Positions 1 through 64,000 of a stretch of DNA of 64,000 bases are shown here, in pieces. The notes below the pieces were generated by a model that was given only the letters and a program-made list of their open reading frames with translations, made no database searches and was not told the DNA's origin. Positions within the stretch are counted from its first letter, which is position 1. The number at the start of each line of letters is the position of its first letter. This DNA comes from a virus (taxonomy: Duplodnaviria; Heunggongvirae; Uroviricota; Caudoviricetes). Both the position numbers and the translations under genes were made by a program. The DNA lies in IMG/VR virus record IMGVR_UViG_3300029288_000059, positions 97,237-161,236 of that record. One strand, written 5' to 3'.

Positions 1-63
1 GCAAGTGATACAATACGTAACAATAATAGGAAGAAACGTCAATTACCAAAACAATTATATGAC

Positions 64-1173
64 TTGTTTAATGCCCGTTATACTAGAAACGTATCATTAA
101 ACAAAGCTATACAGTCAATGGATATAATATATGTCCATATTACTAGAGGGACATTATTAGAATTACGGGGTGAAATCGAAGCGGCATTAATAAGAGCTAC
201 CTCAAATGATTTTAATACATTCCTATTATTAAATAGTATTAGTAAATTGAATGATGATGGTTGGGACAATCCATATCATAATATAAATCATACCAAAACA
301 GTATTAACGAATTTATTACAAAAGACTAATGATTTAGAATTGGGTGTTGCTGCGATATTTCATGACTTTATGTATAGTCCAAAGAATGATAGTGATGATA
401 ATTTGGGGCGTGCTGAAATTGCATTTAATAACAATATATCTAAGTTATCATTAAATCATCTTATAACCGCTGAATCATATAAAAAGATTAATAATTTAAT
501 AGCTACATCTGATTACAATAGTAAAAAAGATGAGTACAGTAATATACTATTCGAATCGGATATATCACATTTTACGCGTACTAAGGAAGAAATTATTGAA
601 ACAGAGATGTTATTATTTAAAGAATATCAACAGTATGATTTTATGATGTATAGAAAAGAACATACAAAAATATTACGGACTATTTATGAGATTACTAATA
701 ACTCACAAGTTAAGATGGGTATTGAGGTAGCGATATCTTGGCTATCTACCTTTACTCCCAAGATTGGTTGGTTCTGTGGCTCATTTAACCCATTCACAAT
801 AGGTCACTTGGATATATTACAAAAGGCAGAGTTACAGTTTGATAAGGTTGTAATTGTGCAAGCACAAAATCCTACTAAAACCCAAATTAATAAGATACAG
901 TGTGAATCATTAAACAACGAATGTATTATTGTTGAAAATATGCCTAATGCAATTAATCAATGTTATTATACTCCAACATTAATTAGAGGGGTTCGAAACC
1001 AACGTGATGTTGAGGATTCACAGTTATGGTTATCCCAAATTAATGAATTGGTTAATGAGCCAGTCCAATGTACGGTTATCATTGGAGACCAACGTTTAAC
1101 GCATATTAGTTCTACCTTTGTAAGACAAGTTAAAGATATGGGTAATGATATAACTCCTTGGTTGGTCTCATAA
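64..1173 (+). CDS. HD-domain protein fused to a C-terminal CoaD/PPAT-like nucleotidyltransferase
   Basis: YHNINH...AIFHD...D HD signature; C-terminal GSFNPFTIGH, LIRGVRN and ISSTFVR motifs of the HIGH/TxGH family. True start may be a downstream ATG. Confidence 0.75.
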   Translation: MFNARYTRNVSLNKAIQSMDIIYVHITRGTLLELRGEIEAALIRATSNDFNTFLLLNSISKLNDDGWDNPYHNINHTKTVLTNLLQKTNDLELGVAAIFHDFMYSPKNDSDDNLGRAEIAFNNNISKLSLNHLITAESYKKINNLIATSDYNSKKDEYSNILFESDISHFTRTKEEIIETEMLLFKEYQQYDFMMYRKEHTKILRTIYEITNNSQVKMGIEVAISWLSTFTPKIGWFCGSFNPFTIGHLDILQKAELQFDKVVIVQAQNPTKTQINKIQCESLNNECIIVENMPNAINQCYYTPTLIRGVRNQRDVEDSQLWLSQINELVNEPVQCTVIIGDQRLTHISSTFVRQVKDMGNDITPWLVS

Positions 1174-1194
1174 CATAGTAGACTAGAAGGAATA

Positions 1195-1650
1195 ATGATT
1201 ATGGATATAGGAAGTGGTAAGGGTTATCCTGAAAGTGCATTATCAAATTTTGCAGGACATAGATTTACGATTGATGAAATCGTATGTAATTCGATGGAAG
1301 GATTTTTACAATCATTAAAATTCTCAAATGTAGATATGCAAGTTCATATATGTTCATTGGTTGGACGTGCAGCTAAATTTGCCGGAGCTAAAAAGAATTG
1401 GAAAACAAAAGGAATACTATATTGGAGAGGTAATAATATTGACCGTTTTAGTAATGAATATCAGACGTTACTAGATAGGGCATTTACGGAGATGTTTAAA
1501 CAATCCGAAGGATTTAGAAACGCATTATTGGCATCTAATAACGCTACATTAACTCATTCTATTGGTAAAAGTGATGCTAAGGATACCGTATTAACGAGGG
1601 CGGAGTTTTGCTCCCGTTTAACAAAACTCCGCCAATATGGTAATATCTAA
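1195..1650 (+). CDS. NADAR-family protein (T4 gp30.3-like)
   Basis: LSNF...SMEGFLQSLKF, LYWRG, FRNALLAS...LTHSIGK pattern. Confidence 0.75.
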   Translation: MIMDIGSGKGYPESALSNFAGHRFTIDEIVCNSMEGFLQSLKFSNVDMQVHICSLVGRAAKFAGAKKNWKTKGILYWRGNNIDRFSNEYQTLLDRAFTEMFKQSEGFRNALLASNNATLTHSIGKSDAKDTVLTRAEFCSRLTKLRQYGNI

Positions 1651-2303
1651 TCAATCTTACAGTTATATTCCCGTTGCCATACATCATCCGCTAACCGAGA
1701 CTTTTGTTCTAATGATTGGTTAATGATAGATGTTTCACATTCTGTATATGGAATTTCTAACTTACTAACTCGTACATCACCCCATAGTCTTTTATATAAT
1801 AATCCATATTGTGATGGAGTAAATGATATAATGACTTTCTTAAACGACATTATACGTGGTTCTATTTGTTCTTCCCATATATTACAGATTGTCTCTTCCC
1901 TATGATATGCTAGTTCGTCAATGATAACGATATCCGCATTGATATACATATTAGTAGTAATTTTACTACCATTTGAAAATTCAATTGTTGTATTAGTAGA
2001 AACATTAAACTTCAACGATGGAAATCCAACAATTAACTGTTTCATGCGTTGAATTATAAACGAGCTTTGTGCTTGTTTAGTAGATAGAAAAGAAATAGTA
2101 ATATTGGGATTATCAGATACATACTTTAATGCATATAGTATCAATAATGTTGTCATACCACATTGACGACATTTATTAATCATAACAAACTCATTATCAT
2201 CAATAAAATTAGATATTTTTGTCTGTTGTCTAAACGGTTTGAAATATACTGGGATTTGTATGTTACCTAATAATACGGACGGCATTTGTTCAATTGTATT
2301 CAT
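1647..2303 (-). CDS. Short terminase-large-subunit-like ATPase domain, degenerate
   Basis: KCRQCGMTT (RQxGKT-like), IEFSNGSKI, IIIDE Walker B, SFTP, WQREYNC. Confidence 0.6.
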   Translation of the reverse strand: MNTIEQMPSVLLGNIQIPVYFKPFRQQTKISNFIDDNEFVMINKCRQCGMTTLLILYALKYVSDNPNITISFLSTKQAQSSFIIQRMKQLIVGFPSLKFNVSTNTTIEFSNGSKITTNMYINADIVIIDELAYHREETICNIWEEQIEPRIMSFKKVIISFTPSQYGLLYKRLWGDVRVSKLEIPYTECETSIINQSLEQKSRLADDVWQREYNCKID

Positions 2304-2413
2304 TTTAGAACCTCACATTAAGGATACTATGGCTACCAATTAACCATTCAATCCTATTTGTATTTATTAACATGGAAAGTTATAAATATAACAAATAATA
2401 AGGAGTTATAGTT

Positions 2414-3001
2414 ATGGCATTAATCGGACAGTATGATAATTCAAATAGATTTGCATTAGCGGATGGTTCTAATTTAACCCCTGCTAATGGTTGGTCCACA
2501 ATTTATATTCCATCTTCAGCATTTACAAAACCGTTAAACACTACTACATATCCTGCGTATAGTACCTTAACTGATAATGATATAACACAATACGCCGTTT
2601 TCTTACCAAGTGTAGATACTTACGCTCAAACTAATTTCTTAATTCCTGCAAAGATGATAGCATCACATGGATTACAAATAAAATTCCATACATACGGTAT
2701 TCATACCAGTTCTAGTGATGATAATAATATTGTGTTGGGTGTTATGGGTAAAACATTTAATCCAAATACGACTATTGCAACCACATATAGTAATATAGTT
2801 ACAACGACTGCAACTATTAATGCTTCTAAAATGCGTGAATCAACAGTTACGATTACCCCACAAGATTTTGCAGCCGATTGCCCTGTAAGTTTAATATTTG
2901 GACGTATTGGTACGAATAGTTCTGATTTATTAACTACCCAGAATATTGGAATAATGGGAATTACAGTATATTATTATACTATCTTTACAAGTGATATCTA
3001 A
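2414..3001 (+). CDS. Hypothetical, probably virion structural protein
   Basis: Thr/Ser-rich beta-type composition, AGGAG RBS, TATAAATA at 2381. Confidence 0.5.
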   Translation: MALIGQYDNSNRFALADGSNLTPANGWSTIYIPSSAFTKPLNTTTYPAYSTLTDNDITQYAVFLPSVDTYAQTNFLIPAKMIASHGLQIKFHTYGIHTSSSDDNNIVLGVMGKTFNPNTTIATTYSNIVTTTATINASKMRESTVTITPQDFAADCPVSLIFGRIGTNSSDLLTTQNIGIMGITVYYYTIFTSDI

Positions 3002-3107
3002 CCTGTTAGATTAATTCAATGTTCATTTACCATTGGGTAGATGTAATTGCCAAACAGTTAAGGTGAAAAAGTCCTTAACTGTTTTGGTTTATAAGGAGTT
3101 ATATATA

Positions 3108-3335
3108 ATGGAAATATTATATGATAAGAATGGTACAGTATTAAAAGTTGGTGATTTAGTTGGAGAACCATACGATTACGGCTGCTTCGGAAAAGGATAT
3201 CGTCGATTTACGATAGTGATTCATGAAGGTGAATATAAATTCTGTGACGTTGAAACCCATTCATGCAAAAGTAAATACGATTCTGATATCTGTTATAATG
3301 AAATATTACTATTGACGGATGGAGTTAAAGTTTAG
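3108..3335 (+). CDS. Hypothetical protein (start at MEILYDKNG)
   Basis: AAGGAG RBS precedes the internal ATG of track ORF 3033..3335. Confidence 0.5.
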   Translation: MEILYDKNGTVLKVGDLVGEPYDYGCFGKGYRRFTIVIHEGEYKFCDVETHSCKSKYDSDICYNEILLLTDGVKV

Positions 3336-3536
3336 ATTTAGGATTCATTAATTAATTTAATCTTATCGTTGATTTCTCGTATATTGTTATACCAATAATT
3401 AATTTCACGATTCATTTCTGTTGTAAAACCATCAGCATTTTCTGCCATAGTTAATTGACGTTGTGCATATTCTAAATCTTGAGTTAGTAAGAATACTTCT
3501 AAGTCATATTGGTTTGACATATTTTTAATCCTATAT

Positions 3537-3842
3537 TTAATTGTAAAATTGCCATTCACCTTGTTCGTTTGCTTCAATAAGATGTTCTATTTTGCCATCT
3601 TCTTTAAGTAAATCAACATCAATATATGTTCCGAAGTCTGTTGAGAAAAAAACTATTATGTTTTTTCCCATGAATTTACATAAAATCTCTTCTATATATT
3701 CTCCGTTATGAGTTGATTTTTTAATATCTAAAATTTCTAACTGTGGAACCAACTTTAATTTGTCAACGGTATTTATATTTGATAAAGAAAAAACACTAAG
3801 AAGTTTATGTTTAAATTCTTGGTCGATTGGTTGCTCATCCAT
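3537..3842 (-). CDS. Hypothetical early protein
   Basis: AAGGA RBS; early promoter at 3861-3902. Confidence 0.55.
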   Translation of the reverse strand: MDEQPIDQEFKHKLLSVFSLSNINTVDKLKLVPQLEILDIKKSTHNGEYIEEILCKFMGKNIIVFFSTDFGTYIDVDLLKEDGKIEHLIEANEQGEWQFYN

Positions 3843-3860
3843 CTTTTTAATTCCTTATAT

Positions 3861-3902
3861 TAGTTTATAATTTAAGTATAACACATCACATCGTAATGTC
3901 AA
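3861..3902 (-). promoter_or_regulatory. Phage early promoter motif TTGAC-N-TGTTATACTTAAATTATAAAC
   Basis: -35 TTGACA, TGn extended -10 TATACT and conserved downstream AAATTATAA; recurs many times in the window. Confidence 0.7.
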
Positions 3903-3942
3903 TTGTTATTTTAATAAATATAACAAACATGGGGAGATTGAT

Positions 3943-4665
3943 ATGTTAACAGTGAATAATTTGATTGGGTTTAATGGTAGTGGTATAAAAGAATACACTA
4001 TTACGATTGCTACTAATACAACCACGTTTGATTTAAATACTCAATTAACATTATTGGGTGCTGATATAACGGATTCACTTACTGTTAATATAATCATTAA
4101 TAATGGAATCATACTTGGTTCCACATCTAGTTCTATACCTGCATTAACTGTCAACTTAACTAATTCAATTGTTAATCTTATTAATAATGGATACCTTGTT
4201 GGAAAAGGTGGTAATGGTTCGGAAGTAGATAACACTGATGGTGATAACGGTGGTGATGCATTAGTCGTACATAGTCCTGTTAATTTAACTAATAATGGAA
4301 CTATTGGTGGTGGTGGGGGTGGTGGGGGAAAAGGGGCTCATACTGTACGAGATAATGGTTCCCGTGGTGGTGGTGGTGCTGGATGGAATGTAGGTGAAGG
4401 TGGACAAGGTGTACCATTAAGTAATATTGATGGTTGTTATGGTGGGGAAGATGGAACATTATTAACGGGTGGACTAGGTGGACATGGTGGGGCATGGAAT
4501 GATGGTCCTTATGGTGGTGACGGTGGTAATGGTGGTGATTTGGGACAAGATGGATATAATGGTGCGGACACTTGGGGTGGTCGTGCTGGTTATGCCATCG
4601 TAGGATTTAATAGAGTTAATGTTATTAATATAGGCACTACCGCTGGTTATCTCATAGCAAATTAA
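3943..4665 (+). CDS. Glycine-rich tail-fibre tip/adhesin (T2 gp38-like C-terminus)
   Basis: NNGYLVGKGGNG, NNGTIGGGGGGGG, GGGGAG, GGRAGYAI glycine-rich motifs. Confidence 0.7.
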   Translation: MLTVNNLIGFNGSGIKEYTITIATNTTTFDLNTQLTLLGADITDSLTVNIIINNGIILGSTSSSIPALTVNLTNSIVNLINNGYLVGKGGNGSEVDNTDGDNGGDALVVHSPVNLTNNGTIGGGGGGGGKGAHTVRDNGSRGGGGAGWNVGEGGQGVPLSNIDGCYGGEDGTLLTGGLGGHGGAWNDGPYGGDGGNGGDLGQDGYNGADTWGGRAGYAIVGFNRVNVINIGTTAGYLIAN

Positions 4666-4921
4666 AATAACTTGACATATCATTATATCATAATTATATT
4701 CTTAATAGAGGAGATATAATTATGATTATTAGTGATGACGATAAAAAGAAAATAGAGGAAGTTATTAGTCGTTCTGTGAAAGAAATACTTAAAACTAATA
4801 TAACGGTTAGTTTGGGTGATTTACATTATACAGGTGATAAAATAAAAACGTTGGTAACTATGGAAACCCATAATGACCAACGTTTATCTAATACAATGTT
4901 AGCTAACTTTTTAAGAACTCG

Positions 4922-5272
4922 TTAAACTCTTTCTACTACACTTGCAGTAACTTCAATATCACCACTCATTGGTGTACGAACTCTTAACATTTCTAATGTT
5001 TCCAATGTGATTTGTTTATCCCAACTAAGTGTCGTTCCCGCCGGAATTGTAATTTGGAATCCAAGATAAACGGATGTTGTACCGTCAAAACGTGTAACAT
5101 CCACTTTAATATCATTAATGCCATCAACATTAGAAATGAATAATGAATGAATAATGGCAGTACTATTAGCTGAACGAGTTTTACCCATTCCAATACTACC
5201 TGCGGCAGGTACAACAATCGTATCTGTCGCACCAATAATAGCTCCCGCGTAACTTCTAAATGTTTCTGACAT
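4922..5272 (-). CDS. Probable structural protein
   Basis: IHSLFISNV...IPAGTTL...LETLEML small beta-sandwich pattern; GGAG RBS. Confidence 0.45.
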   Translation of the reverse strand: MSETFRSYAGAIIGATDTIVVPAAGSIGMGKTRSANSTAIIHSLFISNVDGINDIKVDVTRFDGTTSVYLGFQITIPAGTTLSWDKQITLETLEMLRVRTPMSGDIEVTASVVERV

Positions 5273-5290
5273 AACTAGTAACTCCTATAT

Positions 5291-5746
5291 TTAGACAACT
5301 GGTACAACTGTACAATCAGTTAATTGTAATTTTAGACTTTCATATGATTCCAACAAACTGATTACTTCATCATGGAACGGAATAACAGCCGAATTAAAAG
5401 CAGTATTGATATCGGTATTATTAAGGATGCCAATAATTGAAGCCATTAAATTATATGTCTCTTGATGTAGTCTTAATTCTTTGTATGGTATACTACAATA
5501 ACTCAACCCTTCTGTAATTGAATTGAATATAAGACAGTTTGAAAGATAATCACCATATAATGGATAATCAATAACTAATTGAGAGTCAGATGGTTCATCA
5601 TCGTATAGTATAGAATATGTGTCTGTATTTTCATACAAATCATCAACGAGTGTTTTTGTTGCTATTATTGTATATTTAGCATCTAATAAAATACCACATA
5701 CACCTAAATCATTAGTTGTATTCGAAAACGTCACTAACCACTTCAT
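5291..5746 (-). CDS. Hypothetical protein (likely start MKWLVTF)
   Basis: Open frame with GGGGA RBS before the internal ATG. Confidence 0.5.
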   Translation of the reverse strand: MKWLVTFSNTTNDLGVCGILLDAKYTIIATKTLVDDLYENTDTYSILYDDEPSDSQLVIDYPLYGDYLSNCLIFNSITEGLSYCSIPYKELRLHQETYNLMASIIGILNNTDINTAFNSAVIPFHDEVISLLESYESLKLQLTDCTVVPVV

Positions 5747-5780
5747 ACTTTTATCCCCCAAATGTTTAATACTATTATAT

Positions 5781-6242
5781 TTATTGATTAAACGAGATAT
5801 TCTCGATACCTGCACAACTTAGTTTAGTAATATGACTAATCATGAAATTTTTAGTATCAAACCCTTTCATGATAGATAAGAATTTATTTCTAACTCGTGC
5901 TATATCATTAATAATGATTGCTAAATTCATAACATCATCTTCACCCTCAATATACTTCTCAACGTCACGTGAGGATAATGCTTTATTATAAGTTTCTGAT
6001 AACTTTTTAAATTTATCCGATTTAACTTTATTATATTGTATATTAAGATATTCTAATACTGCTTCAATATCTTGTAATTGTGAATATCGGGTCTCAACAT
6101 AACTAGCTAATGTTAAAGCCGAATCAATCAACTTACCATTAGTAGTTATTTCCTTCTTAGCTAACTCATATTCATTAAGATAATAAGCAACACAATTATC
6201 TAACTCACGGATATCATTCTTAACAGTAATGTACCAATCCAT
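5781..6242 (-). CDS. uvsY: UvsY-like recombination mediator
   Basis: YNKALSSRDVEKYIEGE...RNKFLSIMKGFDTKNFMI...AGIE, typical of T4-like UvsY. Confidence 0.75.
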   Translation of the reverse strand: MDWYITVKNDIRELDNCVAYYLNEYELAKKEITTNGKLIDSALTLASYVETRYSQLQDIEAVLEYLNIQYNKVKSDKFKKLSETYNKALSSRDVEKYIEGEDDVMNLAIIINDIARVRNKFLSIMKGFDTKNFMISHITKLSCAGIENISFNQ

Positions 6243-6305
6243 ATTAATACTCCTTATTATGGTAAGATTATTATAGTTAATCTTACCACTAAGTCAATGA
6301 ATTGT

Positions 6306-6932
6306 TTAGTCTAAATGGTTTTCGTAATATGTATGCTGTCCGTCCCATTTACGGGCATGGGCAACGCTATTAATCTTAATACTATTACCATTAATGACTC
6401 GATACTTAGTAATTTCATTACTTGTAAAATCATCTCTTTTAGGTTTTACTTGACCCGACCAATCATCCCATTCGACGTATTCTTTGCCGATTGGTTTAAC
6501 TCCAACGGAATTATCACCGATTAACTGTACGACTTGAAAGCAATCTACAATCGTCATATCGTAGCCCCAACTAGCTACTAGTATATCACCAACTAATAAT
6601 TCACGTACCTTACTAGCACGTTCTAGTTTACGGTCAGCCATAGTCTTTTCTCTTAGACGTACTGTATTAAAGAATACATCGATTGCATTATTCATACGTT
6701 CTAATGTTGAATATCTATTATAGAAATCTGCTTTATCACGTTTGCCTTGATATCCTTTAATGATAAATGACTTAGTGGATGGGTCTTCATCTTGTACATA
6801 TACAACGGCACTCGACTTATCATCTTTAATTTCACGACCTCTTGTATCTCTAACTAACCAAGGACTCTTTGGACCTTCGTTTAATTTATCAAGTTCACGA
6901 ATTAATTTTGACATTTCATCCATAATAAACAC
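6306..6932 (-). CDS. Hypothetical protein
   Basis: VGDILVASWGYDMT conserved phage motif; TATAAATA on minus strand at 6964-6971. Confidence 0.6.
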   Translation of the reverse strand: MFIMDEMSKLIRELDKLNEGPKSPWLVRDTRGREIKDDKSSAVVYVQDEDPSTKSFIIKGYQGKRDKADFYNRYSTLERMNNAIDVFFNTVRLREKTMADRKLERASKVRELLVGDILVASWGYDMTIVDCFQVVQLIGDNSVGVKPIGKEYVEWDDWSGQVKPKRDDFTSNEITKYRVINGNSIKINSVAHARKWDGQHTYYENHLD

Positions 6933-6956
6933 TCCTAATGGAAATTATAAATAACA

Positions 6957-7346
6957 TTGTATTTATTTATAAAATTAATCGGGGTAATAGTGGTTAAATT
7001 CATTGGTTATACAACAGAGGGTACTGCAAGAATACTGTATGATATTAATACATCAATACAAGGAGTACTTAATTGGTTCAATACACCGTATGGGAGTTTA
7101 GATTGGAATCCTACATACGGTAGTATCGTTCAAAACTTATTATTTGAAACCAAAAATGTAACCACTGAGAATTTATTAAAAGCCGATGTTCAGAAAGGCT
7201 TCGCTACTGACCCAAGATTAAAATTAACTAATTTAACGATGTATCAATTAACAAATGGCTATACAGTTAATTGTGAAGTATCATATTTAGGTGGTAATCC
7301 AGTAACGTTAAGTTTACAGTTTGATGGTAAGGATTTAACTCAATGA
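6957..7346 (+). CDS. Baseplate wedge protein gp25-like
   Basis: FNTPYGS...NPTYGS..LLFE...DPRL; directly precedes the large baseplate gene. Confidence 0.75.
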   Translation: MYLFIKLIGVIVVKFIGYTTEGTARILYDINTSIQGVLNWFNTPYGSLDWNPTYGSIVQNLLFETKNVTTENLLKADVQKGFATDPRLKLTNLTMYQLTNGYTVNCEVSYLGGNPVTLSLQFDGKDLTQ

Positions 7347-10300
7347 GTTCATATAGACAAAATAATCTATTACGTGCAGAAGATTGGAAAAAGATATATC
7401 AAGCTGCTACTAATGTTAATTTTCAAACCACTGATTTTGCTTCATATAGAACAGCATTAGTTGATTACCTACGCACAACTTATCCAGAGGATTTTCAAGA
7501 TTGGATTAATAACTCGGAAATGGTTATGTTATTAGACATGACTGCCTATGTAGCATTCAATCTTGCGTTTAAAATGGATTTAAATTCACATAATAACGTA
7601 ATCGAATTAGCCGAAGATGAAACAATGGTATTGAATCTAGCCAATACTGTTGGTTACTATCCATCCCGAAATTTACCAGCCCGTTCACTAGCAAAGATTG
7701 TGTCAATATCTACAACTGAAGATGTTAAGGATATAGATGGTAGTTCATTAAAGAATGTATTAATTAACTGGAATGATTCAACCAATACAAGCTGGTTCGA
7801 CCAATTTATTAAAGTTTTGAATTCAACATTTATATTGACTAATCCATTCGGTAGTCCTGTTAAAAAAGGTACGGTGGGTGATGTTAATACATATTCATAT
7901 CAAATAGATTCAGAATTATATTCTAATATTGTTTATCCATTTACTGCAACCATCAATAATACATCTTCAAACTTTGAAGTTGTAAATCCTGATTTCAATG
8001 ATGCATTTTTCGAACGGGCTCCTTCCCCCGAGAATGCATTTAATTTAATATATAGAAATGATGGTACGGGTAATAGTTCAAATGATACTGGGTTCTTTGT
8101 ATATTTCAAACAAGGTACATTAGGATATAATGATTATAATTTCAGTTCGTTAATATCTAATAGGACTGTTGACATCTCCGTTGATAATATTAATGATTTA
8201 GATGTATGGGTACATGAAATTAATAGTACGACTGGGAAGTCAAAAGTTAAATGGACTAAAGTTGATAGTGCTGATAATGTATATTTTAATGATATAGGTA
8301 AAGTCACTAGAACAATTTATGAAGTTAAAACTAAACAAAATGACAATGTACAAATTAAGTTCGCGGATGGTATATACGGTGATATCCCTATTGGTACGTT
8401 TAGAGTATGGTACCGTACGTCATTGGGTGCATCATATACAATTACTACTAATGATATAGATAACGTCACAGTATCTGTCCCATACGTTAAAAACGATACG
8501 ACATATCTATTAAAATTAACATTTTCATTAATGGAATCTGTTACTAATTCTGCCACTAGAGAGACGATTGAACAAATTAAACAACGTGCCCCACAAGTTT
8601 CATCAGCCCAAAAAAGAATGGTTACTGGAGATGACTATAATGTTTATCCATTAAAGTATGGTAGTTCTATTAAGAAATTAAAAGCAATCAATAGAACCTT
8701 TGCAGGACATTCACGTTATATTGATTTGAATGACCCAACAGGAACATATCAAAATACTAATATCTTTAGTGAAGATGGATTGATATATAAGGAAGATTCA
8801 TCTATATCAAAATCTGAACCATTACCAACTACAAAGACGGTTAGTGAGTTAGTTGTAGATTATATTAATCCATTGTTATCTGAACCAAACCTAGTTAATT
8901 TTTACTATAACTATTTTCCAAATTATACATGGATTTATAATAGTACAAAGGTTGCTTGGAAGAGTACGACGGTTGGTTCTTCGACCTCAACTGGTAATTT
9001 TGTCGATTCGACTAATAGTAATGCAATATTAGCTTATAGTTTATCTAATATTAAGGAAGAAACATTAGTACGATTGGTTAATGGTGCAACAATTACAACG
9101 ACCGATTCAAATTACAAGGAAGTTTGGGTTAAGGTTGTAACTATTAATACAGATGGTACTATTATTATAAATGAGCCGTTAGATTCAAGTATAACATGGT
9201 ATGTCGACATATATTATCCAACGTTGAGACATAGTTTCAATGATGAAGAAGTTGTTGAGATAGAATCTCAATTATCACTCAATAATTCATTTGGGATAAG
9301 ATATGACCAAATTAATAGTAAATGGATTATTGTTACTGATGATAATTTAGATACAACGAGTAATTTCTCCTTATCATTAGCGGGGGATAATACTTTATCT
9401 AATAAGGATAGTAGTTGGTTAATATTAGTTAGTTATAGTTCTACGGGTTGGACTTTTAAATTGCGTACATTGATGTATGTATTTGAAAGTTTAAACGATG
9501 TAAGATTCTTCTATGATAATTCTATAAAAGTTGTAGATATTAATACATCAACGGCATTAAACGACTATATCAAGATTTTACGGATTAATTCGAAAGCTAG
9601 TAATCATGATAGTAGTTTAGGTAGTGATTATACGTTCACACTGGTTGATTCAATAACATATAATGATGGTTACATTGAACCTCGTAGAATACAAATTACA
9701 TTAAATGATTCTGATAATGATGGTACTGTTGATAATCCATTACAGTTTGTTGAAGTGGTAGAACCCGTTACAACTCAAACAGTGGAGGATAATAGATTTC
9801 TATTTTGGACTAAAACATTATCAACAGATGGGTATTATTACTATATTCCTACTACTGATATAACCATCGTACAAACAACGGTTAGTGGTGCTAGTGGAAC
9901 ATATTTTATTATAGATACTTTATCATTTGTTGAATGGGATGGGACAACAAGTACAACGCCTTCTACTGACCAATACTATTATAGAATAGGTAGACAAGGT
10001 GTTATATTCCAATGGAAGCATTATGCCAATTTAACACATCGTATTGACCCATCTCCTACTAATATAATTGATTTGTTTGTATTAACTAATGAATATTACG
10101 ACGAAGTGCAAACATGGATGAATACTACAAATAGAGGTGATTTACCAACTCCGCCAGATAGTTCGGATTTGATGTTGCAGTTTTCAGATTTGAATTTAGC
10201 TAAGACTACTAGTGATGAAATAGTATGGCATCCAGTTACGTTCAAATTGTTATTTGGAAGTGAAGCTAGTTCAACATTACAAGCCAACTTTAAAATTGTT

Positions 10301-10615
10301 AAAACGGATTCAACACAACTAACCGATAATGGTATAAAGACAAGTGTTATATCTTATATTAATAAATTCTTTGATGTTGATAATTGGTCTTTTAGTGAAA
10401 CATTTTCATTTACTGAATTATCAACTTATATTCATCAAAATATGTTAGGTGATATATCACAGATTGTTATCGTCCCTTCAACTGAAACATTGAAGTTTGG
10501 TAATCTATTTCAAATCCGTTCAGAATCAAATGAGTTATTTTTATCAACAGCAACAGTAAATAATGTACAGATTGTATCAAACTTAAACGATGTTAATATG
10601 AGAATAGGTAATTAG
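7343..10615 (+). CDS. Baseplate wedge protein (gp6-like)
   Basis: DFASYR...LLDMTAY, IKFADGIYGDIP, ETIEQIKQRAP...RMVTGDDY. Confidence 0.85.
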   Translation: MSSYRQNNLLRAEDWKKIYQAATNVNFQTTDFASYRTALVDYLRTTYPEDFQDWINNSEMVMLLDMTAYVAFNLAFKMDLNSHNNVIELAEDETMVLNLANTVGYYPSRNLPARSLAKIVSISTTEDVKDIDGSSLKNVLINWNDSTNTSWFDQFIKVLNSTFILTNPFGSPVKKGTVGDVNTYSYQIDSELYSNIVYPFTATINNTSSNFEVVNPDFNDAFFERAPSPENAFNLIYRNDGTGNSSNDTGFFVYFKQGTLGYNDYNFSSLISNRTVDISVDNINDLDVWVHEINSTTGKSKVKWTKVDSADNVYFNDIGKVTRTIYEVKTKQNDNVQIKFADGIYGDIPIGTFRVWYRTSLGASYTITTNDIDNVTVSVPYVKNDTTYLLKLTFSLMESVTNSATRETIEQIKQRAPQVSSAQKRMVTGDDYNVYPLKYGSSIKKLKAINRTFAGHSRYIDLNDPTGTYQNTNIFSEDGLIYKEDSSISKSEPLPTTKTVSELVVDYINPLLSEPNLVNFYYNYFPNYTWIYNSTKVAWKSTTVGSSTSTGNFVDSTNSNAILAYSLSNIKEETLVRLVNGATITTTDSNYKEVWVKVVTINTDGTIIINEPLDSSITWYVDIYYPTLRHSFNDEEVVEIESQLSLNNSFGIRYDQINSKWIIVTDDNLDTTSNFSLSLAGDNTLSNKDSSWLILVSYSSTGWTFKLRTLMYVFESLNDVRFFYDNSIKVVDINTSTALNDYIKILRINSKASNHDSSLGSDYTFTLVDSITYNDGYIEPRRIQITLNDSDNDGTVDNPLQFVEVVEPVTTQTVEDNRFLFWTKTLSTDGYYYYIPTTDITIVQTTVSGASGTYFIIDTLSFVEWDGTTSTTPSTDQYYYRIGRQGVIFQWKHYANLTHRIDPSPTNIIDLFVLTNEYYDEVQTWMNTTNRGDLPTPPDSSDLMLQFSDLNLAKTTSDEIVWHPVTFKLLFGSEASSTLQANFKIVKTDSTQLTDNGIKTSVISYINKFFDVDNWSFSETFSFTELSTYIHQNMLGDISQIVIVPSTETLKFGNLFQIRSESNELFLSTATVNNVQIVSNLNDVNMRIGN

Positions 10616-10616
10616 T

Positions 10617-11852
10617 ATGGTAAACATCTTAAAATTATTAAACGAATATAGAGTATATAACGACAATACTTTAAGTGACTACTTGAAACAATACATTCAA
10701 AATCCATATATGTATAAACTGTTTTATAAAGATATATCTAATAATCCCAAGTATATGTCCAAAATTACATCCAAACTTACTAACGAATGGGATATTAAAG
10801 ACAAACAAAATGACACATTACGTCAATTTAAACCTACTTCTAATTTAACAGATAAATTAACCCATATACGTGATTGGCTAACAGCTAGTAATCCAAACCC
10901 AGCCACATTTAACACCATTAAAAATATAGATGGTGCTTATCAAACTGCCGAAACTTGGTTTAATAAACAAAAAGTAACTAATACACAAGATGGTGTTACT
11001 GGTACTAAATTAATACATACATATAGTGATGGTTATAAGATATTACAATTGCTTACTCCATTAGCACTTGATTACGAGTCACAACACATGGGACATTGTG
11101 TTGGTAAAGGAAGTTATGATAAGAAAGTTACTAGTGGTAAAACTATAATTTACTCATTACGTGATACTAAAAACGAACCCCATGCTACTATGGAAGTAAC
11201 TAATAACACACTTAAACAAATAAAAGGTAAGCAAAATCAACCAGTTGTTGAGAAATATCGCGACTATATAAGAGATCTTATTAATCTTAATGACTTTAAA
11301 GAAGTTAACGATATTAGAAATATAGGCATGGTTGAACTAGATAACAAGATATATACATTAAAACAACTTTATGAAATGAAAGATATTGTTGTAAAAGGAG
11401 ATGTTAATTTACGTGAAATGGGATTAACCAAGTTACCTCATTTCAAAAGTATAGGTGGTAGTTTAGATTGTAGTCATAACCAATTAACGAGTTTAGAGGG
11501 TTGTCCGACTAGTATAGGTGGTGGTTTATGGTGTAACGATAACCAATTAACAAGTTTAGAAGGTTGTGCTACTAGTATAGGTGGTAGTTTAGGTTGTAAT
11601 GATAACCAATTAACCAGTTTAAAATATTGTGCTACTAGTATAGGTGGTGATTTAATTTGTAGTCATAACCAATTAACAAGTTTAGAAGGTTGTGCTACAT
11701 ATATAGGTCGTGGTTTATGGTGTAACGATAACCAATTAACAAGTTTAGATGGTTGTGCTACATATATAGGTGTTAGTTTAAATTGCCGTAATAACAAAGT
11801 TAAATTATCTCGTCCTGAAGGTATTAAGATTGGTTGGAACTTTAGTAACTAA
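10617..11852 (+). CDS. Protein with PcfJ-like domain and C-terminal leucine-rich repeats
   Basis: ES..MGHCVG..Y, IYSLRD..PHATME, QIKGKQN; 21-aa GGxLxCxxNQLTSLEGC repeats. Confidence 0.7.
   Translation: MVNILKLLNEYRVYNDNTLSDYLKQYIQNPYMYKLFYKDISNNPKYMSKITSKLTNEWDIKDKQNDTLRQFKPTSNLTDKLTHIRDWLTASNPNPATFNTIKNIDGAYQTAETWFNKQKVTNTQDGVTGTKLIHTYSDGYKILQLLTPLALDYESQHMGHCVGKGSYDKKVTSGKTIIYSLRDTKNEPHATMEVTNNTLKQIKGKQNQPVVEKYRDYIRDLINLNDFKEVNDIRNIGMVELDNKIYTLKQLYEMKDIVVKGDVNLREMGLTKLPHFKSIGGSLDCSHNQLTSLEGCPTSIGGGLWCNDNQLTSLEGCATSIGGSLGCNDNQLTSLKYCATSIGGDLICSHNQLTSLEGCATYIGRGLWCNDNQLTSLDGCATYIGVSLNCRNNKVKLSRPEGIKIGWNFSN
11448..11790 (+). repeat. Coding tandem repeat, 63-bp unit, about 5.5 copies
   Basis: Units start at 11448, 11511, 11574, 11637, 11700 and 11763. 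Confidence 0.9.
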
Positions 11853-11886
11853 ATAAAGTATACGTTGAGTGAACGGGGTTAATATA

Positions 11887-12306
11887 ATGGTAAACATCTT
11901 AAAATTGTTAAACGAAGCATATGAAGTATCTACTTATAGAGGAGATACTGAATATAGTATAATTTGTACTGGTGATTGTGTTGGTGGTGATGAAGTAGCA
12001 TTTGAACGTGCAACATTTAGTGGTAGTTTTAGAAGTCCACATTTTGATGGTTTTGAGTTAGTTAAGGGCAAGATTATAAAAGATTCATATGGAGCAGATA
12101 AGCAACAACATACATTCACATTACAAAAAGATGATGGTACTACGTTTAGAATTAAAGGACGTAACCTATACGGTAATGGCACATATAGAAAACGTTGGAA
12201 GAATGAAGATGAACGTAAAGTTGCACAGGATGAAAAACATGAGCGTGGTAATGCCGCAAGAGCCATTAGAGACCAACGACGCGAATTAGAAAAACAAGGA
12301 TTTTAA
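11887..12306 (+). CDS. Hypothetical protein with MVNILKLLNE leader
   Basis: First ~30 nt nearly identical to the start of ORF 10617. Confidence 0.7.
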   Translation: MVNILKLLNEAYEVSTYRGDTEYSIICTGDCVGGDEVAFERATFSGSFRSPHFDGFELVKGKIIKDSYGADKQQHTFTLQKDDGTTFRIKGRNLYGNGTYRKRWKNEDERKVAQDEKHERGNAARAIRDQRRELEKQGF

Positions 12307-12309
12307 GAT

Positions 12310-13629
12310 ATGAAATTAGGCGATATAGATTTCTTATGTGAACGAATTTCGGTAGATAATGTATATCGTGAAACAGTATCTACATTACAAGAATTATTTA
12401 AAGATAAATTCTTTTATGATAGATTTTATGATAAGATGAGTTCTGCTTTAACTAATATTGCTACTAAGACGGCGGATAATGTATTACGATGGACTAATAA
12501 GAAAGCCATTATGAACGTTAAAGTTGAATCATCAAAACAAGGTGGTGGCGGTACATCATCACAAGTTTATAAAGAACATTGTCGTATTACTAATATTGAA
12601 ATACAATTACCATTGGTAAAAGAATTAAAGGATTGGTTATCGGGTACAACTAATTTACCAATTAATACTAGGGATGATATTATCGAATATATTGCTCATG
12701 TGTTTAGTCATGAGATGACTCATGCTATACAAGAATTACGAGTTAAAGAACCTGCTTATAGTGATAATCAAAAATTTAATAAGATTAAAGATAAAACCGC
12801 ATTAATGCGTACTCCAGAGGAACACCATACTCAACAAATGACAGATGACTTATATACTAAGTATCTATCTACAATCGCCGAAATAGGCGCGTATGCAGGT
12901 GATGCTTCGCGTGAACTAACACATATAGCTGGTAGTAAACAAGCCGCTCTAGCACTACTTAAAACTAACGACAAACGATTGATGCAATCTAGTACATATT
13001 ACACTTACTTTACTAAAGTAAAAACGAACCGTCCTGTCGCATGGAAAGAGTTTTTAATCTCATTACATTTCAATTTAACAGAATCAATTGACGAATCAGT
13101 TAAACAGAATACATATAGAGTCTATCATGGTTCTAAGTCCGATTTTAATAGTTTTATCGAGGAATATATTTCTGTTAATAATGACCAAGCACTTGGTTGG
13201 GGTTTTTATTTTACAGATGATAAGGAAGATGCACAAACATATACTAGTAGTGATGGTGGATATCTATTAGAATGTGATGTTACTATAAAGAACCCATTAT
13301 CCAATACAAAACCATTCAAGTATAAAGATGCAGAGACATTAATTAAAAATACACCTAATTATTTAGATGGCCTAGCTAATTTTGGTGATGTAGATTATGA
13401 GGGTGAACGAATAGTCTTACATCAAGCCATTAGTTCCTATATCGATAAAGATATGTTAAGTTCTTCATTCGCGATTGCTAATGATTTTTATGGTAAAAAT
13501 GTTAAGACATTTTTAGCAAATATGATAAAGATAGGTTATGATGGAGTTATCGATAGAACTCAGTCAGCATTACATATAGTTGTGTTCTCTCCTAACCAAG
13601 TTAAAATTATCAGTAAAATGAAAGTTTGA
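12310..13629 (+). CDS. Zincin-like (HExxH) domain fused to an ADP-ribosyltransferase-like (ART-PolyVal-type) domain
   Basis: SHEMTHAIQ...EIGAY; VYHGS...LGWGFYFT...A..Y, GYDGVI, VVFSPNQVK. Confidence 0.65.
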   Translation: MKLGDIDFLCERISVDNVYRETVSTLQELFKDKFFYDRFYDKMSSALTNIATKTADNVLRWTNKKAIMNVKVESSKQGGGGTSSQVYKEHCRITNIEIQLPLVKELKDWLSGTTNLPINTRDDIIEYIAHVFSHEMTHAIQELRVKEPAYSDNQKFNKIKDKTALMRTPEEHHTQQMTDDLYTKYLSTIAEIGAYAGDASRELTHIAGSKQAALALLKTNDKRLMQSSTYYTYFTKVKTNRPVAWKEFLISLHFNLTESIDESVKQNTYRVYHGSKSDFNSFIEEYISVNNDQALGWGFYFTDDKEDAQTYTSSDGGYLLECDVTIKNPLSNTKPFKYKDAETLIKNTPNYLDGLANFGDVDYEGERIVLHQAISSYIDKDMLSSSFAIANDFYGKNVKTFLANMIKIGYDGVIDRTQSALHIVVFSPNQVKIISKMKV

Positions 13630-13633
13630 TATA

Positions 13634-14080
13634 ATGGTTAGTATATTGAATTTATTAAATGAGACAAATTTAGTTAATGATTTTTTAAAACAGGCATCAC
13701 CTAACGAAATTAAACAATATTCAATGCGTGATAATTGCGGTATTGCTGCATTAGATATGATTGAGTATGCAAAGAAACATGATAAATTATTAACGAGGGT
13801 TAGTGGATACTTTATTGCTGATAAAATAGTAAGTAGTAAGAAGGACTTCACTAATGAGATGCGGGATGAGTTAATTCTTGATGGGGTTAATTTTAACGAT
13901 GATAAATTACGATATGAATGGATAATGAAATCTAAATATAAAAATACTATGAAAGAGATACCACATTATTGGTTGATTGACAAACAAGGGAATATTTATG
14001 ACCCAAGCGGATATTTACAATTTATTAAACGTGGGTATGCAACCGATTTGAATTCTTGGCGTTATAAACAAGAAAATTAA
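13634..14080 (+). CDS. Hypothetical protein with MVSILNLLNE leader; possible Cys-His-Asp (transglutaminase-like) fold
   Basis: DNCG ... PHYWL ... IYDPS motif order. Confidence 0.55.
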   Translation: MVSILNLLNETNLVNDFLKQASPNEIKQYSMRDNCGIAALDMIEYAKKHDKLLTRVSGYFIADKIVSSKKDFTNEMRDELILDGVNFNDDKLRYEWIMKSKYKNTMKEIPHYWLIDKQGNIYDPSGYLQFIKRGYATDLNSWRYKQEN

Positions 14081-14166
14081 AATAAACTATTGACAACCCC
14101 GTATAGATAACATACTATAATAAATGTTAGCAAATAATGTGAAAATAAGGTTAAGATTTATTATGC

Positions 14167-14203
14167 AAAAATAACCCTACCCGAAAGGCTAGGGTTATTT
14201 TTT
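14167..14203 (+). terminator. Intrinsic terminator, possibly bidirectional
   Basis: AAAAATAACCCTA-CCCGAAAGGC-TAGGGTTATTTTTT. Confidence 0.75.
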
Positions 14204-14279
14204 GAACATACCTGTAAATTATCATTTTGACTAACATTCACCCATAAGTTACAATCCTTATGAATTTAAATAATGAGGA

Positions 14280-15155
14280 TTGAAATTAATGGTTAAACAT
14301 ATAGATGCATCGTATAACTTATTACACGAAATGAACCAGTATAAGTTAGTAGAATTAGCAGGTAGAGTTTGTTATAAGTCGGAAGATAAAATTACAGACG
14401 AATCATATAAACCGTTTATCACCACTGTTATGAAACGTGGTCATGAAGCAGTATTAGAACATGGTACGATTTATTTTAAGACATTGGAAAAATTCAAACC
14501 CTTATTCGATAGAAGTGATTATATTAAAACAATCTATAACTTCAATGACGGGTTATTATACGGTGTTGCCAACTTCAGAGCTATGCGTAATTTTATTAAA
14601 CTAATCGCTAACCCATCGAACTTAAATGTTATTATTGATGGTATTGATGACTTATTATTTAAAGATATAGAACAACCCACAAATACAAGTTCAATCATAT
14701 GTTACTCTATTCCATTAAATGAGTTTAAACAAGTTCCTGGTGCTGCACGGTATGAACGTAAATCTGTTAAGTTTATATGTGATAGGGCTATTGCAAATGA
14801 GATTGTAAGACATAGACCACCTTCATATGCACAAGAGTCAACAAGATATTGTAACTATGGTAAGACTAACGGTATTAGTGTTATCACTAGTGATTTCTAT
14901 GCTAATAATCCAATAGCACAACCGATAATAGATAATGCGTATAAAGTATGTGAATCTGCATATTTAGAATTATTGTCATTAGGGTTTAAAGCACAAGATG
15001 CACGTGAAGTATTACCATTGGGGTTGAAGACTGAAATCTTTGTGACTTGTGATATCATTGAATGGGAATGGATATTCGAGTTACGTTGTGATAATGCGGC
15101 ACATCACGAAATTCAAAAGCTAATGAAGCCATTAAAATTAGAAATGTCAAAATAA
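14280..15155 (+). CDS. thyX: Flavin-dependent thymidylate synthase
   Basis: AGRVCYKS, GHEAVLEH, EIVRHR..SYAQESTRY, DAREVLP, LRC..AAH.EI. Confidence 0.93.
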   Translation: MKLMVKHIDASYNLLHEMNQYKLVELAGRVCYKSEDKITDESYKPFITTVMKRGHEAVLEHGTIYFKTLEKFKPLFDRSDYIKTIYNFNDGLLYGVANFRAMRNFIKLIANPSNLNVIIDGIDDLLFKDIEQPTNTSSIICYSIPLNEFKQVPGAARYERKSVKFICDRAIANEIVRHRPPSYAQESTRYCNYGKTNGISVITSDFYANNPIAQPIIDNAYKVCESAYLELLSLGFKAQDAREVLPLGLKTEIFVTCDIIEWEWIFELRCDNAAHHEIQKLMKPLKLEMSK

Positions 15156-15235
15156 ACTCTTGACATTATGATATGAATATCATAATATGATATACGTACT
15201 TAACTAAATATGATTAAGATGGACATTTTGTTACT

Positions 15236-15272
15236 AAAATAACCATAACCTGCAAGTTATGGTTATTTTTTT
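15236..15272 (+). terminator. Intrinsic terminator
   Basis: AAAATAACCATAAC-CTGCAA-GTTATGGTTATTTTTTT. Confidence 0.75.
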
Positions 15273-15348
15273 GATTATCTGAAAGTTGTTGACAGAACTT
15301 ACTATTTTTGTTATAACTTAAATTATAACAATATTTTGGAGACGGACA

Positions 15349-15408
15349 ATGATGAAAACATTATATCACGGGATTATTTTCGGGTTTATATTTGGATTAA
15401 TTATGTAG
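15349..15408 (+). CDS. 19-aa hydrophobic peptide MMKTLYHGIIFGFIFGLIM
   Basis: Early promoter at 15289-15330 and GGAG RBS directly upstream. Confidence 0.35.
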   Translation: MMKTLYHGIIFGFIFGLIM

Positions 15409-15808
15409 TTGGTTTAGTAGGCCATGCAATAGTATTAGGATACCCTTCTTGATTTTTAATATCACGTAATGCTGCCCGGTATTCTTTGAACTGTTTAACT
15501 AGTGGTTTATTCTTTGAAATTGGACTATCCGGTAACATATAGAAATCCGTCTCACTCAATAGTTGTTGTATAACAACTTTAACTTTTTCGCATTCTTTAC
15601 TTTTTAACATCGCATCGTATTGGGATAATATATCTGTTTCAGACGGTACTGAAACTGTATTACTTTTTGACCATAGTAATATATAATCATCACTTAGTTT
15701 ATGTTCTGTGCTATGAATGTCGTCATCTAGCCCACCATTGTGGATTGAGTATTGTGCATTAGGAACGAGTTGTTCAATAATAGAAGATAAAATTTTAATA
15801 TCGTACAT
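15401..15808 (-). CDS. Tail fibre assembly chaperone (XkdW/Tfa-like)
   Basis: LLSETDFYMLPDSP...YRAALRDI..QEGYP..I.WP.KP. Confidence 0.8.
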   Translation of the reverse strand: MYDIKILSSIIEQLVPNAQYSIHNGGLDDDIHSTEHKLSDDYILLWSKSNTVSVPSETDILSQYDAMLKSKECEKVKVVIQQLLSETDFYMLPDSPISKNKPLVKQFKEYRAALRDIKNQEGYPNTIAWPTKPTT

Positions 15809-15810
15809 AG

Positions 15811-16518
15811 TTAAACCTCAATTTCAAATATTTCTAAACTAGTAATGACTGCACCACCAAACGCTGCATTAGTACCATTGAATGAATTAACGTATAAGCT
15901 ACCAGCACTTGCACCAACTCGAACCGTGTAAGTAACACTAGCGGAACTAGAGGTAGCAAATGAGGCTCCAAATGTCAATGTTCCTTCATACCCGGATTGT
16001 AATTGAATCGTACTAGCAACAATGGCATTTGCAGTCGAACCCGCAAATATAGCACCAACTGCACTAGCAGCAGTACTAACGCTAAATAATAAATTAGCAA
16101 TTAATAATAAACGATTACCAGATTTTTTTGGTGCATAACTCATCGATATAATTTGAGTACCTTCTGTAATCTGTGGAATAGTTGCATCTACTGGTATTCT
16201 TGCCGCGGTTGATACAACAGTACTAATATTAGTTAGTGAATAATTAACAAATACACCGGCAGCTAACTTTGAATAATCAATACTAGAATTGGCAATATCA
16301 TCCCCATCGATTAATCCATTAGTACCCAGATTTAATAGTTTGCAGTAAGTACCACTAACACGTTGGTATGTGGCAGAATTAGCCCCATTATTATAGATAT
16401 ATAAATCTCCATCACTACCAATTGCATTATTTGGAGTTGTGGAACCTGACCGAACAGTTGGTCCTTTTTTACCTATTTGGAATGAGTTACCACTTATACC
16501 CTTTATATTATCTTTCAT
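15811..16518 (-). CDS. Short tail fibre protein
   Basis: G..P...G.DGDLY motif; C-terminal beta domain ending SLEIFEI; next to chaperone gene. Confidence 0.65.
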   Translation of the reverse strand: MKDNIKGISGNSFQIGKKGPTVRSGSTTPNNAIGSDGDLYIYNNGANSATYQRVSGTYCKLLNLGTNGLIDGDDIANSSIDYSKLAAGVFVNYSLTNISTVVSTAARIPVDATIPQITEGTQIISMSYAPKKSGNRLLLIANLLFSVSTAASAVGAIFAGSTANAIVASTIQLQSGYEGTLTFGASFATSSSASVTYTVRVGASAGSLYVNSFNGTNAAFGGAVITSLEIFEIEV

Positions 16519-16660
16519 AATATCCTCGTTCGGTTAATTTAATCTATAATATTATATATTTAAGGTTATAAGTCAAATATATATTTAAAAATTAAATTCT
16601 ATATTTTCATTTATTATTATACTATAAATATACGTATATTTAATAAGAAGGGATATTGTT

Positions 16661-19600
16661 ATGACGGGTGTTACATATACATCATTATCAATTGGAAAAG
16701 ACGGTCCAAATATATTGAATGGGACGGGAATACCAAATTCTAGTATTGGTATAAATGGTGATGTTTATGTTAGAAAAGATACTACTGATATATATAGGAA
16801 AATATCAGGCACGTGGTCTCCTGTATCCTCTTCAGGTAGTGTTGTTGGTAGTGAGTCCTTCGCTACAAACGTAAGTGTTGGTAACTTAGTTTATTATAAT
16901 TCTACCACAAAACAATATGAGTTAGCAGATGCGTTAATTGGTTGTAACGGTGTCAGAGGTATTAACAATAACGTATTATCCTTTAGTGATGTATTTGATA
17001 CTGGAACAACCACTTTAAGTGTTGGTACGGTATATTATGTTGGTAGTTCTGTTAATAATGAACAGGGTGGTTATACTACTAATGATACTGGATTAATTTT
17101 AGGAACTGCAATTACAACTAGTTCCATTATATTAGAAGTTGGTTTACCATTCGCAGTTACATCAGAGTTAGTTAATACGAATCGTTCTAAAGTTATGAAT
17201 CCACAAAATACATTTCAAGCTATTGATTTGTATATGATTCAAGAATTTATGAATAAAGCGAATCTATGGGAATCATCAAGAAGAATGCCAAACACATTAA
17301 CTAGTGTTAATGGCGTTGTTGATGTTGATTTTAATAATACGAATTATTATCTTACTACTACTGAAAATTCAATATTTGCAAATCCATCTAATACAATTTT
17401 AACTAATAACGTTGGGAAACGTGGTATTATAACGGTTAAACAAGAATCAACCCCTTATACTGTTGATTTTAAAAATAAATGGACCGTTGCTGATGGGGTT
17501 GATATTACCCATACTTCAAATGCTAAAGACTTAATTGACTATTATATTAATAATGATAATCAAATAGATTGTAATATAATTAAAAATGTAATAGCACGTT
17601 CCGCGATTATAACGGTAAATCATGCACCTACTATTACATCACCTAGTTCGATTTTAACTAGTGAAGATACACCATATACCCTATCAAATGTATCATTTGA
17701 TGATAGTCTTGACACACAGGAATTAGTAGCATCAACCGTAACATTAAGTTGTACTCATGGTACATTTACTGTTACCGATAGTAATGTTACAATTACTAAT
17801 AATGGTACTAGTAATGTAACGGTTACTGGTATGATTGCTCAACTTAATACTGCAATGGGAAATACTGTTTATACTCCTGTATTAAACTATAATGGTAATG
17901 ATTCATTAAGTGTATCAATTAATGATAATAACAATGGTGGTGGTGTATCCGCACAAATAACATCTACCAACATAGATATTACTATTAGTGCGGTATGGGA
18001 TGGGTCTAGTTGGGGTCTTACAGCCATTAATACTAATGTTAATACCCCTGTCATCGTAGACACATTTATCAATCAAATAGTTAAGAACGTATCGACGGAA
18101 GTTTGGAAATGGGAGTTTACAGTACCCACTACTTCTATAACTATTGGTGGAACAAGAGTAGGTGATGTATGGGTGGTATTAGATAGTGAATTGTCTACCT
18201 CTTCTATAACATTCACCGAAGCAGTACCAACACAGGCTGGTTTATTATTAAACTTTTATGACGATACCGAATTATATTTGAGTAATAATTGGCATTTCAC
18301 CGTACTATCTAATGTTACATATACAAATCATGCACCTATATTATCTGCACCATCTTCGTTTACAATGAATGAGGATACTGTTTATAATTTTTCAAATATT
18401 AGCATTAGTGATAGTGAAGACTTACATGAAATTGCTAATACAACAATTACATTTACTTGCTCGAACGGAACGCTAATATCCAACTCAACCGATGGAACAC
18501 ATACGATTACTCTTTCTGGTGCAGGTACTAGTACATTTAGCATGATAGGTAGAATTGTTGACCTTAACGCACTATTAACCACCTTAACATATACCCCTAC
18601 TAGTAATTATAATGGTAGTGATACTATTAGTATTAGTGTAAGTGATGGTGGTAATGGTAGTGAAACAGCTGGAACTAATGTATTAACAACATCAGGAAGT
18701 ATTGATGTAACGATTAGTAACGTATTAGATGCACCAGTATTAACAGTATCTGATATATATGTAACCCCAAATACAACTACCCCATTTCCAATAACAGTAA
18801 CAGATATAGATTCAAGTGCAGTATTAACAGTGGAAATATCAGGACTTGGTACTACATATACTCTTAATTATGGAACTTATAATAGTGGTACTGATGTATG
18901 GAGTCTATCGTATGCAGATTTAACGGGATTAACTGTTACATCACCAGTAACAGAAGGTACAATTAGTCCTGTTATAACGGCGTTTGCAACTTTGGGTGTT
19001 GATGTGGCATCAAGTTCAAACTCTATAACAATTTATAATGCATCAATTTTAACGGTCGATAATAATACCTTGATATTAGCACCATTAACAACATCAAATC
19101 AGTACCTAGTTGATAGTTCACTAAGAAATCGTTTATTTACGATGAGCCAACCATTGAGTACTGACCATGTTTTTAATAGTACTAAATCTATTAATGGTGA
19201 GTGTACAATAAGAAAAAGAATATCGAATCCAGATAGATTTAATTTCGAAAATGGATACACGATTGAATTTTGGCATAATTACGAAGCACCCACCACTACC
19301 TTTAATCCAAATACTTATCAACTTATTAAATTAACTAGTGACGATACATCTTATATTAAATTATCGTGTGTTAGTGGTGATATGCGTTGGGATTTTTATG
19401 ATACCGTAATAGGAATACAATCGGGTCAGGTTGGTAGTGCTATGTCGGTTGGTTGGCATCATATAGCATTAGTCTATGTTGGAACTATTAACATTGGTAA
19501 TGATTGTGTATTATATATTGACGGTACTTCTGTAGCAACTATTCCAATTGCTCGTTCACCTAGTAATTATAATTCATATATCGAAGTTGGGGAGATAAAT

Positions 19601-21637
19601 ACTAGTAATAGTATCTATATCGACGGAATACGTATAACTAACGGTATCCGTTATACAACCACATTTACCCCCCCTGTTGATTTAACAATATATGATGAAT
19701 TTACATATCAAACTGTATTATTACTAGATGCTGAACAACAAGCCGCTGGACGTAATATAGAAGACCACTCACCCGAACCATTACGGATTAATAATATGGT
19801 ATCTATTAATCAACTTGTGTTAATACCTAACACAAATGGTAATACTGAATGCATCCATTTAGGTCAAAACCATAATATTCAGATAACTAATAATATAGCG
19901 GATTTTAACCTTACTACCTTTACATTAGATTTTTATACTAGAATTATAAACAATGTTTTTTATAATGGGTATATCCATATCGGTACAACGGCAACTGATG
20001 GTACTGAATGGTTCGTAGAAGTACAACCGAATTATATCTATATATATACGGGTACCCAGACATTTTTATATCCAACAATACAGTTCGCTGATATGAATTG
20101 GCATCATATAGCGTTTAGTTCGGATGGTAGTAATTTATATCTTTTTGTTGATGGTAAGTTATTATCTACTTATAGTATAACGAGTGCTGATTTTGTTAAC
20201 CCATCTTATGGATTACAAATATATAAAAGTGGTGGATACCATGGTTCAAATGAATTAGGTGAATTACGCCTGTCTAATGTATGTAGATATACAAGTGATT
20301 TTACAATCCCTACATCAAGTGATTATTTATCAGCTAATGATACACAATGGGCATCGGTATTATTATTAACGGGTGCTGGTAATGTTACATCAACAACATG
20401 GACTGATGCAACATCTCGACATAGTATTACAGGTACTGGATTCGTAGTATCACCTATTAATAGCGTTATTGCCCCAACAAGTCGTATTAAAACTCTTAAT
20501 ATTATAGGTGGTACTGATATAACTTCGTTTTGGGATTATCAACATATATTCTCTTCAACTTCTAAAAATTATTATGATGAATCGTTCATGTTTGGGTTGG
20601 TAAATGGTAGAGAATATACTCTTGAATTTAACGTGTATATCCCATCGGGTACAGGTAGTTGCTATATCTTATATCAAGGCAGTGTACAATGTCTTAATAT
20701 TCAATTTGATGGTACTAATTTAGTATTAACTTCCAATGGTGGAATACCTATTACTACTGATGTATGGCATCACGTCGCTGTTACTGGCGGCGTAAATGAA
20801 AATGTATGGATTGATGGTATATTAGTGTCTAGTATGGCCAAGAATGGCAATGCGTATGTTGATGGGGAATCATTAACTATTGGTCACCCTTGGATTTATA
20901 TGGATAATGTAAGATTTACATACGATGTTAATCGTTATACATCAACCTTTACACCCCCAACAACATTAGGTACTAATGTTACTGATGATATATATTACAA
21001 TAAAGTTAATCTGTTATTAACCGACTTACAAGATAGTGTCAAGTATGTATCTGAATCAAACATTAACTCACATGATGTTATTTTACAAGGTACTTCTACT
21101 ATTGATACTAATATAACAAAGTTTGGTACTGGTAGTTTATTATTAGCGAATCCAACAGATGGTATCACTGATGCATGGGCTATTATTCCAGTAACTAAGA
21201 ATGATAATCATACATTCTCACTACATAATACATGGACAATTGAAATGTGGGTATATCCATTAACTATTAAAAATTGTACAGTATTATCAGTCAGTCCTGA
21301 TTGGTCTATAAAATTATCAAATTCGGAATTAGTATTGGATGCGGAAGAAAGCCAATATGCATTATCAATATATCCAAACATTAATGAATGGACTCATATA
21401 GCAGTTACATATGATGGTACGATATTAAGATGGTTTATGAATGGTGCTTTATCAATCTCATTGGTTGATACGATTGGTACGATTACCACAACGAATAACT
21501 TAGTTATTGGTTGTTCATTAGATAATACGTCTGTGGACGCTTTTAATGGGCATATAGAGGGGTTGCGTATCACTAGTAGTTGTTTGTACACTACTACATT
21601 CACACCCCCTACAACCTCAAATTATGGCTATGTATAA
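16661..21637 (+). CDS. Large tail fibre/adhesin with cadherin-like Ig repeats and several LamG/ConA-like domains
   Basis: NHAP..EDT...YTP..NYNG.D repeats; repeated YTIEFW...WHHIA...DG...RIT...RYT..FTPP. Confidence 0.8.
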   Translation: MTGVTYTSLSIGKDGPNILNGTGIPNSSIGINGDVYVRKDTTDIYRKISGTWSPVSSSGSVVGSESFATNVSVGNLVYYNSTTKQYELADALIGCNGVRGINNNVLSFSDVFDTGTTTLSVGTVYYVGSSVNNEQGGYTTNDTGLILGTAITTSSIILEVGLPFAVTSELVNTNRSKVMNPQNTFQAIDLYMIQEFMNKANLWESSRRMPNTLTSVNGVVDVDFNNTNYYLTTTENSIFANPSNTILTNNVGKRGIITVKQESTPYTVDFKNKWTVADGVDITHTSNAKDLIDYYINNDNQIDCNIIKNVIARSAIITVNHAPTITSPSSILTSEDTPYTLSNVSFDDSLDTQELVASTVTLSCTHGTFTVTDSNVTITNNGTSNVTVTGMIAQLNTAMGNTVYTPVLNYNGNDSLSVSINDNNNGGGVSAQITSTNIDITISAVWDGSSWGLTAINTNVNTPVIVDTFINQIVKNVSTEVWKWEFTVPTTSITIGGTRVGDVWVVLDSELSTSSITFTEAVPTQAGLLLNFYDDTELYLSNNWHFTVLSNVTYTNHAPILSAPSSFTMNEDTVYNFSNISISDSEDLHEIANTTITFTCSNGTLISNSTDGTHTITLSGAGTSTFSMIGRIVDLNALLTTLTYTPTSNYNGSDTISISVSDGGNGSETAGTNVLTTSGSIDVTISNVLDAPVLTVSDIYVTPNTTTPFPITVTDIDSSAVLTVEISGLGTTYTLNYGTYNSGTDVWSLSYADLTGLTVTSPVTEGTISPVITAFATLGVDVASSSNSITIYNASILTVDNNTLILAPLTTSNQYLVDSSLRNRLFTMSQPLSTDHVFNSTKSINGECTIRKRISNPDRFNFENGYTIEFWHNYEAPTTTFNPNTYQLIKLTSDDTSYIKLSCVSGDMRWDFYDTVIGIQSGQVGSAMSVGWHHIALVYVGTINIGNDCVLYIDGTSVATIPIARSPSNYNSYIEVGEINTSNSIYIDGIRITNGIRYTTTFTPPVDLTIYDEFTYQTVLLLDAEQQAAGRNIEDHSPEPLRINNMVSINQLVLIPNTNGNTECIHLGQNHNIQITNNIADFNLTTFTLDFYTRIINNVFYNGYIHIGTTATDGTEWFVEVQPNYIYIYTGTQTFLYPTIQFADMNWHHIAFSSDGSNLYLFVDGKLLSTYSITSADFVNPSYGLQIYKSGGYHGSNELGELRLSNVCRYTSDFTIPTSSDYLSANDTQWASVLLLTGAGNVTSTTWTDATSRHSITGTGFVVSPINSVIAPTSRIKTLNIIGGTDITSFWDYQHIFSSTSKNYYDESFMFGLVNGREYTLEFNVYIPSGTGSCYILYQGSVQCLNIQFDGTNLVLTSNGGIPITTDVWHHVAVTGGVNENVWIDGILVSSMAKNGNAYVDGESLTIGHPWIYMDNVRFTYDVNRYTSTFTPPTTLGTNVTDDIYYNKVNLLLTDLQDSVKYVSESNINSHDVILQGTSTIDTNITKFGTGSLLLANPTDGITDAWAIIPVTKNDNHTFSLHNTWTIEMWVYPLTIKNCTVLSVSPDWSIKLSNSELVLDAEESQYALSIYPNINEWTHIAVTYDGTILRWFMNGALSISLVDTIGTITTTNNLVIGCSLDNTSVDAFNGHIEGLRITSSCLYTTTFTPPTTSNYGYV

Positions 21638-21648
21638 GGATAGAATAT

Positions 21649-23895
21649 ATGTCAGCAATTTCATTTATAATTAAAAAACAGAATAGTACTCCCGTGTTTC
21701 GTAACCTATTGTTATCATCAAGTGGATTGGTGGGTTGTGTTCAGTTATTAGCAGCAGGATGTGATGTTAATGATACGTATGTCACTAATGGGTTAGGACT
21801 AATTGATAACGGACCATTAACTCATATATTTTATTCACAAGATGAATTGACGTGTTTAGATAGTACCAACACTCGTTATAATAGTTCTAGTATATCATTA
21901 GATAAACCATTAATTGCGACATCTCAGTATATGAATAGTATTAATCAGTTTGATTTTAGTTCAAACATATATACGATTGAATTTTGGTATTACACTACTT
22001 CTATAACCACGTATAAAACATTATGTCGTATGGAATCACGTACTATTGAACTAAATAAATGGAGTTCCGCGATTGGTTATATACAAACAGAGGCGGGTAA
22101 GATACAAATAACAAACTTCGATACTCATATCTTTACATTTGAGGAAACTTTAAATGTTAATACATGGTATCATGTCGCATTCGTTGCCGATGGTACTAAT
22201 ATAAATCTATATCTAAATGGGGTTAAATCATCTACTAGTGCCGATTGTACAATGTATAATCAAGTTGGTCCATATACTTCGAGTTTTAGTAATTATGATT
22301 TTGAAGTTGAAATGTTATCCGGGTGTGTTAGTGGTAAACCTCGTATTACTAAAGAAGTAAGTAGATATACTTCTAATTTTACACCACTGGCATATGGTAC
22401 GGATGGTTCGTGGAGTCTAAGTCAATTAAATGACCCATATTGGAAAGATGTTGTTTTTTATATTAATGAAGATATATCCCCATTAGGTGACTATAGAGTG
22501 GTATGGGATTCGAGTATGAGTCCTAATCGAATTAACACTTATGGTTCAAGTTCAGGTAATCATAGAATATTATTAGCATCAAATTACTCATTAACAATAA
22601 TGAATCATATACATTTAAATTATAGATATTTTCTAAAATCTAATATACATACATCTACAAATTTAAATTGGTATCCACAAGAACCATTCCCACAATTATC
22701 ACAGGGTAGAATTTATACATTAGAATATCAAATTTATATTCCTGATACGGTTACGGTATGGACTCCAATTATTGGTACATTAAAAGGACCACAAATTGGT
22801 ATGTGGTTAACTACTGATAAACATATTTGTTTTGGTACTTTAAAATTAGATACTAGTTTATATGATTACAATGTGGGACATTGGGTGGGTACATATCCAC
22901 CTACCCAATTAGTTGATACGTTGTCATTAACATCACCTATTACCACTGGTTGGCACCATATTGCAGTCGTATATGATGGTGGTGCTAATACCGTTATGTA
23001 TATTGATGGCATTACATCCAGTACTATGGCTTCACAGACATTGAGTGTAGATACTACTCAAAATGGATTTGGTATATTAATTGGGGCGGATAGTTCTAAT
23101 GTATTATTAGACGATTTAAGATTAACATTAGAAGTAGCACGATATACAACAGATTTCACCCCACCTAATAGTTCTCTACCAATCGGTTCTAGTGATACAT
23201 ATTGGGATAATGTATGGATTTTATTACAAGGTGGTGATACAGAACGACAATATGTACCATCACGTATTGGTAAGAATATTGTATTACATGGTAATACTCA
23301 AGTATTAACTACTCCAGTTGCCGTTACTGATACAAAAACAACTCCTAAGGGTTCAACTTTGTTCTTTGATAATCCAACTAAAGGTGAGACTGAGTCATGG
23401 GCTACCGTTGCCTGTGAAATGTATAATCCATATACTTGGTCGATAACAGATACTGGGTTTACTGCCGAGTTATGGGTTAATACAAAGGATAGTAGGACTG
23501 CAAAATTAGTATCTACTCGTAGTAGTGATGAATCAGGTTGGGAAGTATGGCTAAACGGTTTGGAGATTAGAGTTCAAATACATGGTGTTGGAGTTTTTAA
23601 TACATCAACTGCTTTAACGATTAATACGTGGTATCATATAGCGTTTACATACGACCCTACGTCCCATTCTATAAAAATATTCATTAATGGGGTGCTTGAA
23701 TCAACATCTACTAGTGTGTCACCAACTAATGGTATGAAATGGCGAGTATTGGATATTGGGGCTCCAATGAATGGTCCATTTCCTACTACTGAATCGTTTA
23801 ATGGGTATATTCAAGACCTACGTATTACTAATAAATGTCTCTATACTGAAGATTTTATACCGCGTACAACAACGTTTGGTTTAACCACTTATTAG
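21649..23895 (+). CDS. LamG/ConA-like multi-domain virion protein (start MSAISF)
   Basis: Three WYHVA/WHHIA/WYHIA LamG repeats; AAGGA RBS. Confidence 0.75.
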   Translation: MSAISFIIKKQNSTPVFRNLLLSSSGLVGCVQLLAAGCDVNDTYVTNGLGLIDNGPLTHIFYSQDELTCLDSTNTRYNSSSISLDKPLIATSQYMNSINQFDFSSNIYTIEFWYYTTSITTYKTLCRMESRTIELNKWSSAIGYIQTEAGKIQITNFDTHIFTFEETLNVNTWYHVAFVADGTNINLYLNGVKSSTSADCTMYNQVGPYTSSFSNYDFEVEMLSGCVSGKPRITKEVSRYTSNFTPLAYGTDGSWSLSQLNDPYWKDVVFYINEDISPLGDYRVVWDSSMSPNRINTYGSSSGNHRILLASNYSLTIMNHIHLNYRYFLKSNIHTSTNLNWYPQEPFPQLSQGRIYTLEYQIYIPDTVTVWTPIIGTLKGPQIGMWLTTDKHICFGTLKLDTSLYDYNVGHWVGTYPPTQLVDTLSLTSPITTGWHHIAVVYDGGANTVMYIDGITSSTMASQTLSVDTTQNGFGILIGADSSNVLLDDLRLTLEVARYTTDFTPPNSSLPIGSSDTYWDNVWILLQGGDTERQYVPSRIGKNIVLHGNTQVLTTPVAVTDTKTTPKGSTLFFDNPTKGETESWATVACEMYNPYTWSITDTGFTAELWVNTKDSRTAKLVSTRSSDESGWEVWLNGLEIRVQIHGVGVFNTSTALTINTWYHIAFTYDPTSHSIKIFINGVLESTSTSVSPTNGMKWRVLDIGAPMNGPFPTTESFNGYIQDLRITNKCLYTEDFIPRTTTFGLTTY

Positions 23896-23942
23896 TATAA
23901 ATATGTATAATGTTGACTGTAATTGGATAAGGATTAAAATAT

Positions 23943-24659
23943 ATGACTATTGATATTACTAGTATAGTAAAGATAATTCAAAAAGGTACAGAATCATTCC
24001 CAACAGGGGCAATTGTTGTTGATGATGGTGATATCGTATTTAAGATGATTGGTGATATAAATTATGTCGCTCCTGGAGTAACATTATCTTATTCAGATAT
24101 ACCACCAATATTGAGTGAGGAATTAAGTCCAAATGGTAATAAGAGTTTATTTTTTAATAATGTTGTTGGTTACCCATACTCAGAACCCCCTTACCCACAT
24201 TTAAGTGTGGATGTATCCTCAGTCTTCACTGAGAATAGTGCATTAGAAGAGTATACATTTGAATTGTATTTTAAACCCTCAGAGCAGAGAACTGGGAAAA
24301 TACTATCTACTCGTTCATGGACACGAGGGTTTGAATTGGGTTCATGGGATGCGAATTTAGGTATGGAGTCATTTAGTATTTATCAACATACTAGTATGTC
24401 GTGTGTTGCGTATTCCGCACAAAACTGGTATCATTTAGTTTATCAACAGAAAAAAGTTGGAATAGATTACATTTCAACATTTGCCATAAATGGTACAGTA
24501 TATCTATCGTCCGACCCAGAGTTCACTCCTTATGGAAAACTAAATCCTTGGGGACAGTTTGTAGACTTCGGTAATCCGTATCATGCCGATTTTAGAGAAC
24601 CTATACGTGGATATATCGCAGATATTGGAATTTATAAAACCGCAAAATATTCTTATTAG
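23943..24659 (+). CDS. Single LamG-like domain protein
   Basis: YTFELYF, WYHLVY, GYIADIGIY; TATAAATA at 23896. Confidence 0.65.
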   Translation: MTIDITSIVKIIQKGTESFPTGAIVVDDGDIVFKMIGDINYVAPGVTLSYSDIPPILSEELSPNGNKSLFFNNVVGYPYSEPPYPHLSVDVSSVFTENSALEEYTFELYFKPSEQRTGKILSTRSWTRGFELGSWDANLGMESFSIYQHTSMSCVAYSAQNWYHLVYQQKKVGIDYISTFAINGTVYLSSDPEFTPYGKLNPWGQFVDFGNPYHADFREPIRGYIADIGIYKTAKYSY

Positions 24660-24720
24660 GGTGGTTGTTATGTGCTTCCTATTCAAAATATAAATACTAT
24701 ATGATGGATAGGAGGTTGTT

Positions 24721-24939
24721 ATGAATAATCTAATAGTCTTTTTAATAATTATATTAGCATTTGTTGGTGCATTTAAGATAGAATCTACTATTAATGACGT
24801 TGTGGTTATTCCACAGGAACAAGTAGATAGAGAAATTAATAAAATATATAACGATTGTTTAAAACATCATACTATTATTAATAAAGTTGTCAATGATGAT
24901 TGTAAAAAGATTGCAATTAATAACGCACAACATAAATGA
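24721..24939 (+). CDS. Small membrane-anchored hypothetical protein
   Basis: Hydrophobic N-terminus; GGAGG RBS. Confidence 0.55.
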   Translation: MNNLIVFLIIILAFVGAFKIESTINDVVVIPQEQVDREINKIYNDCLKHHTIINKVVNDDCKKIAINNAQHK

Positions 24940-25023
24940 AATAGATTAATTTTCTAAACAATTGACTAATGGTTAATTTCCTGTTATTTTTAAAACTAGT
25001 TTAAAATTACAGGAGTTAATATT

Positions 25024-25281
25024 ATGAATCTTACAGTTAAGGAAATACTCGAACTTTCACCTTCTAATATTAATAAACTCAAATTTGAGTTATTAAAAGT
25101 TAACATAACTAACAAGTTAAAGAATACATTAGATGATGTTGAGTTGAATGGAGTCACTATTGAAACTATTAATCAACTTAACGATGAGTTACCAATCATC
25201 GAAGCATTAGAAATCTTGTTGGGTTTAACAGAACAACAAACAAATGAAAAATTAGTACGATTAGATGATCTAGCTAGTTGA
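25024..25281 (+). CDS. Hypothetical protein
   Basis: AGGAG RBS; upstream TTGAC promoter. Confidence 0.55.
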   Translation: MNLTVKEILELSPSNINKLKFELLKVNITNKLKNTLDDVELNGVTIETINQLNDELPIIEALEILLGLTEQQTNEKLVRLDDLAS

Positions 25282-25427
25282 CAATGAATCGTCCTTATGT
25301 TATATTTAAATTATAAATTAAACATAAGGACGAAATTCAATGTTTAAATTAAAGTGTCAATTAACTGTCATACTCCCGGTCCATATTGTCATTCATAAGT
25401 ATGTATTAAAAACAGCGATGAAAGGGT

Positions 25428-25643
25428 ATGGCTATGTCAGAAAATAAAGAAATTAAGGAATTTGATGAAACTATATTTCATGTCGGCCCATGCCATAATA
25501 CGAATATGGAAGCATTGCATTATGAGTTATCACGGGATTCATTAGTTGATTCTTTGTCTTATTGGCTAGATGATGAAGGTAATGAAAATCTAGCCAACCA
25601 TGATTTGGACGAACAAGACCCTGATGGTGATTATAATGAGTAA
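25428..25643 (+). CDS. Acidic hypothetical protein
   Basis: Open frame, D/E-rich. Confidence 0.45.
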   Translation: MAMSENKEIKEFDETIFHVGPCHNTNMEALHYELSRDSLVDSLSYWLDDEGNENLANHDLDEQDPDGDYNE

Positions 25644-25719
25644 GAAATACGTGATATTATTTGACATTAATAATTAATTGTTATAATATAATTATAGTAG
25701 GTTATAATTTAGGAACACA

Positions 25720-26190
25720 ATGATGAAAAAAGCATATATCATGATTGGATTACCAGGTAGTGGTAAATCCACTTGGATAAACGATAATGCTAGTTGTGCT
25801 AAAGTGTTAAGCACTGATAATATCATTGACTCCTATTGTCGTCAAAATAACATTACTTATAATGAAGGGTTCAAACGTTTTATTAAACTTGCTACTAATC
25901 AGTTCAATAACGAATTATCTAATATTAATAATTATAAGGGTGATATTGTTATTGACCAAACAAATCTAACTAAGAAATCACGGGCTTATAAATTAAAGAA
26001 ATTATCTTCATTCAAGAAGATAGCAGTTGTTTGTAAACTTGATAGTGATGAGTTGCAACGCAGATTAGATAATCGTTCAATTCAAGATGGTAAGACAATA
26101 CCATCAAATATTATATCAAGTATGATACTTTCTTATGAACAACCAACACTAGATGAGTTTGATGAAATTATATATGTGAATGGAAAGTGA
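25720..26190 (+). CDS. P-loop kinase (AAA_33 / polynucleotide kinase-like)
   Basis: MIGLPGSGKST, LSTD, VIDQTNLTKKSR. Confidence 0.85.
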   Translation: MMKKAYIMIGLPGSGKSTWINDNASCAKVLSTDNIIDSYCRQNNITYNEGFKRFIKLATNQFNNELSNINNYKGDIVIDQTNLTKKSRAYKLKKLSSFKKIAVVCKLDSDELQRRLDNRSIQDGKTIPSNIISSMILSYEQPTLDEFDEIIYVNGK

Positions 26191-26617
26191 TATGATTGAA
26201 ATCCATACAGATGGTGCTTGTAGTGGTAATCCAGGACCGGGTGGTTGGGGTGCTATTATTGTTTATCCAACTGAAAAAGTTGAATTAAAAGGTGGTGAAC
26301 CACATACTACCAATCAACGAATGGAGTTAATGGGTGTTATTAAGTCATTAGAGACAATTACTGAACCAAATGACATTATAATCCATACGGATTCACAATA
26401 TGTCCAAAAAGGATTTATGGAATGGTTATCTAATTGGATTAAGAATGGTTGGGTTAATAGTAATAAGAAACCAGTCGCTAATAAGGACTTATGGTTAGCA
26501 TTAATTAACGCTAGTAAAATTCATCATGTTAAGATTGTATGGGTTAAGGGACATAACGGTAATGAGATGAATGAACGAGTTAATACTTTAGCTCAACATG
26601 AGAGTAAGCATAATTAG
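26180..26617 (+). CDS. rnhA: Ribonuclease HI
   Basis: TDGACSGNPGPGGW, TTNQRMEL, TDSQY, NKDLW, WVKGHNG..NE. Confidence 0.95.
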   Translation: MESDMIEIHTDGACSGNPGPGGWGAIIVYPTEKVELKGGEPHTTNQRMELMGVIKSLETITEPNDIIIHTDSQYVQKGFMEWLSNWIKNGWVNSNKKPVANKDLWLALINASKIHHVKIVWVKGHNGNEMNERVNTLAQHESKHN

Positions 26618-27051
26618 TTCCTGTATATTACCATTTCCATTTCCTTTTCATTTTTTATTATGTATGATGTTTCATTGAATTGTGATGAGAATATTTTACG
26701 ATATTCTCTATATTTTGGTGAGAACCATATATTATAACGTGGAATGATATATCTATACCAAACATAGTCTAAAACGTTATTAGCATCGTATGATAGTTCA
26801 TTCGGTTCTGTTATCTCAATAATCCCATTAGTTTTCAATATTCGTTTAAATTCTAGTACCAACGCCCCTAAGTCTTGCACGTGATGAATTACGTTTTGGC
26901 ATTTGATACAATCGACAGATGAATCGTTTATTCCAATAATTCTATTTTGTTCTATGTCATAAAGATAATCAAGTGTGAACGTCGGTTCAATATCACAGGT
27001 GAAATATCCATCTGTTGGTGAATAGCCGGAGCCAAAATCTAACTTAAACAT
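26614..27051 (-). CDS. Class I SAM-dependent methyltransferase (Methyltransf_11-like)
   Basis: LDFGSG motif I, VIHHV, EFKRILKTNG. Confidence 0.8.
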   Translation of the reverse strand: MFKLDFGSGYSPTDGYFTCDIEPTFTLDYLYDIEQNRIIGINDSSVDCIKCQNVIHHVQDLGALVLEFKRILKTNGIIEITEPNELSYDANNVLDYVWYRYIIPRYNIWFSPKYREYRKIFSSQFNETSYIIKNEKEMEMVIYRN

Positions 27052-27758
27052 AGATGACCCTTCCCGTTAATAACATCATTAAACTCTAATGTGCTTGTAC
27101 TATTGGGCAGAATAATAAGGTTGTCATGTGTATTATCGTGGTGGAATGACCAAAAATTAAAATTATTACGAGTAAGAGTGAATACATTGTAGTTTTGATG
27201 TTGTTCTATACTATATGGTTCATCTATTATTTTTGAGAATATAGAAGTCTCTATTGGAATATCTTTCATATCTTCACAAAACGTTAATCCTATATTATTA
27301 GAACTAGCATATTTTATAATATCATAGTATGTACTGAAATTGCCAATTCTTGACATAAAAACATTTAATCGTACATTACAATGATTTTGTAACTCTTTAA
27401 TTTTAAAAAGAATATTATGGTTTTTGAAGTTTGGCATACTTATATTAATATTTGTAATACCGGCATTAATACAATCATTGTAAAATGAAATATCACCTTT
27501 GCCATTAGTCGTAAGGTTGTATTGTTGTGCTTTATTTAATGGTATAATTGTATTTAATAGTTCAATGGTTTTGGTGGGATAATCGGACAACTCACCACCC
27601 ATGAATGTCATATACTCTACATCAGGAACATTACTTAGTGCCAATAAGGCATTAGAAGGGGTTAAGAATACCCCTTCTTTATGTTTTTGATAACAGAATG
27701 GACAATTAGAATTACATTTGTATGTTCCAATTATCCTTATACCTGTTATATTAGCCAT
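27039..27758 (-). CDS. Radical SAM enzyme (start MANITG)
   Basis: CNSNCPFC cluster motif, FMGGE, LTTNG, INIS; ATG overlaps the stop of the upstream 46-aa ORF. Confidence 0.85.
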   Translation of the reverse strand: MANITGIRIIGTYKCNSNCPFCYQKHKEGVFLTPSNALLALSNVPDVEYMTFMGGELSDYPTKTIELLNTIIPLNKAQQYNLTTNGKGDISFYNDCINAGITNINISMPNFKNHNILFKIKELQNHCNVRLNVFMSRIGNFSTYYDIIKYASSNNIGLTFCEDMKDIPIETSIFSKIIDEPYSIEQHQNYNVFTLTRNNFNFWSFHHDNTHDNLIILPNSTSTLEFNDVINGKGHLCLS

Positions 27759-27891
27759 CGCTGTCTTCATCATGAATAAGTGACATTTGCCCACACGCTG
27801 CATTAGCTTGTATTTCTGCTTCGGTTGCAATGGCAATAGCACAATCAAATCCAACATCTTCAACGGTTTTAAGTAATTCTTCTTTAGTCAT
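27751..27891 (-). CDS. 46-aa ORF MTKEELLKTVEDVGFDCAIAIATEAEIQANAACGQMSLIHDEDSDG, resembling the RlmN/Cfr C-terminal catalytic segment
   Basis: Translated by hand; AAGGAG RBS; NAACGQM matches the RlmN/Cfr DIxAACGQL motif; below the ORF-track length cutoff. Confidence 0.8.
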   Translation of the reverse strand: MTKEELLKTVEDVGFDCAIAIATEAEIQANAACGQMSLIHDEDSDG

Positions 27892-27903
27892 TTATATTAC
27901 TCC

Positions 27904-28767
27904 TTATATGTTGTTCTTATAATGGAACAACGTTTTAATCCCCGATTCGTCCGAACTAACGTTTTCATTAATTGGGGATATCTTAATGAAGACTGTATCT
28001 TTATCGAACTGAGTAAGTAAGTCACTTGGTACAAACGGGGTATTTTCCGATAGTGCAAAGTTTAAAGTTACTTTCCATGGTCGATTAGGAATACTATTGT
28101 AATAGTATTTGATAAGTTCACCAAGTTCTTTATTATCAATTACTAATTTATTTTGAAGCCATTTACGATAACTATTATCTGAGCTATGGATTGAAAACTG
28201 TAACTCGAGCCAATCTTTACCGTATATTAGTTCCAACTTCATTAACTTATTAACGAGTTTATACGATTGACTTATACCAATGGTCGATATTTGAATTCTT
28301 GCCATTGGGTACTTATCTTTAATTAATCTAATACCGTCAATGACGTTATCGATATTTAGACTTGGTTCGCCCATACGAGTAAAGAGTACTCTGAATATTT
28401 CAGAATCATTAGGTGATTTAACCTTATTAGTAATAGTCAAAGTATGTTTAATGGCCATTTCAACTTGGTCAAATATTTCCTGACTAGTTAAGTTTCTAAA
28501 TCCTTGTTTTTCTGTTAGTTTATTAACGGCACAGAATTTACATTTTATTGGACAACCACTTTGAGTGGAAACGCCAATGCACCATTTTTCATTCCATAAA
28601 TCCATATCTTTAAGATTTATATCTGTCGCATTGTTTTGTTTGCCGGTTATTCGTATTTCGGTACTTTTTGGTAAACAGGTCGAAGTTGTTTCAATCTTCA
28701 TATTATCATGTAACAATACAACCCCTACCCAACCGTTTGTAAATTTTCTAATCTTTGATAATTTCAT
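27904..28767 (-). CDS. RlmN/Cfr-like radical SAM enzyme lacking the C-terminal AACGQL segment
   Basis: VSTQSGCPIKCKFCA, RNLTSQEIFDQV, RMGEP, ISTIG, FSIHS, ISPIN. Confidence 0.85.
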   Translation of the reverse strand: MKLSKIRKFTNGWVGVVLLHDNMKIETTSTCLPKSTEIRITGKQNNATDINLKDMDLWNEKWCIGVSTQSGCPIKCKFCAVNKLTEKQGFRNLTSQEIFDQVEMAIKHTLTITNKVKSPNDSEIFRVLFTRMGEPSLNIDNVIDGIRLIKDKYPMARIQISTIGISQSYKLVNKLMKLELIYGKDWLELQFSIHSSDNSYRKWLQNKLVIDNKELGELIKYYYNSIPNRPWKVTLNFALSENTPFVPSDLLTQFDKDTVFIKISPINENVSSDESGIKTLFHYKNNI

Positions 28768-28779
28768 GATAGAAAATCC

Positions 28780-29025
28780 TTATAATGAATACATTAATGT
28801 TTGTAATTGTTTTTTAAGTTGGGCGGTACATTTGACTTCTTCGAGTTCTACTAAAAAGCCATAAGTAAATGACCAAACTTTACAATCACATCCGCTTGCG
28901 TTGATTTGACCAATAAACATAACGGTACTATGTTTAACTACATAATAGTAACCGTCACATTTAAAGATACCATCTTTCTTAGTTTTAGCGTTCTCTATTA
29001 ACTTTTGTAATATATCTCTTTTCAT
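28780..29025 (-). CDS. Hypothetical early protein
   Basis: GAGG RBS and early promoter cassette 29025-29083. Confidence 0.6.
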   Translation of the reverse strand: MKRDILQKLIENAKTKKDGIFKCDGYYYVVKHSTVMFIGQINASGCDCKVWSFTYGFLVELEEVKCTAQLKKQLQTLMYSL

Positions 29026-29066
29026 AACTACCTCTATATGTTAATTTATAACTTTAATATAACATA
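29025..29066 (-). repeat. 42-bp promoter/RBS cassette, also at ~29992-30033
   Basis: TAACTACCTCTATATGTTAATTTATAACTTTAATATAACATA present at both loci. Confidence 0.85.
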
Positions 29067-29238
29067 AAACATACATACTGTCAAATGAAATAGTCATTAT
29101 TATGATTCACGAATGGCTATTTGATTGTCGAAACTTTTTCAATATTCAATAGAAAATTCAAATGCTTTATTTTTAGATACAATTACCATTTCAAAATCGT
29201 CCATAAATAATAAGATTTTTTTACGTTATTAAACTGGT

Positions 29239-29988
29239 TTATAAATATCTATCCCAGTATGCCTCAATTAGACCGTAGCACCCCTCATCACTTACCCCTT
29301 CTGCAACTATGACGGATTTGTTATTTGGCAAAAAAATATAAATACTTATATATTCTGACCCACAAGAATGCGACCTTGTAATCACAAATACGTCACCTTT
29401 AAATTTTATTTTGTATCTTTCGCCTTCCTCTTTTTCAAGATATTCAAAACAATCAAAACAACCTAAATCTACAGTCACCCCTTCTTCCTTACGCCCTTCG
29501 GAGTTTATTATCTCTATAACTTCGTCCATGGTTTCTTTTTTGGTTACAACGAAATCACTACCCAAAAATATTAGGGCTTCTTGGTTCATGTACTCCGCGA
29601 AACCAAGAATATCCTGTGGGGTAATTTTGTAGCCAAAGCCAATAGCTGTTTTTATTTCGTCGACGGTCGATTTATATCTATGTTTATTTTTTTTGAATCG
29701 GTTGCCCATTTCACCAAAAAACATATATTTTATGTCATCCGGTATTTCCCCATTAGTTTTTAATGTGATAAAAATACGTGCATCTTGTATTTCTTTATCG
29801 GTAGCTATGTAAGAACGTTCTTCTACAAACCTAGAAGGTTTTTGGGTTGCAACATAATCAAGAACCGCCATGTCTCCTATAAAACGGTAGATTACTTTAA
29901 AATTATCTATTTCCATAATTTGGCATGGGCGGCTAGTTTTTTTAGAATTTGAAAAAACTCTACCTGTATATATTTTATAATCACACAT
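29239..29988 (-). CDS. Hypothetical early protein
   Basis: Long ORF behind the second copy of the cassette. Confidence 0.65.
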   Translation of the reverse strand: MCDYKIYTGRVFSNSKKTSRPCQIMEIDNFKVIYRFIGDMAVLDYVATQKPSRFVEERSYIATDKEIQDARIFITLKTNGEIPDDIKYMFFGEMGNRFKKNKHRYKSTVDEIKTAIGFGYKITPQDILGFAEYMNQEALIFLGSDFVVTKKETMDEVIEIINSEGRKEEGVTVDLGCFDCFEYLEKEEGERYKIKFKGDVFVITRSHSCGSEYISIYIFLPNNKSVIVAEGVSDEGCYGLIEAYWDRYL

Positions 29989-30123
29989 TTGTAACTACCT
30001 CTATATGTTAATTTATAACTTTAATATAACATAGGCTTAATTAGTTGTCAACTTCAATATTGACATTATGTTAAAATAACGTTATAAATATTTCATAATT
30101 TTAAACAGGAGTGAGTTTGAACA

Positions 30124-30954
30124 ATGTTACCTGTAACAACTGATAGTCTTTCTTTATATATGTACCAAATCAAACAATTTCCATTGTTGACATTGGAAGA
30201 AGAAATGGATTTGGCGAATCGATATATACAATCACAGGATGTAAATGCCGCATATAAATTAGTCACAAGTCATTTACGCTACGCCGCTAGTATAGCATTC
30301 AAATATAGGGGTTATGGTTTGCCGATGATGGATATTATATCCGAAGCTAATATTGGACTAATGAAAGCTCTTAAACGATATGATCCAACAATAGGTAGGT
30401 TTGTAACGTATTCTCGGTTATGGATTAAAGCTCAAATACATGAATTTCTATTAGCTAATGTGTCAATGTTAAAGATATGTAGTAATAAGACTCGTTCAAA
30501 ACTACTAAAGGGATTACATAATTTAACTCGGCAGTTACATTATTGTCAAGATATTGAACAAACATATATTACTGTTGCTAAAGACATAGATGTAACCGTA
30601 GATGAACTTAGAGAGTTCCAACAGAGGTTTTACCCTACTATATCATTAAATTGTCCACAGGATGAAAACTCATCGGCGGCAACATTACAAGATAGAATTG
30701 TCGATGAAACACCATTAGTAGAGGAAGTATTAATCGAAGAACAAGAAACTACTAATGTTAATAAACAACTATATGATGCATTTAGTAAATTGGATGAACG
30801 GAAACAGTATATTGTTAAAAATCGATTCTTAATTGATAAACAAGAATCATTAGAAAGTATAGCACAAAAGTTTAATGTTTCAAGAGAACGTATAAGACAA
30901 TTAGAAACTATTGCTTTAAATGAAATGAAGCGATACATGGAGCAACAAGGATGA
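30124..30954 (+). CDS. rpoH: RpoH (sigma32)-like RNA polymerase sigma factor
   Basis: LTLEEE, LVTSHLR...YRGYGLP..DIISEANIGLMKA..RYDP, WIKAQIHEF, VSRERIRQLE; RpoH box degenerate. Confidence 0.85.
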   Translation: MLPVTTDSLSLYMYQIKQFPLLTLEEEMDLANRYIQSQDVNAAYKLVTSHLRYAASIAFKYRGYGLPMMDIISEANIGLMKALKRYDPTIGRFVTYSRLWIKAQIHEFLLANVSMLKICSNKTRSKLLKGLHNLTRQLHYCQDIEQTYITVAKDIDVTVDELREFQQRFYPTISLNCPQDENSSAATLQDRIVDETPLVEEVLIEEQETTNVNKQLYDAFSKLDERKQYIVKNRFLIDKQESLESIAQKFNVSRERIRQLETIALNEMKRYMEQQG

Positions 30955-31376
30955 ATATCTTAACTCAAATTGAAGAGTATACTCCGGGTAAGTATCTTAA
31001 ATTGAATAACATACCGACGGATAAAAAGTTGTTCTTATCTCAATATAGAGATGAAGTACATCAAACGTTAACTTTAATGAAGTTATATAACCAGTATCTA
31101 ATAGATAACAACTTAGTATCCGCCGAAACAGATAATAGACGATTGAATGCACTTATTGGCGAATTGGATACGGTTTCTAATGTGGTTAATGTTGGTATTC
31201 AAAAATTAGAAGAAGCTAGTTATTCTAAAACCACATTGGAAATTATAAACGTTCTACAACTAAGTATGAATTATTATAAAAGTCTTAATATAAAATTATC
31301 ATCTATATCTCCAAAATTATTGAATATGAATGAACGTTTGATAAACAAGATTAAGTCATTATACTTTAAATATTAA
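30951..31376 (+). CDS. Hypothetical protein
   Basis: ATGA-coupled to the sigma gene. Confidence 0.6.
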   Translation: MNILTQIEEYTPGKYLKLNNIPTDKKLFLSQYRDEVHQTLTLMKLYNQYLIDNNLVSAETDNRRLNALIGELDTVSNVVNVGIQKLEEASYSKTTLEIINVLQLSMNYYKSLNIKLSSISPKLLNMNERLINKIKSLYFKY

Positions 31377-31438
31377 TTGTTGACAGATTCATTGAGTTAT
31401 GTTATATTAAAATTATAAGTAATTTAAGGAGATAACAA

Positions 31439-31636
31439 ATGTCAAAGAAACAACAAATTATACAACTTATTAAGGAATTTAAATCAATCCCTAAAATGGT
31501 TCGGGACGAAACTGACCCGTTTGATTTTATTATGTCTGATAAAGATATAGAAGATTGGAATAAACGTACTATTGATGATGAAGCATTAATGAGGGATACT
31601 GCTAAAGAATACAACATCGATTATGATTCCGTTTAA
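31439..31636 (+). CDS. Hypothetical early protein
   Basis: Early promoter at ~31380; AAGGAG RBS. Confidence 0.6.
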   Translation: MSKKQQIIQLIKEFKSIPKMVRDETDPFDFIMSDKDIEDWNKRTIDDEALMRDTAKEYNIDYDSV

Positions 31637-31661
31637 TAATACTAATTAAAGGATATATACA

Positions 31662-31853
31662 ATGACAAGAGAAGAAAAAGAATTCATCCAATCCACATTA
31701 AGTAGTTTTAAGCAATTATTAATAAAAGTTCATAATTTACCATGTGATGTAAAGGATGGTATGGGTCCTAATGATGACCAACTAACTACTTTATATCATA
31801 ATAGCATTAAAGCTATTAAACTTATTGATGATTCTATGATTTATGATGAATAG
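31662..31853 (+). CDS. Hypothetical protein
   Basis: AAGGA RBS. Confidence 0.55.
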   Translation: MTREEKEFIQSTLSSFKQLLIKVHNLPCDVKDGMGPNDDQLTTLYHNSIKAIKLIDDSMIYDE

Positions 31854-31945
31854 GTTAAATATTTTAAAATAGGTATTGACTCATTTGTTTAATATGTTAT
31901 ACTTAAATTATAAACACATAAAGAAATATATAGAAGGAGTCCCCC

Positions 31946-32224
31946 ATGTCAAATGTATTAATGGTGGTATGTTTTGAGTTACTGTTACTTATTACTCTAT
32001 ATTCGTATCATTCGTACCTCAATATTGCATTGGTGTTATTTAGTAATATTGCGTTGCTAATGGTACTATTATGTGATGTCCAGTTAGTTATTTTGTTAGG
32101 TACTTATTATGGTTTGTTGACTTCGGTCCCATTAACTATCTATTTTCTATTAATGTTTTTAGTACAACAAAAAATAATACATTATGATTATGAATCTGAC
32201 AATCGATGGAATAAGGGGAAGTAA
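31946..32224 (+). CDS. Small membrane protein
   Basis: Hydrophobic; early promoter 31876-31915; AAGGAG RBS. Confidence 0.6.
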   Translation: MSNVLMVVCFELLLLITLYSYHSYLNIALVLFSNIALLMVLLCDVQLVILLGTYYGLLTSVPLTIYFLLMFLVQQKIIHYDYESDNRWNKGK

Positions 32225-32349
32225 TACCATGAAACGTCCATATTATGTATTGACGAATTATAATAGTGCAACTAATAGTTATGACGATGCGGTATACAAA
32301 GTACGAGTTGTACATTATGATAATGATAAAATGTTACATATCGTATGTG

Positions 32350-32470
32350 CCGATGGCTTGTTTAGTGATAATACCTATCTAGATAGATTAAGTGATGGGA
32401 GTTTACAGTCCCCATCTCCAAAAAACTTAAAACAACACAATGTTAATAATGTATTGGTTTAGGTGACTGT
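32350..32470 (+). ncRNA. Orphan copy of the TnpB 3' end / omegaRNA-like scaffold
   Basis: About 6 substitutions and 1 indel versus the reverse complement of 50774-50895. Confidence 0.7.
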
Positions 32471-32779
32471 CCATATCAACATAAACGACTATGTAATGGT
32501 GAGGTCGGACTAATAATGAGTATAGATGTTACTTTTATTATTTCAAAGGATTGTCAACAACGTTGTTGGATTAATGAATGTACTTATTGTGGTAAACGAG
32601 GATTTGGTACTATGGCTGGATTCTTCTTACCAGTATGTGATGAGGGATTATCATATATTCAAAAGTATATTGATTATAAACTTACTAAGTGTGAGTTGTT
32701 AGCGTTCTTTGATACTCACAATATTGGTTATCGTGATATAGAATGTAATATTATTAAGTATGGAGTTCCTAATGTTTAA
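32468..32779 (+). pseudogene. 5'-truncated CxxC-containing paralog of the next gene
   Basis: Frame reads CPYQHKRLCNGEVGLIMSIDVT from the scaffold end and aligns with CQYKHRHDKKFGPGMVRDIDVT of the neighbour; may still be translated from ATG 32516. Confidence 0.55.
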
Positions 32780-33095
32780 TATATTTAAACGTTTAATGTG
32801 CCAATATAAACATCGTCATGATAAGAAGTTTGGTCCTGGAATGGTACGGGACATAGATGTCACATTAATTGATAAGTTCGGACATAAACAATATGGCCAT
32901 ATTTACGAATGTACTTTCTGTGGTAAACGTGAATTTGATATTATGGAATCGTTTGCTCCGTCTTTTGATGATCTTGGGTTATTCTCAATAAATGATTATA
33001 TCGAACATAAAACTACAAAGAAAGAATTATTAGAGAGGCTTGAGTTTAATCATGTTGAATATGATGACTTAACAGATTGGGATACTCATTTTTAA
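32772..33095 (+). CDS. Hypothetical CxxC protein (start MFNIFK)
   Basis: YECTFCGKR; GGAG RBS. Confidence 0.6.
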   Translation: MFNIFKRLMCQYKHRHDKKFGPGMVRDIDVTLIDKFGHKQYGHIYECTFCGKREFDIMESFAPSFDDLGLFSINDYIEHKTTKKELLERLEFNHVEYDDLTDWDTHF

Positions 33096-33110
33096 CATTG
33101 GAGAAGTAAA

Positions 33111-33491
33111 ATGGCATTATATAAGGTTCGCGGCGGAGCATCACAACAATATTGGACTGTTAATGGGGAAGAGTATGGCGGTAATTGCGTTAAGGATGAT
33201 AGGGGAGTTTACTGGTATGATTATCATCGCGATACTTCATACGACAGTCCTAATGTTAATAATGAACATGACATTACTCCTATATCAACGAAACAACAAT
33301 GGACTAACCATATCATCAATCTAGTATTAATTGTTTGGTTGGCTACTTTAACAACTCAAATTGTGATATGTTTTAATGATTGGAATATTAAAGCATTTAT
33401 GTTATTTACCCTGTCAAAAGTCGTTGACATTGGAATGGGCTATTTTCTAATAACAAAGATTAATAGGTTCATTAATAAGGGTTACGATTAG
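33111..33491 (+). CDS. Hypothetical membrane protein
   Basis: Two C-terminal hydrophobic segments; GGAG RBS. Confidence 0.55.
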   Translation: MALYKVRGGASQQYWTVNGEEYGGNCVKDDRGVYWYDYHRDTSYDSPNVNNEHDITPISTKQQWTNHIINLVLIVWLATLTTQIVICFNDWNIKAFMLFTLSKVVDIGMGYFLITKINRFINKGYD

Positions 33492-33505
33492 TGGGGAATT
33501 TATAA

Positions 33506-33811
33506 ATGAGAAGACCTCTTAACCCATATCAAACCAGGTACTACTTTACTGAATACCAAAGTAGTGATGTGAATATCATCACGCGCAATCATGTAACCTT
33601 GGGTGGTATATTACCACGTTTCAAGTATGTCAGTGGCGATTTTGATTGTAGTTATTGCCAATTAACAAGTTTAGAAGGTTGTCCTATATATGTGGGTGGA
33701 TGGTTTCGTTGTAGTGGTAACAAATTAACAAGTTTAAAATATCGTCCAATTTATACAGGTGACCTTTTTATTTGCGACAAAGAAACGTTACTATTGGCGA
33801 CAACTTTATAA
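33506..33811 (+). CDS. Small LRR-repeat protein related to the C-terminus of 10617..11852
   Basis: GDFDCSYCQLTSLEGCP, GGWFRCSGNKLTSLK. Confidence 0.65.
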   Translation: MRRPLNPYQTRYYFTEYQSSDVNIITRNHVTLGGILPRFKYVSGDFDCSYCQLTSLEGCPIYVGGWFRCSGNKLTSLKYRPIYTGDLFICDKETLLLATTL

Positions 33812-33858
33812 CTTAATAGAGTCATTGTATCTTATAGTGACAAAGACTAAAACATATT

Positions 33859-33888
33859 AAAAAAGGGTAGTTTAAAACTACCCTTTTT
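33859..33888. terminator. Bidirectional intrinsic terminator
   Basis: AAAAAGGGTAGTTT/AAACTACCCTTTTT between convergent genes. Confidence 0.75.
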
Positions 33889-33891
33889 ATT

Positions 33892-34989
33892 TTAGTCCCC
33901 TTTAATAATAGTTAGTAATTGTTTATCGTAAGCTCTACCCCAATTACTAATGTATGCTTTGAAACGTTTAAATAAGTTTTTGATGTTTTGTAATATTTCA
34001 GGTATTAGTGTTTCATTAATGGATTCACCCATATCTTCTTTATTCTTACCTGGGATTTTACCACCCTTAACTTTATCTTTATATTTTGCAAATTCTAAAT
34101 CATAATTAGCACGAGTATCAACATGGAATCCAGCTTTTTTAACTTCTGAATACATCTTAATAATTTCTTCTAATTTTTGTTTGAGTTGTGGGGTTAGTTC
34201 TTCATTAATGCTATTAACAATACCTTCATTATTATAGGTATATGTGGTATGTTCATCTTTAATAGCGTCTAGTTTTAATTTAAGTTCTGGAGGTAGTATA
34301 GTTTCGAGTTTGGCTAAAACAGAAGCGGCATCAATATACTTAGATGCGTTTTTTGATTCGAAGTCTTGTATCTTATCGGATAAAGTTTTTGGTAAAATCG
34401 TCTTTAAGTCTTTCAAAACTTTATCCCAACTGATTTTAGGTTTAGAATCTTTATTACTACGTAAGATATAAGTACAAGTTCTAACTATACGAGTATATAT
34501 TGAATCTTCCGCGTCAAATAAATCGGCAATGATGTTACCAAGTTCAACATTCATTGTTTCTTTAATCTTAACTAACCTGTCAATGGTTTCACCTAACTCG
34601 TAATAGTCTTTAGCCATTCTAGTAAATGACGCACTTCTTGACCCTTCTAATACAGCAATAACTTTAGTAATTTTACCACTAGCATCATTAATTAGATTAT
34701 AGTTTTCATCTGTTTCAAGATAAGTAGTTAATGGGTCGTTTTCTTTTCTATCTTCGGTTAAGTTTGAAGCAAAATCACGTTTAATGAGTTCTACTATATC
34801 CTTAGGGACAATAATATCACGACGTAAATTATCCAATACTACTTTATATGACTTATCATCAACTTCTGCTTTATTCTCATACCCTTGTGATTTTAACCAT
34901 GCAGCAACTTGAAAAAAGTCTTTAGGACAATTTAGAACTACATCGTCCCCTATTTGTTTACCTATGTGTGGCATCTCATTAAACTCCAA
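33892..34989 (-). CDS. Hypothetical helical protein, possibly head-associated
   Basis: Long ORF with internal repeats (L..ILP..L..K) and SINE/LTE motifs. Confidence 0.65.
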   Translation of the reverse strand: MEFNEMPHIGKQIGDDVVLNCPKDFFQVAAWLKSQGYENKAEVDDKSYKVVLDNLRRDIIVPKDIVELIKRDFASNLTEDRKENDPLTTYLETDENYNLINDASGKITKVIAVLEGSRSASFTRMAKDYYELGETIDRLVKIKETMNVELGNIIADLFDAEDSIYTRIVRTCTYILRSNKDSKPKISWDKVLKDLKTILPKTLSDKIQDFESKNASKYIDAASVLAKLETILPPELKLKLDAIKDEHTTYTYNNEGIVNSINEELTPQLKQKLEEIIKMYSEVKKAGFHVDTRANYDLEFAKYKDKVKGGKIPGKNKEDMGESINETLIPEILQNIKNLFKRFKAYISNWGRAYDKQLLTIIKGD

Positions 34990-35004
34990 TAAGTTAATTA
35001 TTAA

Positions 35005-35478
35005 CTATTTATTATTTTGGCGACGTTGGTTGATAAGTTCAGCATTTTTACGAGCTTGTTCTCTAACCTTTTTCCATGTTTCTTCCGACCAATACTTAGT
35101 GCCTTTACCACAACCGTTATCAATTTCACCGTTTCTATATTTTTCTTTGAATGCTAATATGTTTTTACGTTTATCAATAGACTCACTATTAATATGTTCC
35201 CATCCACCTTTACCACCTTCATGTAAATTATAAGTATCCTTACGTTTACAGAATTCTTTAGTTACAAGGTATTGTTCTAAATCAGATGCATCTTGTTCAT
35301 TATCAAACGTGGCTAATATATCTTTTTTAAAGTTGTCTAAACCATACTTTTTTATGGCTAGTATTATTACTTTACCACTTCCCATATATGAGTCTTCTGT
35401 TGGATTATCATGTTTGCGTTTACCAATGTAAATCTTGTTATTTATTTTATTAGTAATCAAATAAACATAATGCATCAA
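35005..35478 (-). CDS. GIY-YIG (Seg-like) homing endonuclease
   Basis: YVYLITNKINNKIYIGK, YMGSG, KYG..NF, YNL..GG.GG. Confidence 0.85.
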   Translation of the reverse strand: MMHYVYLITNKINNKIYIGKRKHDNPTEDSYMGSGKVIILAIKKYGLDNFKKDILATFDNEQDASDLEQYLVTKEFCKRKDTYNLHEGGKGGWEHINSESIDKRKNILAFKEKYRNGEIDNGCGKGTKYWSEETWKKVREQARKNAELINQRRQNNK

Positions 35479-35580
35479 TTCACGTCCTACTAACGTTACA
35501 ATTATGTTATTTATAATTTGGAAAATTTGATTTTCTCTTGTATAATATCTTTTATATTGTTATAATAAATTTATAACTTA

Positions 35581-35988
35581 ATGAAAGGTTCTAACATGAT
35601 ATGTATTAAGGTCTTGCCGGATTTAGATACAGGGTTCGTATCAGTAACTTATTATTGTCCTAATGAAGAAGTTGGTGTAGCAAAATTAAAGAATGGTGAT
35701 AAGGAAATGGTATTTCCTGCGAAGTGTGGGGTAACATTAAGAATGAATATTGGTGATATCATCCCCAATTATAAGGAATTATCATTATCGGAATTAGATG
35801 CAGAATTTAGTGAGTTAATCAATAGTGATATGAATGTTCAAACTTTGATTGATATTGATCCGGATGGGTTATATAAAGTATATGAACGCGGTAATAAACA
35901 ACCATTTATGGATACGATTGATATATGTTTAATGGTTGGAGCTATGTTATGTGTTGCTATTAAGGCGTATTTTTATTATATAGGATAG
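35581..35988 (+). CDS. Hypothetical protein with C-terminal TM helix
   Basis: Open frame, hydrophobic C-terminus. Confidence 0.55.
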   Translation: MKGSNMICIKVLPDLDTGFVSVTYYCPNEEVGVAKLKNGDKEMVFPAKCGVTLRMNIGDIIPNYKELSLSELDAEFSELINSDMNVQTLIDIDPDGLYKVYERGNKQPFMDTIDICLMVGAMLCVAIKAYFYYIG

Positions 35989-35993
35989 TATAG

Positions 35994-36365
35994 ATGGTAT
36001 ATGTAATATTATCATTTGGAATAATTATGCTATTCGCATTTCTAACGCTATTTGTAATTTGTGATATCGATGATAGACGTTGTGAAAAGGAGATACTTGC
36101 CACTATAAGAAGAATTATTATTGATAGTAATAGCATGAATACATGGGTGATTACCGCTAATATACAGTCTAAGATACATCAAGCTAAAAAAGAGGGCATG
36201 TTATTTATTAAATTTGATTTTTTTGAGGATTGCCTTTTGTACGAACCCATGCAATTAGGGTATGATATTCCTATTATAATGTCTAAAGTAATTACCAATC
36301 TAACTGATAATGGGTATGATGTCCATAATATCGACTATTGTACTATTAGAGTTTCATGGAGTTAA
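35994..36365 (+). CDS. Paralog family member 1 (LxxxGY.V...IsW domain, N-terminal TM)
   Basis: LTDNGYDV...IRVSWS. Confidence 0.65.
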   Translation: MVYVILSFGIIMLFAFLTLFVICDIDDRRCEKEILATIRRIIIDSNSMNTWVITANIQSKIHQAKKEGMLFIKFDFFEDCLLYEPMQLGYDIPIIMSKVITNLTDNGYDVHNIDYCTIRVSWS

Positions 36366-37185
36366 GACAATGTTTAACATATTTAATGGTATGAAAAAAT
36401 ATATGCAGAACAGCAATTTAATTACTAGTTATGAACTTGTGACACCAATTAAGGAATTACCAACAGCACAAGAGTTGAAGACTGTTAAACAAGATACGCC
36501 ATATAATAACATATTACCAACAGTACAAGATTTGAAGTTGAAACACGTTAAACTAGTAAATATCCCACATAATAAAGAATTAGCCGAATTAAGATTGACT
36601 AGTTATGAACAAAGAATATTTGATAAAGAATTAAAATATGGTTTTAAAAACCTCAAACGTACTATTGGTGGGGCTGTTACTATTGGACGTACTTATGTTA
36701 ATACGACGGTGTATACATCAAAAGAAAATTCTTACGGTTGTGCATCACTTCCTAATTTTAAACAACGTGAAATTTTAATTAGTAGATTAAAAGAACACGG
36801 TTATGATGTGGAATACCGTAAACCTTATAACTCATATCAACTTCATCCCGTTGAGTTTCAAATTAGTTGGGATGACCCGAATATTGAGGCAACAACGACC
36901 AATACAACAATGATTACCGCGTATGATGCGAAACAGTTATCTGAAATAAATAGGACACAACTTAAAATAACAAATCTACCATTAATATTAGATAATATTG
37001 CATATAACGTAGTAAAAGCCAATGATATGGGTAGAGAACAAATAAAATACATTATTCCATCATGCTTAATATTCGACCTACATTTTCAACTCTTACAACT
37101 CAAAAGTGAATTAATTAATAAAGGATATACTGTATTATTATATGATACTGATTATACTTGTCATATGATAATATTATGGATATAA
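36310..37185 (+). CDS. Paralog family member 2 (two domain copies; likely start MFNIFN)
   Basis: LKEHGYDV...FQISWD and LINKGYTV...IILWI. Confidence 0.65.
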   Translation: MGMMSIISTIVLLEFHGVKTMFNIFNGMKKYMQNSNLITSYELVTPIKELPTAQELKTVKQDTPYNNILPTVQDLKLKHVKLVNIPHNKELAELRLTSYEQRIFDKELKYGFKNLKRTIGGAVTIGRTYVNTTVYTSKENSYGCASLPNFKQREILISRLKEHGYDVEYRKPYNSYQLHPVEFQISWDDPNIEATTTNTTMITAYDAKQLSEINRTQLKITNLPLILDNIAYNVVKANDMGREQIKYIIPSCLIFDLHFQLLQLKSELINKGYTVLLYDTDYTCHMIILWI

Positions 37186-37234
37186 AACAACCGTATATTC
37201 CATGTCTACCGTTTAACATTCAAAGGAGAACGAG

Positions 37235-37615
37235 ATGTTATCACTAATTAGTATTATACTTGGATTCACAATAGGTCTAACAACATTCACCATGTTTGTT
37301 CCTGATTGGGTTGAACGATATAAGGATAGAAAAATACCTAAAATACCAATGTCGGCAACCGATACTAAATTATTACAGGAAGAAAGTTTAAAACAGAAAG
37401 TACGGTTATTACTACCTGTTGTATTAAAAGATATTTCACGTGAAATTAATAGTGAGGCTAAAAAGTGCCATAATACAGCATATTTTACGTTTGTTTATGA
37501 ATGTAATATACCTGAATTAATTCATACAGTAATGGAACAATTAGTAGGTATGGGATATGCTGTCAGTGAAGATGAGGAAGATGATGAAACATATATCACC
37601 ATACGTTGGGATTAG
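37235..37615 (+). CDS. Paralog family member 3 (N-terminal TM)
   Basis: LVGMGYAV...ITIRWD. Confidence 0.65.
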   Translation: MLSLISIILGFTIGLTTFTMFVPDWVERYKDRKIPKIPMSATDTKLLQEESLKQKVRLLLPVVLKDISREINSEAKKCHNTAYFTFVYECNIPELIHTVMEQLVGMGYAVSEDEEDDETYITIRWD

Positions 37616-37677
37616 GACGATTTGACTATTGACATAATTTATGATATAGTTTAAACATAACGAAAAGGAGAACTAAA

Positions 37678-38157
37678 ATGATAGATACGATATGTATGTT
37701 TGTTCTTGTTATTGGTGGTGCGTTACTATTGGGTATACCGTTGGGATTTGTAAAAGTAACTAAGGATGGTAAGATGTTTGAAATTATTAAAATTGACAAA
37801 CCAGAACTTACCCCTACAATTAAGAAGATATCAGTTGTACCTATTAATGGCGATATGATAACGGCTGATGATGCATTTAAATATACTAATGAAGCAAAAG
37901 AAATGCAGGAAAAGAGTGATGACCTTGTATATCCATTAGTTGCGGAATATGTTCAATCGGTTATCGTTAAATCATCAAATAAGGGTGAAACATATACATA
38001 TATTTCCATATATGAAAAGATTCGCGATTCATCGAATAACCCGATAAAGATATATACCTACTTTATAATAATCGAACGTTTACTCAATGAGTTGAAAGAA
38101 GCCGGATACGATGCCAAGAGTACAGATTTCGCATCAATAAAAGTAAGTTGGGAATAA
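37678..38157 (+). CDS. Paralog family member 4 (N-terminal TM)
   Basis: LKEAGYDA...IKVSWE. Confidence 0.65.
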   Translation: MIDTICMFVLVIGGALLLGIPLGFVKVTKDGKMFEIIKIDKPELTPTIKKISVVPINGDMITADDAFKYTNEAKEMQEKSDDLVYPLVAEYVQSVIVKSSNKGETYTYISIYEKIRDSSNNPIKIYTYFIIIERLLNELKEAGYDAKSTDFASIKVSWE

Positions 38158-38161
38158 TAGG

Positions 38162-38842
38162 GTGATGAGAATGTCAACATTTATTAATGTTAAAGATATT
38201 AAACAACAGAGCAAGAATAACGTTAGTGATAATATAACTAAGTATGTCCCATTGTATATGAGTGATATCATGGAACGTATTAAAAAGAGTGTTAATGATG
38301 GTTGTCACTCCTTGTACTACAACTTTACATCTACGGTGCCAGGTAAAACAACAGAGTATATTTATGGAGAAATACAGGAAAAGGTAATAGCACGTATTGC
38401 GTCTAACTTGTGTGAATTAGGATATGACGTTGATACATTATTGCCTTGTCACATAAGTATAGGATGGCGATATAGGAATAGTGATGGTAAATTTAATACT
38501 ATGCAAGACTTTAACTCCGTCAAATATCTAACTGATACATTGAGTGATATTTTCAGTTTGGATTTCAAATCAGATGGAGGAAAACATATACTTATTTATT
38601 ACCCTGAATGTATTACCGACAACAATGGTGAACATCATGAGTTCAGCCAACTTTCTATTAAATTACGTCACCATATCGTTAGTTTAATGAGGGACCGTCT
38701 ACCATCAGAGTACGATTTGATTGGTAATGAGGAATATACTTCACTAAAAATAACATATACTCCAATTACTACCCAACCACTCACTAATACCAAAGAAGAC
38801 GTTTACTATGTCGATTCAAAACTAGAACAGGAAGGTAACTAA
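38162..38842 (+). CDS. Paralog family member 5
   Basis: LCELGYDV...ISIGWR. Confidence 0.65.
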   Translation: MMRMSTFINVKDIKQQSKNNVSDNITKYVPLYMSDIMERIKKSVNDGCHSLYYNFTSTVPGKTTEYIYGEIQEKVIARIASNLCELGYDVDTLLPCHISIGWRYRNSDGKFNTMQDFNSVKYLTDTLSDIFSLDFKSDGGKHILIYYPECITDNNGEHHEFSQLSIKLRHHIVSLMRDRLPSEYDLIGNEEYTSLKITYTPITTQPLTNTKEDVYYVDSKLEQEGN

Positions 38843-38843
38843 A

Positions 38844-39344
38844 ATGGTTAATGATAATGAACTATCTGTAATTGTGAAAATGGCAATCGCCGATTCTCCA
38901 GATTACAATATTCCAAATGCTGATGCTTTTATTGCCACCAGTCCGCTTGATTATGCAGAAAAACAAGAACTTTACAAACTTAAAGAACGTACTATTACAG
39001 AACTAATTAAACATAAGCCGATTAATATAGGAACTCGTTCAGAAACAAAAGAACAAACACATCGTATTAGGAATAATATTAGGGATCGTTATCTTACTAA
39101 ATTCAGAACCCAATGTACTCATGGTATTGATAACTCAGCTAAAAATGCCAAATTATCATGTACGATGAAATTTGAACGCCCCTGTATGACGAATATTATA
39201 TCCAAAACGGAGATGGATGAGATATTCGATTATTGTATATCACAATTATATATTTACTTATGTGACTTAGAATATACTGTTACCCGTTCCGATGTTAAAG
39301 AAGGTAATAAAACACTCGTAGAATTTAAAATTAGTTGGGATTAA
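38844..39344 (+). CDS. Paralog family member 6
   Basis: LCDLEYTV...FKISWD. Confidence 0.65.
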   Translation: MVNDNELSVIVKMAIADSPDYNIPNADAFIATSPLDYAEKQELYKLKERTITELIKHKPINIGTRSETKEQTHRIRNNIRDRYLTKFRTQCTHGIDNSAKNAKLSCTMKFERPCMTNIISKTEMDEIFDYCISQLYIYLCDLEYTVTRSDVKEGNKTLVEFKISWD

Positions 39345-39423
39345 TTATTAGGTAACTAGTTGACAACAATGTCGTATTATGTTATATATAAATTATAACG
39401 TAATACGACAACGGAGCAAACGA

Positions 39424-39822
39424 ATGACCAATATGACCAATATTATCAATCCAAAGGACGCAAGAGTAATTACCAATAATAATAACGATAAGTTACCTAA
39501 GGTATCCTTTAATACTAGACAACCATCAACTTATAAATTTGACATAGTAACTCCCGATAATATCGAGGTTTACTTCCCAAATTATAAAAAGATAATAACT
39601 GATAATATAACGGCTGTTGCCGATAGTGGACAGTTTGAAACTGAAATACCATTCCATAAATGTAATATTGGCGGTAATATTAGATATGACCAGTTAGGTG
39701 ATGTTATAGCTAAGGAATTACACGATATGGGGTATGAATCCCATTACTCATTCTGTCAAGACGTATTGTTTATTTCTTGGTATGAAGGTCATGTAGTACC
39801 AAAAATGTTTAGTATAATTTAA
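39424..39822 (+). CDS. Paralog family member 7 (start MTNMTN)
   Basis: LHDMGYES...LFISWY; GGAG RBS. Confidence 0.65.
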   Translation: MTNMTNIINPKDARVITNNNNDKLPKVSFNTRQPSTYKFDIVTPDNIEVYFPNYKKIITDNITAVADSGQFETEIPFHKCNIGGNIRYDQLGDVIAKELHDMGYESHYSFCQDVLFISWYEGHVVPKMFSII

Positions 39823-39865
39823 AATAATTATTGACAAACTTTCTAGTTATGTTATAAATAACGTT

Positions 39866-40224
39866 AATAGGATGAAGTGTTTGAAATAATCATTCAAGAC
39901 TCGGGATGCAACGCCCGACACCTCCACCATCTCCCATAAGGGAACACTGTTAGATGAGCTTATTCATTGTTTTTTTGGATAACTTCACCAGTTTTCATTG
40001 TTTGTTTAATAGTGTTCCCTTATGGGGGTGAATTAGGTTCGATTGGGTGAAAAAGAGACATGGACTATTCCCGTGCAAACTGGGTTAACGTAAGAAAGCA
40101 TGTAAATGCAAATGACAATATGGCTACAAGAATGTTAGTAGCTGCCTAGTCCTAACGGATTATAGGTGAATACATTCTAAAGGGTTTTATGGGTTGCACC
40201 TAGTAACAGAAGCAACCCTTTTTT
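39866..40224 (+). ncRNA. ssrA: Circularly permuted two-piece tmRNA
   Basis: Acceptor piece ends CACCTCCACCA (39929); coding piece starts GGGGGTG (40024), giving a G3.U70 acceptor stem; tag ANDNMATRMLVAA* at 40108-40149; 3' hairpin with AACAGA loop and U-tract; TTGACA promoter at 39831. Confidence 0.92.
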
Positions 40225-40284
40225 ATTGACTTATGTTAAATTTTATATTATACTAAAATTATAAACAGTAATTTGGAGTTTAAT

Positions 40285-40515
40285 ATGAAAAAGTTCATCA
40301 TTGTATTATCAGTAACAATCGTTTGGAATATAATATCAGAATCACAACCAGTTAAAGTACATTGTAAACCAAAACAAGTGTTCGAAGTCTGTGATTGTAC
40401 AATGACTCCACCTAAACCATCGATATTAAGTTTGATTAATAAAAAGTTAAATAGTGATTACATTGTTACGAAAGGAATATTAATAGATGGAACAATTGAA
40501 AGCACTAATAGTTAG
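40285..40515 (+). CDS. Small secreted/membrane hypothetical protein (MKKFIIVL)
   Basis: Early promoter at 40226; GGAG RBS; signal-like N-terminus. Confidence 0.55.
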   Translation: MKKFIIVLSVTIVWNIISESQPVKVHCKPKQVFEVCDCTMTPPKPSILSLINKKLNSDYIVTKGILIDGTIESTNS

Positions 40516-40861
40516 AACTTTAGTTTTCATATTATTAGTTTATTTACCTAACAACAACGGGAAATTGTCGATTGTTATGTTGTTCACTATCTATATTACT
40601 ATTATGATGCTATTTAGGATAACAATAACAACGATAATTGTTAATATTAGTAACATTTCTGTTGATTTGTTGACTTACATTAAAGAAGTTATGTATATTA
40701 ATAAGAAGTATATTGATTCATACATAGTTGAATTATTCATTACTATTTTTTGTTGTATGGACCACATTACTCCATTATGCTATATTTTACCAATACATTG
40801 TATGTTATTAGTAATTAATCAAATAACTCTTAGTTATGTAATAAACAAATCAATCAAGTAG
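40487..40861 (+). CDS. Membrane protein
   Basis: Multiple hydrophobic segments. Confidence 0.5.
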   Translation: MEQLKALIVRTLVFILLVYLPNNNGKLSIVMLFTIYITIMMLFRITITTIIVNISNISVDLLTYIKEVMYINKKYIDSYIVELFITIFCCMDHITPLCYILPIHCMLLVINQITLSYVINKSIK

Positions 40862-41281
40862 TGAATTCCTATCACACGACGTAACTACTACATCTGCATT
40901 TTGTGTATTATCACTAGACACTTGTTTTGGTTTCCTTAGTGATTCGATTTGATTTTTTTGTTGTTTAAGTTTGAGTTCTTGCATTTCCATACGTTTTTCT
41001 ATCTTGGCAAGTTTAGCGGACATTTTAGTATTGAGGAATTTATTAGCAACGTCTGCAATACCGGCAGTATACTTTGTTTCAACATTCATTGATAAATCTA
41101 ATAAGTCTTCAGCTGCAGTCATTGCTCTTTGTGATATAATGTCTAATTCCCGTTCGACTTCGAGTAATTGGTCGTCATCACTAATTTCAGTAGACATAAC
41201 ATCATTGAGTCTAATATCCGTTTCAATTAATTGCCTTGATAAATCATCCATATTAAATATATCTGCTAAATGGTCACTCAT
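40850..41281 (-). CDS. Coiled-coil protein, possibly terminase small subunit-like
   Basis: Helical, ends VVVTSCDRNSLL; function assignment is weak. Confidence 0.4.
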   Translation of the reverse strand: MSDHLADIFNMDDLSRQLIETDIRLNDVMSTEISDDDQLLEVERELDIISQRAMTAAEDLLDLSMNVETKYTAGIADVANKFLNTKMSAKLAKIEKRMEMQELKLKQQKNQIESLRKPKQVSSDNTQNADVVVTSCDRNSLLD

Positions 41282-41646
41282 TTCTTTAACCTTATTGTTT
41301 TACGTTTAACACGTTTTGATGCATACGTGGATATTGAAGTAACCGGACCAACATGATGTATTAACTCTATTGTATTGATACGTCTTACACAGTATTTGAA
41401 TTGTTCTAATTCATCACGTAAGAATATATTAATAGGCATCTTCCTATTAGATTCCCACCACCATGTACTGGCTAAATCTAAGAATAATTTTAATTGAAAT
41501 TGTTTGACATCATTTAAGATATAGATGTTTGTAACTCTCTTAGTTTGATTTTGGACTAGACCAAAATATAACTCACCCGTCTTCTTATTCTCTAATACGG
41601 ATAAGAATGGAAACTTTACTTGACGTTCTAATAATTCATTAAACAT
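41278..41646 (-). CDS. Conserved jumbo-phage hypothetical protein
   Basis: FPFLS...WWWESNRKMPINIFL...GPV; TATAAATA at 41675-41682 (minus). Confidence 0.65.
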   Translation of the reverse strand: MFNELLERQVKFPFLSVLENKKTGELYFGLVQNQTKRVTNIYILNDVKQFQLKLFLDLASTWWWESNRKMPINIFLRDELEQFKYCVRRINTIELIHHVGPVTSISTYASKRVKRKTIRLKK

Positions 41647-41711
41647 TACAAAAATCCCAACTTTAAGTATAACATATTTATAATTCTTAAAATTGAGTAT
41701 ATTTTAATTTA

Positions 41712-42002
41712 TTATCTTATTCCGCCGTATGTAATGATTGTTCTATTGAAGATATTAGGGAATGGTAAGTATGGGTTAAAATAACCATCGAAGCATACTA
41801 TTGTACCAATGAAACAAGTAGAATTACAGATTGTTTGTCCCTTTTCATATCCATACAGTAATAATCCATTAAGGTATTTAAGATGTTGATTCTGTAATGT
41901 TATAAAATACCCAGACCTCCGCAATATTAAGTTATAATAATCACCTTTTACATCATCATCACAGTTTAGACTATTATAGGGTTCTAAGTTTCGTTGGTTC
42001 AT
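41712..42002 (-). CDS. Hypothetical protein
   Basis: Open frame with AAGGG RBS. Confidence 0.4.
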   Translation of the reverse strand: MNQRNLEPYNSLNCDDDVKGDYYNLILRRSGYFITLQNQHLKYLNGLLLYGYEKGQTICNSTCFIGTIVCFDGYFNPYLPFPNIFNRTIITYGGIR

Positions 42003-42136
42003 ATATCATCCCTTTCATTTAGTGAATTATAACAGTTAACTATATATCAAACAAGTTTTAAAATAGTTGATAATCATTTTGACATTATAGAGAGAATCTT
42101 TAAACTACCAATTATGTTCAAATAATAGGTGGTAAT

Positions 42137-44338
42137 ATGTATATTGACGCAATTAACGAAAAATCAGTAATAAGAGTTGCAGAACGTATAAATGGTACAA
42201 GAGTATTAAATGATTTACCTCCAGTATATGAATTCTATTATGAAGATGGTAACGGTGAACATATTGCAACAACGGGACATCGAGTTACTAGAGTTGAATG
42301 TGCTGACAATGGTGATTTTTATAAAAAGAAAAAGATGTACAAGGAATATGGTTTATTTGAAAGTGACCATAATGTAGTGTTTAAAACGTTGAACCGTTAC
42401 TATGATGGTAGTGTACCCGATTTACATATTATGTATTTTGATATTGAAGTTGATTGGGATGCAGAATTAGGATACGCATCAGTAGATGACCCATTTATGC
42501 CTATTACTGCATTTTCATGTTATTTGAATTGGGTTGATACATTGTTGGGGTTAGTTATTAAACCAAAGAATATGTCAAAACAAGAAGCAGTGGATATCTG
42601 TTCAAAATTTGATAATGTTATATTGTGTGATTCGGAAGAAGAGCTACTAGATAAGATTATTGATTTATTTGACGATGTTGATATACACAGTGGTTGGAAT
42701 TCAGCCAAGTTCGATATTCCATATATAACGAATAGAATTGCAAGAGTTAAAGGTAGTAGTGTATTAACAAAGTTATGTTTATGGAATAAGATGCCTGTTA
42801 CAAAAGTTGTACAGGAAACAGAATCATCAACTTATACTACATTTGAATATCCAGGTAAAATCCATTTAGATTATTTGGATTTGTATAAGAAACATAACGG
42901 TGCAGTACAGGATTCCTATAAATTAGACTATATTGCCAGTGTTGAGTTGGATGACCATAAAGTTCAATATGATGGAACATTAGATGAGTTATATAATAAT
43001 GATTTTTCTAAGTTTATTGAATACTCACTATACGATACTCACTTATTAAAAAAGTTAGATGATAACTTCAAATATATAACACTATTCAATGAAATCGCCC
43101 ATAGTATTGGTGTATTAATACCAAGTGTTATGGGTACGGTTGCATGGATTGACCAAGCAATTATTAACGAAGCACATCATAATAACCTCATTGTTCCGGA
43201 TAAGAAAGACCCACCCATAATCCCCACAAAAGCAGCCGGTGCGCGTGTTGTAGACACGATTGTTGGATTACATAAATGGATAGGCAGTATTGACGTGAGC
43301 TCGATGTACCCGTCTGATATACGTTCCCTTAACATGAGCCCAGAAACTATATTTGGTCAAGTTAGACCTATATTAACTGAGGAGTTTTTATTCGATAAAG
43401 TGGATAGGTTAAAATTAACAAGTAATAAAAAAGGCGTTCCGACAATCGATTGGGCGGAAGCATGGAACGGATTGTTTGCCACACTAGAATATGATTTGGT
43501 TATTACTAAAGATACAAAAGAACAATTGCTTGTAGATTTTGAGGATGGTAGCACTCATAATATGACTGGTGCCGAAATCTACGAATATGTTCATAGTCAT
43601 AACTTGGTTATTACGGCTAATGCTACAATATTTAGAAAAGATAAACCGGGTGTTATTCCATTACTGTTGGGAAGATGGTTTAAAGAACGTAAAGAAATGA
43701 AAGCTAAAGCTAATGAATATGCAGATTTAGCGAGTACATTGGCGGGTCAAGAGAAACATGATGCATTATTACAATCCGCTTATTGGAATAGACAACAACA
43801 AATTCGTAAGATTCAGTTGAACTCATTATACGGATGTTTGTTGCAAGAAGGTTCGAAATTTTACGATAGACGTTTGGGTCAATCTACTACATTGACAGGT
43901 AGAATGATTAATCGTCATATGTGTTCAAAAGTTAATGAAATTATTACTGGAAATTATCATTACGAAGGGGTGGCCGTTATTGCGGGCGACACTGATAGTT
44001 GTTGGAAATCCGCCATTTTGAACACGAGTCTGGGTATTAAAAACATAGAAACATTATTTAATGAATGCCAAATCAAGTGGAATAACAATGATAAAGAATA
44101 TGCCGTCGATGAACGTGTAAAAGTATCTACATATCAAAATGGTACAGAACAATTATTACCGATAAAATATGTATATCGACATAAAGTCAGTAAAGGGAAA
44201 TATAAAATCACCACGTCAAACAACAAATCAGTTATAGTGACGGAAGACCATTCTATAATGGTCAAACGTAATAATGAATTAATTGAAGTTAAGCCCAAAG
44301 AATTAGTAAGTAGTGACATTATTATTACGGTAAATTAA
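42137..44338 (+). CDS. Family B DNA polymerase, N-terminal part fused to the N-half of a split intein
   Basis: FDIE, SGWNSAKFDIPY, YSLYD exonuclease motifs; SIDVSSMYPS, KIQLNSLYG, AGDTD; intein N-part from 43997 with VTEDHS block B. Confidence 0.93.
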   Translation: MYIDAINEKSVIRVAERINGTRVLNDLPPVYEFYYEDGNGEHIATTGHRVTRVECADNGDFYKKKKMYKEYGLFESDHNVVFKTLNRYYDGSVPDLHIMYFDIEVDWDAELGYASVDDPFMPITAFSCYLNWVDTLLGLVIKPKNMSKQEAVDICSKFDNVILCDSEEELLDKIIDLFDDVDIHSGWNSAKFDIPYITNRIARVKGSSVLTKLCLWNKMPVTKVVQETESSTYTTFEYPGKIHLDYLDLYKKHNGAVQDSYKLDYIASVELDDHKVQYDGTLDELYNNDFSKFIEYSLYDTHLLKKLDDNFKYITLFNEIAHSIGVLIPSVMGTVAWIDQAIINEAHHNNLIVPDKKDPPIIPTKAAGARVVDTIVGLHKWIGSIDVSSMYPSDIRSLNMSPETIFGQVRPILTEEFLFDKVDRLKLTSNKKGVPTIDWAEAWNGLFATLEYDLVITKDTKEQLLVDFEDGSTHNMTGAEIYEYVHSHNLVITANATIFRKDKPGVIPLLLGRWFKERKEMKAKANEYADLASTLAGQEKHDALLQSAYWNRQQQIRKIQLNSLYGCLLQEGSKFYDRRLGQSTTLTGRMINRHMCSKVNEIITGNYHYEGVAVIAGDTDSCWKSAILNTSLGIKNIETLFNECQIKWNNNDKEYAVDERVKVSTYQNGTEQLLPIKYVYRHKVSKGKYKITTSNNKSVIVTEDHSIMVKRNNELIEVKPKELVSSDIIITVN
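43997..44335 (+). mobile_element. Split intein N-fragment
   Basis: SCWKSAIL...VYRHKV...VIVTEDHSIMV...DIIITVN*. Confidence 0.88.
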
Positions 44339-44339
44339 A

Positions 44340-45362
44340 ATGGCACCAAAATTAGAACGTCTTATAAAGAAGTATGGTGAAGTTGATGGTAATATTCGTT
44401 GGCAGAAGTATCTTCGTAATTCAGAAATAAAGAAACGTTGTATCAAAAATGGAATATATAAACAGAAATCTGTTTATACGGAACAAGATATATTGAATGG
44501 TGATGCCGTCCGTTGTTTAGAATGTGGTATGATTAAGGCTAGTTTGCAACATATACATTTTAAGAAACATGAAGATGGATTATCAAAAACGTTAAATGAA
44601 TATAAGCAGAAACATCCTAATGCGGAAACTATTGCTACTAATGTACGAAAACGTGCTACGCCAACATTAGACGGTCTTATAAAGAAGTATGGTGACATTG
44701 AGGGAAATCAACGTTGGGAAGAATACCGTAATAAACAGGCATATTCTAATAGTTTTGAATACAAACAAAAGACTCATGGTTGGGATAAGAAACAGTTCGA
44801 TAAGTTTAATAGAAGCCGTTCGGTTACATTAGAACATTTAGTTGCCAAACATGGTATCGATAAAGGGCAAGAAATATGGAATCATTATGTTGAACGACAA
44901 CGATATACTACTAGTGAGGAATATTTTATTAGTGAATTTGGTGAAGAAGAGGGGATTAATAGATGGCAAACATGGGATTTATCCCGTTTAAATAATGGAA
45001 CTATTATTTCAAAGATAGAAATAGAAATGTTTAATTTACTCGAAAATCATATTGGAATTCATACAAGACAGTATAAAGTCAATGTTGGTGATAAACGTTA
45101 TGTCTATGATTACGGTGATAGTAGTAAAAAGAAGTTAATTGAATTCTTCGGTGACTTTTGGCATTGTAATCCTAATAAGTATGATAAGGATTATTATCAT
45201 CCAATTATAAAGTCAACAGCTTTTGATATTTGGGTACGAAATGAACAACGAATCCATGTTGCTAATAATTTAGGATACAGAGTCAAAGTTATATGGGAAT
45301 CAGATTTTCGTAATAACAAGGAACTAGTCATTAATGGATTAGTAGAATGGTGGGACGAATGA
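44340..45362 (+). CDS. Free-standing Vsr/DUF559-like endonuclease with KYG repeats
   Basis: YDY..., IEFFGDFWH, GYRVKVIWESD; repeated IKKYG..EG..RW units; CLECG. Confidence 0.85.
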   Translation: MAPKLERLIKKYGEVDGNIRWQKYLRNSEIKKRCIKNGIYKQKSVYTEQDILNGDAVRCLECGMIKASLQHIHFKKHEDGLSKTLNEYKQKHPNAETIATNVRKRATPTLDGLIKKYGDIEGNQRWEEYRNKQAYSNSFEYKQKTHGWDKKQFDKFNRSRSVTLEHLVAKHGIDKGQEIWNHYVERQRYTTSEEYFISEFGEEEGINRWQTWDLSRLNNGTIISKIEIEMFNLLENHIGIHTRQYKVNVGDKRYVYDYGDSSKKKLIEFFGDFWHCNPNKYDKDYYHPIIKSTAFDIWVRNEQRIHVANNLGYRVKVIWESDFRNNKELVINGLVEWWDE

Positions 45363-45487
45363 TAGAAGAAACAACAATTTTAAGTGTAGAAAAGTTAGAA
45401 GATTTCGATGATGAATATGTTTATGATATAGGTATGGATTCGGAAGATAATCATTATTTCTTCGCTAATGATATATTAGTACATAAC
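45359..45487 (+). mobile_element. Split intein C-fragment (43 aa)
   Basis: Blocks F/G ending in His-Asn followed by Ser+1. Confidence 0.9.
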
Positions 45488-46336
45488 AGTTGTTATTTTT
45501 CGGCATATGAGTCATTCAAACAAAACAATATAGATTTTGATTTCACTCCTGAGAATACGATTGAGTTATATGATGGTATTGTCGATATTGTTAATGATTC
45601 ATTTGCAGGGTTTATGGATGAACACTTCAACACTGGATTAGAACAGGGTGCAATTATTAAATCAGTTCGTGAAGTTGTTGCCACCTCGGGATTATTCGTT
45701 GCTAAGAAGTATTATGGTTTATTAATGATTGACAAGGATGGTAAGCGTGTTGACATCAATGGCAAACCTGGCAAGTTAAAAGTAACTGGATTATCAATCG
45801 TTAGAAGTGACACACCTAAAAACATTCAAAAGTTTTTATATGATTTATTAATGATGGTATTAACGGATAAGTCGAAAGATGAATGTTCTAATTTTGTAAG
45901 AGAATTTTATATGAAGTTTGATAAGTTAGACCCGTGGTTAAAAGGTACACCCAAAACCATTAAGGATTTAACTAAGAATGTTCTTGCTTTAGCTAATACG
46001 TCCGCTGGATTTAAAGCACGTATATCGGGTCATGCCAAAGCGTCTATTAATTGGAATCGAATGGTTGTAGCAAACAATGATAAGCAATCACCGTTAATAA
46101 CAAATGGTACTCGTATCATTGTTTGCAAATTAAAGAATTATGAAATTGATAGTATCGCATTCCCGATTGATATTAAAGATATTCCCGATTGGTTCAAAGT
46201 ATTGCCTTTTGACGAAGATGATATGGTCGAGTCTATTTTAAGGAAAAAACTTGATACTATATTTGGGTGTTTAGATTGGGGGTTGGGTAAATGTGCAAAT
46301 GTTGTATCAAAGGCAATGAAATTATTTAACTATTAA
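45359..46336 (+). CDS. Split-intein C-half fused to the DNA polymerase C-terminal part
   Basis: YVYDIG...FFANDILVHN|SCYF; KKYY, KVTGL..RSDTP; ATGA overlap with the endonuclease stop. Confidence 0.93.
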   Translation: MIEETTILSVEKLEDFDDEYVYDIGMDSEDNHYFFANDILVHNSCYFSAYESFKQNNIDFDFTPENTIELYDGIVDIVNDSFAGFMDEHFNTGLEQGAIIKSVREVVATSGLFVAKKYYGLLMIDKDGKRVDINGKPGKLKVTGLSIVRSDTPKNIQKFLYDLLMMVLTDKSKDECSNFVREFYMKFDKLDPWLKGTPKTIKDLTKNVLALANTSAGFKARISGHAKASINWNRMVVANNDKQSPLITNGTRIIVCKLKNYEIDSIAFPIDIKDIPDWFKVLPFDEDDMVESILRKKLDTIFGCLDWGLGKCANVVSKAMKLFNY

Positions 46337-46413
46337 TTAAAAAACATTTTGATTTATAGTTGAAGGTACATTAAGTTTATTTATACGTTGTAACAAAGTA
46401 GGAGTTAATAGTA

Positions 46414-47157
46414 ATGAATATTAAAGATGTTATTCAAGATGTAGTTGGTACTACATCATCTTTAAAGTTATCAATGGTACGAGTAAGTGGTTCTGAAACT
46501 CACTTAGACATCACGGCAAAGAATGATGACAATACTGTATTGATTGTCGCTAAAACAAAAGCACCAATCGATGATTTAAATGAACAAGTTATTGGGTTAA
46601 GGTCATTAGATATTTTAAAAGGTATTACTAACCTCAAAGGATTTAAGGACGACTCGTTTAAGGTTGATGTTCGTAAAGTAACTGATAGTGAAGGCAATCA
46701 AATCTGTGAACGATTTGTATTTAATAATGAATCGAATGAAATTCATTATGGGTTGGCATCAAAAGCGGCTATTCCTAATAAAGTTGTATTCGCGGGTACA
46801 TCTTATAATGTGGAAGTTAAACCAACCAAACTAAAAATTGATGAATTTAGTACATTGGCTGGGATTTTGGGTGGGTTAGAAACAACATTTACTCCCCATG
46901 TAACTGATAAAAAAGAATTAGTATTTGATGTTGGTAATACCAAAGCAGCCAGTCATTCCGCGAAATTAGTATTCGCAAAAGACGTTGTTGGTACGATTGC
47001 AAGTAACCTCAAATGGAATATCGCACCAGTATTAGCAGTATTAAAATTAGCAGAAAATACAGATAGTGAAATGAAGATAAGTAGTGATGGTGTTATTGAG
47101 ATTGCTATTGATACAGGTGTTATTGAGTATCAATTCTTCTTACCTGCATTGAATTAA
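46414..47157 (+). CDS. Sliding clamp (gp45-like)
   Basis: Size, position after the polymerase, C-terminal ISSDGVIEI...YQFFLPA. Confidence 0.65.
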   Translation: MNIKDVIQDVVGTTSSLKLSMVRVSGSETHLDITAKNDDNTVLIVAKTKAPIDDLNEQVIGLRSLDILKGITNLKGFKDDSFKVDVRKVTDSEGNQICERFVFNNESNEIHYGLASKAAIPNKVVFAGTSYNVEVKPTKLKIDEFSTLAGILGGLETTFTPHVTDKKELVFDVGNTKAASHSAKLVFAKDVVGTIASNLKWNIAPVLAVLKLAENTDSEMKISSDGVIEIAIDTGVIEYQFFLPALN

Positions 47158-47182
47158 TTTTAAACAACTAGGAGTATATTTA

Positions 47183-48742
47183 ATGGGTCTTCTTACTAAT
47201 GAATATAGAAATAAACGTCCTTATAATACAACATTAGAACAACAAACTGTTGATTATAGTTTGTCACAAAAGGATTATGCTATATATACTCCTAGTATCT
47301 CTATTAACTATACACATTATGGTATGCACGATAATATGGAGTCTTTTGGTGTTAAGACTAAAGGATATTCCCCTAATTCCCGTATGCCATCAGTATATCA
47401 CCCCGAAGGTGATGAGAATAATTATCTACAACGTGATAATGGTAACTTTTATTATCCGTATTGTTTGTTTTCTGCGGGTCATGCAGAATTAGACATTAAT
47501 AAAGTCACTAATGATAAAGCAAATTTAATGATACATGGCCACGGTAAGGATAGTATTGTTATTGGTGATAGTGGTGGTTATCAAATTGCAACGGGTGTAA
47601 TACCTATTAAGTGGAGTGACCCAAATTCACTTAATGTTTGGAGAATGAAGATTTTACGTTGGTTAGAGGCCACTGCCGACTACACACCAACATTAGATAT
47701 ACCTACTCATATTATACATAGAACACCACAGGCTGGTTATAAGACGATTAATGACTGTTTAAACGGAACAGTCGAAAATTTAAAGTTTTTCGTTAAGAAT
47801 AGAGTTCCAGGTGCTACTAATTTTTTAAATGTCTTACAAGGACGTACCGTAGAAGAAGCACTGACGTGGTACGATACTGTTAAGCAATATGAATTCGAGG
47901 GTTGGACTATGGCTGGTCCGCCGGCAGAGGATTTCGAAGTAGTATTAAATTTACTAATAAGGTTGAGAGATGAAAAACGAATCTCCGATAATAAACATTG
48001 GATTCATTTCTTGGGTGTTAGTAGATTAGGAGCTGCTTGCGCATATACTACAATACAACGAATATTGAGGGAACAAGTATCCCCGAAGATGACACTTAGT
48101 TTTGATAGTTCTTCGCCATTCCTATCCGTAGCAAAAGGTGGAATTTATACCACCGTCGCTATGGACCAAAGTAGTAAGAGTAAATCATTTGGACCAGTAG
48201 TAAGGGATGCTCCGGACGATAGAAAATATCAAGGGTCAACGATGTTATTACAGGAATGGCTCGAACAAACTTATGGTACTACTAGTTATGATAGTACGGC
48301 CATATCACGTAAACTATCGATTGGTGAAATATGTAGAGATGGTGCTACACCAACATCGCGTTCGAGTTGGGATACTATATCGTATATGCATATAATGAAT
48401 CATAATATTGAATGTCATGTTAGAGGTGTTCAACGTGCGTGTGAAAAATATGATTTACCATACGAAGAAGCGTCAAAGTATATACCATACGAATTATTGA
48501 TGTTTAGAGATGTTATTGCTAATGAAGTGTTTAATAGTGAAACCCCATACGATGTTATAAAGAAGTACAAGACGGAACTCAATAACTTGATTGGTATGAA
48601 AGCAAAACGTCCAGTAATTGACAATAGTGTATCGAAATTCTTTGGTGAAGAGTTAATGAGAGAACATATTGAAGTGGAAGAAAAAGTTAAACCTCAACCA
48701 ATCATTATAAATGATAAAGCTAAATCATTATTTGAATTTTAG
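47183..48742 (+). CDS. tRNA-guanine transglycosylase / DpdA-like protein
   Basis: GDSGGYQ, LDIP, NVLQG, IHFLG, SFDSSSP TGT-fold motifs. Confidence 0.75.
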   Translation: MGLLTNEYRNKRPYNTTLEQQTVDYSLSQKDYAIYTPSISINYTHYGMHDNMESFGVKTKGYSPNSRMPSVYHPEGDENNYLQRDNGNFYYPYCLFSAGHAELDINKVTNDKANLMIHGHGKDSIVIGDSGGYQIATGVIPIKWSDPNSLNVWRMKILRWLEATADYTPTLDIPTHIIHRTPQAGYKTINDCLNGTVENLKFFVKNRVPGATNFLNVLQGRTVEEALTWYDTVKQYEFEGWTMAGPPAEDFEVVLNLLIRLRDEKRISDNKHWIHFLGVSRLGAACAYTTIQRILREQVSPKMTLSFDSSSPFLSVAKGGIYTTVAMDQSSKSKSFGPVVRDAPDDRKYQGSTMLLQEWLEQTYGTTSYDSTAISRKLSIGEICRDGATPTSRSSWDTISYMHIMNHNIECHVRGVQRACEKYDLPYEEASKYIPYELLMFRDVIANEVFNSETPYDVIKKYKTELNNLIGMKAKRPVIDNSVSKFFGEELMREHIEVEEKVKPQPIIINDKAKSLFEF

Positions 48743-48751
48743 GAGTTAATA

Positions 48752-49297
48752 ATGACTTGTATTGTTGGTTATGTCTATAATGGTATTGTTTATATGGGGA
48801 GTGATAGCCAAGTTACAGAAAATGGACGTATCGACTATATTGAACAAAAGGTATTTTTTAATGTTCATAATAATGAATTCCTAATAGGATTTTGTGGTGA
48901 TTTAAGATACTCGGAACTATTAAGATATTATTTCGTACCCCCACAGAATGAATTCGATTGGGATATTGACCGTTATATTTGTACTGATTTTTGTAGTGGT
49001 ATGCGTAAATGTCTTGTCGATAATGGATATTCTAATCCCAATAACAAGGTTGATGGTGGTTGCAGTTTAATTGGATATAAAGGTAGATTATATCAAATAT
49101 CTTGCGACCATGGTGCTTTCCACTCATCAAGAAAATATAATTCGATAGGTAGTGGTTGTGAATTTGCATTAGGTGCAATGTCCATATTGGATACATTACC
49201 AATATCAAGTTATGAAAAAGTTAGTCGTTCTCTTGAATCTGCAATTGAAGGTAATTTCGGTTGTGGTGGTAATATTACGATATTACAATCTTGTTGA
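48752..49297 (+). CDS. HslV/proteasome-beta-like Ntn peptidase
   Basis: MTCIVG N-terminal Thr, MGSDSQ, KVF, SIGSG..FALGA. Confidence 0.8.
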   Translation: MTCIVGYVYNGIVYMGSDSQVTENGRIDYIEQKVFFNVHNNEFLIGFCGDLRYSELLRYYFVPPQNEFDWDIDRYICTDFCSGMRKCLVDNGYSNPNNKVDGGCSLIGYKGRLYQISCDHGAFHSSRKYNSIGSGCEFALGAMSILDTLPISSYEKVSRSLESAIEGNFGCGGNITILQSC

Positions 49298-49349
49298 CAA
49301 TTTTAACCGTTATCTATATTATAAATTAAAACATAGATAAGGTAACTAA

Positions 49350-49514
49350 TATGCAAAAAAGATATACCTCATTTTCAAATTTCTACCATACCATTAACTT
49401 GGTCGATAATAAGACGGGTAAATCCATTAGGTTAGAAGATGAAGACTATATGGAATATAAAAATAAGATAGAAGATGAAGATGAACAAACTGTAATAGCC
49501 ACATATTTTGAATA
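49350..49514 (+). CDS. 54-aa hypothetical early protein (MQKRYTSF...)
   Basis: Promoter at 49294; AAGG RBS; translated by hand. Confidence 0.5.
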
Positions 49515-49524
49515 GGAGTTAAAA

Positions 49525-49875
49525 ATGAAAATAAGAACTGGATTCGTAAGTAATAGCAGTTCATCTAGTTTTTGTATTATGGGAGTACGAATAGAAGAAG
49601 ATGAATTATTAGCGTTATATAATAAAAATCATCATAATGAACCATATCAAGAAGATGATATTTATTATGGTGATGTGGCTGAGTCTTTACTTAAAGGTAC
49701 TAGTTTAGGATATGACCGTATCAATGAAGGTGATGATTTTACGATAGGGATACCTATTTGTGATATGCTCGATGACGAAACTAAGAATCAATTCAAAGAA
49801 CGCGTTAAAACAGCATTACTCACGATTAACATCAATGAAGAACCAAGTATTATAATTGATGGTGGGTTTAATTAG
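49525..49875 (+). CDS. MKIRxGFVSNSSSSSF-family phage protein
   Basis: Characteristic N-terminal motif. Confidence 0.75.
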   Translation: MKIRTGFVSNSSSSSFCIMGVRIEEDELLALYNKNHHNEPYQEDDIYYGDVAESLLKGTSLGYDRINEGDDFTIGIPICDMLDDETKNQFKERVKTALLTININEEPSIIIDGGFN

Positions 49876-50294
49876 ATGACATTTGAAGAATTAGAATTAA
49901 TATTAGAATCTGAATATCAAGTTAAACTACAACTAAAACCAATATATGATGGATTCAGAAATAATTGTTATTGTGGTAATGATATTATATTCATGGGTGA
50001 ATATGATGACCCCGATATTCTTGTTGCTGGTATTTTCCATGAATTGGGTCATATTTTAAATTCACGTGCTATGTCTAAAAAACGTTCAGACAATATGAGT
50101 ATTATGTCATCAGAGGGGGCTGCATGGGAAACGGGGTTCACTTCACTGAGGCTGCAAAATTAGGATTTAAATGGGATTATAGGTCAAAACAATACGACTA
50201 CGGTCGTGAATGTTTGGCATCGTATGTTAATGGGGAATACGATGACATAAAGGGATATTATAATAAATCAAACAGTGAATATATTAATGATTAG
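49876..50294 (+). pseudogene. HExxH metallopeptidase-like gene frameshifted by a 5-bp duplication
   Basis: FHELGH, EGAAW; TTCAC duplicated at 50137-50146; removing one copy restores GFTEAAKLGFKW...CLASY to a stop at 50294. Confidence 0.6.
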
Positions 50295-50522
50295 TTCGGT
50301 AGGAGCTTGAAGATACCCCAAATCATCCAACTTACCCATTTCAGTCAAATTTGATATATTCAAATCGTTCCTACTAAACAATAATGCAGAACGATTTGAA
50401 TATGTACCGTCCTCGTTTGGGTAATACTCTTCATACAATGGTATATCATTAATTGATAGACAGGCAACGATATACCCATCCTTATGTTTGTAAAGATAAT
50501 CGTCTTTAATGATATCGACCAT
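50268..50522 (-). CDS. Hypothetical protein
   Basis: Open frame downstream of 50544..50735. Confidence 0.45.
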   Translation of the reverse strand: MVDIIKDDYLYKHKDGYIVACLSINDIPLYEEYYPNEDGTYSNRSALLFSRNDLNISNLTEMGKLDDLGYLQAPTELIINIFTV

Positions 50523-50543
50523 TTTTAATTTCTTATGTACGGG

Positions 50544-50735
50544 TTATAATTCGGGAGTTAATTTATGTAAGGCATCTCGTTCATTACGCACTTCATCAAC
50601 AGTCATCGTTTTCAACTGCGTGATATATTTGCGTTTCTGAAATAGGATACCATCCCTTTGTGAGATATATCCTTTCAGATTGACGCATTGTTTTATGAAC
50701 GTCTCATGTGTGGTTATTATTTTCCGTCTACTCAT
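50544..50735 (-). CDS. Hypothetical early protein
   Basis: AAGGAG RBS; preceded by the -10 half of the early promoter. Confidence 0.6.
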   Translation of the reverse strand: MSRRKIITTHETFIKQCVNLKGYISQRDGILFQKRKYITQLKTMTVDEVRNERDALHKLTPEL

Positions 50736-50773
50736 TGTAATTACTCCTTATTACTGTTTATAATATAAGTATA

Positions 50774-50895
50774 ACAGTCACTTAAACCAATACATTATTA
50801 ACATTGTATTGTTTTAAGTTTATTTGGAGATGGGGACTGTAAACTCCCATCACTTAATCTATCTAGATAGGTACTATCACTGAATATGCCATCGG
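50774..50895 (-). ncRNA. Putative omegaRNA scaffold (3' part) / element right end overlapping the tnpB 3' end
   Basis: Hairpins CTATCTAGATAG, GATGGG..CCCATC and CTTAAAACAATACA/TGTATTGGTTTAAG; boundary defined by the second copy. Confidence 0.65.
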
Positions 50896-52153
50896 TAGTC
50901 CAGTAAAACCCTTTTCTATTCAAATTAAGTTTGCGGATATTCCACGGGATTTCAGGCAAATCCATACTTAGATTGATAGATGCATTTAAGTCTGCATCTA
51001 TACCTAAACCACAATTATGGCACGTATAGGTTTTACCTTTCCGATTCGACTTCCGCACTTGTCCACAACAACTACATCTTTGACTTCGGTAAGTAGATGC
51101 CTGTTTCTCCACTCGGACCCCGAGTGATTCACAAACAGACAACAACTTGTCTCTGATTATAGTATTCTGCCAATGTTTTAACATTGAACTCGAATTTGTT
51201 TTATAATTAATGTTCCATATATCTTCTAAATTGACTTGTTTTATGTTATTAAAATTGAGTTGATTTATCGACCAATTAACAAAATTAACTTGGTGCTGTT
51301 TAGCACGTTTAAATGCGTTACTACCTCTTTTCTTCCGACATACCTTGTCTAATATGGATTTTTGAGTATGTCCATGTATATCCGTTTTAGTGGTGACTTG
51401 TGTATCTGATAGTGTCAGTACGTCCAATACTCCTTGGTCGGCACCAATGATACTACCAGTAGTACGTAAGGAAGGAGATGGGATGTCCCATCTAATATCT
51501 ACTTTCTTTGGTGTTATTAGGAAAGAGGACATCATCTTACCAATAATTTTGAATTTATTAGAGTGACGTGTCATATTAATAGGAATACATATATTCATTT
51601 TATCTTTAGTGATAGAAGTAATGTGTAAAAAGCCATCAAATTCATTGAATTCATTGTTATTTTTATTAGTATTATAGAATTTACAGCATATCGAGTTCAG
51701 TTCCATGTTGATATTAGTACAAGTGGGCTTTTGTGGTATATTCTGCTTTATTTTCTTAATCAGTTGTGATAATTGCTTTTTTGTATATCCATCTTGCTTT
51801 AATTTATTATATTGATATATACGTTTTCTTTGTTTATCGGTACTTGCTTTAAGTATACCATTCACTTGTCCGATAATGCATTTAAGGCATCTACTTGTTA
51901 AAAATGTATTAATATCTGCCAATTCTAGTATATTGGTAGGGAGGTATGTAGGTAAATCAAATAGATTACGTGATACATCAAAAGTCGTAGTATGTAATAT
52001 ATTATTTGATTTATATGTAGTAATAACCGGGTTATCCCAACAATAGTCTATTAGTAGTGAACATACTCTTATATACTCATTATGTAGTATAGCTAAGTTA
52101 GATAACTTACCTGTATTGCTATTTTGTATAGTATGAGTACTCGTACGTATCAT
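50798..52153 (-). CDS. tnpB: TnpB (IS200/IS605/IS607-type RNA-guided nuclease), no TnpA seen
   Basis: RuvC-I GADQG, RuvC-II LEDI, SQRCSCCG..CHNCG zinc finger, RuvC-III DADLNAS. Confidence 0.9.
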   Translation of the reverse strand: MIRTSTHTIQNSNTGKLSNLAILHNEYIRVCSLLIDYCWDNPVITTYKSNNILHTTTFDVSRNLFDLPTYLPTNILELADINTFLTSRCLKCIIGQVNGILKASTDKQRKRIYQYNKLKQDGYTKKQLSQLIKKIKQNIPQKPTCTNINMELNSICCKFYNTNKNNNEFNEFDGFLHITSITKDKMNICIPINMTRHSNKFKIIGKMMSSFLITPKKVDIRWDIPSPSLRTTGSIIGADQGVLDVLTLSDTQVTTKTDIHGHTQKSILDKVCRKKRGSNAFKRAKQHQVNFVNWSINQLNFNNIKQVNLEDIWNINYKTNSSSMLKHWQNTIIRDKLLSVCESLGVRVEKQASTYRSQRCSCCGQVRKSNRKGKTYTCHNCGLGIDADLNASINLSMDLPEIPWNIRKLNLNRKGFYWTTDGIFSDSTYLDRLSDGSLQSPSPNKLKTIQC

Positions 52154-52307
52154 ATCATATAACTTCCTTATTATTTAAAGTTAGTATGTACTTCATTAGT
52201 AAGTAAGTCAATATATTATTTATATACAAATAATGTTGTATTATGTTATAAAAGGTAATAGATTATATAATGTTAATTAACACATCATAAGGAGTAGTCA
52301 ATACTAA

Positions 52308-52799
52308 TCATACGAAAAAGTAATTTTCTTTTTGATTTAACCAATCATCAAGTGTAACTACGAAGAATGTCTTATATGGGATATTACAAATCCCCTCAAT
52401 CTTATTTTCAATAATAACAAATTCACTAACACGATTGTATTTGATAATCACCGCCATCTCTTTATTAGAATTTTTACTATCTTGTCCCGCTTGTTCAATC
52501 CATTCATCCCATTGTTTACAATATTGAGTAATAAGACTATTGATATGGGGTGGTTCTTTATAGAACTTACATTCTAATGAAAATTTAAAGGTATCAGGAC
52601 AGATGATATCACCAAGTGTAGCTTTTGATGTATCATATGTTTCTAATCGTTTTTGATTAGTTCTACCAAAGAATGCACCACTATCAATGTTACGTCTAAA
52701 TGAGTTTGATAATCCAGTGTACTCTTCAAACCGTTTAGACAATCTGATTGCAATTGCTCGTTCATTCGATGAACCTTTTTGTTTAGAATTAACAGCCAT
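52308..52799 (-). CDS. Holliday junction resolvase-like PD-(D/E)xK nuclease (start MAVNSK)
   Basis: NSKQKGSSNER, SGAFFG, GDII, SLECK. Confidence 0.8.
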   Translation of the reverse strand: MAVNSKQKGSSNERAIAIRLSKRFEEYTGLSNSFRRNIDSGAFFGRTNQKRLETYDTSKATLGDIICPDTFKFSLECKFYKEPPHINSLITQYCKQWDEWIEQAGQDSKNSNKEMAVIIKYNRVSEFVIIENKIEGICNIPYKTFFVVTLDDWLNQKENYFFV

Positions 52800-52860
52800 T
52801 TTAAAATCCTTAAAAAACAAAATAGTAAATATAGTATATTTATAAAGTGGGGAAAATACA

Positions 52861-53937
52861 ATGTCTAATATTGTCATTGAACGATTGAAGAAGATTTATA
52901 ACATAGACGATTTAAGATGGGAACGAGTTGAAAAACAAATCAACCCACAGTTAAGTCAACTTATTGAATTAAGTCTTATATTAGATGATGATAACGACCA
53001 TAAGACGGAACTAACTAAATTCATTAGTAAGAATCCAAACTTCGGTGTATTAAATAGTTTGAATGAATCAATAGTTGATGGTGAATGGTCAATGTATGAT
53101 ACACCGAAGTTATATCAACTACTACATAACCTTAATACTTGTAAGCACGTATTAGAGCGGGAACATAAGATTGATAGAGTAATTCAATCAATAGTTAAAG
53201 AATTGAATAATAGAGAAGGACAAGAATTAACGGAAGCTACTCCTATTCCGCCAACACAACCCCTAAGTTTATCTGATTTACAAAGGAAAGATACTCAGTT
53301 TAAAACATTACCAAAAGATAAAGATGTTGTAGTTACTGACCCTAAAACTAAAAAAGCAGAAACTAATAAATTTGTTGGGGTTGTAGCAGATAAGACTAAT
53401 CCTAATGATGTTAATAAAAAACAAGTTGTAGTTAAAAAGTCGGATGGTACTGTTGATATTAAGAATCTAAACGATGTTAGTTTAATGGAGAATATATTAA
53501 TTATGCGCACCAATCAAGAAGATAGAATGTTTAAGGCGATATTAACCACTAATAATAAGATGTATAAGACACGTTTAAAGTCGATGTATAAGAAGTTAGC
53601 TCATAAAATGTGCAGTAAGGGAATCCTTAATCGATACGAGGATGAAGGGGGTGTATACTATACTGTTACGAAGACACAACAACCTACTACAAACGTAAAC
53701 AAACAATTAACGGGTGATTACTTGTATAAAGGAGTAGATGGTGATTATAATTTATGTTGGGAAGCCGACTTAGCAGATAATGGTCAAATTATAGATTTTA
53801 ATGTATATTGTAATGGACAACCATTTATAACTGATAATTTAACTGTATTGGATTTGAAGGATAAATTCATTAAACCACTGATGGAAGTCTTAATGGATGA
53901 GATGGAAGAAAAATATAAGAAATTATCTAATGAATAA
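52861..53937 (+). CDS. Hypothetical protein, possibly head-associated
   Basis: Long ORF with LNE/LTE/LME motifs between segments. Confidence 0.65.
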   Translation: MSNIVIERLKKIYNIDDLRWERVEKQINPQLSQLIELSLILDDDNDHKTELTKFISKNPNFGVLNSLNESIVDGEWSMYDTPKLYQLLHNLNTCKHVLEREHKIDRVIQSIVKELNNREGQELTEATPIPPTQPLSLSDLQRKDTQFKTLPKDKDVVVTDPKTKKAETNKFVGVVADKTNPNDVNKKQVVVKKSDGTVDIKNLNDVSLMENILIMRTNQEDRMFKAILTTNNKMYKTRLKSMYKKLAHKMCSKGILNRYEDEGGVYYTVTKTQQPTTNVNKQLTGDYLYKGVDGDYNLCWEADLADNGQIIDFNVYCNGQPFITDNLTVLDLKDKFIKPLMEVLMDEMEEKYKKLSNE

Positions 53938-54279
53938 GTTATTACGTTTATTATGTCTTAGTTCTTTTACGGGTAAGTCATTATACATAATAATGGCGTA
54001 ATCAACCATACCAATCGCAACTTCCTTAGTAATATCAAACCATTCACCACTTAACCGTTTATGAGTTAAGTTTCTATGTATGAGTGATTCAATAATCAAT
54101 GCTTTCTCACGTGATTCAATAACGGTAGTATAATGTAGTATTAGTTTATTGGAATTACTAGTTTGTAATGTCTTCAACCTCTTCGTCGGGTTGGAAGATA
54201 TGCCAATCTTTTGATGCCCATTTTCAATTCCAATTACATATATAAAACATTGTTTATTCATTAATATCTTACTAACCAT
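53923..54279 (-). CDS. GIY-YIG T5orf172/MUG113-like nuclease domain
   Basis: FIYVI, KIGIS..P.KRL..LQT, E..IH, GEWF. Confidence 0.85.
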   Translation of the reverse strand: MVSKILMNKQCFIYVIGIENGHQKIGISSNPTKRLKTLQTSNSNKLILHYTTVIESREKALIIESLIHRNLTHKRLSGEWFDITKEVAIGMVDYAIIMYNDLPVKELRHNKRNNLFIR

Positions 54280-54357
54280 TATTTAAAAACTGTTGTAACT
54301 TTAACGTCTTTAGTTTATTGTTCATTTATCGTTATGTCAAAATGAATAAGGTGAAGT

Positions 54358-55605
54358 ATGAACATATTTGAATCGTTATTAAATAATCCAGTTGCAACAG
54401 GGATAGTTTATAGCTCCATGATTGGATGGATTGGATATCAAGTTAAAGATATACCAATGAAAATCATTAATTTTATTAAACCACTCATAACATATCATGT
54501 AGAGATTCCACAAGACGGGGGTACGAGACCATATAGAATTATTGACCGTTTAACTATGAAGTATACTCCATTATTTAATAACGAATTGATGATGGTTAGT
54601 ACGGTTACGCAGGATGCGTTTCTTCTTGTGGGTAATATGTTGGAACCAACGAAATGTAAAAGCGCAATTAGTGGAATTCAAACTACTTGTGGTATTGGTA
54701 CTAATATCTACTATATAAATGGAATGTTATTATTGATAACTAAATCAAAACAGCAGAAACAAAATAGAGACTATGATGTTTATGATTATAATATCACAAT
54801 GTTTATTTGGAATAAGACTAAGTTTTATGAATTAATACAAACGGAGTATGATGTATTAGATAAGGAATCAACTCATATTAAAGATTATTCTTTCGGTTTA
54901 GATAGTAACAATAATGCAAGTTATTTTAAATATGAAGTTACATATCGTACTATTGATACTATATTCAATGAACATACGACATCGATTACAAATGATTTAT
55001 CTAATTTTATCACTAATCGGTCTTTTTATAATTCATTAGGGGTACCTTATCATAGAGGTTATATGTTCCATGGTACTCCGGGTACTGGTAAGACTAGTAT
55101 GATTAATGTCTTAGCAACCAATTTTAACATTCCGATATTTAAGATTAATTTAACTATGTTGAACGACATGACATTTATCTCAATACGGAACCTTATTAAG
55201 GAAGTAGTCGCTGAAAATAGATATAAACTGTTTTTAGTTGTCTATGAAGATATTGATTGCATGAATCTATCTACTCGTGATAGTAAGGATAAAGAAACTG
55301 TTTCATTAAGTACAATACTGAATTTCTTAGATGGTACCGATAGCATTAATGGTATGATAACTATAATGACTAGTAATGATATATCAAATTTAGACCCTGC
55401 AATGTTAAGAAAAGGACGAATTGATAAAACTTATGAGTTTAGAAACTTAACACCTACTTTGGCACAAGAGATGGTTAAACGATTTATTCCCGATAGTAAA
55501 CTAACGTTTATTAACCCCATTAATCCAACCATTTTACAAGGAATTATAATTGATAATATAGAACAACAAGGTGAATTAGAAACATCATTGAATGGGTATA
55601 TTTAA
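54358..55605 (+). CDS. BCS1-like AAA ATPase with N-terminal membrane segment
   Basis: GVPYHRGYMFHGTPGTGKTS, YEDID, LSTILNFLDG, LDPAMLRKGRID. Confidence 0.85.
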   Translation: MNIFESLLNNPVATGIVYSSMIGWIGYQVKDIPMKIINFIKPLITYHVEIPQDGGTRPYRIIDRLTMKYTPLFNNELMMVSTVTQDAFLLVGNMLEPTKCKSAISGIQTTCGIGTNIYYINGMLLLITKSKQQKQNRDYDVYDYNITMFIWNKTKFYELIQTEYDVLDKESTHIKDYSFGLDSNNNASYFKYEVTYRTIDTIFNEHTTSITNDLSNFITNRSFYNSLGVPYHRGYMFHGTPGTGKTSMINVLATNFNIPIFKINLTMLNDMTFISIRNLIKEVVAENRYKLFLVVYEDIDCMNLSTRDSKDKETVSLSTILNFLDGTDSINGMITIMTSNDISNLDPAMLRKGRIDKTYEFRNLTPTLAQEMVKRFIPDSKLTFINPINPTILQGIIIDNIEQQGELETSLNGYI

Positions 55606-55620
55606 TATGTGAAGTATTTG

Positions 55621-55660
55621 TTGACTTTATAATTTAAACTGTTATACTTAAATTATAAAC
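55621..55660 (+). promoter_or_regulatory. Phage early promoter motif
   Basis: TTGACT-16nt-TATACT-TAAATTATAAAC. Confidence 0.75.
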
Positions 55661-55679
55661 CAACATAAGGAATAAACAA

Positions 55680-55847
55680 ATGGAAAAATATTTAATTGAA
55701 AAATGCATTGAGTATATGGTACAAATTCAACCAGGTACTGATGTTCATGAGTATACAAAATCCTTAGAAGGTTATGGTGAAGGATTAGTAGATGAATTAA
55801 TTACATTAGTCAAAGAGTATGCACTTATTGAGCAACGAACCGATTAG
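55680..55847 (+). CDS. 55-aa hypothetical early protein (MEKYLIEK...)
   Basis: AAGGA RBS after the promoter; translated by hand. Confidence 0.55.
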   Translation: MEKYLIEKCIEYMVQIQPGTDVHEYTKSLEGYGEGLVDELITLVKEYALIEQRTD

Positions 55848-55856
55848 GAGGTTAAT

Positions 55857-56075
55857 ATGGATATCAATCATTGTTCGAAATGCGGATGTACTCATCCAGT
55901 TGGACGAAATGGATACTTTGATTACGAAAATGTAATACCATGCTCTGTCCATTGCCCTGAATGTGGTGAATCGGTATCCATTAAACCACCATATGACGAT
56001 TGGGATATAATACGGGAGACGATGGAAGACGTTATTGAACGATGGAATAAGGGTGAGTATGATGATAAAGATTAA
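55857..56075 (+). CDS. Lar-like zinc-ribbon protein
   Basis: CSKCG...VHCPECG...IERWN; AGGAGG RBS. Confidence 0.6.
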   Translation: MDINHCSKCGCTHPVGRNGYFDYENVIPCSVHCPECGESVSIKPPYDDWDIIRETMEDVIERWNKGEYDDKD

Positions 56076-56358
56076 ATTTAATATCGTGCATGATAAAATT
56101 TTAAATATCCTATACCGAATTGTTTTCATCGTATCACTATTATTGTTATTAGATATAATAGCAAATAACAGTCCACTCATTCTTCACGTCATTTACTTCA
56201 TTATGTTTAATATATGGTGGTATGGTTTCTGTACATCATGCTACGATTATTATTGTGAAGTTAAGAATAAAAAGTTTTACTTCCCTAATATAGACTTTTG
56301 GGATGTAGTGGTTATCGGCACATTATTGTATACTATAATTATGCGTATAAGGGGTTGA
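56059..56358 (+). CDS. Membrane protein
   Basis: Three hydrophobic segments. Confidence 0.5.
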   Translation: MMIKIKFNIVHDKILNILYRIVFIVSLLLLLDIIANNSPLILHVIYFIMFNIWWYGFCTSCYDYYCEVKNKKFYFPNIDFWDVVVIGTLLYTIIMRIRG

Positions 56359-56363
56359 TAGAC

Positions 56364-56654
56364 ATGAATAATAATAATCGGAAAAACATTATGTTTGTGA
56401 TATGCATTATTGTTATATCAATGATTGTCCCATGTTGGCAGTATTATCAATTTAATAAACAGAGGGAAGAACGTTTACAAAGAGAAAGATACGAGTATGA
56501 ACATCGTACATTAAACGTAACAATGTTTAGAAATTGTATTGACTATGTTGTTGATTTACCATTAACTGCCGACCAAGTAATCCGTTGTACCGAATTAGTT
56601 CCATCTGATTCACATTATGACAAATATCTGAAGGGTAACCACGATGACAAATGA
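56364..56654 (+). CDS. Membrane-anchored hypothetical protein
   Basis: N-terminal TM; start MNNNNRK. Confidence 0.5.
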   Translation: MNNNNRKNIMFVICIIVISMIVPCWQYYQFNKQREERLQRERYEYEHRTLNVTMFRNCIDYVVDLPLTADQVIRCTELVPSDSHYDKYLKGNHDDK

Positions 56655-57015
56655 CGCCGATACTATAAAAATGACTAACTTCTGTGTACGCAAGGTACCT
56701 GAATGGGATAATATATTGGATGATTATATGCGTATAACAGAGGATTATATGAATACGGTTGAGTTTATTAAGGAGTTATATTACCTTACTGAATCGATAT
56801 CAAGTATCGTGGTTGGTAATTCTATGTACCTACGTCGTGATAACGTACCAATAGAACTATTCAATATATGTAATGATATATCTGGCATTTTACAAATGAT
56901 GAGTGAATTCACGATGAACAAGGGACGAATTGAGTATATACGGAATTGTATTACAGAAAATCGTGCCAAACGTATTCCTTATGTTGATACTTATATCGGG
57001 AATTATATAATTTAA
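56644..57015 (+). CDS. Hypothetical protein
   Basis: Coupled to the upstream gene; weak similarity to the next gene. Confidence 0.55.
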   Translation: MTNDADTIKMTNFCVRKVPEWDNILDDYMRITEDYMNTVEFIKELYYLTESISSIVVGNSMYLRRDNVPIELFNICNDISGILQMMSEFTMNKGRIEYIRNCITENRAKRIPYVDTYIGNYII

Positions 57016-57041
57016 ACATAACAAGTAATAGGAGTGGATAA

Positions 57042-57491
57042 ATGGTAAATGATATGGAATTATTAGAAAAGAAAATTGAATCTTTAAAACTTCAATTGGA
57101 AGTTGCTAATTTAGAATTAGATAAACTTAAAGAAACAACTCCCATTCGTGAATATCCTCCAATTAACGTTGAGGAAGTAACTGGTTATATTAAATCATGG
57201 ATTAAAGACTTCGATTACATAATTGGAAGATATACTTCATTAACTGATAATTTTGTGAAATGTGATGCGTTCGTTACAGACTTATACGATTTGGCACATT
57301 TAGCTCGTGGTTATTACCAACAACGGGAACGGGATGCATCGAGTTTTATCCATCTCATGCCATATTCATTATTATCCCAATTCAATAAGCGTAGGACAAT
57401 AGTACATAACATTAGTAATGTTATTAATGATATGACGGTTATTCTTGATATTCGAACAGATATTAAAAATTTGAATATGGGGATAGGTTAG
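57042..57491 (+). CDS. Hypothetical protein
   Basis: GGAG RBS; coiled N-terminus. Confidence 0.6.
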   Translation: MVNDMELLEKKIESLKLQLEVANLELDKLKETTPIREYPPINVEEVTGYIKSWIKDFDYIIGRYTSLTDNFVKCDAFVTDLYDLAHLARGYYQQRERDASSFIHLMPYSLLSQFNKRRTIVHNISNVINDMTVILDIRTDIKNLNMGIG

Positions 57492-57492
57492 A

Positions 57493-57729
57493 ATGGATAT
57501 AGCAATAGAAACAATAACTCTCTGTCTTATTGCCGTTGGTGATGTTTGTGAGAAACGATTTGGCGACGGCGATGAACGAGTACCGAAATTATTGTCCATT
57601 ATAACGGACGCATTAACGTACATTAATGATAATAAGGAACATTTTATCGCGAGTGAATTTACGACATACCACCCATTGGCAATGAATCTCGTAAATGATT
57701 TTATAAAGGATATGGAAAATGAACTTTAG
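57493..57729 (+). CDS. Hypothetical protein
   Basis: Operonic spacing. Confidence 0.55.
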   Translation: MDIAIETITLCLIAVGDVCEKRFGDGDERVPKLLSIITDALTYINDNKEHFIASEFTTYHPLAMNLVNDFIKDMENEL

Positions 57730-58528
57730 TCAATGTATAGATAGTCTTATTAAAACTAATGGGGTTAATGGTGATAAACCAGTAAAAGTTATTAAAGACT
57801 TAACTGAATTTCGTGATAAACATCCAAGTTTGTATAGTCGGAGTGTACAAGATATCGTGAGTTGTTCTGTCCCCGGTACATTAATCGATAATAGCTTACT
57901 ACCCATAGGAGCCCCATATATCTATCTTTTTGTTAAACAAAGAGTGGCTGTAATTGGGATGTATAAGAAGGAATTAGCCAATAGATGTACAGTATGTTTT
58001 AATTGTAACGATAATAAGTGCATTAAGTATATTGCGGATAGAAGAATGACTAGTATAATAAAACCTGTTCTTAATTCATTGAGGGATTTAAATCAAGGGA
58101 CCGAACATAATAAAGGAAGTAGTTATTGGTACTCTCAGGATAGTATGGAGTACAAAACACCATGGAATATGCCGTGGTTAACAACGAACTTGTGGTTTAC
58201 AGAAATCGGTATTAGTTGTGGTAGTAAATTTATAATGTCACTTATGATTCCAGAGTTAATTGACGGATTTAGTGTTTGGCAGCCGATAGACTTATGGGAT
58301 ATGACGATATACAACAATACTATTGGTATCCATCGTAATGACCGTTCTATTGATGGACACACATACAGCATGAAGGATAGACAAGGTAAGATAATAAATC
58401 ATATAGAAAATAGAATTCACGTATCCACGATAGTAAATTCTATCATTGATTTACCTTTAATGTCATCGTATATACGTAAAACAAGTGATGTCCCTTATAG
58501 TCATTCGCACTGCCCTTTGGGTGCTTAG
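57719..58528 (+). CDS. Hypothetical protein
   Basis: Long ORF, overlapping start. Confidence 0.6.
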   Translation: MNFSQCIDSLIKTNGVNGDKPVKVIKDLTEFRDKHPSLYSRSVQDIVSCSVPGTLIDNSLLPIGAPYIYLFVKQRVAVIGMYKKELANRCTVCFNCNDNKCIKYIADRRMTSIIKPVLNSLRDLNQGTEHNKGSSYWYSQDSMEYKTPWNMPWLTTNLWFTEIGISCGSKFIMSLMIPELIDGFSVWQPIDLWDMTIYNNTIGIHRNDRSIDGHTYSMKDRQGKIINHIENRIHVSTIVNSIIDLPLMSSYIRKTSDVPYSHSHCPLGA

Positions 58529-58574
58529 CGTAACGTTGTTAATCTTGTATATAGTCTGATGAAAGGTATGGAAA

Positions 58575-58829
58575 ATGGTTAAGGTTATTAAAACTTTTGA
58601 ATGTAGTTATTGTAATGAAAGATTTGATAATAAAGCGGATGCGATTGAACATGAAAATAGTTGTTTTTATAATACAAAACGAAAACAATGTTCAACCTGT
58701 AATCATTGTCGAATTCATTATGGTTCACATGAGTATAGTGATGTCGTACAAGGTTATACTTGTAGATTGACCTATGATTATTCCGAATCTGGTAAACGTA
58801 ATTGTAAGTACTATGTAAGTACTATGTAG
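58575..58829 (+). CDS. Cys-rich zinc-finger protein
   Basis: FECSYC..F....A..HE..C and CSTCNHC. Confidence 0.65.
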   Translation: MVKVIKTFECSYCNERFDNKADAIEHENSCFYNTKRKQCSTCNHCRIHYGSHEYSDVVQGYTCRLTYDYSESGKRNCKYYVSTM

Positions 58830-58879
58830 GTTGATATTTTAGTTAATTGGTTACTATTAATTTTAGTAACCAATTAACT

Positions 58880-59062
58880 CTATATTACGTTTTCCAATTC
58901 CAACCCTAAGTTGGTTAAGCTAATGATATGGGCAATATCACGAGGACTATAACCCATTTCAATGTATTTGGTATAGAGTATAGTTAAAGCAGTATCTGCT
59001 TCATGATTCAAATCTTGTATGTCTTTAACGAAGCGATTGTTTTTATCATATGCGTTTTTCAT
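58880..59062 (-). CDS. Small early protein, tandem paralog A
   Basis: YTKYIEMGYSPRDIAHII; own promoter. Confidence 0.65.
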   Translation of the reverse strand: MKNAYDKNNRFVKDIQDLNHEADTALTILYTKYIEMGYSPRDIAHIISLTNLGLELENVI

Positions 59063-59144
59063 TTTCTTTATCCTTTATGGGTGTTTGTAATTTAAGTATA
59101 ACATAATAAATTATAATGTCAACACTTAAATTATAGATTAGCCT

Positions 59145-59330
59145 TTATTTAATGATGCTAACAAATTCTTCATGTATATTAGCATTATTGATTACATGGG
59201 AAATTTCACGGGGTCCATAACCCATTTCGATGTATTTGGCGTATATGGTTTCTAAGAAGTCATGTACTTCGATGTCCAGTGTGGCTCCCTCAGCTGTTAA
59301 TTTTGCTTGTTCGGTGTATAAACTTTTCAT
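59145..59330 (-). CDS. Small early protein, tandem paralog B
   Basis: YAKYIEMGYGPREISHVI; near-identical promoter. Confidence 0.65.
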   Translation of the reverse strand: MKSLYTEQAKLTAEGATLDIEVHDFLETIYAKYIEMGYGPREISHVINNANIHEEFVSIIK

Positions 59331-59489
59331 TTTCTTTATCCTTTATGTGTGTTTATAATTTAAGTATAACATAATAAATTATAATGTCAACCGTTATTTT
59401 AAATTATTTTACGTTAATAGAGATTAAAAAATAGTTAATGCCCCTATTGACATATATTATTCATAATGTTAGTATAAAGTTATAAACAA

Positions 59490-60641
59490 ATGGAGTATAA
59501 CATGATTAATGATGACATAAGACAAATTAATCAATATTTTAAAAACGAAGGGTTCGAACTTCGTTTGGTTGGTGGGTGCGTTCGGGATTATCTATCAAAT
59601 ATAGTCCCGCATGATATTGATTTGTGTACGAATGCAACCCCGACAGATATGGAACATATAGCCACCAAATATAATCTCAAACTAATACCAACAGGGATTA
59701 AACATGGTACTATTACATTTATCCTCAATGATGAACAGTACGAAGTAACAACACTTCGTATTGATACTGAATGTGATGGTAGACATGCCGATGTGACATT
59801 TACAACTGATTGGGAAGCGGATGCAAAACGACGTGATTTTACTTTCAATGCACTTTCAATGGATATGGATGGTAATGTTTATGATTACTGTAATGGTAAA
59901 CAAGATTTGGAAAGACAAATCACCAAATTTATTGGTAATCCATTTGATAGGATAACAGAAGATTATCTTCGTATTCTTCGTTATTTTAGATTTATGGGTA
60001 AGTTTGAAACGCCAATTATTGATTTTCAATCTTATAATGCAGTTAAAACAATGTTCCCATATATCCGTAATGTCTCAGGTGAACGGATTAATGATGAAAT
60101 TAGTAAAATACTAATGTCACATAATCCTACGATTTCATTGACATATTTGAATCAATGTAACAATATTGATATTATACCTAAGTTTAAAATTGATAATGTT
60201 GCATTCGAACGTTTTCATTCACTTAAAGCCGATTATGTTACTCGTTTGGCATTCCATCTTAATAGTGAAGAACAATGTAGTATTGTGGATGAAACATTCA
60301 AATTATCGACGAATGCGTATAAGAAACTTTTGTGGTTGGTATCACATAAGGATACTCCGATTACTGAACTTCAAATTAAACAATGGGTTAATTTGAAGAT
60401 ATGTTTTCACTTGAGTGATACAAAAGATTATATTAGTAGTTTGTTGATATTGACTAACAATCAACCATTCATTAAATTAGTATATAACATTCAACAAACT
60501 ATATTCCCAGTAAGTGGTAAGGATTTGTTGCCGTTGGGATTTAGAGGTGTTGATGTAGGACGACAACTTCGGGTATTGACACAGATATGGAAAAATAGTA
60601 ACTTTACCATGTCAAAAGAAGAATTGTTGAAACGTCGATAG
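59490..60641 (+). CDS. cca: CCA-adding tRNA nucleotidyltransferase (class II)
   Basis: LVGGCVRD, DIDL, EVTTLR, RRDFTFNAL, EDYLRILR, SGERI. Confidence 0.92.
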   Translation: MEYNMINDDIRQINQYFKNEGFELRLVGGCVRDYLSNIVPHDIDLCTNATPTDMEHIATKYNLKLIPTGIKHGTITFILNDEQYEVTTLRIDTECDGRHADVTFTTDWEADAKRRDFTFNALSMDMDGNVYDYCNGKQDLERQITKFIGNPFDRITEDYLRILRYFRFMGKFETPIIDFQSYNAVKTMFPYIRNVSGERINDEISKILMSHNPTISLTYLNQCNNIDIIPKFKIDNVAFERFHSLKADYVTRLAFHLNSEEQCSIVDETFKLSTNAYKKLLWLVSHKDTPITELQIKQWVNLKICFHLSDTKDYISSLLILTNNQPFIKLVYNIQQTIFPVSGKDLLPLGFRGVDVGRQLRVLTQIWKNSNFTMSKEELLKRR

Positions 60642-60838
60642 TTATAGGTATGAAGATGATATTACAAGAACCAAGTCCCTTGAGTGATATAATTGACGTA
60701 GATAGTTATAATTGTGAACATATTTGGGGGCCAGCCTATGACGGGAATGAAATACTAATTCCACAAACGTATATATGTCGAGTATGTGGTAAAGTTTCAC
60801 CCGACGATTACCCGAAACCGTTATAAGGAGTACTGACT

Positions 60839-61411
60839 ATGTATAATAAACTATGGTTAAATTTGGTACAATGTGGTAAAATAGCAAAAAACAAAAAAGA
60901 ATCATTATTGAATGATACAATGGTAAGAGTCCGTACACGAATTGAGAAAGAGGCAAAAAAAGGGAATTGTGAATTCGAAGTTGTAATGGGTGATGGATTA
61001 ATTCCACCCGATATATGGGATGAGGTTACTGAAGAGCTAAAGAAAGAAGATTTTTATTGCGACCAAGGTTTTGTGGATATTCGTCACTGGCCACACGTAC
61101 AATCAATACCTACGTACGCAATGACTATCTCATGGGACCATTTAATGAGTGAAAAAGGGTTATTAATTGCTGAACTTGAACGTAACGTTAGTAACATTAA
61201 AGATTTAATTACAAAACAGTTAGATGACGAGTTAACTTGTGATATGGCGTTATCACAAATTTCATGGGTAGAAAAAGAATTAATTAATATGAAGGATATA
61301 CGTGGACGACTCACGGTTTCGGAACTAAAAAAATTAATCATTCGTGCTAATAATGAATTAGATAGGATAAAGGAATCAATATATCGTTATGAATTAAATA
61401 GTTCAGAATAA
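60839..61411 (+). CDS. Hypothetical protein; N-half resembles the 36-39.8 kb paralog family
   Basis: IEKEAKKG...ELKKEDF...TISWD. Confidence 0.6.
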   Translation: MYNKLWLNLVQCGKIAKNKKESLLNDTMVRVRTRIEKEAKKGNCEFEVVMGDGLIPPDIWDEVTEELKKEDFYCDQGFVDIRHWPHVQSIPTYAMTISWDHLMSEKGLLIAELERNVSNIKDLITKQLDDELTCDMALSQISWVEKELINMKDIRGRLTVSELKKLIIRANNELDRIKESIYRYELNSSE

Positions 61412-61479
61412 AATGGGTAATAACGTTAATAATCATTTAATATAAATAAAAGATAATTTAACATAATGGAGTAGTTACG

Positions 61480-61977
61480 ATGGTTAAGATTTTAAGTTTG
61501 ATTAATGAAGCAGTTTCACCCAAAGTAGAGTTGACTAGTTCTACTATTACTCAAGATGTTATTGATAATACTGCTAAGGATGATATATTATATAAGGGCA
61601 AACCAGTATTTGACATCGTTTACGTTGCTAACATTGAGTCACTTGATGATAAGATTAAACAAGAATTAAATGAAATGATTGACCTTAAGGGATTATTTGT
61701 TAATGAATGTTACTTGGCATATAGTCCATCTAGTGATGAATTCGTTATGGGGTATGACGGTGGAGCCGAAGTTGAAAATCCTGAATATGATGAAGATAAT
61801 GATGAAGAACCGACAGTAACTGATTCTATTTCACCATTCATTACATTCAAAATCAATGGTACTGATGTGACGGATATGGTAGTTGATTATTGGCAAGGGG
61901 AATGGTACCCCACTAATGGTGGTCGTGATAAAGTTCATACTCAATATAAAGATTTGTTAGAACTTAGATTAGATTAG
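61480..61977 (+). CDS. Acidic protein with MVKILSLINE leader
   Basis: TATAAATA at 61441; GGAG RBS. Confidence 0.65.
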   Translation: MVKILSLINEAVSPKVELTSSTITQDVIDNTAKDDILYKGKPVFDIVYVANIESLDDKIKQELNEMIDLKGLFVNECYLAYSPSSDEFVMGYDGGAEVENPEYDEDNDEEPTVTDSISPFITFKINGTDVTDMVVDYWQGEWYPTNGGRDKVHTQYKDLLELRLD

Positions 61978-61987
61978 GAATAAAATA

Positions 61988-62251
61988 ATGGACTATAATT
62001 TCATTTACATCATAATCGGAGTTGTAATATATCAAGTCATAGTCCATTATATTCGTAAGTTTAAACGAGATGAATATATTAAATCATTGAATAATGAACT
62101 TTTATCTGTTTGTAGTGAACAGACAGAAGTTCTTAGTATATTAAACGATATCCCAATGGAAAACATCATTGAGATTATTGGGTTTAAAGCACGTTATATG
62201 GATTTAAAAAATAAAGAAAATGAACTAAATGAAAGGTTAAAGAATGTCTAA
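61988..62251 (+). CDS. Membrane-anchored hypothetical protein
   Basis: N-terminal TM plus coiled coil. Confidence 0.55.
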   Translation: MDYNFIYIIIGVVIYQVIVHYIRKFKRDEYIKSLNNELLSVCSEQTEVLSILNDIPMENIIEIIGFKARYMDLKNKENELNERLKNV

Positions 62252-62822
62252 TATTATAGTCGATGTCGATGATACATTGTTAAGATGGATAGATGGATTC
62301 ACAAACCATCTTCGTATCGAACATGACTTAGTACTAGACCCTCGTAATATCAACGAATGGGAATTATCTCACTGGACTGGTATGTCACAAGAAGAAACAT
62401 ATAATGCAGTCCAAGATTTTAACCGCACAGATAGAACGTTTGCTAATCTTAAACCACTCGATGACTCACAAGACATTATTAATAATTTACATTTAGCAAA
62501 TAATAAATTAACAGTTATTACTTGTTGTGGTAATAGTTGCTTAACAAGGCTGAGAAGACATTATAACCTTAATAAAGTATATGGTAATATCTTCAATGAC
62601 ATTATATGTATCGATACCACACAAGATAAAAAAGAATATCTTAATAAACTATATGAACCAAATTCCTATATAATTGAAGATAACTACAAACACGCAAAAG
62701 ATGCGATAGCGATTGGTTATAATGCTATTGTATTAAAGAAGACTTATAACGCCGCATATTGGGCAGATAGTTCAATTATGTGGGTTAATGGTTGGAATGA
62801 CATTGGCAAACTTTTGTTTTAA
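62244..62822 (+). CDS. HAD-family 5'(3')-deoxyribonucleotidase-like protein
   Basis: IVDVDDTL motif I, VIT, K, IIEDN motif IV, YN. Confidence 0.85.
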   Translation: MSNIIVDVDDTLLRWIDGFTNHLRIEHDLVLDPRNINEWELSHWTGMSQEETYNAVQDFNRTDRTFANLKPLDDSQDIINNLHLANNKLTVITCCGNSCLTRLRRHYNLNKVYGNIFNDIICIDTTQDKKEYLNKLYEPNSYIIEDNYKHAKDAIAIGYNAIVLKKTYNAAYWADSSIMWVNGWNDIGKLLF

Positions 62823-62838
62823 AGAGAGGATATAATAA

Positions 62839-63075
62839 ATGATAAGTTTCTTAATCGGATTAGGTTTAATAGTAGCAAGTATTATGAGTATTGGTCTCGC
62901 TAAGGCATTAGCAGACTGGGGGGTTAAGAGGTATCTCATTAATAGTAATAAAGTAACTGATATCCCAATTGATTCACTTATAGTTACTGGGTTATGTTTT
63001 GTAGACGCCGCAATATCTATACTATCTATCGTTATGTTCTTTAGTGGTATTGATTATATTGTTGCTGCGTTTTAA
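62839..63075 (+). CDS. Two-TM membrane protein
   Basis: Hydrophobic segments; GAGG RBS. Confidence 0.55.
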   Translation: MISFLIGLGLIVASIMSIGLAKALADWGVKRYLINSNKVTDIPIDSLIVTGLCFVDAAISILSIVMFFSGIDYIVAAF

Positions 63076-63086
63076 AGGAAGTATGA

Positions 63087-63563
63087 ATGATTGAAGTTAA
63101 TGGTTATAAATATGGAACCACATTTGGGGTCATTACTCAACATATTAGCAACATACGCGAAGTATTTAATCCGTCAATAGTTGAACTTGCTTATATCTTT
63201 GATGTGTCACGGCAAACTGTTTACAAATGGTTGGATGGAACAAATCCAGAAGTGGATAAGAATGAGCAAATTAAGAATTTAAGCCATGTTGCGGATAAAT
63301 TTAAGACAGCTAATATTTCACGTGCTGGTTTGTTAATCAAAATGAAAGCGTTTAACGGACAGTCGTTAATTGATTTGTTTAAAACGGGTACTTATACCGA
63401 TAATCATATTGATATTCTAATAAAAGAAGCCAAAATAATGGAGGAATCCCATAGTAAAGTACTTAATTCCCTATACAGAGTATCACCGACAGACGATTGG
63501 AAGTCATATGTATCAATCCCAGCTTCATTTGACATACATAAAACGGCAAAAAAAGAATGTTAG
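63087..63563 (+). CDS. Xre-like HTH DNA-binding protein
   Basis: ELAYIFDVSRQTVYKWLDG. Confidence 0.75.
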   Translation: MIEVNGYKYGTTFGVITQHISNIREVFNPSIVELAYIFDVSRQTVYKWLDGTNPEVDKNEQIKNLSHVADKFKTANISRAGLLIKMKAFNGQSLIDLFKTGTYTDNHIDILIKEAKIMEESHSKVLNSLYRVSPTDDWKSYVSIPASFDIHKTAKKEC

Positions 63564-63584
63564 GCACGGTTAGGATAATCCATT

Positions 63585-63983
63585 ATGACAATAAACGAAA
63601 CATTATTAAACCAGTTACAAGAATTAAAATGCCCTATTTGTGGGGAGCCGTTAGAAATAGAGGATAACCGGTATGATTCACAATACGGTAATGCTGGTGA
63701 ATTTATAACCGTTAGTTGTTCATCCTCGGATAAACATTTTGGTTATCCCAAATTTTCTTATTATAATAAACCATCGTATATGTATGAACGCATCACTAGT
63801 TATTTAAATCATTATAAGACAGGTAATAAATGTCTTCATTGTGGTAGTAACAATGTTAATAGGGATTTATACGAAACCCGATACATTCCAACCATTAAGG
63901 AATACGCAGATATCATTAACGTCAGTTGTAATGATTGTGGCTGTACTATGCAAATCCCTATTACGATTATTAATGAGGAATAA
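63585..63983 (+). CDS. Double zinc-ribbon protein
   Basis: CPICG, CLHCGS, CNDCG. Confidence 0.6.
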   Translation: MTINETLLNQLQELKCPICGEPLEIEDNRYDSQYGNAGEFITVSCSSSDKHFGYPKFSYYNKPSYMYERITSYLNHYKTGNKCLHCGSNNVNRDLYETRYIPTIKEYADIINVSCNDCGCTMQIPITIINEE

Positions 63984-64000
63984 AGATTAAAATAACTTTA

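Follow-up and report, generated by a model that had tools for sequence, protein, structure and literature searches.

RlmN, the dual-specificity enzyme that methylates C2 of A2503 in 23S rRNA and of A37 in tRNA, is with Cfr the textbook case of methylation via a protein-bound methyl-cysteine, in which a second cysteine releases the product. RlmN variants at Cys118 stall at, and trap, the covalent enzyme-substrate adduct. Radical SAM enzymes that depend on a peptide are known from another setting, that of RiPP maturases and of scaffold or carrier peptides such as PqqA with PqqE. Our search of the literature found no paper describing an RlmN-like system in two pieces. The locus analyzed here has such an arrangement and lies in a 64,000-nt stretch (hereafter the window) of a 289,811-bp viral record, that of a jumbo phage. 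It consists of the following features:

29056..29084, minus strand: sigma-70-type promoter-like site (TTGACA, 17 nt, TG-extended TATATT; 11/12) upstream of the gene string, a consensus match only
27904..28767, minus strand: core subunit, an RlmN/Cfr-like radical SAM barrel of 287 aa (PF04055 1.8e-9; TIGR00048 9e-18; PDB RlmN)
27892..27903, minus strand: 12-nt spacer, GGAGTAATATAA, which completes an AAGGAG ribosome-binding site (RBS) with the TAA of the core and holds a second in-frame TAA
27751..27891, minus strand: Cys-loop peptide of 46 aa, composed of a helix, a strand (FDCAIAIA), the AACGQM loop that bears Cys33 and an acidic tail, and homologous to the C-terminal ~35 residues of RlmN
27039..27761, minus strand: second radical SAM enzyme of 240 aa, with CX3CX2C (Cys16/20/23), an invariant Cys162 and a MoaA/viperin-like fold
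26614..27051, minus strand: minimal class I SAM methyltransferase of 145 aa (DFGSG, RNVIHH; phrog_5399 2.6e-27)

A preliminary description of this DNA, made from the sequence alone, had reported a 287-aa ORF with the RlmN/Cfr motifs in order, and we recovered the same ORF with the same series: VSTQSGCPIKCKFC (Cys72/76/79), FRNLT, RMGEP, QISTIG, FSIHS and ISPINE, which is the order of RlmN. Pfam assigned to the core the general Radical_SAM domain only (PF04055, 38.4 bits against a cut-off of 29.5), while its top NCBIfam models were those of RlmN/Cfr, with TIGR00048 (9e-18) covering residues 60-204 only and CfrAB matching at 4e-12. Its bit scores amount to about one quarter or less of the curated family cut-offs (64.3 against 290 bits for TIGR00048, 50 against 633 for NF008396 and 42.9 against 550 for TIGR04432). 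When a profile of 24 family members was compared with solved structures, RlmN came out best (6FZ6, 4PL1, 5HR6 and 3RF9; E about 1e-18 to 5e-19), and Cfr (9P0P) gave an E value of 4e-15. Cys72, Cys76 and Cys79 (CX3CX2C) and RMGEP are invariant among these 24 members. Counted at E ≤1e-30, the family comprises 106 representative clusters and is mostly viral, its phages having hosts among Proteobacteria, Bacteroidota and Firmicutes; members also occur in contigs that binning groups with candidate-phyla bacteria and DPANN archaea. Relatives are labelled 23S rRNA A2503 C2-methyltransferase in the source databases.

As in RlmN (PDB 3RFA, 4PL1, 5HR7, 6FZ6), the CX3CX2C barrel comes directly after a VS(T/S)Q strand, GEP, ST.G, S.H and IP.N follow in the same order, and an AACGQ(L/M) loop stands after a helix and a strand. 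Several features set the locus apart from RlmN: the Cys loop is made as a product of its own, an invariant Gly stands in place of Cys118, there is no N-terminal domain (about 60-100 residues), the tail after the loop is acidic instead of basic, and further SAM enzymes are associated with the system. The locus shares with Cfr (PDB 9P0P), a 23S rRNA A2503 C8-methyltransferase, the fold and, by homology, the class A methyl-Cys mechanism, and differs from it in the same ways as from RlmN; nothing here indicates an antibiotic-resistance role as in Cfr. The absent domain is the N-terminal accessory (RNA-binding) domain of RlmN: the match of the core starts at model position 103 of 355, and the ~60 residues before its barrel form a family-specific conserved hairpin (F9 N11 G12 E26 T28 T30 P33). 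At the other end, the core lacks the C-terminal Cys loop and has no Cys after residue 79.

In the alignment of the family profile with the RlmN structures, Gly65, seven residues before the first cluster Cys, falls at the position of RlmN Cys118, as the preliminary description had read it, and is invariant in the family, so that the resolving Cys is not found there. The same description had pointed to a Cys two residues earlier; this residue is present (Cys63) but is M, T or C in relatives and therefore cannot be the resolving residue of the family. Cys72, Cys76 and Cys79 are the only invariant Cys of the core among the 24 members, and the peptide has one conserved Cys and no second one. Given the invariant Gly and the lack of any other conserved Cys, product release must use a different base or further enzymes; since RlmN chemistry without a resolving Cys stalls at the adduct, catalytic turnover here is an assumption.

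The two states of this position were surveyed in the best 150 of 7,251 superfamily representatives. Among these 150, full-length proteins that have Cys at position 118 end in a fused GGGCGQL tail, whereas no fused tail occurs in the Gly-type family. A small number of fused relatives lack Cys118 (e.g., P0148 and P0160), and P0342 (318 aa) is a verified core-peptide fusion that keeps Gly at the 118 position. Short fused RlmN-like proteins of phages resemble the core in being phage-encoded, ~300 aa long and devoid of a long N-terminal domain, with ~30% identity. An example is an ORF of Stenotrophomonas phage BUCTxx99 labelled “prohibitin family protein” (L097:2426-3385). In contrast with the core, proteins of this type hold both catalytic Cys in one chain (TVICCSTQ and a fused GGGCGQLW tail), and the BUCTxx99 ORF is located in a tRNA gene cluster.

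The junction between core and peptide is as had been described, with an in-frame gap of 12 nt, two TAA stops and an AAGGAG RBS: the core ends with ATA TAA, followed by GGA GTA ATA TAA and the ATG of the peptide, in frame with the core, the AAGGAG lying 8 nt upstream of this ATG. The peptide (...GFDCAIAIATEAEIQANAACGQM, then the acidic tail) has a net charge of -9. Its residues G14, A18, A20, A22, T23, E26, A31, A32, C33, G34 and Q35 are invariant across the family and make up the C-terminal helix-strand-AACGQ loop of RlmN, Cys33 matching by homology the methyl-carrying Cys355. The peptide gene is present as a single copy in the 290-kb genome and is under purifying selection (pooled pN/pS 0.19). 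The possibility that the stops are sequencing errors is contradicted by read contigs, which confirm both: a contig of a source-like run covers 26600-29054 at a depth of about 29 with zero differences, and a 247-nt contig from wastewater, sequenced in an independent run, extends across the junction (27818-28063) without gaps and with a single mismatch, the position of which is not listed. RNA-labelled runs covered small shares of the stretch only, as contigs, and yielded no expression evidence.

The two-gene layout recurs in many unrelated phages. In collections of viral and other genomes, 125 of 129 related loci have a separate peptide gene, namely 82 of 85 viral loci (80 with the motif in a same-strand ORF, 1 frameshifted and 1 with AACGMM) and 43 of 44 full-length members from 185,579 species genomes. 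The spacers between core and peptide measure 6-41 nt and place the two genes in all three relative frames, while at some loci other genes lie between core and peptide or the peptide gene is upstream of the core. In every relative outside the Bacteroidetes type, a Shine-Dalgarno-like motif lies ahead of the peptide start. The split and, with that exception, an RBS-like motif are conserved, and the counts of 82/85 and 43/44 loci together with the three frames bear out the argument of the preliminary description that the split is natural and that a dedicated RBS speaks against a simple nonsense mutation. Read-through of the two TAA codons into one protein was also considered, and rejected because all three frames occur among the relatives.

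Full-length relatives of the core occur in eight cultured phages, the carriers including Pectobacterium phages Arno18, Arno162 and Wc4, Yersinia phage P778, Vibrio phage D479, Bacteroides phage “tikkala” and Moorella phage MTATph1, and in each one examined the Cys loop is encoded separately from the core. The peptide gene is directly downstream of the core in D479, “tikkala” and MTATph1. In Wc4 and P778 the Cys loop is found one gene further on, in longer proteins, and the intervening 91-aa gene has no relative in the window. These peptides were located by scripted motif scans rather than by tblastn; a tblastn search of the phage collection with the 46-aa peptide gave no match, probably because the query is short and of low complexity. 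Vibrio phage D479 has two tandem peptide modules, which differ by 20 nucleotide changes but only 2 amino-acid changes in 96 nt and are thus kept under purifying selection.

Modelling of the complex, a check that the preliminary description had suggested, placed the peptide as the last strand of the barrel with its Cys loop at the cluster/SAM site. The model of core, cluster, SAM and peptide reached an ipSAE of 0.83, compared with 0.02 for the best of three controls; the ipSAE mark is reached by 58 of 80 solved complexes and by 2 of 110 mismatched pairs. At least 76% of the contacts agree between model runs, and the pLDDT of the partner is at least 63. In the model, peptide residues 15-18 pair with core residues 259-263 (VFIKI, aligned to the last barrel strand of RlmN), residues 31-40 touch core residues 80-81, 84 and 132, beside the cluster and SAM motifs, and the N-terminal hairpin of the core touches the peptide. 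This result may reflect likeness to the single-chain RlmN structure, and supports binding without demonstrating it.

The end of the peptide gene and the start of the second radical SAM gene overlap by 11 nt, and the end of the latter and the start of the methyltransferase gene by 13 nt. The structural model of the second radical SAM enzyme (pLDDT 80) retrieved MoaA in Foldseek (2FB2, E 4e-8, TM 0.72) and aligned with viperin-like structures at TM 0.6-0.69 (9DFN, 0.69), while by sequence it scored 30 against 284 bits with TIGR02666 and E 0.035 with viperin in the PDB; its fold model has no SPASM extension. MoaA/viperin-like enzymes act on nucleoside triphosphates. A word-based search for homologues of this enzyme returned one close match, its further relatives being identified by tblastn within the locus set. 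When 140 loci were grouped at 80% identity into 47 core clusters, taken as lineages, the second radical SAM enzyme and the methyltransferase were found in 9 of the 47, always together. The genes occur in at least four orders: core, peptide, second radical SAM enzyme and methyltransferase in the window and at locus L013; peptide, second radical SAM enzyme, core and methyltransferase at L016; core, second radical SAM enzyme, methyltransferase and peptide at crAss-like and Clostridia-associated loci; and core, peptide, methyltransferase and second radical SAM enzyme at L099 and L108. At a megaphage locus (L094), the second radical SAM gene is present twice, together with a methyltransferase-peptide fusion. 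A search of five complete isolate genomes did not detect the accessory pair; it had no positive control and is weak evidence of absence.

The peptide module also occurs in fusions. Methyltransferase-peptide fusions form at least 17 protein clusters, which match the methyltransferase of the window down to E 1e-40 (profile search, longer proteins); there are also 3 radical SAM-peptide fusions and the 1 verified core-peptide fusion. Other partners, joined at either end of the module, include SPFH, M23 peptidase and assorted others. Some of the odd fusions may be artefacts of gene calling or of homing endonucleases, and a strong internal RBS precedes the peptide Met inside two fusions. In the AlphaFold model of a methyltransferase-peptide fusion, residues 1-141 have a pLDDT above 90 and the peptide part, at 45-66, is unpacked, so that the model defines no methyltransferase-peptide contact; Foldseek matched it to generic class I methyltransferases only. 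Because the accessory pair always occurs together and is often fused to the peptide, we read the peptide as a detachable Cys arm. As a point against, the two-gene core/peptide form would appear to work without the accessory pair.

The safest conclusion is that the locus encodes a class A-type radical SAM enzyme of two subunits, with the Cys arm provided in trans. The fuller version of this reading, a genuine two-subunit enzyme in which the peptide is a recycled Cys arm shared by up to three SAM enzymes, we hold at about even confidence. In such an enzyme, the core would keep the [4Fe-4S]/SAM barrel and the peptide would supply the last beta-strand and the AACGQ loop in trans, docking by strand addition onto core strand 259-263, as modelled, so that the Cys loop reaches the cluster/SAM site. 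By homology with RlmN, a first SAM would methylate Cys33, a second would be cleaved to a 5'-deoxyadenosyl radical that takes a hydrogen from the S-methyl group, and the resulting S-CH2 radical would add to the target at an sp2 carbon, the target being by analogy an adenine. The peptide would then act as a detachable methyl or methylene carrier arm. The net charge of the core ranges from -13 to +32 across the family, the peptides are acidic and an RNA-binding domain is absent, so that a nucleic acid target is not assured.

We weighed this reading against three others. That the arrangement is an artefact or a broken gene, be it an error in sequencing or assembly, a gene that has recently become a pseudogene or a read-through protein, is very improbable: the two ORFs are in frame here and rare fused forms such as P0342 exist, but the depth of ~29 without variants, the independent junction contig and the ~125 loci with three frames, intervening genes and swapped orders all speak against it, as do the purifying selection on the peptide and its own RBS. 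An ordinary RlmN/Cfr RNA methyltransferase, forming m2A or m8A on rRNA A2503 or tRNA A37 and split without mechanistic consequence, seems unlikely. These are the closest families and structures, relatives are so annotated, and phages do carry canonical fused genes with both Cys, such as that of BUCTxx99 in its tRNA cluster; however, the score of 64 against 290 bits, the family-wide absence of the resolving Cys and the missing N-terminal domain fit poorly with this explanation, the 64-kb window has no tRNA gene, and it would not account for the linked genes, namely those of the second radical SAM enzyme, the methyltransferase and NAD+ salvage (see below).

Somewhat more credible, although we still regard it as doubtful, is that the peptide is a consumable, such that Cys33 ends methylene-bridged to the target or the peptide is itself the product (a RiPP or a sacrificial donor), with the accessory enzymes processing the adduct. 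The invariant Gly at the Cys118 position, with no other conserved Cys in core or peptide, favours this possibility, as does the trapping of a covalent adduct by RlmN C118 variants. The tandem duplication in D479 fits it at least as well as it fits a 1:1 subunit, and the peptide is fused at either end to many unrelated partners. Moreover, a peptide with two radical SAM enzymes, the second one MoaA/viperin-like, and a methyltransferase resembles a RiPP cluster; in general knowledge, the likeness lies in a small conserved peptide beside radical SAM enzyme(s) and a methyltransferase, sometimes fused. The peptide here is, by contrast, a fragment of the enzyme's own fold and not a leader-core substrate: its invariant residues build the strand and loop of RlmN itself, and the model docks it as a part of the barrel. 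Pfam detected no RRE or SPASM domain in either radical SAM protein (PF04055 only), and no conserved protease or exporter was seen near the loci, whose neighbours were viewed without systematic annotation. The P0342 fusion likewise argues for a subunit, and artefacts among the odd fusions would weaken the argument from unrelated partners. A specific form, in which Cys33 of the peptide or of the fused proteins is welded by a methylene bridge, as a sacrificial tag, to an adenine of nucleic acid or of an NAD/ATP-type nucleotide and the accessory enzymes then remodel the adduct, strikes us as improbable. Both alternatives of the preliminary description, a heterodimeric methyltransferase and a diffusible carrier or substrate peptide, are compatible with these results; the docking model supports docking as in RlmN, and the fusions and the D479 duplication fit either a portable carrier arm or a consumable.

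The surroundings of the locus bear on its possible role in infection. The promoter-like motif found upstream of the gene string recurs at 30051-30023, and one relative is located in the early region of a lambdoid prophage. The 81-aa and 249-aa ORFs upstream have no relatives beside the system elsewhere in the locus set. In 9 of the 47 lineages, from several separate clades, genes for NAMPT and/or NMNAT (NAD+ salvage) are present in the flank. A search of the 290-kb record of the window for the NAPRTase/NAMPT family gave no match, so that the link to NAD+ salvage applies to relatives rather than to the genome studied here; a radical SAM neighbour goes unmentioned in two papers on phage NAD+ pathways. 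From the early-type promoter, the prophage early region and the NAD+-salvage neighbours, we infer a role in host takeover or in counter-defence. New here are the co-occurrence of the accessory pair with its shuffled orders, the methyltransferase-peptide fusions, the MoaA/viperin-like fold and the NAD+-salvage link.

In this family, the carrier cysteine has become detached on a free peptide and the releasing one has been lost, which raises the question of how the adduct is resolved. The locus provides a natural setting for labelling, swapping or titrating the carrier loop apart from the barrel, and the presence of the system in cultured phages makes it directly testable. The strict pairing of the accessory enzymes, the fusions and the NAD+-salvage neighbours suggest a multi-enzyme pathway built round one cysteine arm. 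If the target were phage DNA, host RNA or an adenine nucleotide of immunity, this would be a new chemistry of phage takeover or counter-defence. Should the peptide act as a sacrificial tag, the system would represent a new peptide-nucleotide conjugation chemistry that phages deploy in the early phase of infection, perhaps to counter defences that deplete NAD+ or signal through nucleotides.

In relatives of the core-peptide system, in which the RlmN/Cfr-like core and the Cys-loop peptide are separate genes, genes for NAMPT and/or a bifunctional NMNAT-Nudix enzyme (phage NAD+ salvage, "NARP2") repeatedly adjoin the pair. These neighbors occur beside the pair in 9 of the 47 non-redundant lineages, on either side of it and across separate clades.

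L007, L008, L010-L013, L080, L094, L098, L110, L125, L132, L138: NAD+ salvage neighbors (loci of relatives, not the window)

In one relative, the contig carrying locus L093 (a 141-kb viral contig), the system includes a radical SAM-peptide fusion, and an RtcB RNA ligase gene follows about 0.5 kb downstream of it. This ligase gene was called as two ORFs and may be split or interrupted.

L093:5470-7049: system and RtcB RNA ligase gene

The peptide gene itself also varies. In Vibrio phage D479 it encodes two modules that are identical at 76 of 96 nucleotides and 30 of 32 amino acids, and the start of the deposited CDS is placed further upstream, overlapping the core gene. GIY-YIG or HNH homing-endonuclease genes interrupt the stretch from core to peptide gene, or appear as fusions with the peptide (locus L008; proteins P0327, P0343, and P0346). 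Homing-endonuclease insertion seems to favor this junction as a hot spot.

L001:4339-4560: two tandem 32-aa Cys-loop modules in one peptide gene, Vibrio phage D479
L008:2568-3266, minus strand: homing-endonuclease genes at the core-peptide junction

A short RlmN-like radical SAM protein with both catalytic Cys fused in one chain is deposited as a "prohibitin family protein" in Stenotrophomonas phage BUCTxx99; a similar match in Xanthomonas phage JGB6 bears the same label, as judged from the annotation of the match only.

L097:2426-3385: short fused two-Cys RlmN-like ORF inside a tRNA gene cluster, BUCTxx99

The second radical SAM enzyme of the window (27039-27761, minus strand) is 94% identical to protein P0277, in which the first cluster Cys is replaced by Phe (KFNSNCPFC); the sequence is wrong at this point or the copy is inactive. 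In the crAss-type enzyme, the cluster loop is longer by an insert of 8 residues and reads CX11CX2C, compared with CX3CX2C.

L026:4780-5547 and relatives: CX11CX2C second radical SAM enzyme, crAss-like loci

Within the window, two copies of the same strong promoter-like motif stand upstream of consecutive minus-strand genes and, judging from their sequence, may belong together as early promoters.

30023-30051 and 29056-29084, minus strand: promoter-like motif (TTGACA, 17 nt, TG-extended TATATT)

What the first reader, a model, noticed from the sequence alone, without database searches (positions are those of the whole stretch)
32350..32492. Orphan omegaRNA-like locus 18 kb from TnpB, carrying a different guide
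Seen: 32350-32470 matches the reverse complement of 50774-50895 (about 6 substitutions, 1 indel). It covers the last tnpB codons and the downstream hairpins. Identity ends sharply at GTGACTGT, then the sequences diverge (CCATATCAACATAAACG vs TATACTTATATTATAAAC). Known: TnpB omegaRNAs overlap the tnpB 3' end, end at the element right end, and take the flanking DNA as guide. Inference: a stand-alone second guide RNA usable in trans by the single TnpB (a dispersed, pre-CRISPR-like guide repertoire), transcribed from the early promoter at 31876; or a remnant of a deleted element.
Basis: partly seen in the sequence, partly recalled or inferred. Interest (0 to 1): 0.8.

Follow-up and report, generated by a model that had tools for sequence, protein, structure and literature searches.

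The report
Solo TnpB guide-RNA scaffold in jumbo phage
A 122-base leftover of a jumping gene sits inside a small gene of a 290-kb phage; it keeps only the folded guide-RNA scaffold and its own guide, which the phage's four near-identical TnpB nucleases could still use, a kind of stand-alone guide already known from bacteria.

Summary
The repeat is real. Window 32349-32470 (+) is 94% identical (E about 1e-47) to the right end of the tnpB element at 50774-50895 (-), and identity stops exactly at ...GTGACTGT.

The "single TnpB" premise is wrong. The 290-kb virus record holds four close tnpB elements (84-87% aa identity), one distant element, and this gene-less copy. All six end in the same motif, and each has its own flank.

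Relatives carry a serine-recombinase tnpA directly upstream of tnpB, so the family is IS607. This record has no transposase.

A covariance model over 49 relatives shows a core of about 85 nt: a nexus hairpin, a stem-loop, and a pseudoknot (loop ACAGU with terminal ACUGU). All of it lies inside the orphan.

The orphan lacks the 5' strand of one further upstream helix. It also has one private T>C change that puts a C.A mismatch in an otherwise invariant stem.

Its left junction is ATGT, the same RTGT target motif as at all six left ends. A paralogous gene shows the insert splits one former ORF cleanly.

By origin it is a 5'-truncated solo right end. It is plausibly still a trans-usable guide (about 50%), but this is unproven. 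Stand-alone omegaRNAs are already described, and this scan found similar ones in other large phages.

The parts
32349..32470 (+). Solo right end of an IS607-type tnpB element (122 nt). It has no left end and no tnpB.
   Evidence: 94% identity to the right ends of four tnpB-bearing copies. Family covariance model R2 gives 66.6 bits, against 69.8-77.3 for copies A-D and 59.4 for E.
32394..32416 (+). Nexus hairpin (GAUGGG...CCCAUC). Its loop carries pseudoknot strand PK-1, ACAGU, at 32405-32409.
   Evidence: All six pairs covary and are 99% paired across 49 relatives.
32425..32464 (+). Long stem-loop of the scaffold. The orphan's only private substitution (T>C at 32436) makes a C.A mismatch in the upper stem.
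   Evidence: 14 pairs, all covarying, 93% paired. The private change is shown. MFE of the 85-nt core is -15.9 kcal/mol, against -20.2 to -24.3 for tnpB-linked copies.
32466..32470 (+). Pseudoknot strand PK-2 (ACUGU), the last bases of the scaffold and of the element. The GT may be the recombination core.
   Evidence: PK pairs are 95% paired. The second pair occurs as UA 19, CG 16, GC 8. The pseudoknot was not part of the model used to make the alignment.
32471..32490 (+). Guide-position flank CCATATCAACATAAACGACT. It is unique in the genome.
   Evidence: It directly follows the element boundary. The window has no second match within 3 mismatches. The genome has no TAM-flanked near-match.
32345..32348 (+). 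ATGT at the left junction. This is the target / TAM-like motif RTGT.
   Evidence: All six left-end junctions read RTGT before TAATTAAC-like left-end sequence: A, B, D ATGT; C, E, L088 GTGT.
32229..32348 (+). 5' part of the interrupted small gene. It now reads on into tnpB-derived codons as a 77/92-aa ORF ending at 32462.
   Evidence: ORF list. Removing 32349-32470 joins it in frame to the next part.
32471..32779 (+). 3' part of the interrupted gene. It consists of 15 open codons followed by the 87-aa ORF starting at 32516.
   Evidence: BLASTP to paralog p111 (32760-33095) starts at the TGT codon formed by the last 3 bases of the element: 38% identity over 91 aa, E 1e-18.
31876..31903 (+). Promoter-like site upstream in the same orientation. 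It belongs to the phage's multicopy promoter motif.
   Evidence: TTGACT-16-TATACT with TG. The motif recurs many times in the genome.
50774..52285 (-). Full-length tnpB-only element C, with tnpB CDS at 50798-52153. It is the only tnpB inside the window and one of four that could supply TnpB in trans.
   Evidence: 451-aa ORF with the Cas12f1-like TNB domain. Element limits come from comparing four copies and L088. The candidate RuvC acidic residues (D239, E310, D386/D388; assigned from motif context, not tested) are invariant in all five copies.

Best explanation
What it is (near certain): a 122-bp, 5'-truncated solo right end of a transposase-less IS607-type tnpB element.

How it arose:
- Inferred: an element inserted at an RTGT site in the 5' part of a small phage gene, a paralog of the gene at 32760-33095.
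- Inferred: it later lost its left end and about 1.39 kb including tnpB.
- Shown: the target junction, the right-end junction and the whole conserved omegaRNA core remain in place.

How it most likely works (inferred, about even odds):
- It is transcribed with its operon from the promoter-like site at 31876.
- One of the four near-identical TnpB proteins encoded elsewhere in the genome binds the nexus hairpin, pseudoknot and stem-loop core.
- That protein trims the 5' side and uses the following 16-20 nt (CCATATCAAC...) as guide.
- The only DNA this guide matches next to an RTGT motif is the uninterrupted form of this same gene. The phage itself would therefore not be cut.
- A co-infecting relative without the insert would be cut, and repair would copy the 122-bp insert in.

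On this reading it is a non-autonomous, guide-only homing unit that depends on the TnpB of other elements. There is no sign that it was selected for this role.
For: Identity:
- Six right ends share ...GGTTTARGTRACTGT, and each has a different flank.
- Relatives have a Resolvase-domain ORF directly upstream of tnpB.
- Element E keeps a 53-aa remnant of that TnpA.

Scaffold:
- Covariance models find the core at the 3' end of nearly every homolog.
- The hairpin, stem-loop and pseudoknot covary: 95.4% of cells are paired, against 38-44% when partners are slid.
- The orphan scores within the range of tnpB-linked copies.

Junctions:
- The left flank ends in ATGT, as RTGT does at six of six left ends.
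- Paralogous uninterrupted targets of A and C hold a single TGT.
- The paralog alignment begins at the element's last codon, and excision restores one ORF.

Trans use:
- Four intact 451-452-aa TnpBs have invariant candidate catalytic residues.
- Their scaffold cores differ from the orphan's at 6-11 of 122 positions.
- The orphan has the same orientation as its operon, a promoter-like site upstream and no predicted terminator in between.
- The genome has no self-target.
- The orphan has only one private substitution, while 4-fold sites of the tnpB copies differ by 23-35%.

Published knowledge:
- Stand-alone omegaRNAs work in trans with compatible effectors (PMC10691335, citing Altae-Tran 2021).
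- The 5' region upstream of the pseudoknot-bearing stem is not needed in ISDra2 (PMC10097598).
- An IS607 TnpB cuts off the 5' part of its precursor (PMC10690162).
Against: - The single private change falls in a stem that is invariant in the five tnpB-linked copies and weakens the core fold by 4-8 kcal/mol.
- The orphan lacks the 5' strand of helix P0, whose complementarity is supported across relatives (16 of 35 clear, Wilcoxon p = 4e-5).
- It is a single copy without a left end. The tnpB-less mini elements of relative G001, by contrast, keep both ends and have multiplied.
- Low divergence is equally explained by a recent deletion or by gene conversion.
- No related phage with this gene was found, so neither conservation of the orphan nor an uninterrupted target could be shown.
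- No expression data could be obtained.
Confidence: 0.5

Rival explanations
1. Inert relic. The solo right end is a recent deletion product that is no longer loaded by TnpB, or not loaded productively. It will decay, and its intact look only reflects its youth.
For: - The one private substitution breaks an invariant stem pair.
- The 5' strand of helix P0 is gone.
- There is no left end and no amplification.
- Deletion derivatives are common in this element family: tnpA is lost in A-D, E's tnpA is internally deleted, tnpB is internally deleted in G004, and G001 has a 5'-truncated copy.
- With one private change in 122 nt, the time since release from constraint could be short compared with the 23-35% neutral divergence of the copies.
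Against: - The complete covarying core, both pseudoknot strands and the exact right-end junction are kept.
- It is the only fragment of the element family in the genome, and it is exactly the RNA-coding part.
- Published work shows that 5'-trimmed scaffolds are active (PMC10097598) and that stand-alone omegaRNAs are active in trans (PMC10691335).
Confidence: 0.4
2. The orphan did not arise by deletion in place. It was inserted as a mini element: a serine recombinase paired the true right end with an internal pseudo-site, excised a circle of about 122 bp, and integrated it at a GT core in this gene.
For: - Both junctions are exactly those of a recombinase insertion: RT[GT] on the left and ACT[GT] on the right, with the target holding one copy of the core.
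- IS607 TnpA works through a circular dsDNA intermediate and a core dinucleotide (PMC10690162).
- An 8-nt motif of the left end (TAATCTAT) recurs inverted inside the orphan (read).
Against: - The donor copies read CT, not GT, before GCCGATGG, so the cores would mismatch.
- The internal site does not resemble a left end.
- A 122-bp double-stranded circle is strongly strained.
- No recombinase gene is present in this record.
- I also tried a model of left end with an internal pseudo-right-end. It predicts a junction 2 nt shorter than the one observed.
Confidence: 0.07
3. The repeat is an assembly artefact or a chance similarity.
For: The record is a metagenome-derived contig with several near-identical repeats, which can mislead assemblers.
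Against: - E is about 1e-47.
- The orphan is a distinct sequence, with one private change and a mosaic of variants seen in different copies.
- The left flank is unique DNA that shares no long word with tnpB.
- The flanks on both sides fit one paralog-supported ORF.
Confidence: 0.02

Closest known systems
Stand-alone omegaRNAs of OMEGA systems (Altae-Tran et al. 2021, as summarised in PMC10691335)
   Same: It is a gene-less omegaRNA copy with its own guide, in the same genome as effector-bearing copies. Such RNAs were shown to work in trans with compatible effectors.
   Different: Those were described as 'evidently mobilized' units in bacterial genomes. This one has no left end, is single-copy, sits in a jumbo phage, and has not been tested for activity.
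IS607-family TnpB with right-end omegaRNA, e.g. CboIStron (PMC10690162)
   Same: - The scaffold lies at the right end, and the loop of its first hairpin ('nexus') pairs with the last bases of the scaffold.
- The target motif equals the TAM.
- The element's last bases resemble the TAM but differ upstream: here CTGT against RTGT, in Cbo TCGG against TGGG.
- Relatives have a serine-recombinase tnpA upstream of tnpB.
   Different: - No group I intron was found: no Rfam intron family matched in the window, which includes element C.
- No tnpA is present in this genome.
- There are two stem-loops rather than three.
- The TAM is inferred from seven junctions, not measured.
- The orphan lacks tnpB and the left end altogether.
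PATE-like protein-less IS200/IS605 elements carrying omegaRNAs (Meers et al. 2023, PMC10055086)
   Same: They are protein-less derivatives whose omegaRNA must be used by TnpB encoded elsewhere. A parallel exists in relative G001: five loci of tnpB-less mini elements of about 330 nt with a shared 5' end (putative left end) and an omegaRNA.
   Different: PATEs keep both ends and can be moved by TnpA. The orphan keeps only the right end, so only homing could spread it.
ISDra2 TnpB omegaRNA (PMC10097598)
   Same: A pseudoknot forms between the loop of the first stem and the bases just before the guide. The functional scaffold is about 116 nt, and its 5' extension is dispensable.
   Different: It belongs to the IS200/IS605 family with TTGAT as TAM, and it has four stems and a triple helix. 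The core here is shorter (about 85 nt), and its relation to those stems is not established.

Membership tests
Right end / omegaRNA of an IS607-type tnpB element | Sequence homology to the right ends of tnpB-bearing copies, ending at the same boundary | tested here: met
   93-95% identity to four copies (94.3% to copy C). All copies end ...GTGACTGT and then diverge.
Right end / omegaRNA of an IS607-type tnpB element | Conserved scaffold structure: nexus hairpin, stem-loop, and a pseudoknot with the 3' terminal bases | tested here: met
   R2 score 66.6 bits. Covariation was shown in 49 relatives, including the pseudoknot, which was not in the model. There is one C.A mismatch in the stem-loop.
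Right end / omegaRNA of an IS607-type tnpB element | tnpB gene overlapping the 5' part of the scaffold | tested here: not met
   Only 28 tnpB-derived codons remain. The nearest tnpB gene is 18 kb away.
Right end / omegaRNA of an IS607-type tnpB element | Serine-recombinase TnpA associated with the tnpB family | tested here: met
   Resolvase ORFs of 200-213 aa lie directly upstream of family tnpB in G001, G004 and G005. 35 of the fetched loci have a 120-aa-or-longer ORF ending at the tnpB start, and the N-termini of at least 20 of them match E's remnant. The own record has no such gene, only E's 53-aa remnant.
Right end / omegaRNA of an IS607-type tnpB element | Target/TAM motif immediately 5' of the insertion | tested here: met
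   The orphan's left flank ends in ATGT. Six left-end junctions read RTGT. The TAM itself was not measured.
Mobilisable non-autonomous element (PATE / mini-IS) | Both a left end and a right end | tested here: not met
   No left-end-like sequence lies upstream of the orphan.
Functional stand-alone omegaRNA | Expressed, bound by a compatible TnpB, and able to direct cleavage | not testable with these tools
   Only context is available: sense orientation, an upstream promoter-like site, and no predicted terminator.
Functional stand-alone omegaRNA | A compatible effector encoded in the same genome | tested here: met
   Four intact tnpB genes have right-end segments that differ from the orphan's at 6-11 of 122 positions.

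The most novel reading that the evidence does not exclude
The 122-bp unit is a guide-only selfish element. With no transposase, no nuclease and no left end, it persists and spreads between co-infecting jumbo phages purely because the TnpB proteins of other elements load its RNA and cut uninterrupted alleles. It would then be a parasite of the TnpB elements and a natural step toward a nuclease served by dispersed guides.
Probability: 0.25. Interest if true: 0.65.

Novelty: new member of a known kind. Interest (0 to 1): 0.38.

Why it matters
If the orphan RNA is loaded, this phage would have six guides for one TnpB type, one of them gene-less. It would then also give a clean natural test of how little an RNA-guided homing unit needs: 122 bp, no left end and no protein. 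The case also documents an IS607-type TnpB family in jumbo phages with a covariation-supported scaffold and an inferred RTGT target motif. The idea itself, stand-alone omegaRNAs used in trans, is already published. This scan has also noted similar solo scaffolds in several other large phages, so this is one more example and not a new kind.

Tried and rejected
- Searches for related phages found nothing. These were a megablast of 31000-34000 against phage records, the search for related loci with the neighbouring sigma factor, with TnpB alone and with p111, and a protein search with the extended p87 frame, which found only itself. So no uninterrupted site and no conserved orphan could be shown.
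- Rfam has no family for this RNA.
- The MFE fold of the full copy suggested a long stem from -165 to -79. Only its base (P0) is supported in relatives. The rest overlaps a phage-specific 24-nt coding insert.
- I modelled the left junction as recombinase-mediated deletion between the left end and an internal pseudo-right-end (GGACTG resembles GTGACTG). The predicted junction is 2 nt shorter than observed, so I rejected it.
- A blastn search for orphans in G001 missed them. The covariance model found them.
- A weak model hit in L014 (E 0.65) and a minus-strand hit in L088 were treated as chance.
- No Y1 transposase and no resolvase are present in the record, which is estimated 79% complete.

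Full report
**Observation**

Window 32349-32470 (+) aligns with the reverse complement of 50774-50895, with six substitutions and one single-base indel. blastn gives 94.3% identity over 122 columns, E 9.5e-48. Identity stops exactly after GTGACTGT, and the two flanks are unrelated.

**Genome context**

The window is part of a 289,811-base virus record with 31% GC, estimated 79% complete. The same segment occurs six times.

- Four copies end full-length tnpB-only elements of about 1.51 kb. I call them A, B, C and D. Only C lies in the window, and their TnpBs are 84-87% identical.
- A fifth copy ends a distant tnpB, element E (36-37% aa identity), just left of the window.
- The sixth copy is the orphan.

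So "the single TnpB" holds for the window only. All six copies end ...GGTTTARGTRACTGT and are followed by different sequence. All four close TnpBs are uninterrupted. The candidate RuvC acidic residues (D239, E310, D386/D388, assigned from motif context) are invariant in all five proteins.

**Which transposon family**

The record has no Y1 transposase and no resolvase. A protein search found hundreds of TnpB homologs at about 50% identity. A profile scan of IMG/VR returned 80 loci, many on contigs of 100-390 kb.

In relatives G001, G004 and G005, a Resolvase-domain ORF of 200-213 aa lies directly upstream of the family's tnpB. Of the fetched loci, 35 have an ORF of 120 aa or more ending at the tnpB start. 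The 53-aa ORF in front of E's tnpB matches the N-terminal helix-turn-helix of at least 20 of these (best E 6e-10). In one of them (L055) it also matches the last 13 residues. It is therefore an internally deleted tnpA.

All copies in this phage are non-autonomous.

**Element ends and target motif**

All left ends read RTGT followed by TAATTAAC-like sequence: A, B and D have ATGT, while C, E and the related contig L088 have GTGT. Right ends read ...ACTGT.

Two targets have uninterrupted paralogs in the same genome. Both show that the uninterrupted site holds a single TGT.

- C sits in the phage's multicopy promoter motif, TATAATnTGT|TATACTTAAATTATAA.
- A sits one base after a start codon. ATG T|TG AGA TAT TTA GAA CCT TAT encodes MLRYLEPY, a member of the phage's large RxLEPY gene family.

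This is the anatomy described for the IS607 CboIStron. There the TnpA target equals the TAM (TGGG), a core dinucleotide is shared by target and element, and the scaffold ends in the related TCGG (PMC10690162). By analogy the TAM here is RTGT. That is an inference from seven junctions, not a measurement.

**The RNA**

I built a covariance model from the local copies and searched 58 related loci. It found one hit at the 3' end of tnpB, on the tnpB strand, in 47 of them. Two further hits were treated as chance.

On the resulting 49-sequence alignment:
- The hairpin I call nexus has 6 of 6 pairs covarying and is 99% paired.
- The long stem-loop has 14 covarying pairs and is 93% paired.
- A pseudoknot joins the hairpin loop (ACAGU here) to the last five bases of the element (ACUGU here). 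It is 95% paired, and its second pair occurs as UA 19, CG 16 and GC 8.

The pseudoknot was not part of the model, so it is not an effect of fitting. Sliding the partners drops pairing to 38-44%. This matches the published general architecture, in which the loop of the first hairpin pairs with the 3' end of the scaffold (PMC10690162, PMC10097598).

The whole core occupies the last 85 nt or so and is present in the orphan. With the family model the orphan scores 66.6 bits, against 69.8-77.3 for A-D and 59.4 for E.

**What the orphan lacks**

Among A-D, conservation rises about 225 nt before the right end and dips around -135 to -105, which is where the orphan begins. A 9-nt segment about 20 nt upstream of the GFYW codons is complementary to the 9 nt just 5' of the nexus hairpin. 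Locally this is ACUUAAUUU with AGAUUAAGU.

At the homologous place this complementarity exceeds the background in relatives, with different sequences. It is clear in 16 of 35, Wilcoxon p = 4e-5. The orphan has only the 3' strand of this helix (P0).

Whether P0 matters is unknown. In ISDra2 everything upstream of the pseudoknot-bearing stem (-231 to -117) is dispensable (PMC10097598). CboTnpB cuts its precursor 42 nt downstream of the start of the conserved model (PMC10690162).

The orphan's only private substitution is T>C at 32436, position -35. It converts a U-A pair that is invariant in the five tnpB-linked copies into C.A. The 85-nt core still folds into the same shape, but at -15.9 kcal/mol against -20.2 to -24.3 for the others.

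**How the orphan sits in its gene**

The 45 nt between the element end and the ATG of the 87-aa ORF (32516) are open in that ORF's frame. BLASTP to the neighbouring paralog p111 (32760-33095) starts at the Cys codon TGT formed by the last three bases of the element. It gives 38% identity over 91 residues, E 1e-18. Codon by codon, TGT CCA TAT CAA CAT aligns with TGC CAA TAT AAA CAT.

On the left, the flank ends ...ATG TTA CAT ATC GTA TGT. Removing 32349-32470 joins the two sides in frame.

So the insert splits one former ORF. It is bounded on the left by ATGT (the RTGT motif) and on the right by the normal element end. The flanks are intact, and only the inside of the element is missing: the left end and about 1.39 kb with tnpB.

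The left break coincides, within one base, with the point where the left end would have begun. I could not explain this by a simple recombinase model:
- Left end with an internal pseudo-right-end predicts a junction 2 nt shorter than observed.
- A mini-circle from an internal pseudo-left-end fits the junction but needs mismatched cores and a 122-bp circle.

Deletion in place, starting at the left-end crossover point, is the simplest reading. The mechanism remains open.

**Age**

Over the 122 nt, the orphan differs from D at 6 positions, from B and C at 8, and from A at 11. This is the same range as the tnpB-linked copies show among themselves. The orphan has 1 private change, against A 6, B 3, C 2 and D 0.

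Four-fold degenerate sites of the tnpB genes differ by 23-35% between copies. The orphan has therefore spent little time, if any, free of constraint. A recent deletion, continued constraint and gene conversion all fit this.

**Could it act?**

- The orphan lies in the same orientation as all surrounding genes.
- A promoter-like site, part of the phage's multicopy motif, lies about 450 nt upstream, and no terminator-like site lies between.
- Its 20-nt flank has no second match in the window within three mismatches. The genome has no TAM-flanked near-match. The phage would therefore not cut itself.
- The uninterrupted gene of a relative (ATGT followed by the flank) would be a perfect target.
- Stand-alone omegaRNAs have been reported to work in trans with compatible effectors (PMC10691335, citing Altae-Tran et al. 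2021). PATE-borne omegaRNAs were proposed to do so (PMC10055086).

**How common**

I ran the family RNA model and the TnpB profile over 30 related virus records.

- In 25 of these records, all 31 RNA hits abut a tnpB.
- G001 (368 kb, complete) has five loci, plus a terminal-repeat copy, of mini elements of about 330 nt. These carry a shared 5' end (putative left end) and an omegaRNA but no tnpB. One has an internal deletion, and one is 5'-truncated to about 170 nt.
- G004 has two copies in which tnpB is internally deleted but the RNA is kept.

Gene-less scaffolds are thus uncommon but recurrent in this family. The survey is biased, because I searched with the RNA. In the own genome, though, a search with the whole element and with the protein found no other fragment.

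Notes of this scan report similar solo scaffolds in several other large phages. I did not check those.

**Verdict**

By origin the locus is a 5'-truncated solo right end of an IS607-type tnpB element (confidence about 0.95). It keeps a complete-looking omegaRNA core, its own guide and the TAM-side junction. It probably can still be loaded by the phage's TnpBs and direct cutting of uninterrupted alleles (about 0.5). An inert young relic is nearly as likely (about 0.4). It is a new member of a known kind, and interest is moderate.

Noticed in passing
L006:109-270 (genome 94354-94515, about 2.7 kb left of the window start): Element E carries a 53-aa ORF. It is the N-terminal helix-turn-helix of the family's serine-recombinase TnpA and, by its match to one relative (L055), perhaps also that protein's last 13 residues. 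The catalytic domain is deleted, apparently in frame.
   Followed up: yes
L006:1517-1567 compared with window 50774-50824 (-): The last 50 nt or so of E's scaffold and right end are almost identical to those of A-D, although the TnpB proteins are only 36-37% identical. This suggests exchange or homogenisation of the right-end module between unrelated elements in one genome.
   Followed up: no
L091, L092, L093, L094, L095, L096 (relative G001, 368 kb): A family of tnpB-less mini elements of about 330 nt, with a shared 5' end (putative left end) and an omegaRNA, occupies five loci plus a terminal-repeat copy. L093 has an internal deletion. L094 is a 5'-truncated copy of about 170 nt that shares 37 nt of right flank with L093, so it would carry the same guide.
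   Followed up: partly
G004:C1:25553-26598 and 99719-100354 (L097, L098): There are two copies of an element in which tnpB is reduced to residues 1-172 joined to 384-428, while the omegaRNA is intact. The first copy also has a resolvase gene directly upstream.
   Followed up: partly
genome 67563-69067 (element A, left of the window; L005): Element A is inserted one base after the start codon of an RxLEPY-family gene. Its guide therefore resembles the 5' ends of many paralogs, with several matches at 1-3 mismatches. None that I inspected is preceded by RTGT.
   Followed up: partly
window 39827-40220 (+): A permuted tmRNA gene lies in the phage genome (Rfam RF04321 107.5 bits; alpha_tmRNA 92.5 bits).
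   Followed up: no
window 32516-33095 (+): Two tandem paralogous small genes (87 and 111 aa, 38% identical) share a CxxCGKR motif and have no homolog in the 5.8-billion-protein collection. The paralog p111 has ATGTGC followed by a sequence that matches the orphan's guide at 10 of its first 12 positions.
   Followed up: partly
window 50858-50941 (-) and homologous places in relatives: A long-range helix (P0) pairs codons about 20 nt upstream of the GFYW motif with the 9 nt before the nexus hairpin. It lies wholly within coding sequence and is seen in about half of the family.
   Followed up: partly

Follow-up and report, generated by a model that had tools for sequence, protein, structure and literature searches.

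A tnpB-only IS607-type element in a repeated phage promoter: a probable chance landing tolerated through one guide mismatch

The guide of a TnpB nuclease is set by the place where its element lands, and landing in a repeated motif should be self-destructive. The window analyzed here, meaning the whole stretch of 64,000 nucleotides, contains a tnpB element (copy A) whose predicted guide reads a promoter motif that recurs throughout the phage genome. How can such an element persist on the replicon that it appears to target? The sequence comparisons described below lead us to regard as probable a chance landing, tolerated thanks to one guide mismatch that probably stops the phage from cutting itself. 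Feature coordinates are collected in Table 1.

A repeated promoter and the element that interrupts it

The preliminary description had located a 21-nt motif at 50756-50776 (minus strand) with five further copies, all of which were recovered in place and with the mismatches reported for them. At ≤3 mismatches the motif has 8 matches, compared with 0.05 expected and none in 100 shuffles, and 43 copies at ≤4 mismatches are spread across the 290-kb genome. Most are preceded by TTGAC at a distance of 19 nt and followed by a ribosome-binding site and ATG, giving a layout of -35 TTGAC(A/T), a 16-nt spacer with a terminal TGT, -10 TATACT, and a conserved start region. About 33 near-identical promoters of this type occur in the phage. 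Its polymerase is nearest to those of PA5oct-like phages (47%), placing it by this protein with the PA5oct/RaK2-like jumbo phages, and PA5oct has about 32 such promoters that are read by the host RNA polymerase (PMC7318152). A search with the 21-nt motif matched just two contigs, both from a single unrelated phage and flanked by CTGT, and searches of IMG/VR for close relatives using tnpB, the neighboring resolvase, and the right end found none. The DNA polymerase B gene of the phage (window 42137-46336, plus strand) is divided into two ORFs, the first closing and the second opening with an intein-like half, and a 340-aa ORF lies between them; a sibling phage has the same layout, suggestive of a split intein that encloses a free-standing endonuclease gene.

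The same sibling (L132, L136) carries this promoter uninterrupted, flanked as here by the resolvase-like gene and the 63-aa gene. Its flanking genes are 86-89% identical to those around copy A, and the DNA to the right of the promoter is only about 70% identical. If copy A is deleted with one TGT kept, the -35 box (52301-52296) and the -10 box (50773) come to lie at standard spacing, and the product matches the sibling allele in register, showing a scarless insertion without target duplication or terminal inverted repeats. The sibling allele has the same -35 box, one SNP in the spacer, and the consensus A at the site corresponding to guide position 9. This natural empty allele confirms the proposal that the element had landed in a promoter, while the "early" attached to that promoter is a reading of its sigma-70-type boxes. 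A second candidate split point, TTGACT at 52211, was rejected; that promoter is internal to the element, and its region is conserved across copies A-D.

Table 1. Features of the copy A locus and related promoter copies in the window
Feature	Position	Strand	Remarks
IS607-type tnpB-only element (copy A)	50774..52282	-	1,509 bp; TGT at both junctions
tnpB	50798..52153	-	451 aa; RuvC D239/E310/D388 and C4 zinc finger intact
Candidate sigma-70-like promoter inside copy A, for tnpB and guide RNA	52183..52211	-	TTGACT, 17 nt, CATACT; consensus match only
Omega-RNA hairpin	50829..50851	-	loop 50840-50835 (ACAGTC) pairs with scaffold end; covariation
Scaffold and element end, GACTGT	50774..50779	-	3' strand of pseudoknot; makes right junction flank CTGT
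Predicted guide	50754..50773	-	-10 box TATACT and start region of split promoter; position 9 = 50765, T
Stranded upstream promoter half	52280..52301	-	-35 TTGACT (52301-52296), spacer, left flank ending ATGTGT (predicted TAM)
63-aa ORF, first gene after split promoter	50544..50735	-	orthologue follows intact promoter in sibling
Promoter copy	3861..3886	-	6-nt flank same as element's own site; mismatches at guide 9, 19, 20
Promoter copy	31892..31917	+	ATGT flank; mismatches at guide 9, 20
Promoter copy	59349..59374	-	ATGT flank; mismatches at guide 9, 20
Promoter copy	59081..59106	-	ATGT flank; mismatches at guide 9, 14, 20
Promoter copy	55637..55662	+	CTGT flank, identical to element's own right junction flank

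The ends of copy A were set by this empty allele and by alignment to its relatives in the same genome, which holds four close tnpB copies (A-D), one distant copy (E), and one right-end fragment. All six right ends are alike up to a terminal CTGT and diverge after it, and all five left ends start with TGT. The right-end-only fragment (window 32350-32470, plus strand) retains an intact omega-RNA scaffold with its own guide and starts straight after ATGT, as if the entire left part had been deleted at the junction. The distance from the left end of copy A to tnpB is only about 130 nt, and copy A has no tnpA, whereas a near-full tnpA lies upstream in 38 of 83 homologue loci. No full tnpA is present in this assembly (79% complete); the sole trace is a remnant before copy E (L005, C1:94339-94500), an IS607 tnpA cut down to its N-terminal DNA-binding part ahead of the divergent tnpB (39% identity). 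The TnpA of one homologue, L049, scores 181 bits on NF033518 (cut-off 110), identifying it as an IS607 serine recombinase. Assignment to IS200/IS605 was rejected, given that the junctions share a core and the homologues carry IS607 TnpA. The family comprises 41 viral and 258 metagenome loci, against 2 matches in 185,579 prokaryote genomes, and the clade is mainly phage-borne.

The encoded protein matches PF07282, has the TNB zinc finger, and contains the RuvC D-E-D triad; D239, E310, and D388 are invariant in 44 homologues, bearing out the earlier view that the acidic residues are intact. It scores below the cut-offs of NCBIfam NF040570 (49 bits against 100) and NF038280 (28 bits against 350). 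Its fold is closest to Cas12f and ISFba1 TnpB, with a match to 8IAZ at E 1.8e-11 and 13% identity. Comparisons among the tnpB copies gave dN/dS of 0.10-0.16, and those of copy A with the others 0.10-0.15, indicative of purifying selection.

Does a landing at a promoter call for a special explanation? Of the intergenic sites, as counted with a crude gene mask, 9 of 59 GTGT (15%) and 23 of 433 RTGT are at the promoter register, and the chance of at least one such landing in six insertions is 28-63%. Copy C lies within the -35 box of a different promoter and copy D in a start codon, as expected of survivors in a genome that is 91% coding. None of 72 distinct homologue guides begins with a -10 hexamer, and promoter targeting as a family trait was rejected on this ground. 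The landing is thus not special; the promoter consensus contains the target motif of the element.

Besides copy A, two landings at promoters were observed. The left end of copy C (C1:172875-172910, outside the window) entered the -35 box of an opposite-strand promoter and has C where the other copies have T, rebuilding TTGACA for the interrupted promoter; that promoter carries T at guide position 9 and has a 12-nt seed match to the copy A guide with an ATGT flank. The right flank of a sibling element (L135:512-537) resembles a promoter spacer and -10 box, which would be a further landing, on a 537 bp contig that looks chimeric.

Guide start, TAM, and matches in the genome

The hairpin near the end of tnpB has a 6-bp stem that is 97.8% paired, with four pairs showing two-sided changes, and its loop (50840-50835) pairs with the last six bases of the element (50779-50774). 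Over 62 loci this pairing held in 91.8% of cells compared with 35-49% in slid controls. Pair 20/100 reads CG in 32 loci, GC in 23, and UA in 2; the choice of the 62 ends had itself demanded the loop pairing at that position, so that the count leans toward a pseudoknot, and the alignment within the genome is independent of that choice. The omega-RNA structure overlaps the 3' end of tnpB (z -3.0). The scaffold-guide boundary is sharp in the six copies, with sequence conservation ending after the final T of GACTGT. No Rfam family, RAGATH-18 included, matches the scaffold. The homologues L009-L129 fall into two subtypes in which loop and right end co-vary (ACAG/CTGT versus AGAG/CTCT), implying two TAM classes.

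Since TGT is common to all six right ends and is paired in the covarying pseudoknot, it is not part of the guide, which is therefore predicted to start at 50773, or at 50774 at the earliest. The preliminary description had taken the three bases TGT (50776-50774) as the beginning of the motif read by the guide; these are the end of the element and scaffold, and 50777-50797 is also scaffold. It had allowed that a true guide start elsewhere would count against its claim, and the start does move by 3 nt, yet this shift strengthens the TAM match. The TGT then falls to the predicted TAM. For IS607 elements, target sequence to the left of the insertion serves as the TAM, the scaffold end repeats the last TAM bases, and a one-base difference shields the element's own junction (PMC10690162). 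The left flanks in this genome are GTGT (copies A and E) and ATGT (copies B, C, and D), with CTGT at the right junction, and five homologous element pairs have GTGT at the left junction. These flanks point to RTGT as the TAM, to which a fifth base may contribute.

Several observations touch on this motif. In window 39805-39828 (plus strand) and 956-979 (minus strand) lie empty sites for elements carried by close relatives (L123, L134), with flanks 97-99% identical, ATGT, and at least 19/20 guide matches; keeping one TGT rebuilds the site. This phage is accordingly a predicted target of the elements of its siblings. The left junction of one sibling element (L007:560-580) seems to be longer by two bases (GT) than the homologous empty site, which suggests a GT core with slippage at GTGT sites. 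The tnpB genes of copies B, C, and D deviate from the family consensus and from copy A at residues 88-96 and 152-155, a possible TAM shift; these segments are a REC helix and a WED loop, parts that contact the TAM in other TnpBs. A co-variation of these residues with the flank (family residues and GTGT in copy A, differing residues and ATGT in copies B-D) was considered and is not claimed, because L007 has an A-type protein and a junction better read as ATGT plus two extra bases.

The central claim of the preliminary description, that the guide addresses a repeated motif, holds for this genome and for the sibling phage, with compatible flanks. The bases 5' of the promoter copies were compared, and six other promoters, one of them in the window at 3880, have the exact 6-nt flank of the element, an identity that holds whatever the exact TAM. 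Over guide positions 1-18, these six differ at position 9 only. Adding six promoters with ATGT gives twelve RTGT-flanked promoters that match guide positions 1-16 save position 9, one of them at 19/20. Of 33 promoters, 31 have A at position 9, as does the sibling empty allele; the occupied allele has T. As found, the guide has no perfect RTGT-flanked target of at least 13 nt anywhere in the genome. A guide with the consensus A at this position would have 13 perfect RTGT-flanked targets at 13 nt, 12 at 16 nt, and 11 at 18 nt. None of the other five guides of the genome has a TGT-flanked site at ≤2 mismatches over 16 nt. The promoter copy with the CTGT flank (Table 1) is probably not a target, through the kind of self-avoidance described for CboIStron (PMC10690162).

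Readings of the mismatch at position 9

The difference between no perfect target and 11-13 of them leads to the simplest reading, that only an allele missing the other promoters allowed the element to persist here. A single mismatch within positions 1-13 is enough to abolish or strongly impair cutting by ISFba1 TnpB (PMC11061315), a tolerance that we borrow here from a distant enzyme (13% identity to 8IAZ). We propose that a serine recombinase supplied in trans from elsewhere would have put the non-autonomous IS607-type element into a GTGT site, which happened to be the extended -10 of one among the near-identical promoters. The guide would be the right flank, as in all TnpB elements, and would read the promoter -10 and start region, with the bases just before it as TAM. 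The T at position 9, inside the mismatch-sensitive region and either pre-existing or fixed after insertion, would spare the phage from self-cutting. The nuclease could then still cut its own excision scar, its normal job, and would cut the other promoters and the sibling empty allele poorly. The promoter match would be a tolerated by-product, neither an evolved weapon nor a regulator. Against a selected T, 2 of 8 GTGT promoters and 8 of 28 RTGT promoters are free of perfect second targets anyway, the half-promoter may have changed by drift alone, and the sibling, with only about 70% identity to the right of the promoter, may not show the immediate ancestor; evidence for selection on T is modest.

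Such drift belongs to another reading, unlikely yet deserving weight, in which copy A is harmless for other reasons and T9 is neutral: it may be poorly expressed or inactive, a longer TAM may be unfit for its own site or for the promoters, or the DNA may be shielded. A longer TAM gains from the bases before the sites, in that A precedes five of six ATGT sites (AATGT) and G one, while copy A is at TGTGT and the promoters have TATGT or TGTGT. Other IS607 TnpBs require all five TAM bases (PMC11061315), and TnpA, not TnpB, chooses the insertion site. Inactivity is harder to reconcile with the intact ORF, RuvC, zinc finger, scaffold, pseudoknot, and internal promoter and with a dN/dS of about 0.13, and an unfit TAM with the GTGT at the left junction in the five homologous element pairs. 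As to a shield, a 519-aa gene (window 47183-48742, plus strand) looks by eye like tRNA-guanine transglycosylase-like phage genes and was considered as a modifier of the phage DNA, but it matches no family in Pfam, NCBIfam, or PHROGs. It was rejected as a source of self/non-self difference since the sibling carries the same gene.

Binding can be less demanding than cutting. TldR binding requires just a TAM and about 6 nt and represses promoters (10.1101/2023.11.30.569447), and dead TnpB binds TAM sites with little need for a seed (10.1101/2023.03.14.532601). A perfect 8-nt seed match to the guide is present at 7 GTGT and 10 ATGT sites, and some occupancy is likely if the RNP is made. The other TnpB copies could load the copy A guide as well, given their nearly identical scaffolds. 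The RNP could sit on the -10 boxes of many host-polymerase promoters and dampen them as it accumulates, a first step to a TldR-like repressor that the phage would tolerate or exploit, although we consider this improbable. RuvC is undegraded, both transposon ends are intact, and the sibling lives without the element; moreover, no other family member has such a guide, and no selection signal is specific to copy A. In its boldest form, one mutation in the guide would have led an intact TnpB to repress many promoters of the phage that carries it, with 7-17 -10 boxes bound uncut and the RNP contributing to their shutdown later in infection, a proposal that we find similarly improbable. If true, this TnpB would stand midway between a selfish nuclease and a TldR-type transcription factor, a living intermediate arrived at through a change of guide and not of protein. 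Bind-only repression had been among the outcomes first suggested for this locus, and the seed matches keep it in consideration, with nothing that shows selection for it.

The other suggested outcomes, attack on competing phages and homing into promoters, found no support, as the sibling and the phage itself share the position-9 mismatch and the 72 homologue guides include no promoter-directed one. An active multi-site weapon or promoter-homing drive against co-infecting relatives would draw on the orthologous site of the sibling, which has the same flank, 18/20 guide matches (mismatches at 9 and 20), and the 86-89% identical flanks available for repair. A promoter of the phage itself, however, matches better (19/20) than that site, and since the mismatch at 9 is common to both, cutting relatives would mean cutting at least six own promoters. 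If the mismatch is not tolerated, homing into siblings or attack on them would be blunted too, leaving no self/non-self difference to exploit. Exact 16-nt guide matches with ATGT also occur in nine unrelated viral contigs, some at promoters, which would favor a weapon; these contigs are otherwise dissimilar to the phage, none has GTGT, and the matches are best read as generic extended -10 sequence. Non-orthologous promoters offer no flanking homology for homing, and one promoter only holds the element at this register. Taken together, such a role is very improbable, and a tolerated chance landing is the reading that we carry forward.

Comparison with known systems

The locus amounts to a natural, specified test in which both the occupied and the empty allele are available, self targets number 6-12, and a single base makes the difference. 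It bears on how elements avoid killing their own replicon, on what this avoidance costs in homing, and on whether binding without cutting comes free. The mainly phage-borne IS607 clade that the locus brings to light has TGT/TCT junctions, and its predicted RTGT TAM departs from the G-rich ones described for IS607 TnpBs. IS607 typically has a GG core dinucleotide or G-rich TAM (PMC13565253); the TGT junctions of this genome, and the TGT or TCT ones of its homologues, mark a variant clade. No paper on an IS607 clade with TGT/TCT junctions was found in the literature searched, the coverage of which was incomplete.

The promoters resemble the sigma-70-like promoters of the PA5oct/RaK2 type (PMC7318152) in having about 30 copies, TTGAC with an AT-rich -10, and reading by the host RNA polymerase; the exact motif differs, and early timing is a prediction for this phage. 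Among TnpB systems, CboIStron TnpB/TnpA(S) (PMC10690162) likewise belongs to a serine-recombinase family, lacks inverted repeats and target duplication, and has a short core at both junctions. In both, the scaffold ends on the last TAM bases, the right flank serves as guide, and the right junction departs from the TAM by one base (TCGG versus TGGG there, CTGT versus RTGT here). In contrast, the core here is TGT (or GT) rather than GG, the element is phage-borne, copy A is without tnpA, and its guide matches many sites of its own replicon. The fused group I intron of an IStron is also absent, with no Rfam match in the approximately 130 nt from the left end to tnpB. The ISFba1-type IS607 TnpBs with RAGATH-18 RNA (PMC11061315, PDB 8IAZ) are similarly IS607-linked, with the same fold and a pseudoknotted scaffold, but identity is 13%, their TAMs are AGGAG or GAGGG, and RAGATH-18 is not matched here.

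The TldRs, nuclease-dead TnpB repressors (10.1101/2023.11.30.569447), share with this locus a phage-encoded protein and a guide complementary to TAM-adjacent promoter DNA, and the promoters matched here are indeed flanked by the predicted TAM. TldRs, however, have lost both their RuvC residues and the setting of a transposon, and they act on a host promoter, whereas copy A retains its catalytic triad and both ends, and the promoters that its guide would address are those of the phage itself.
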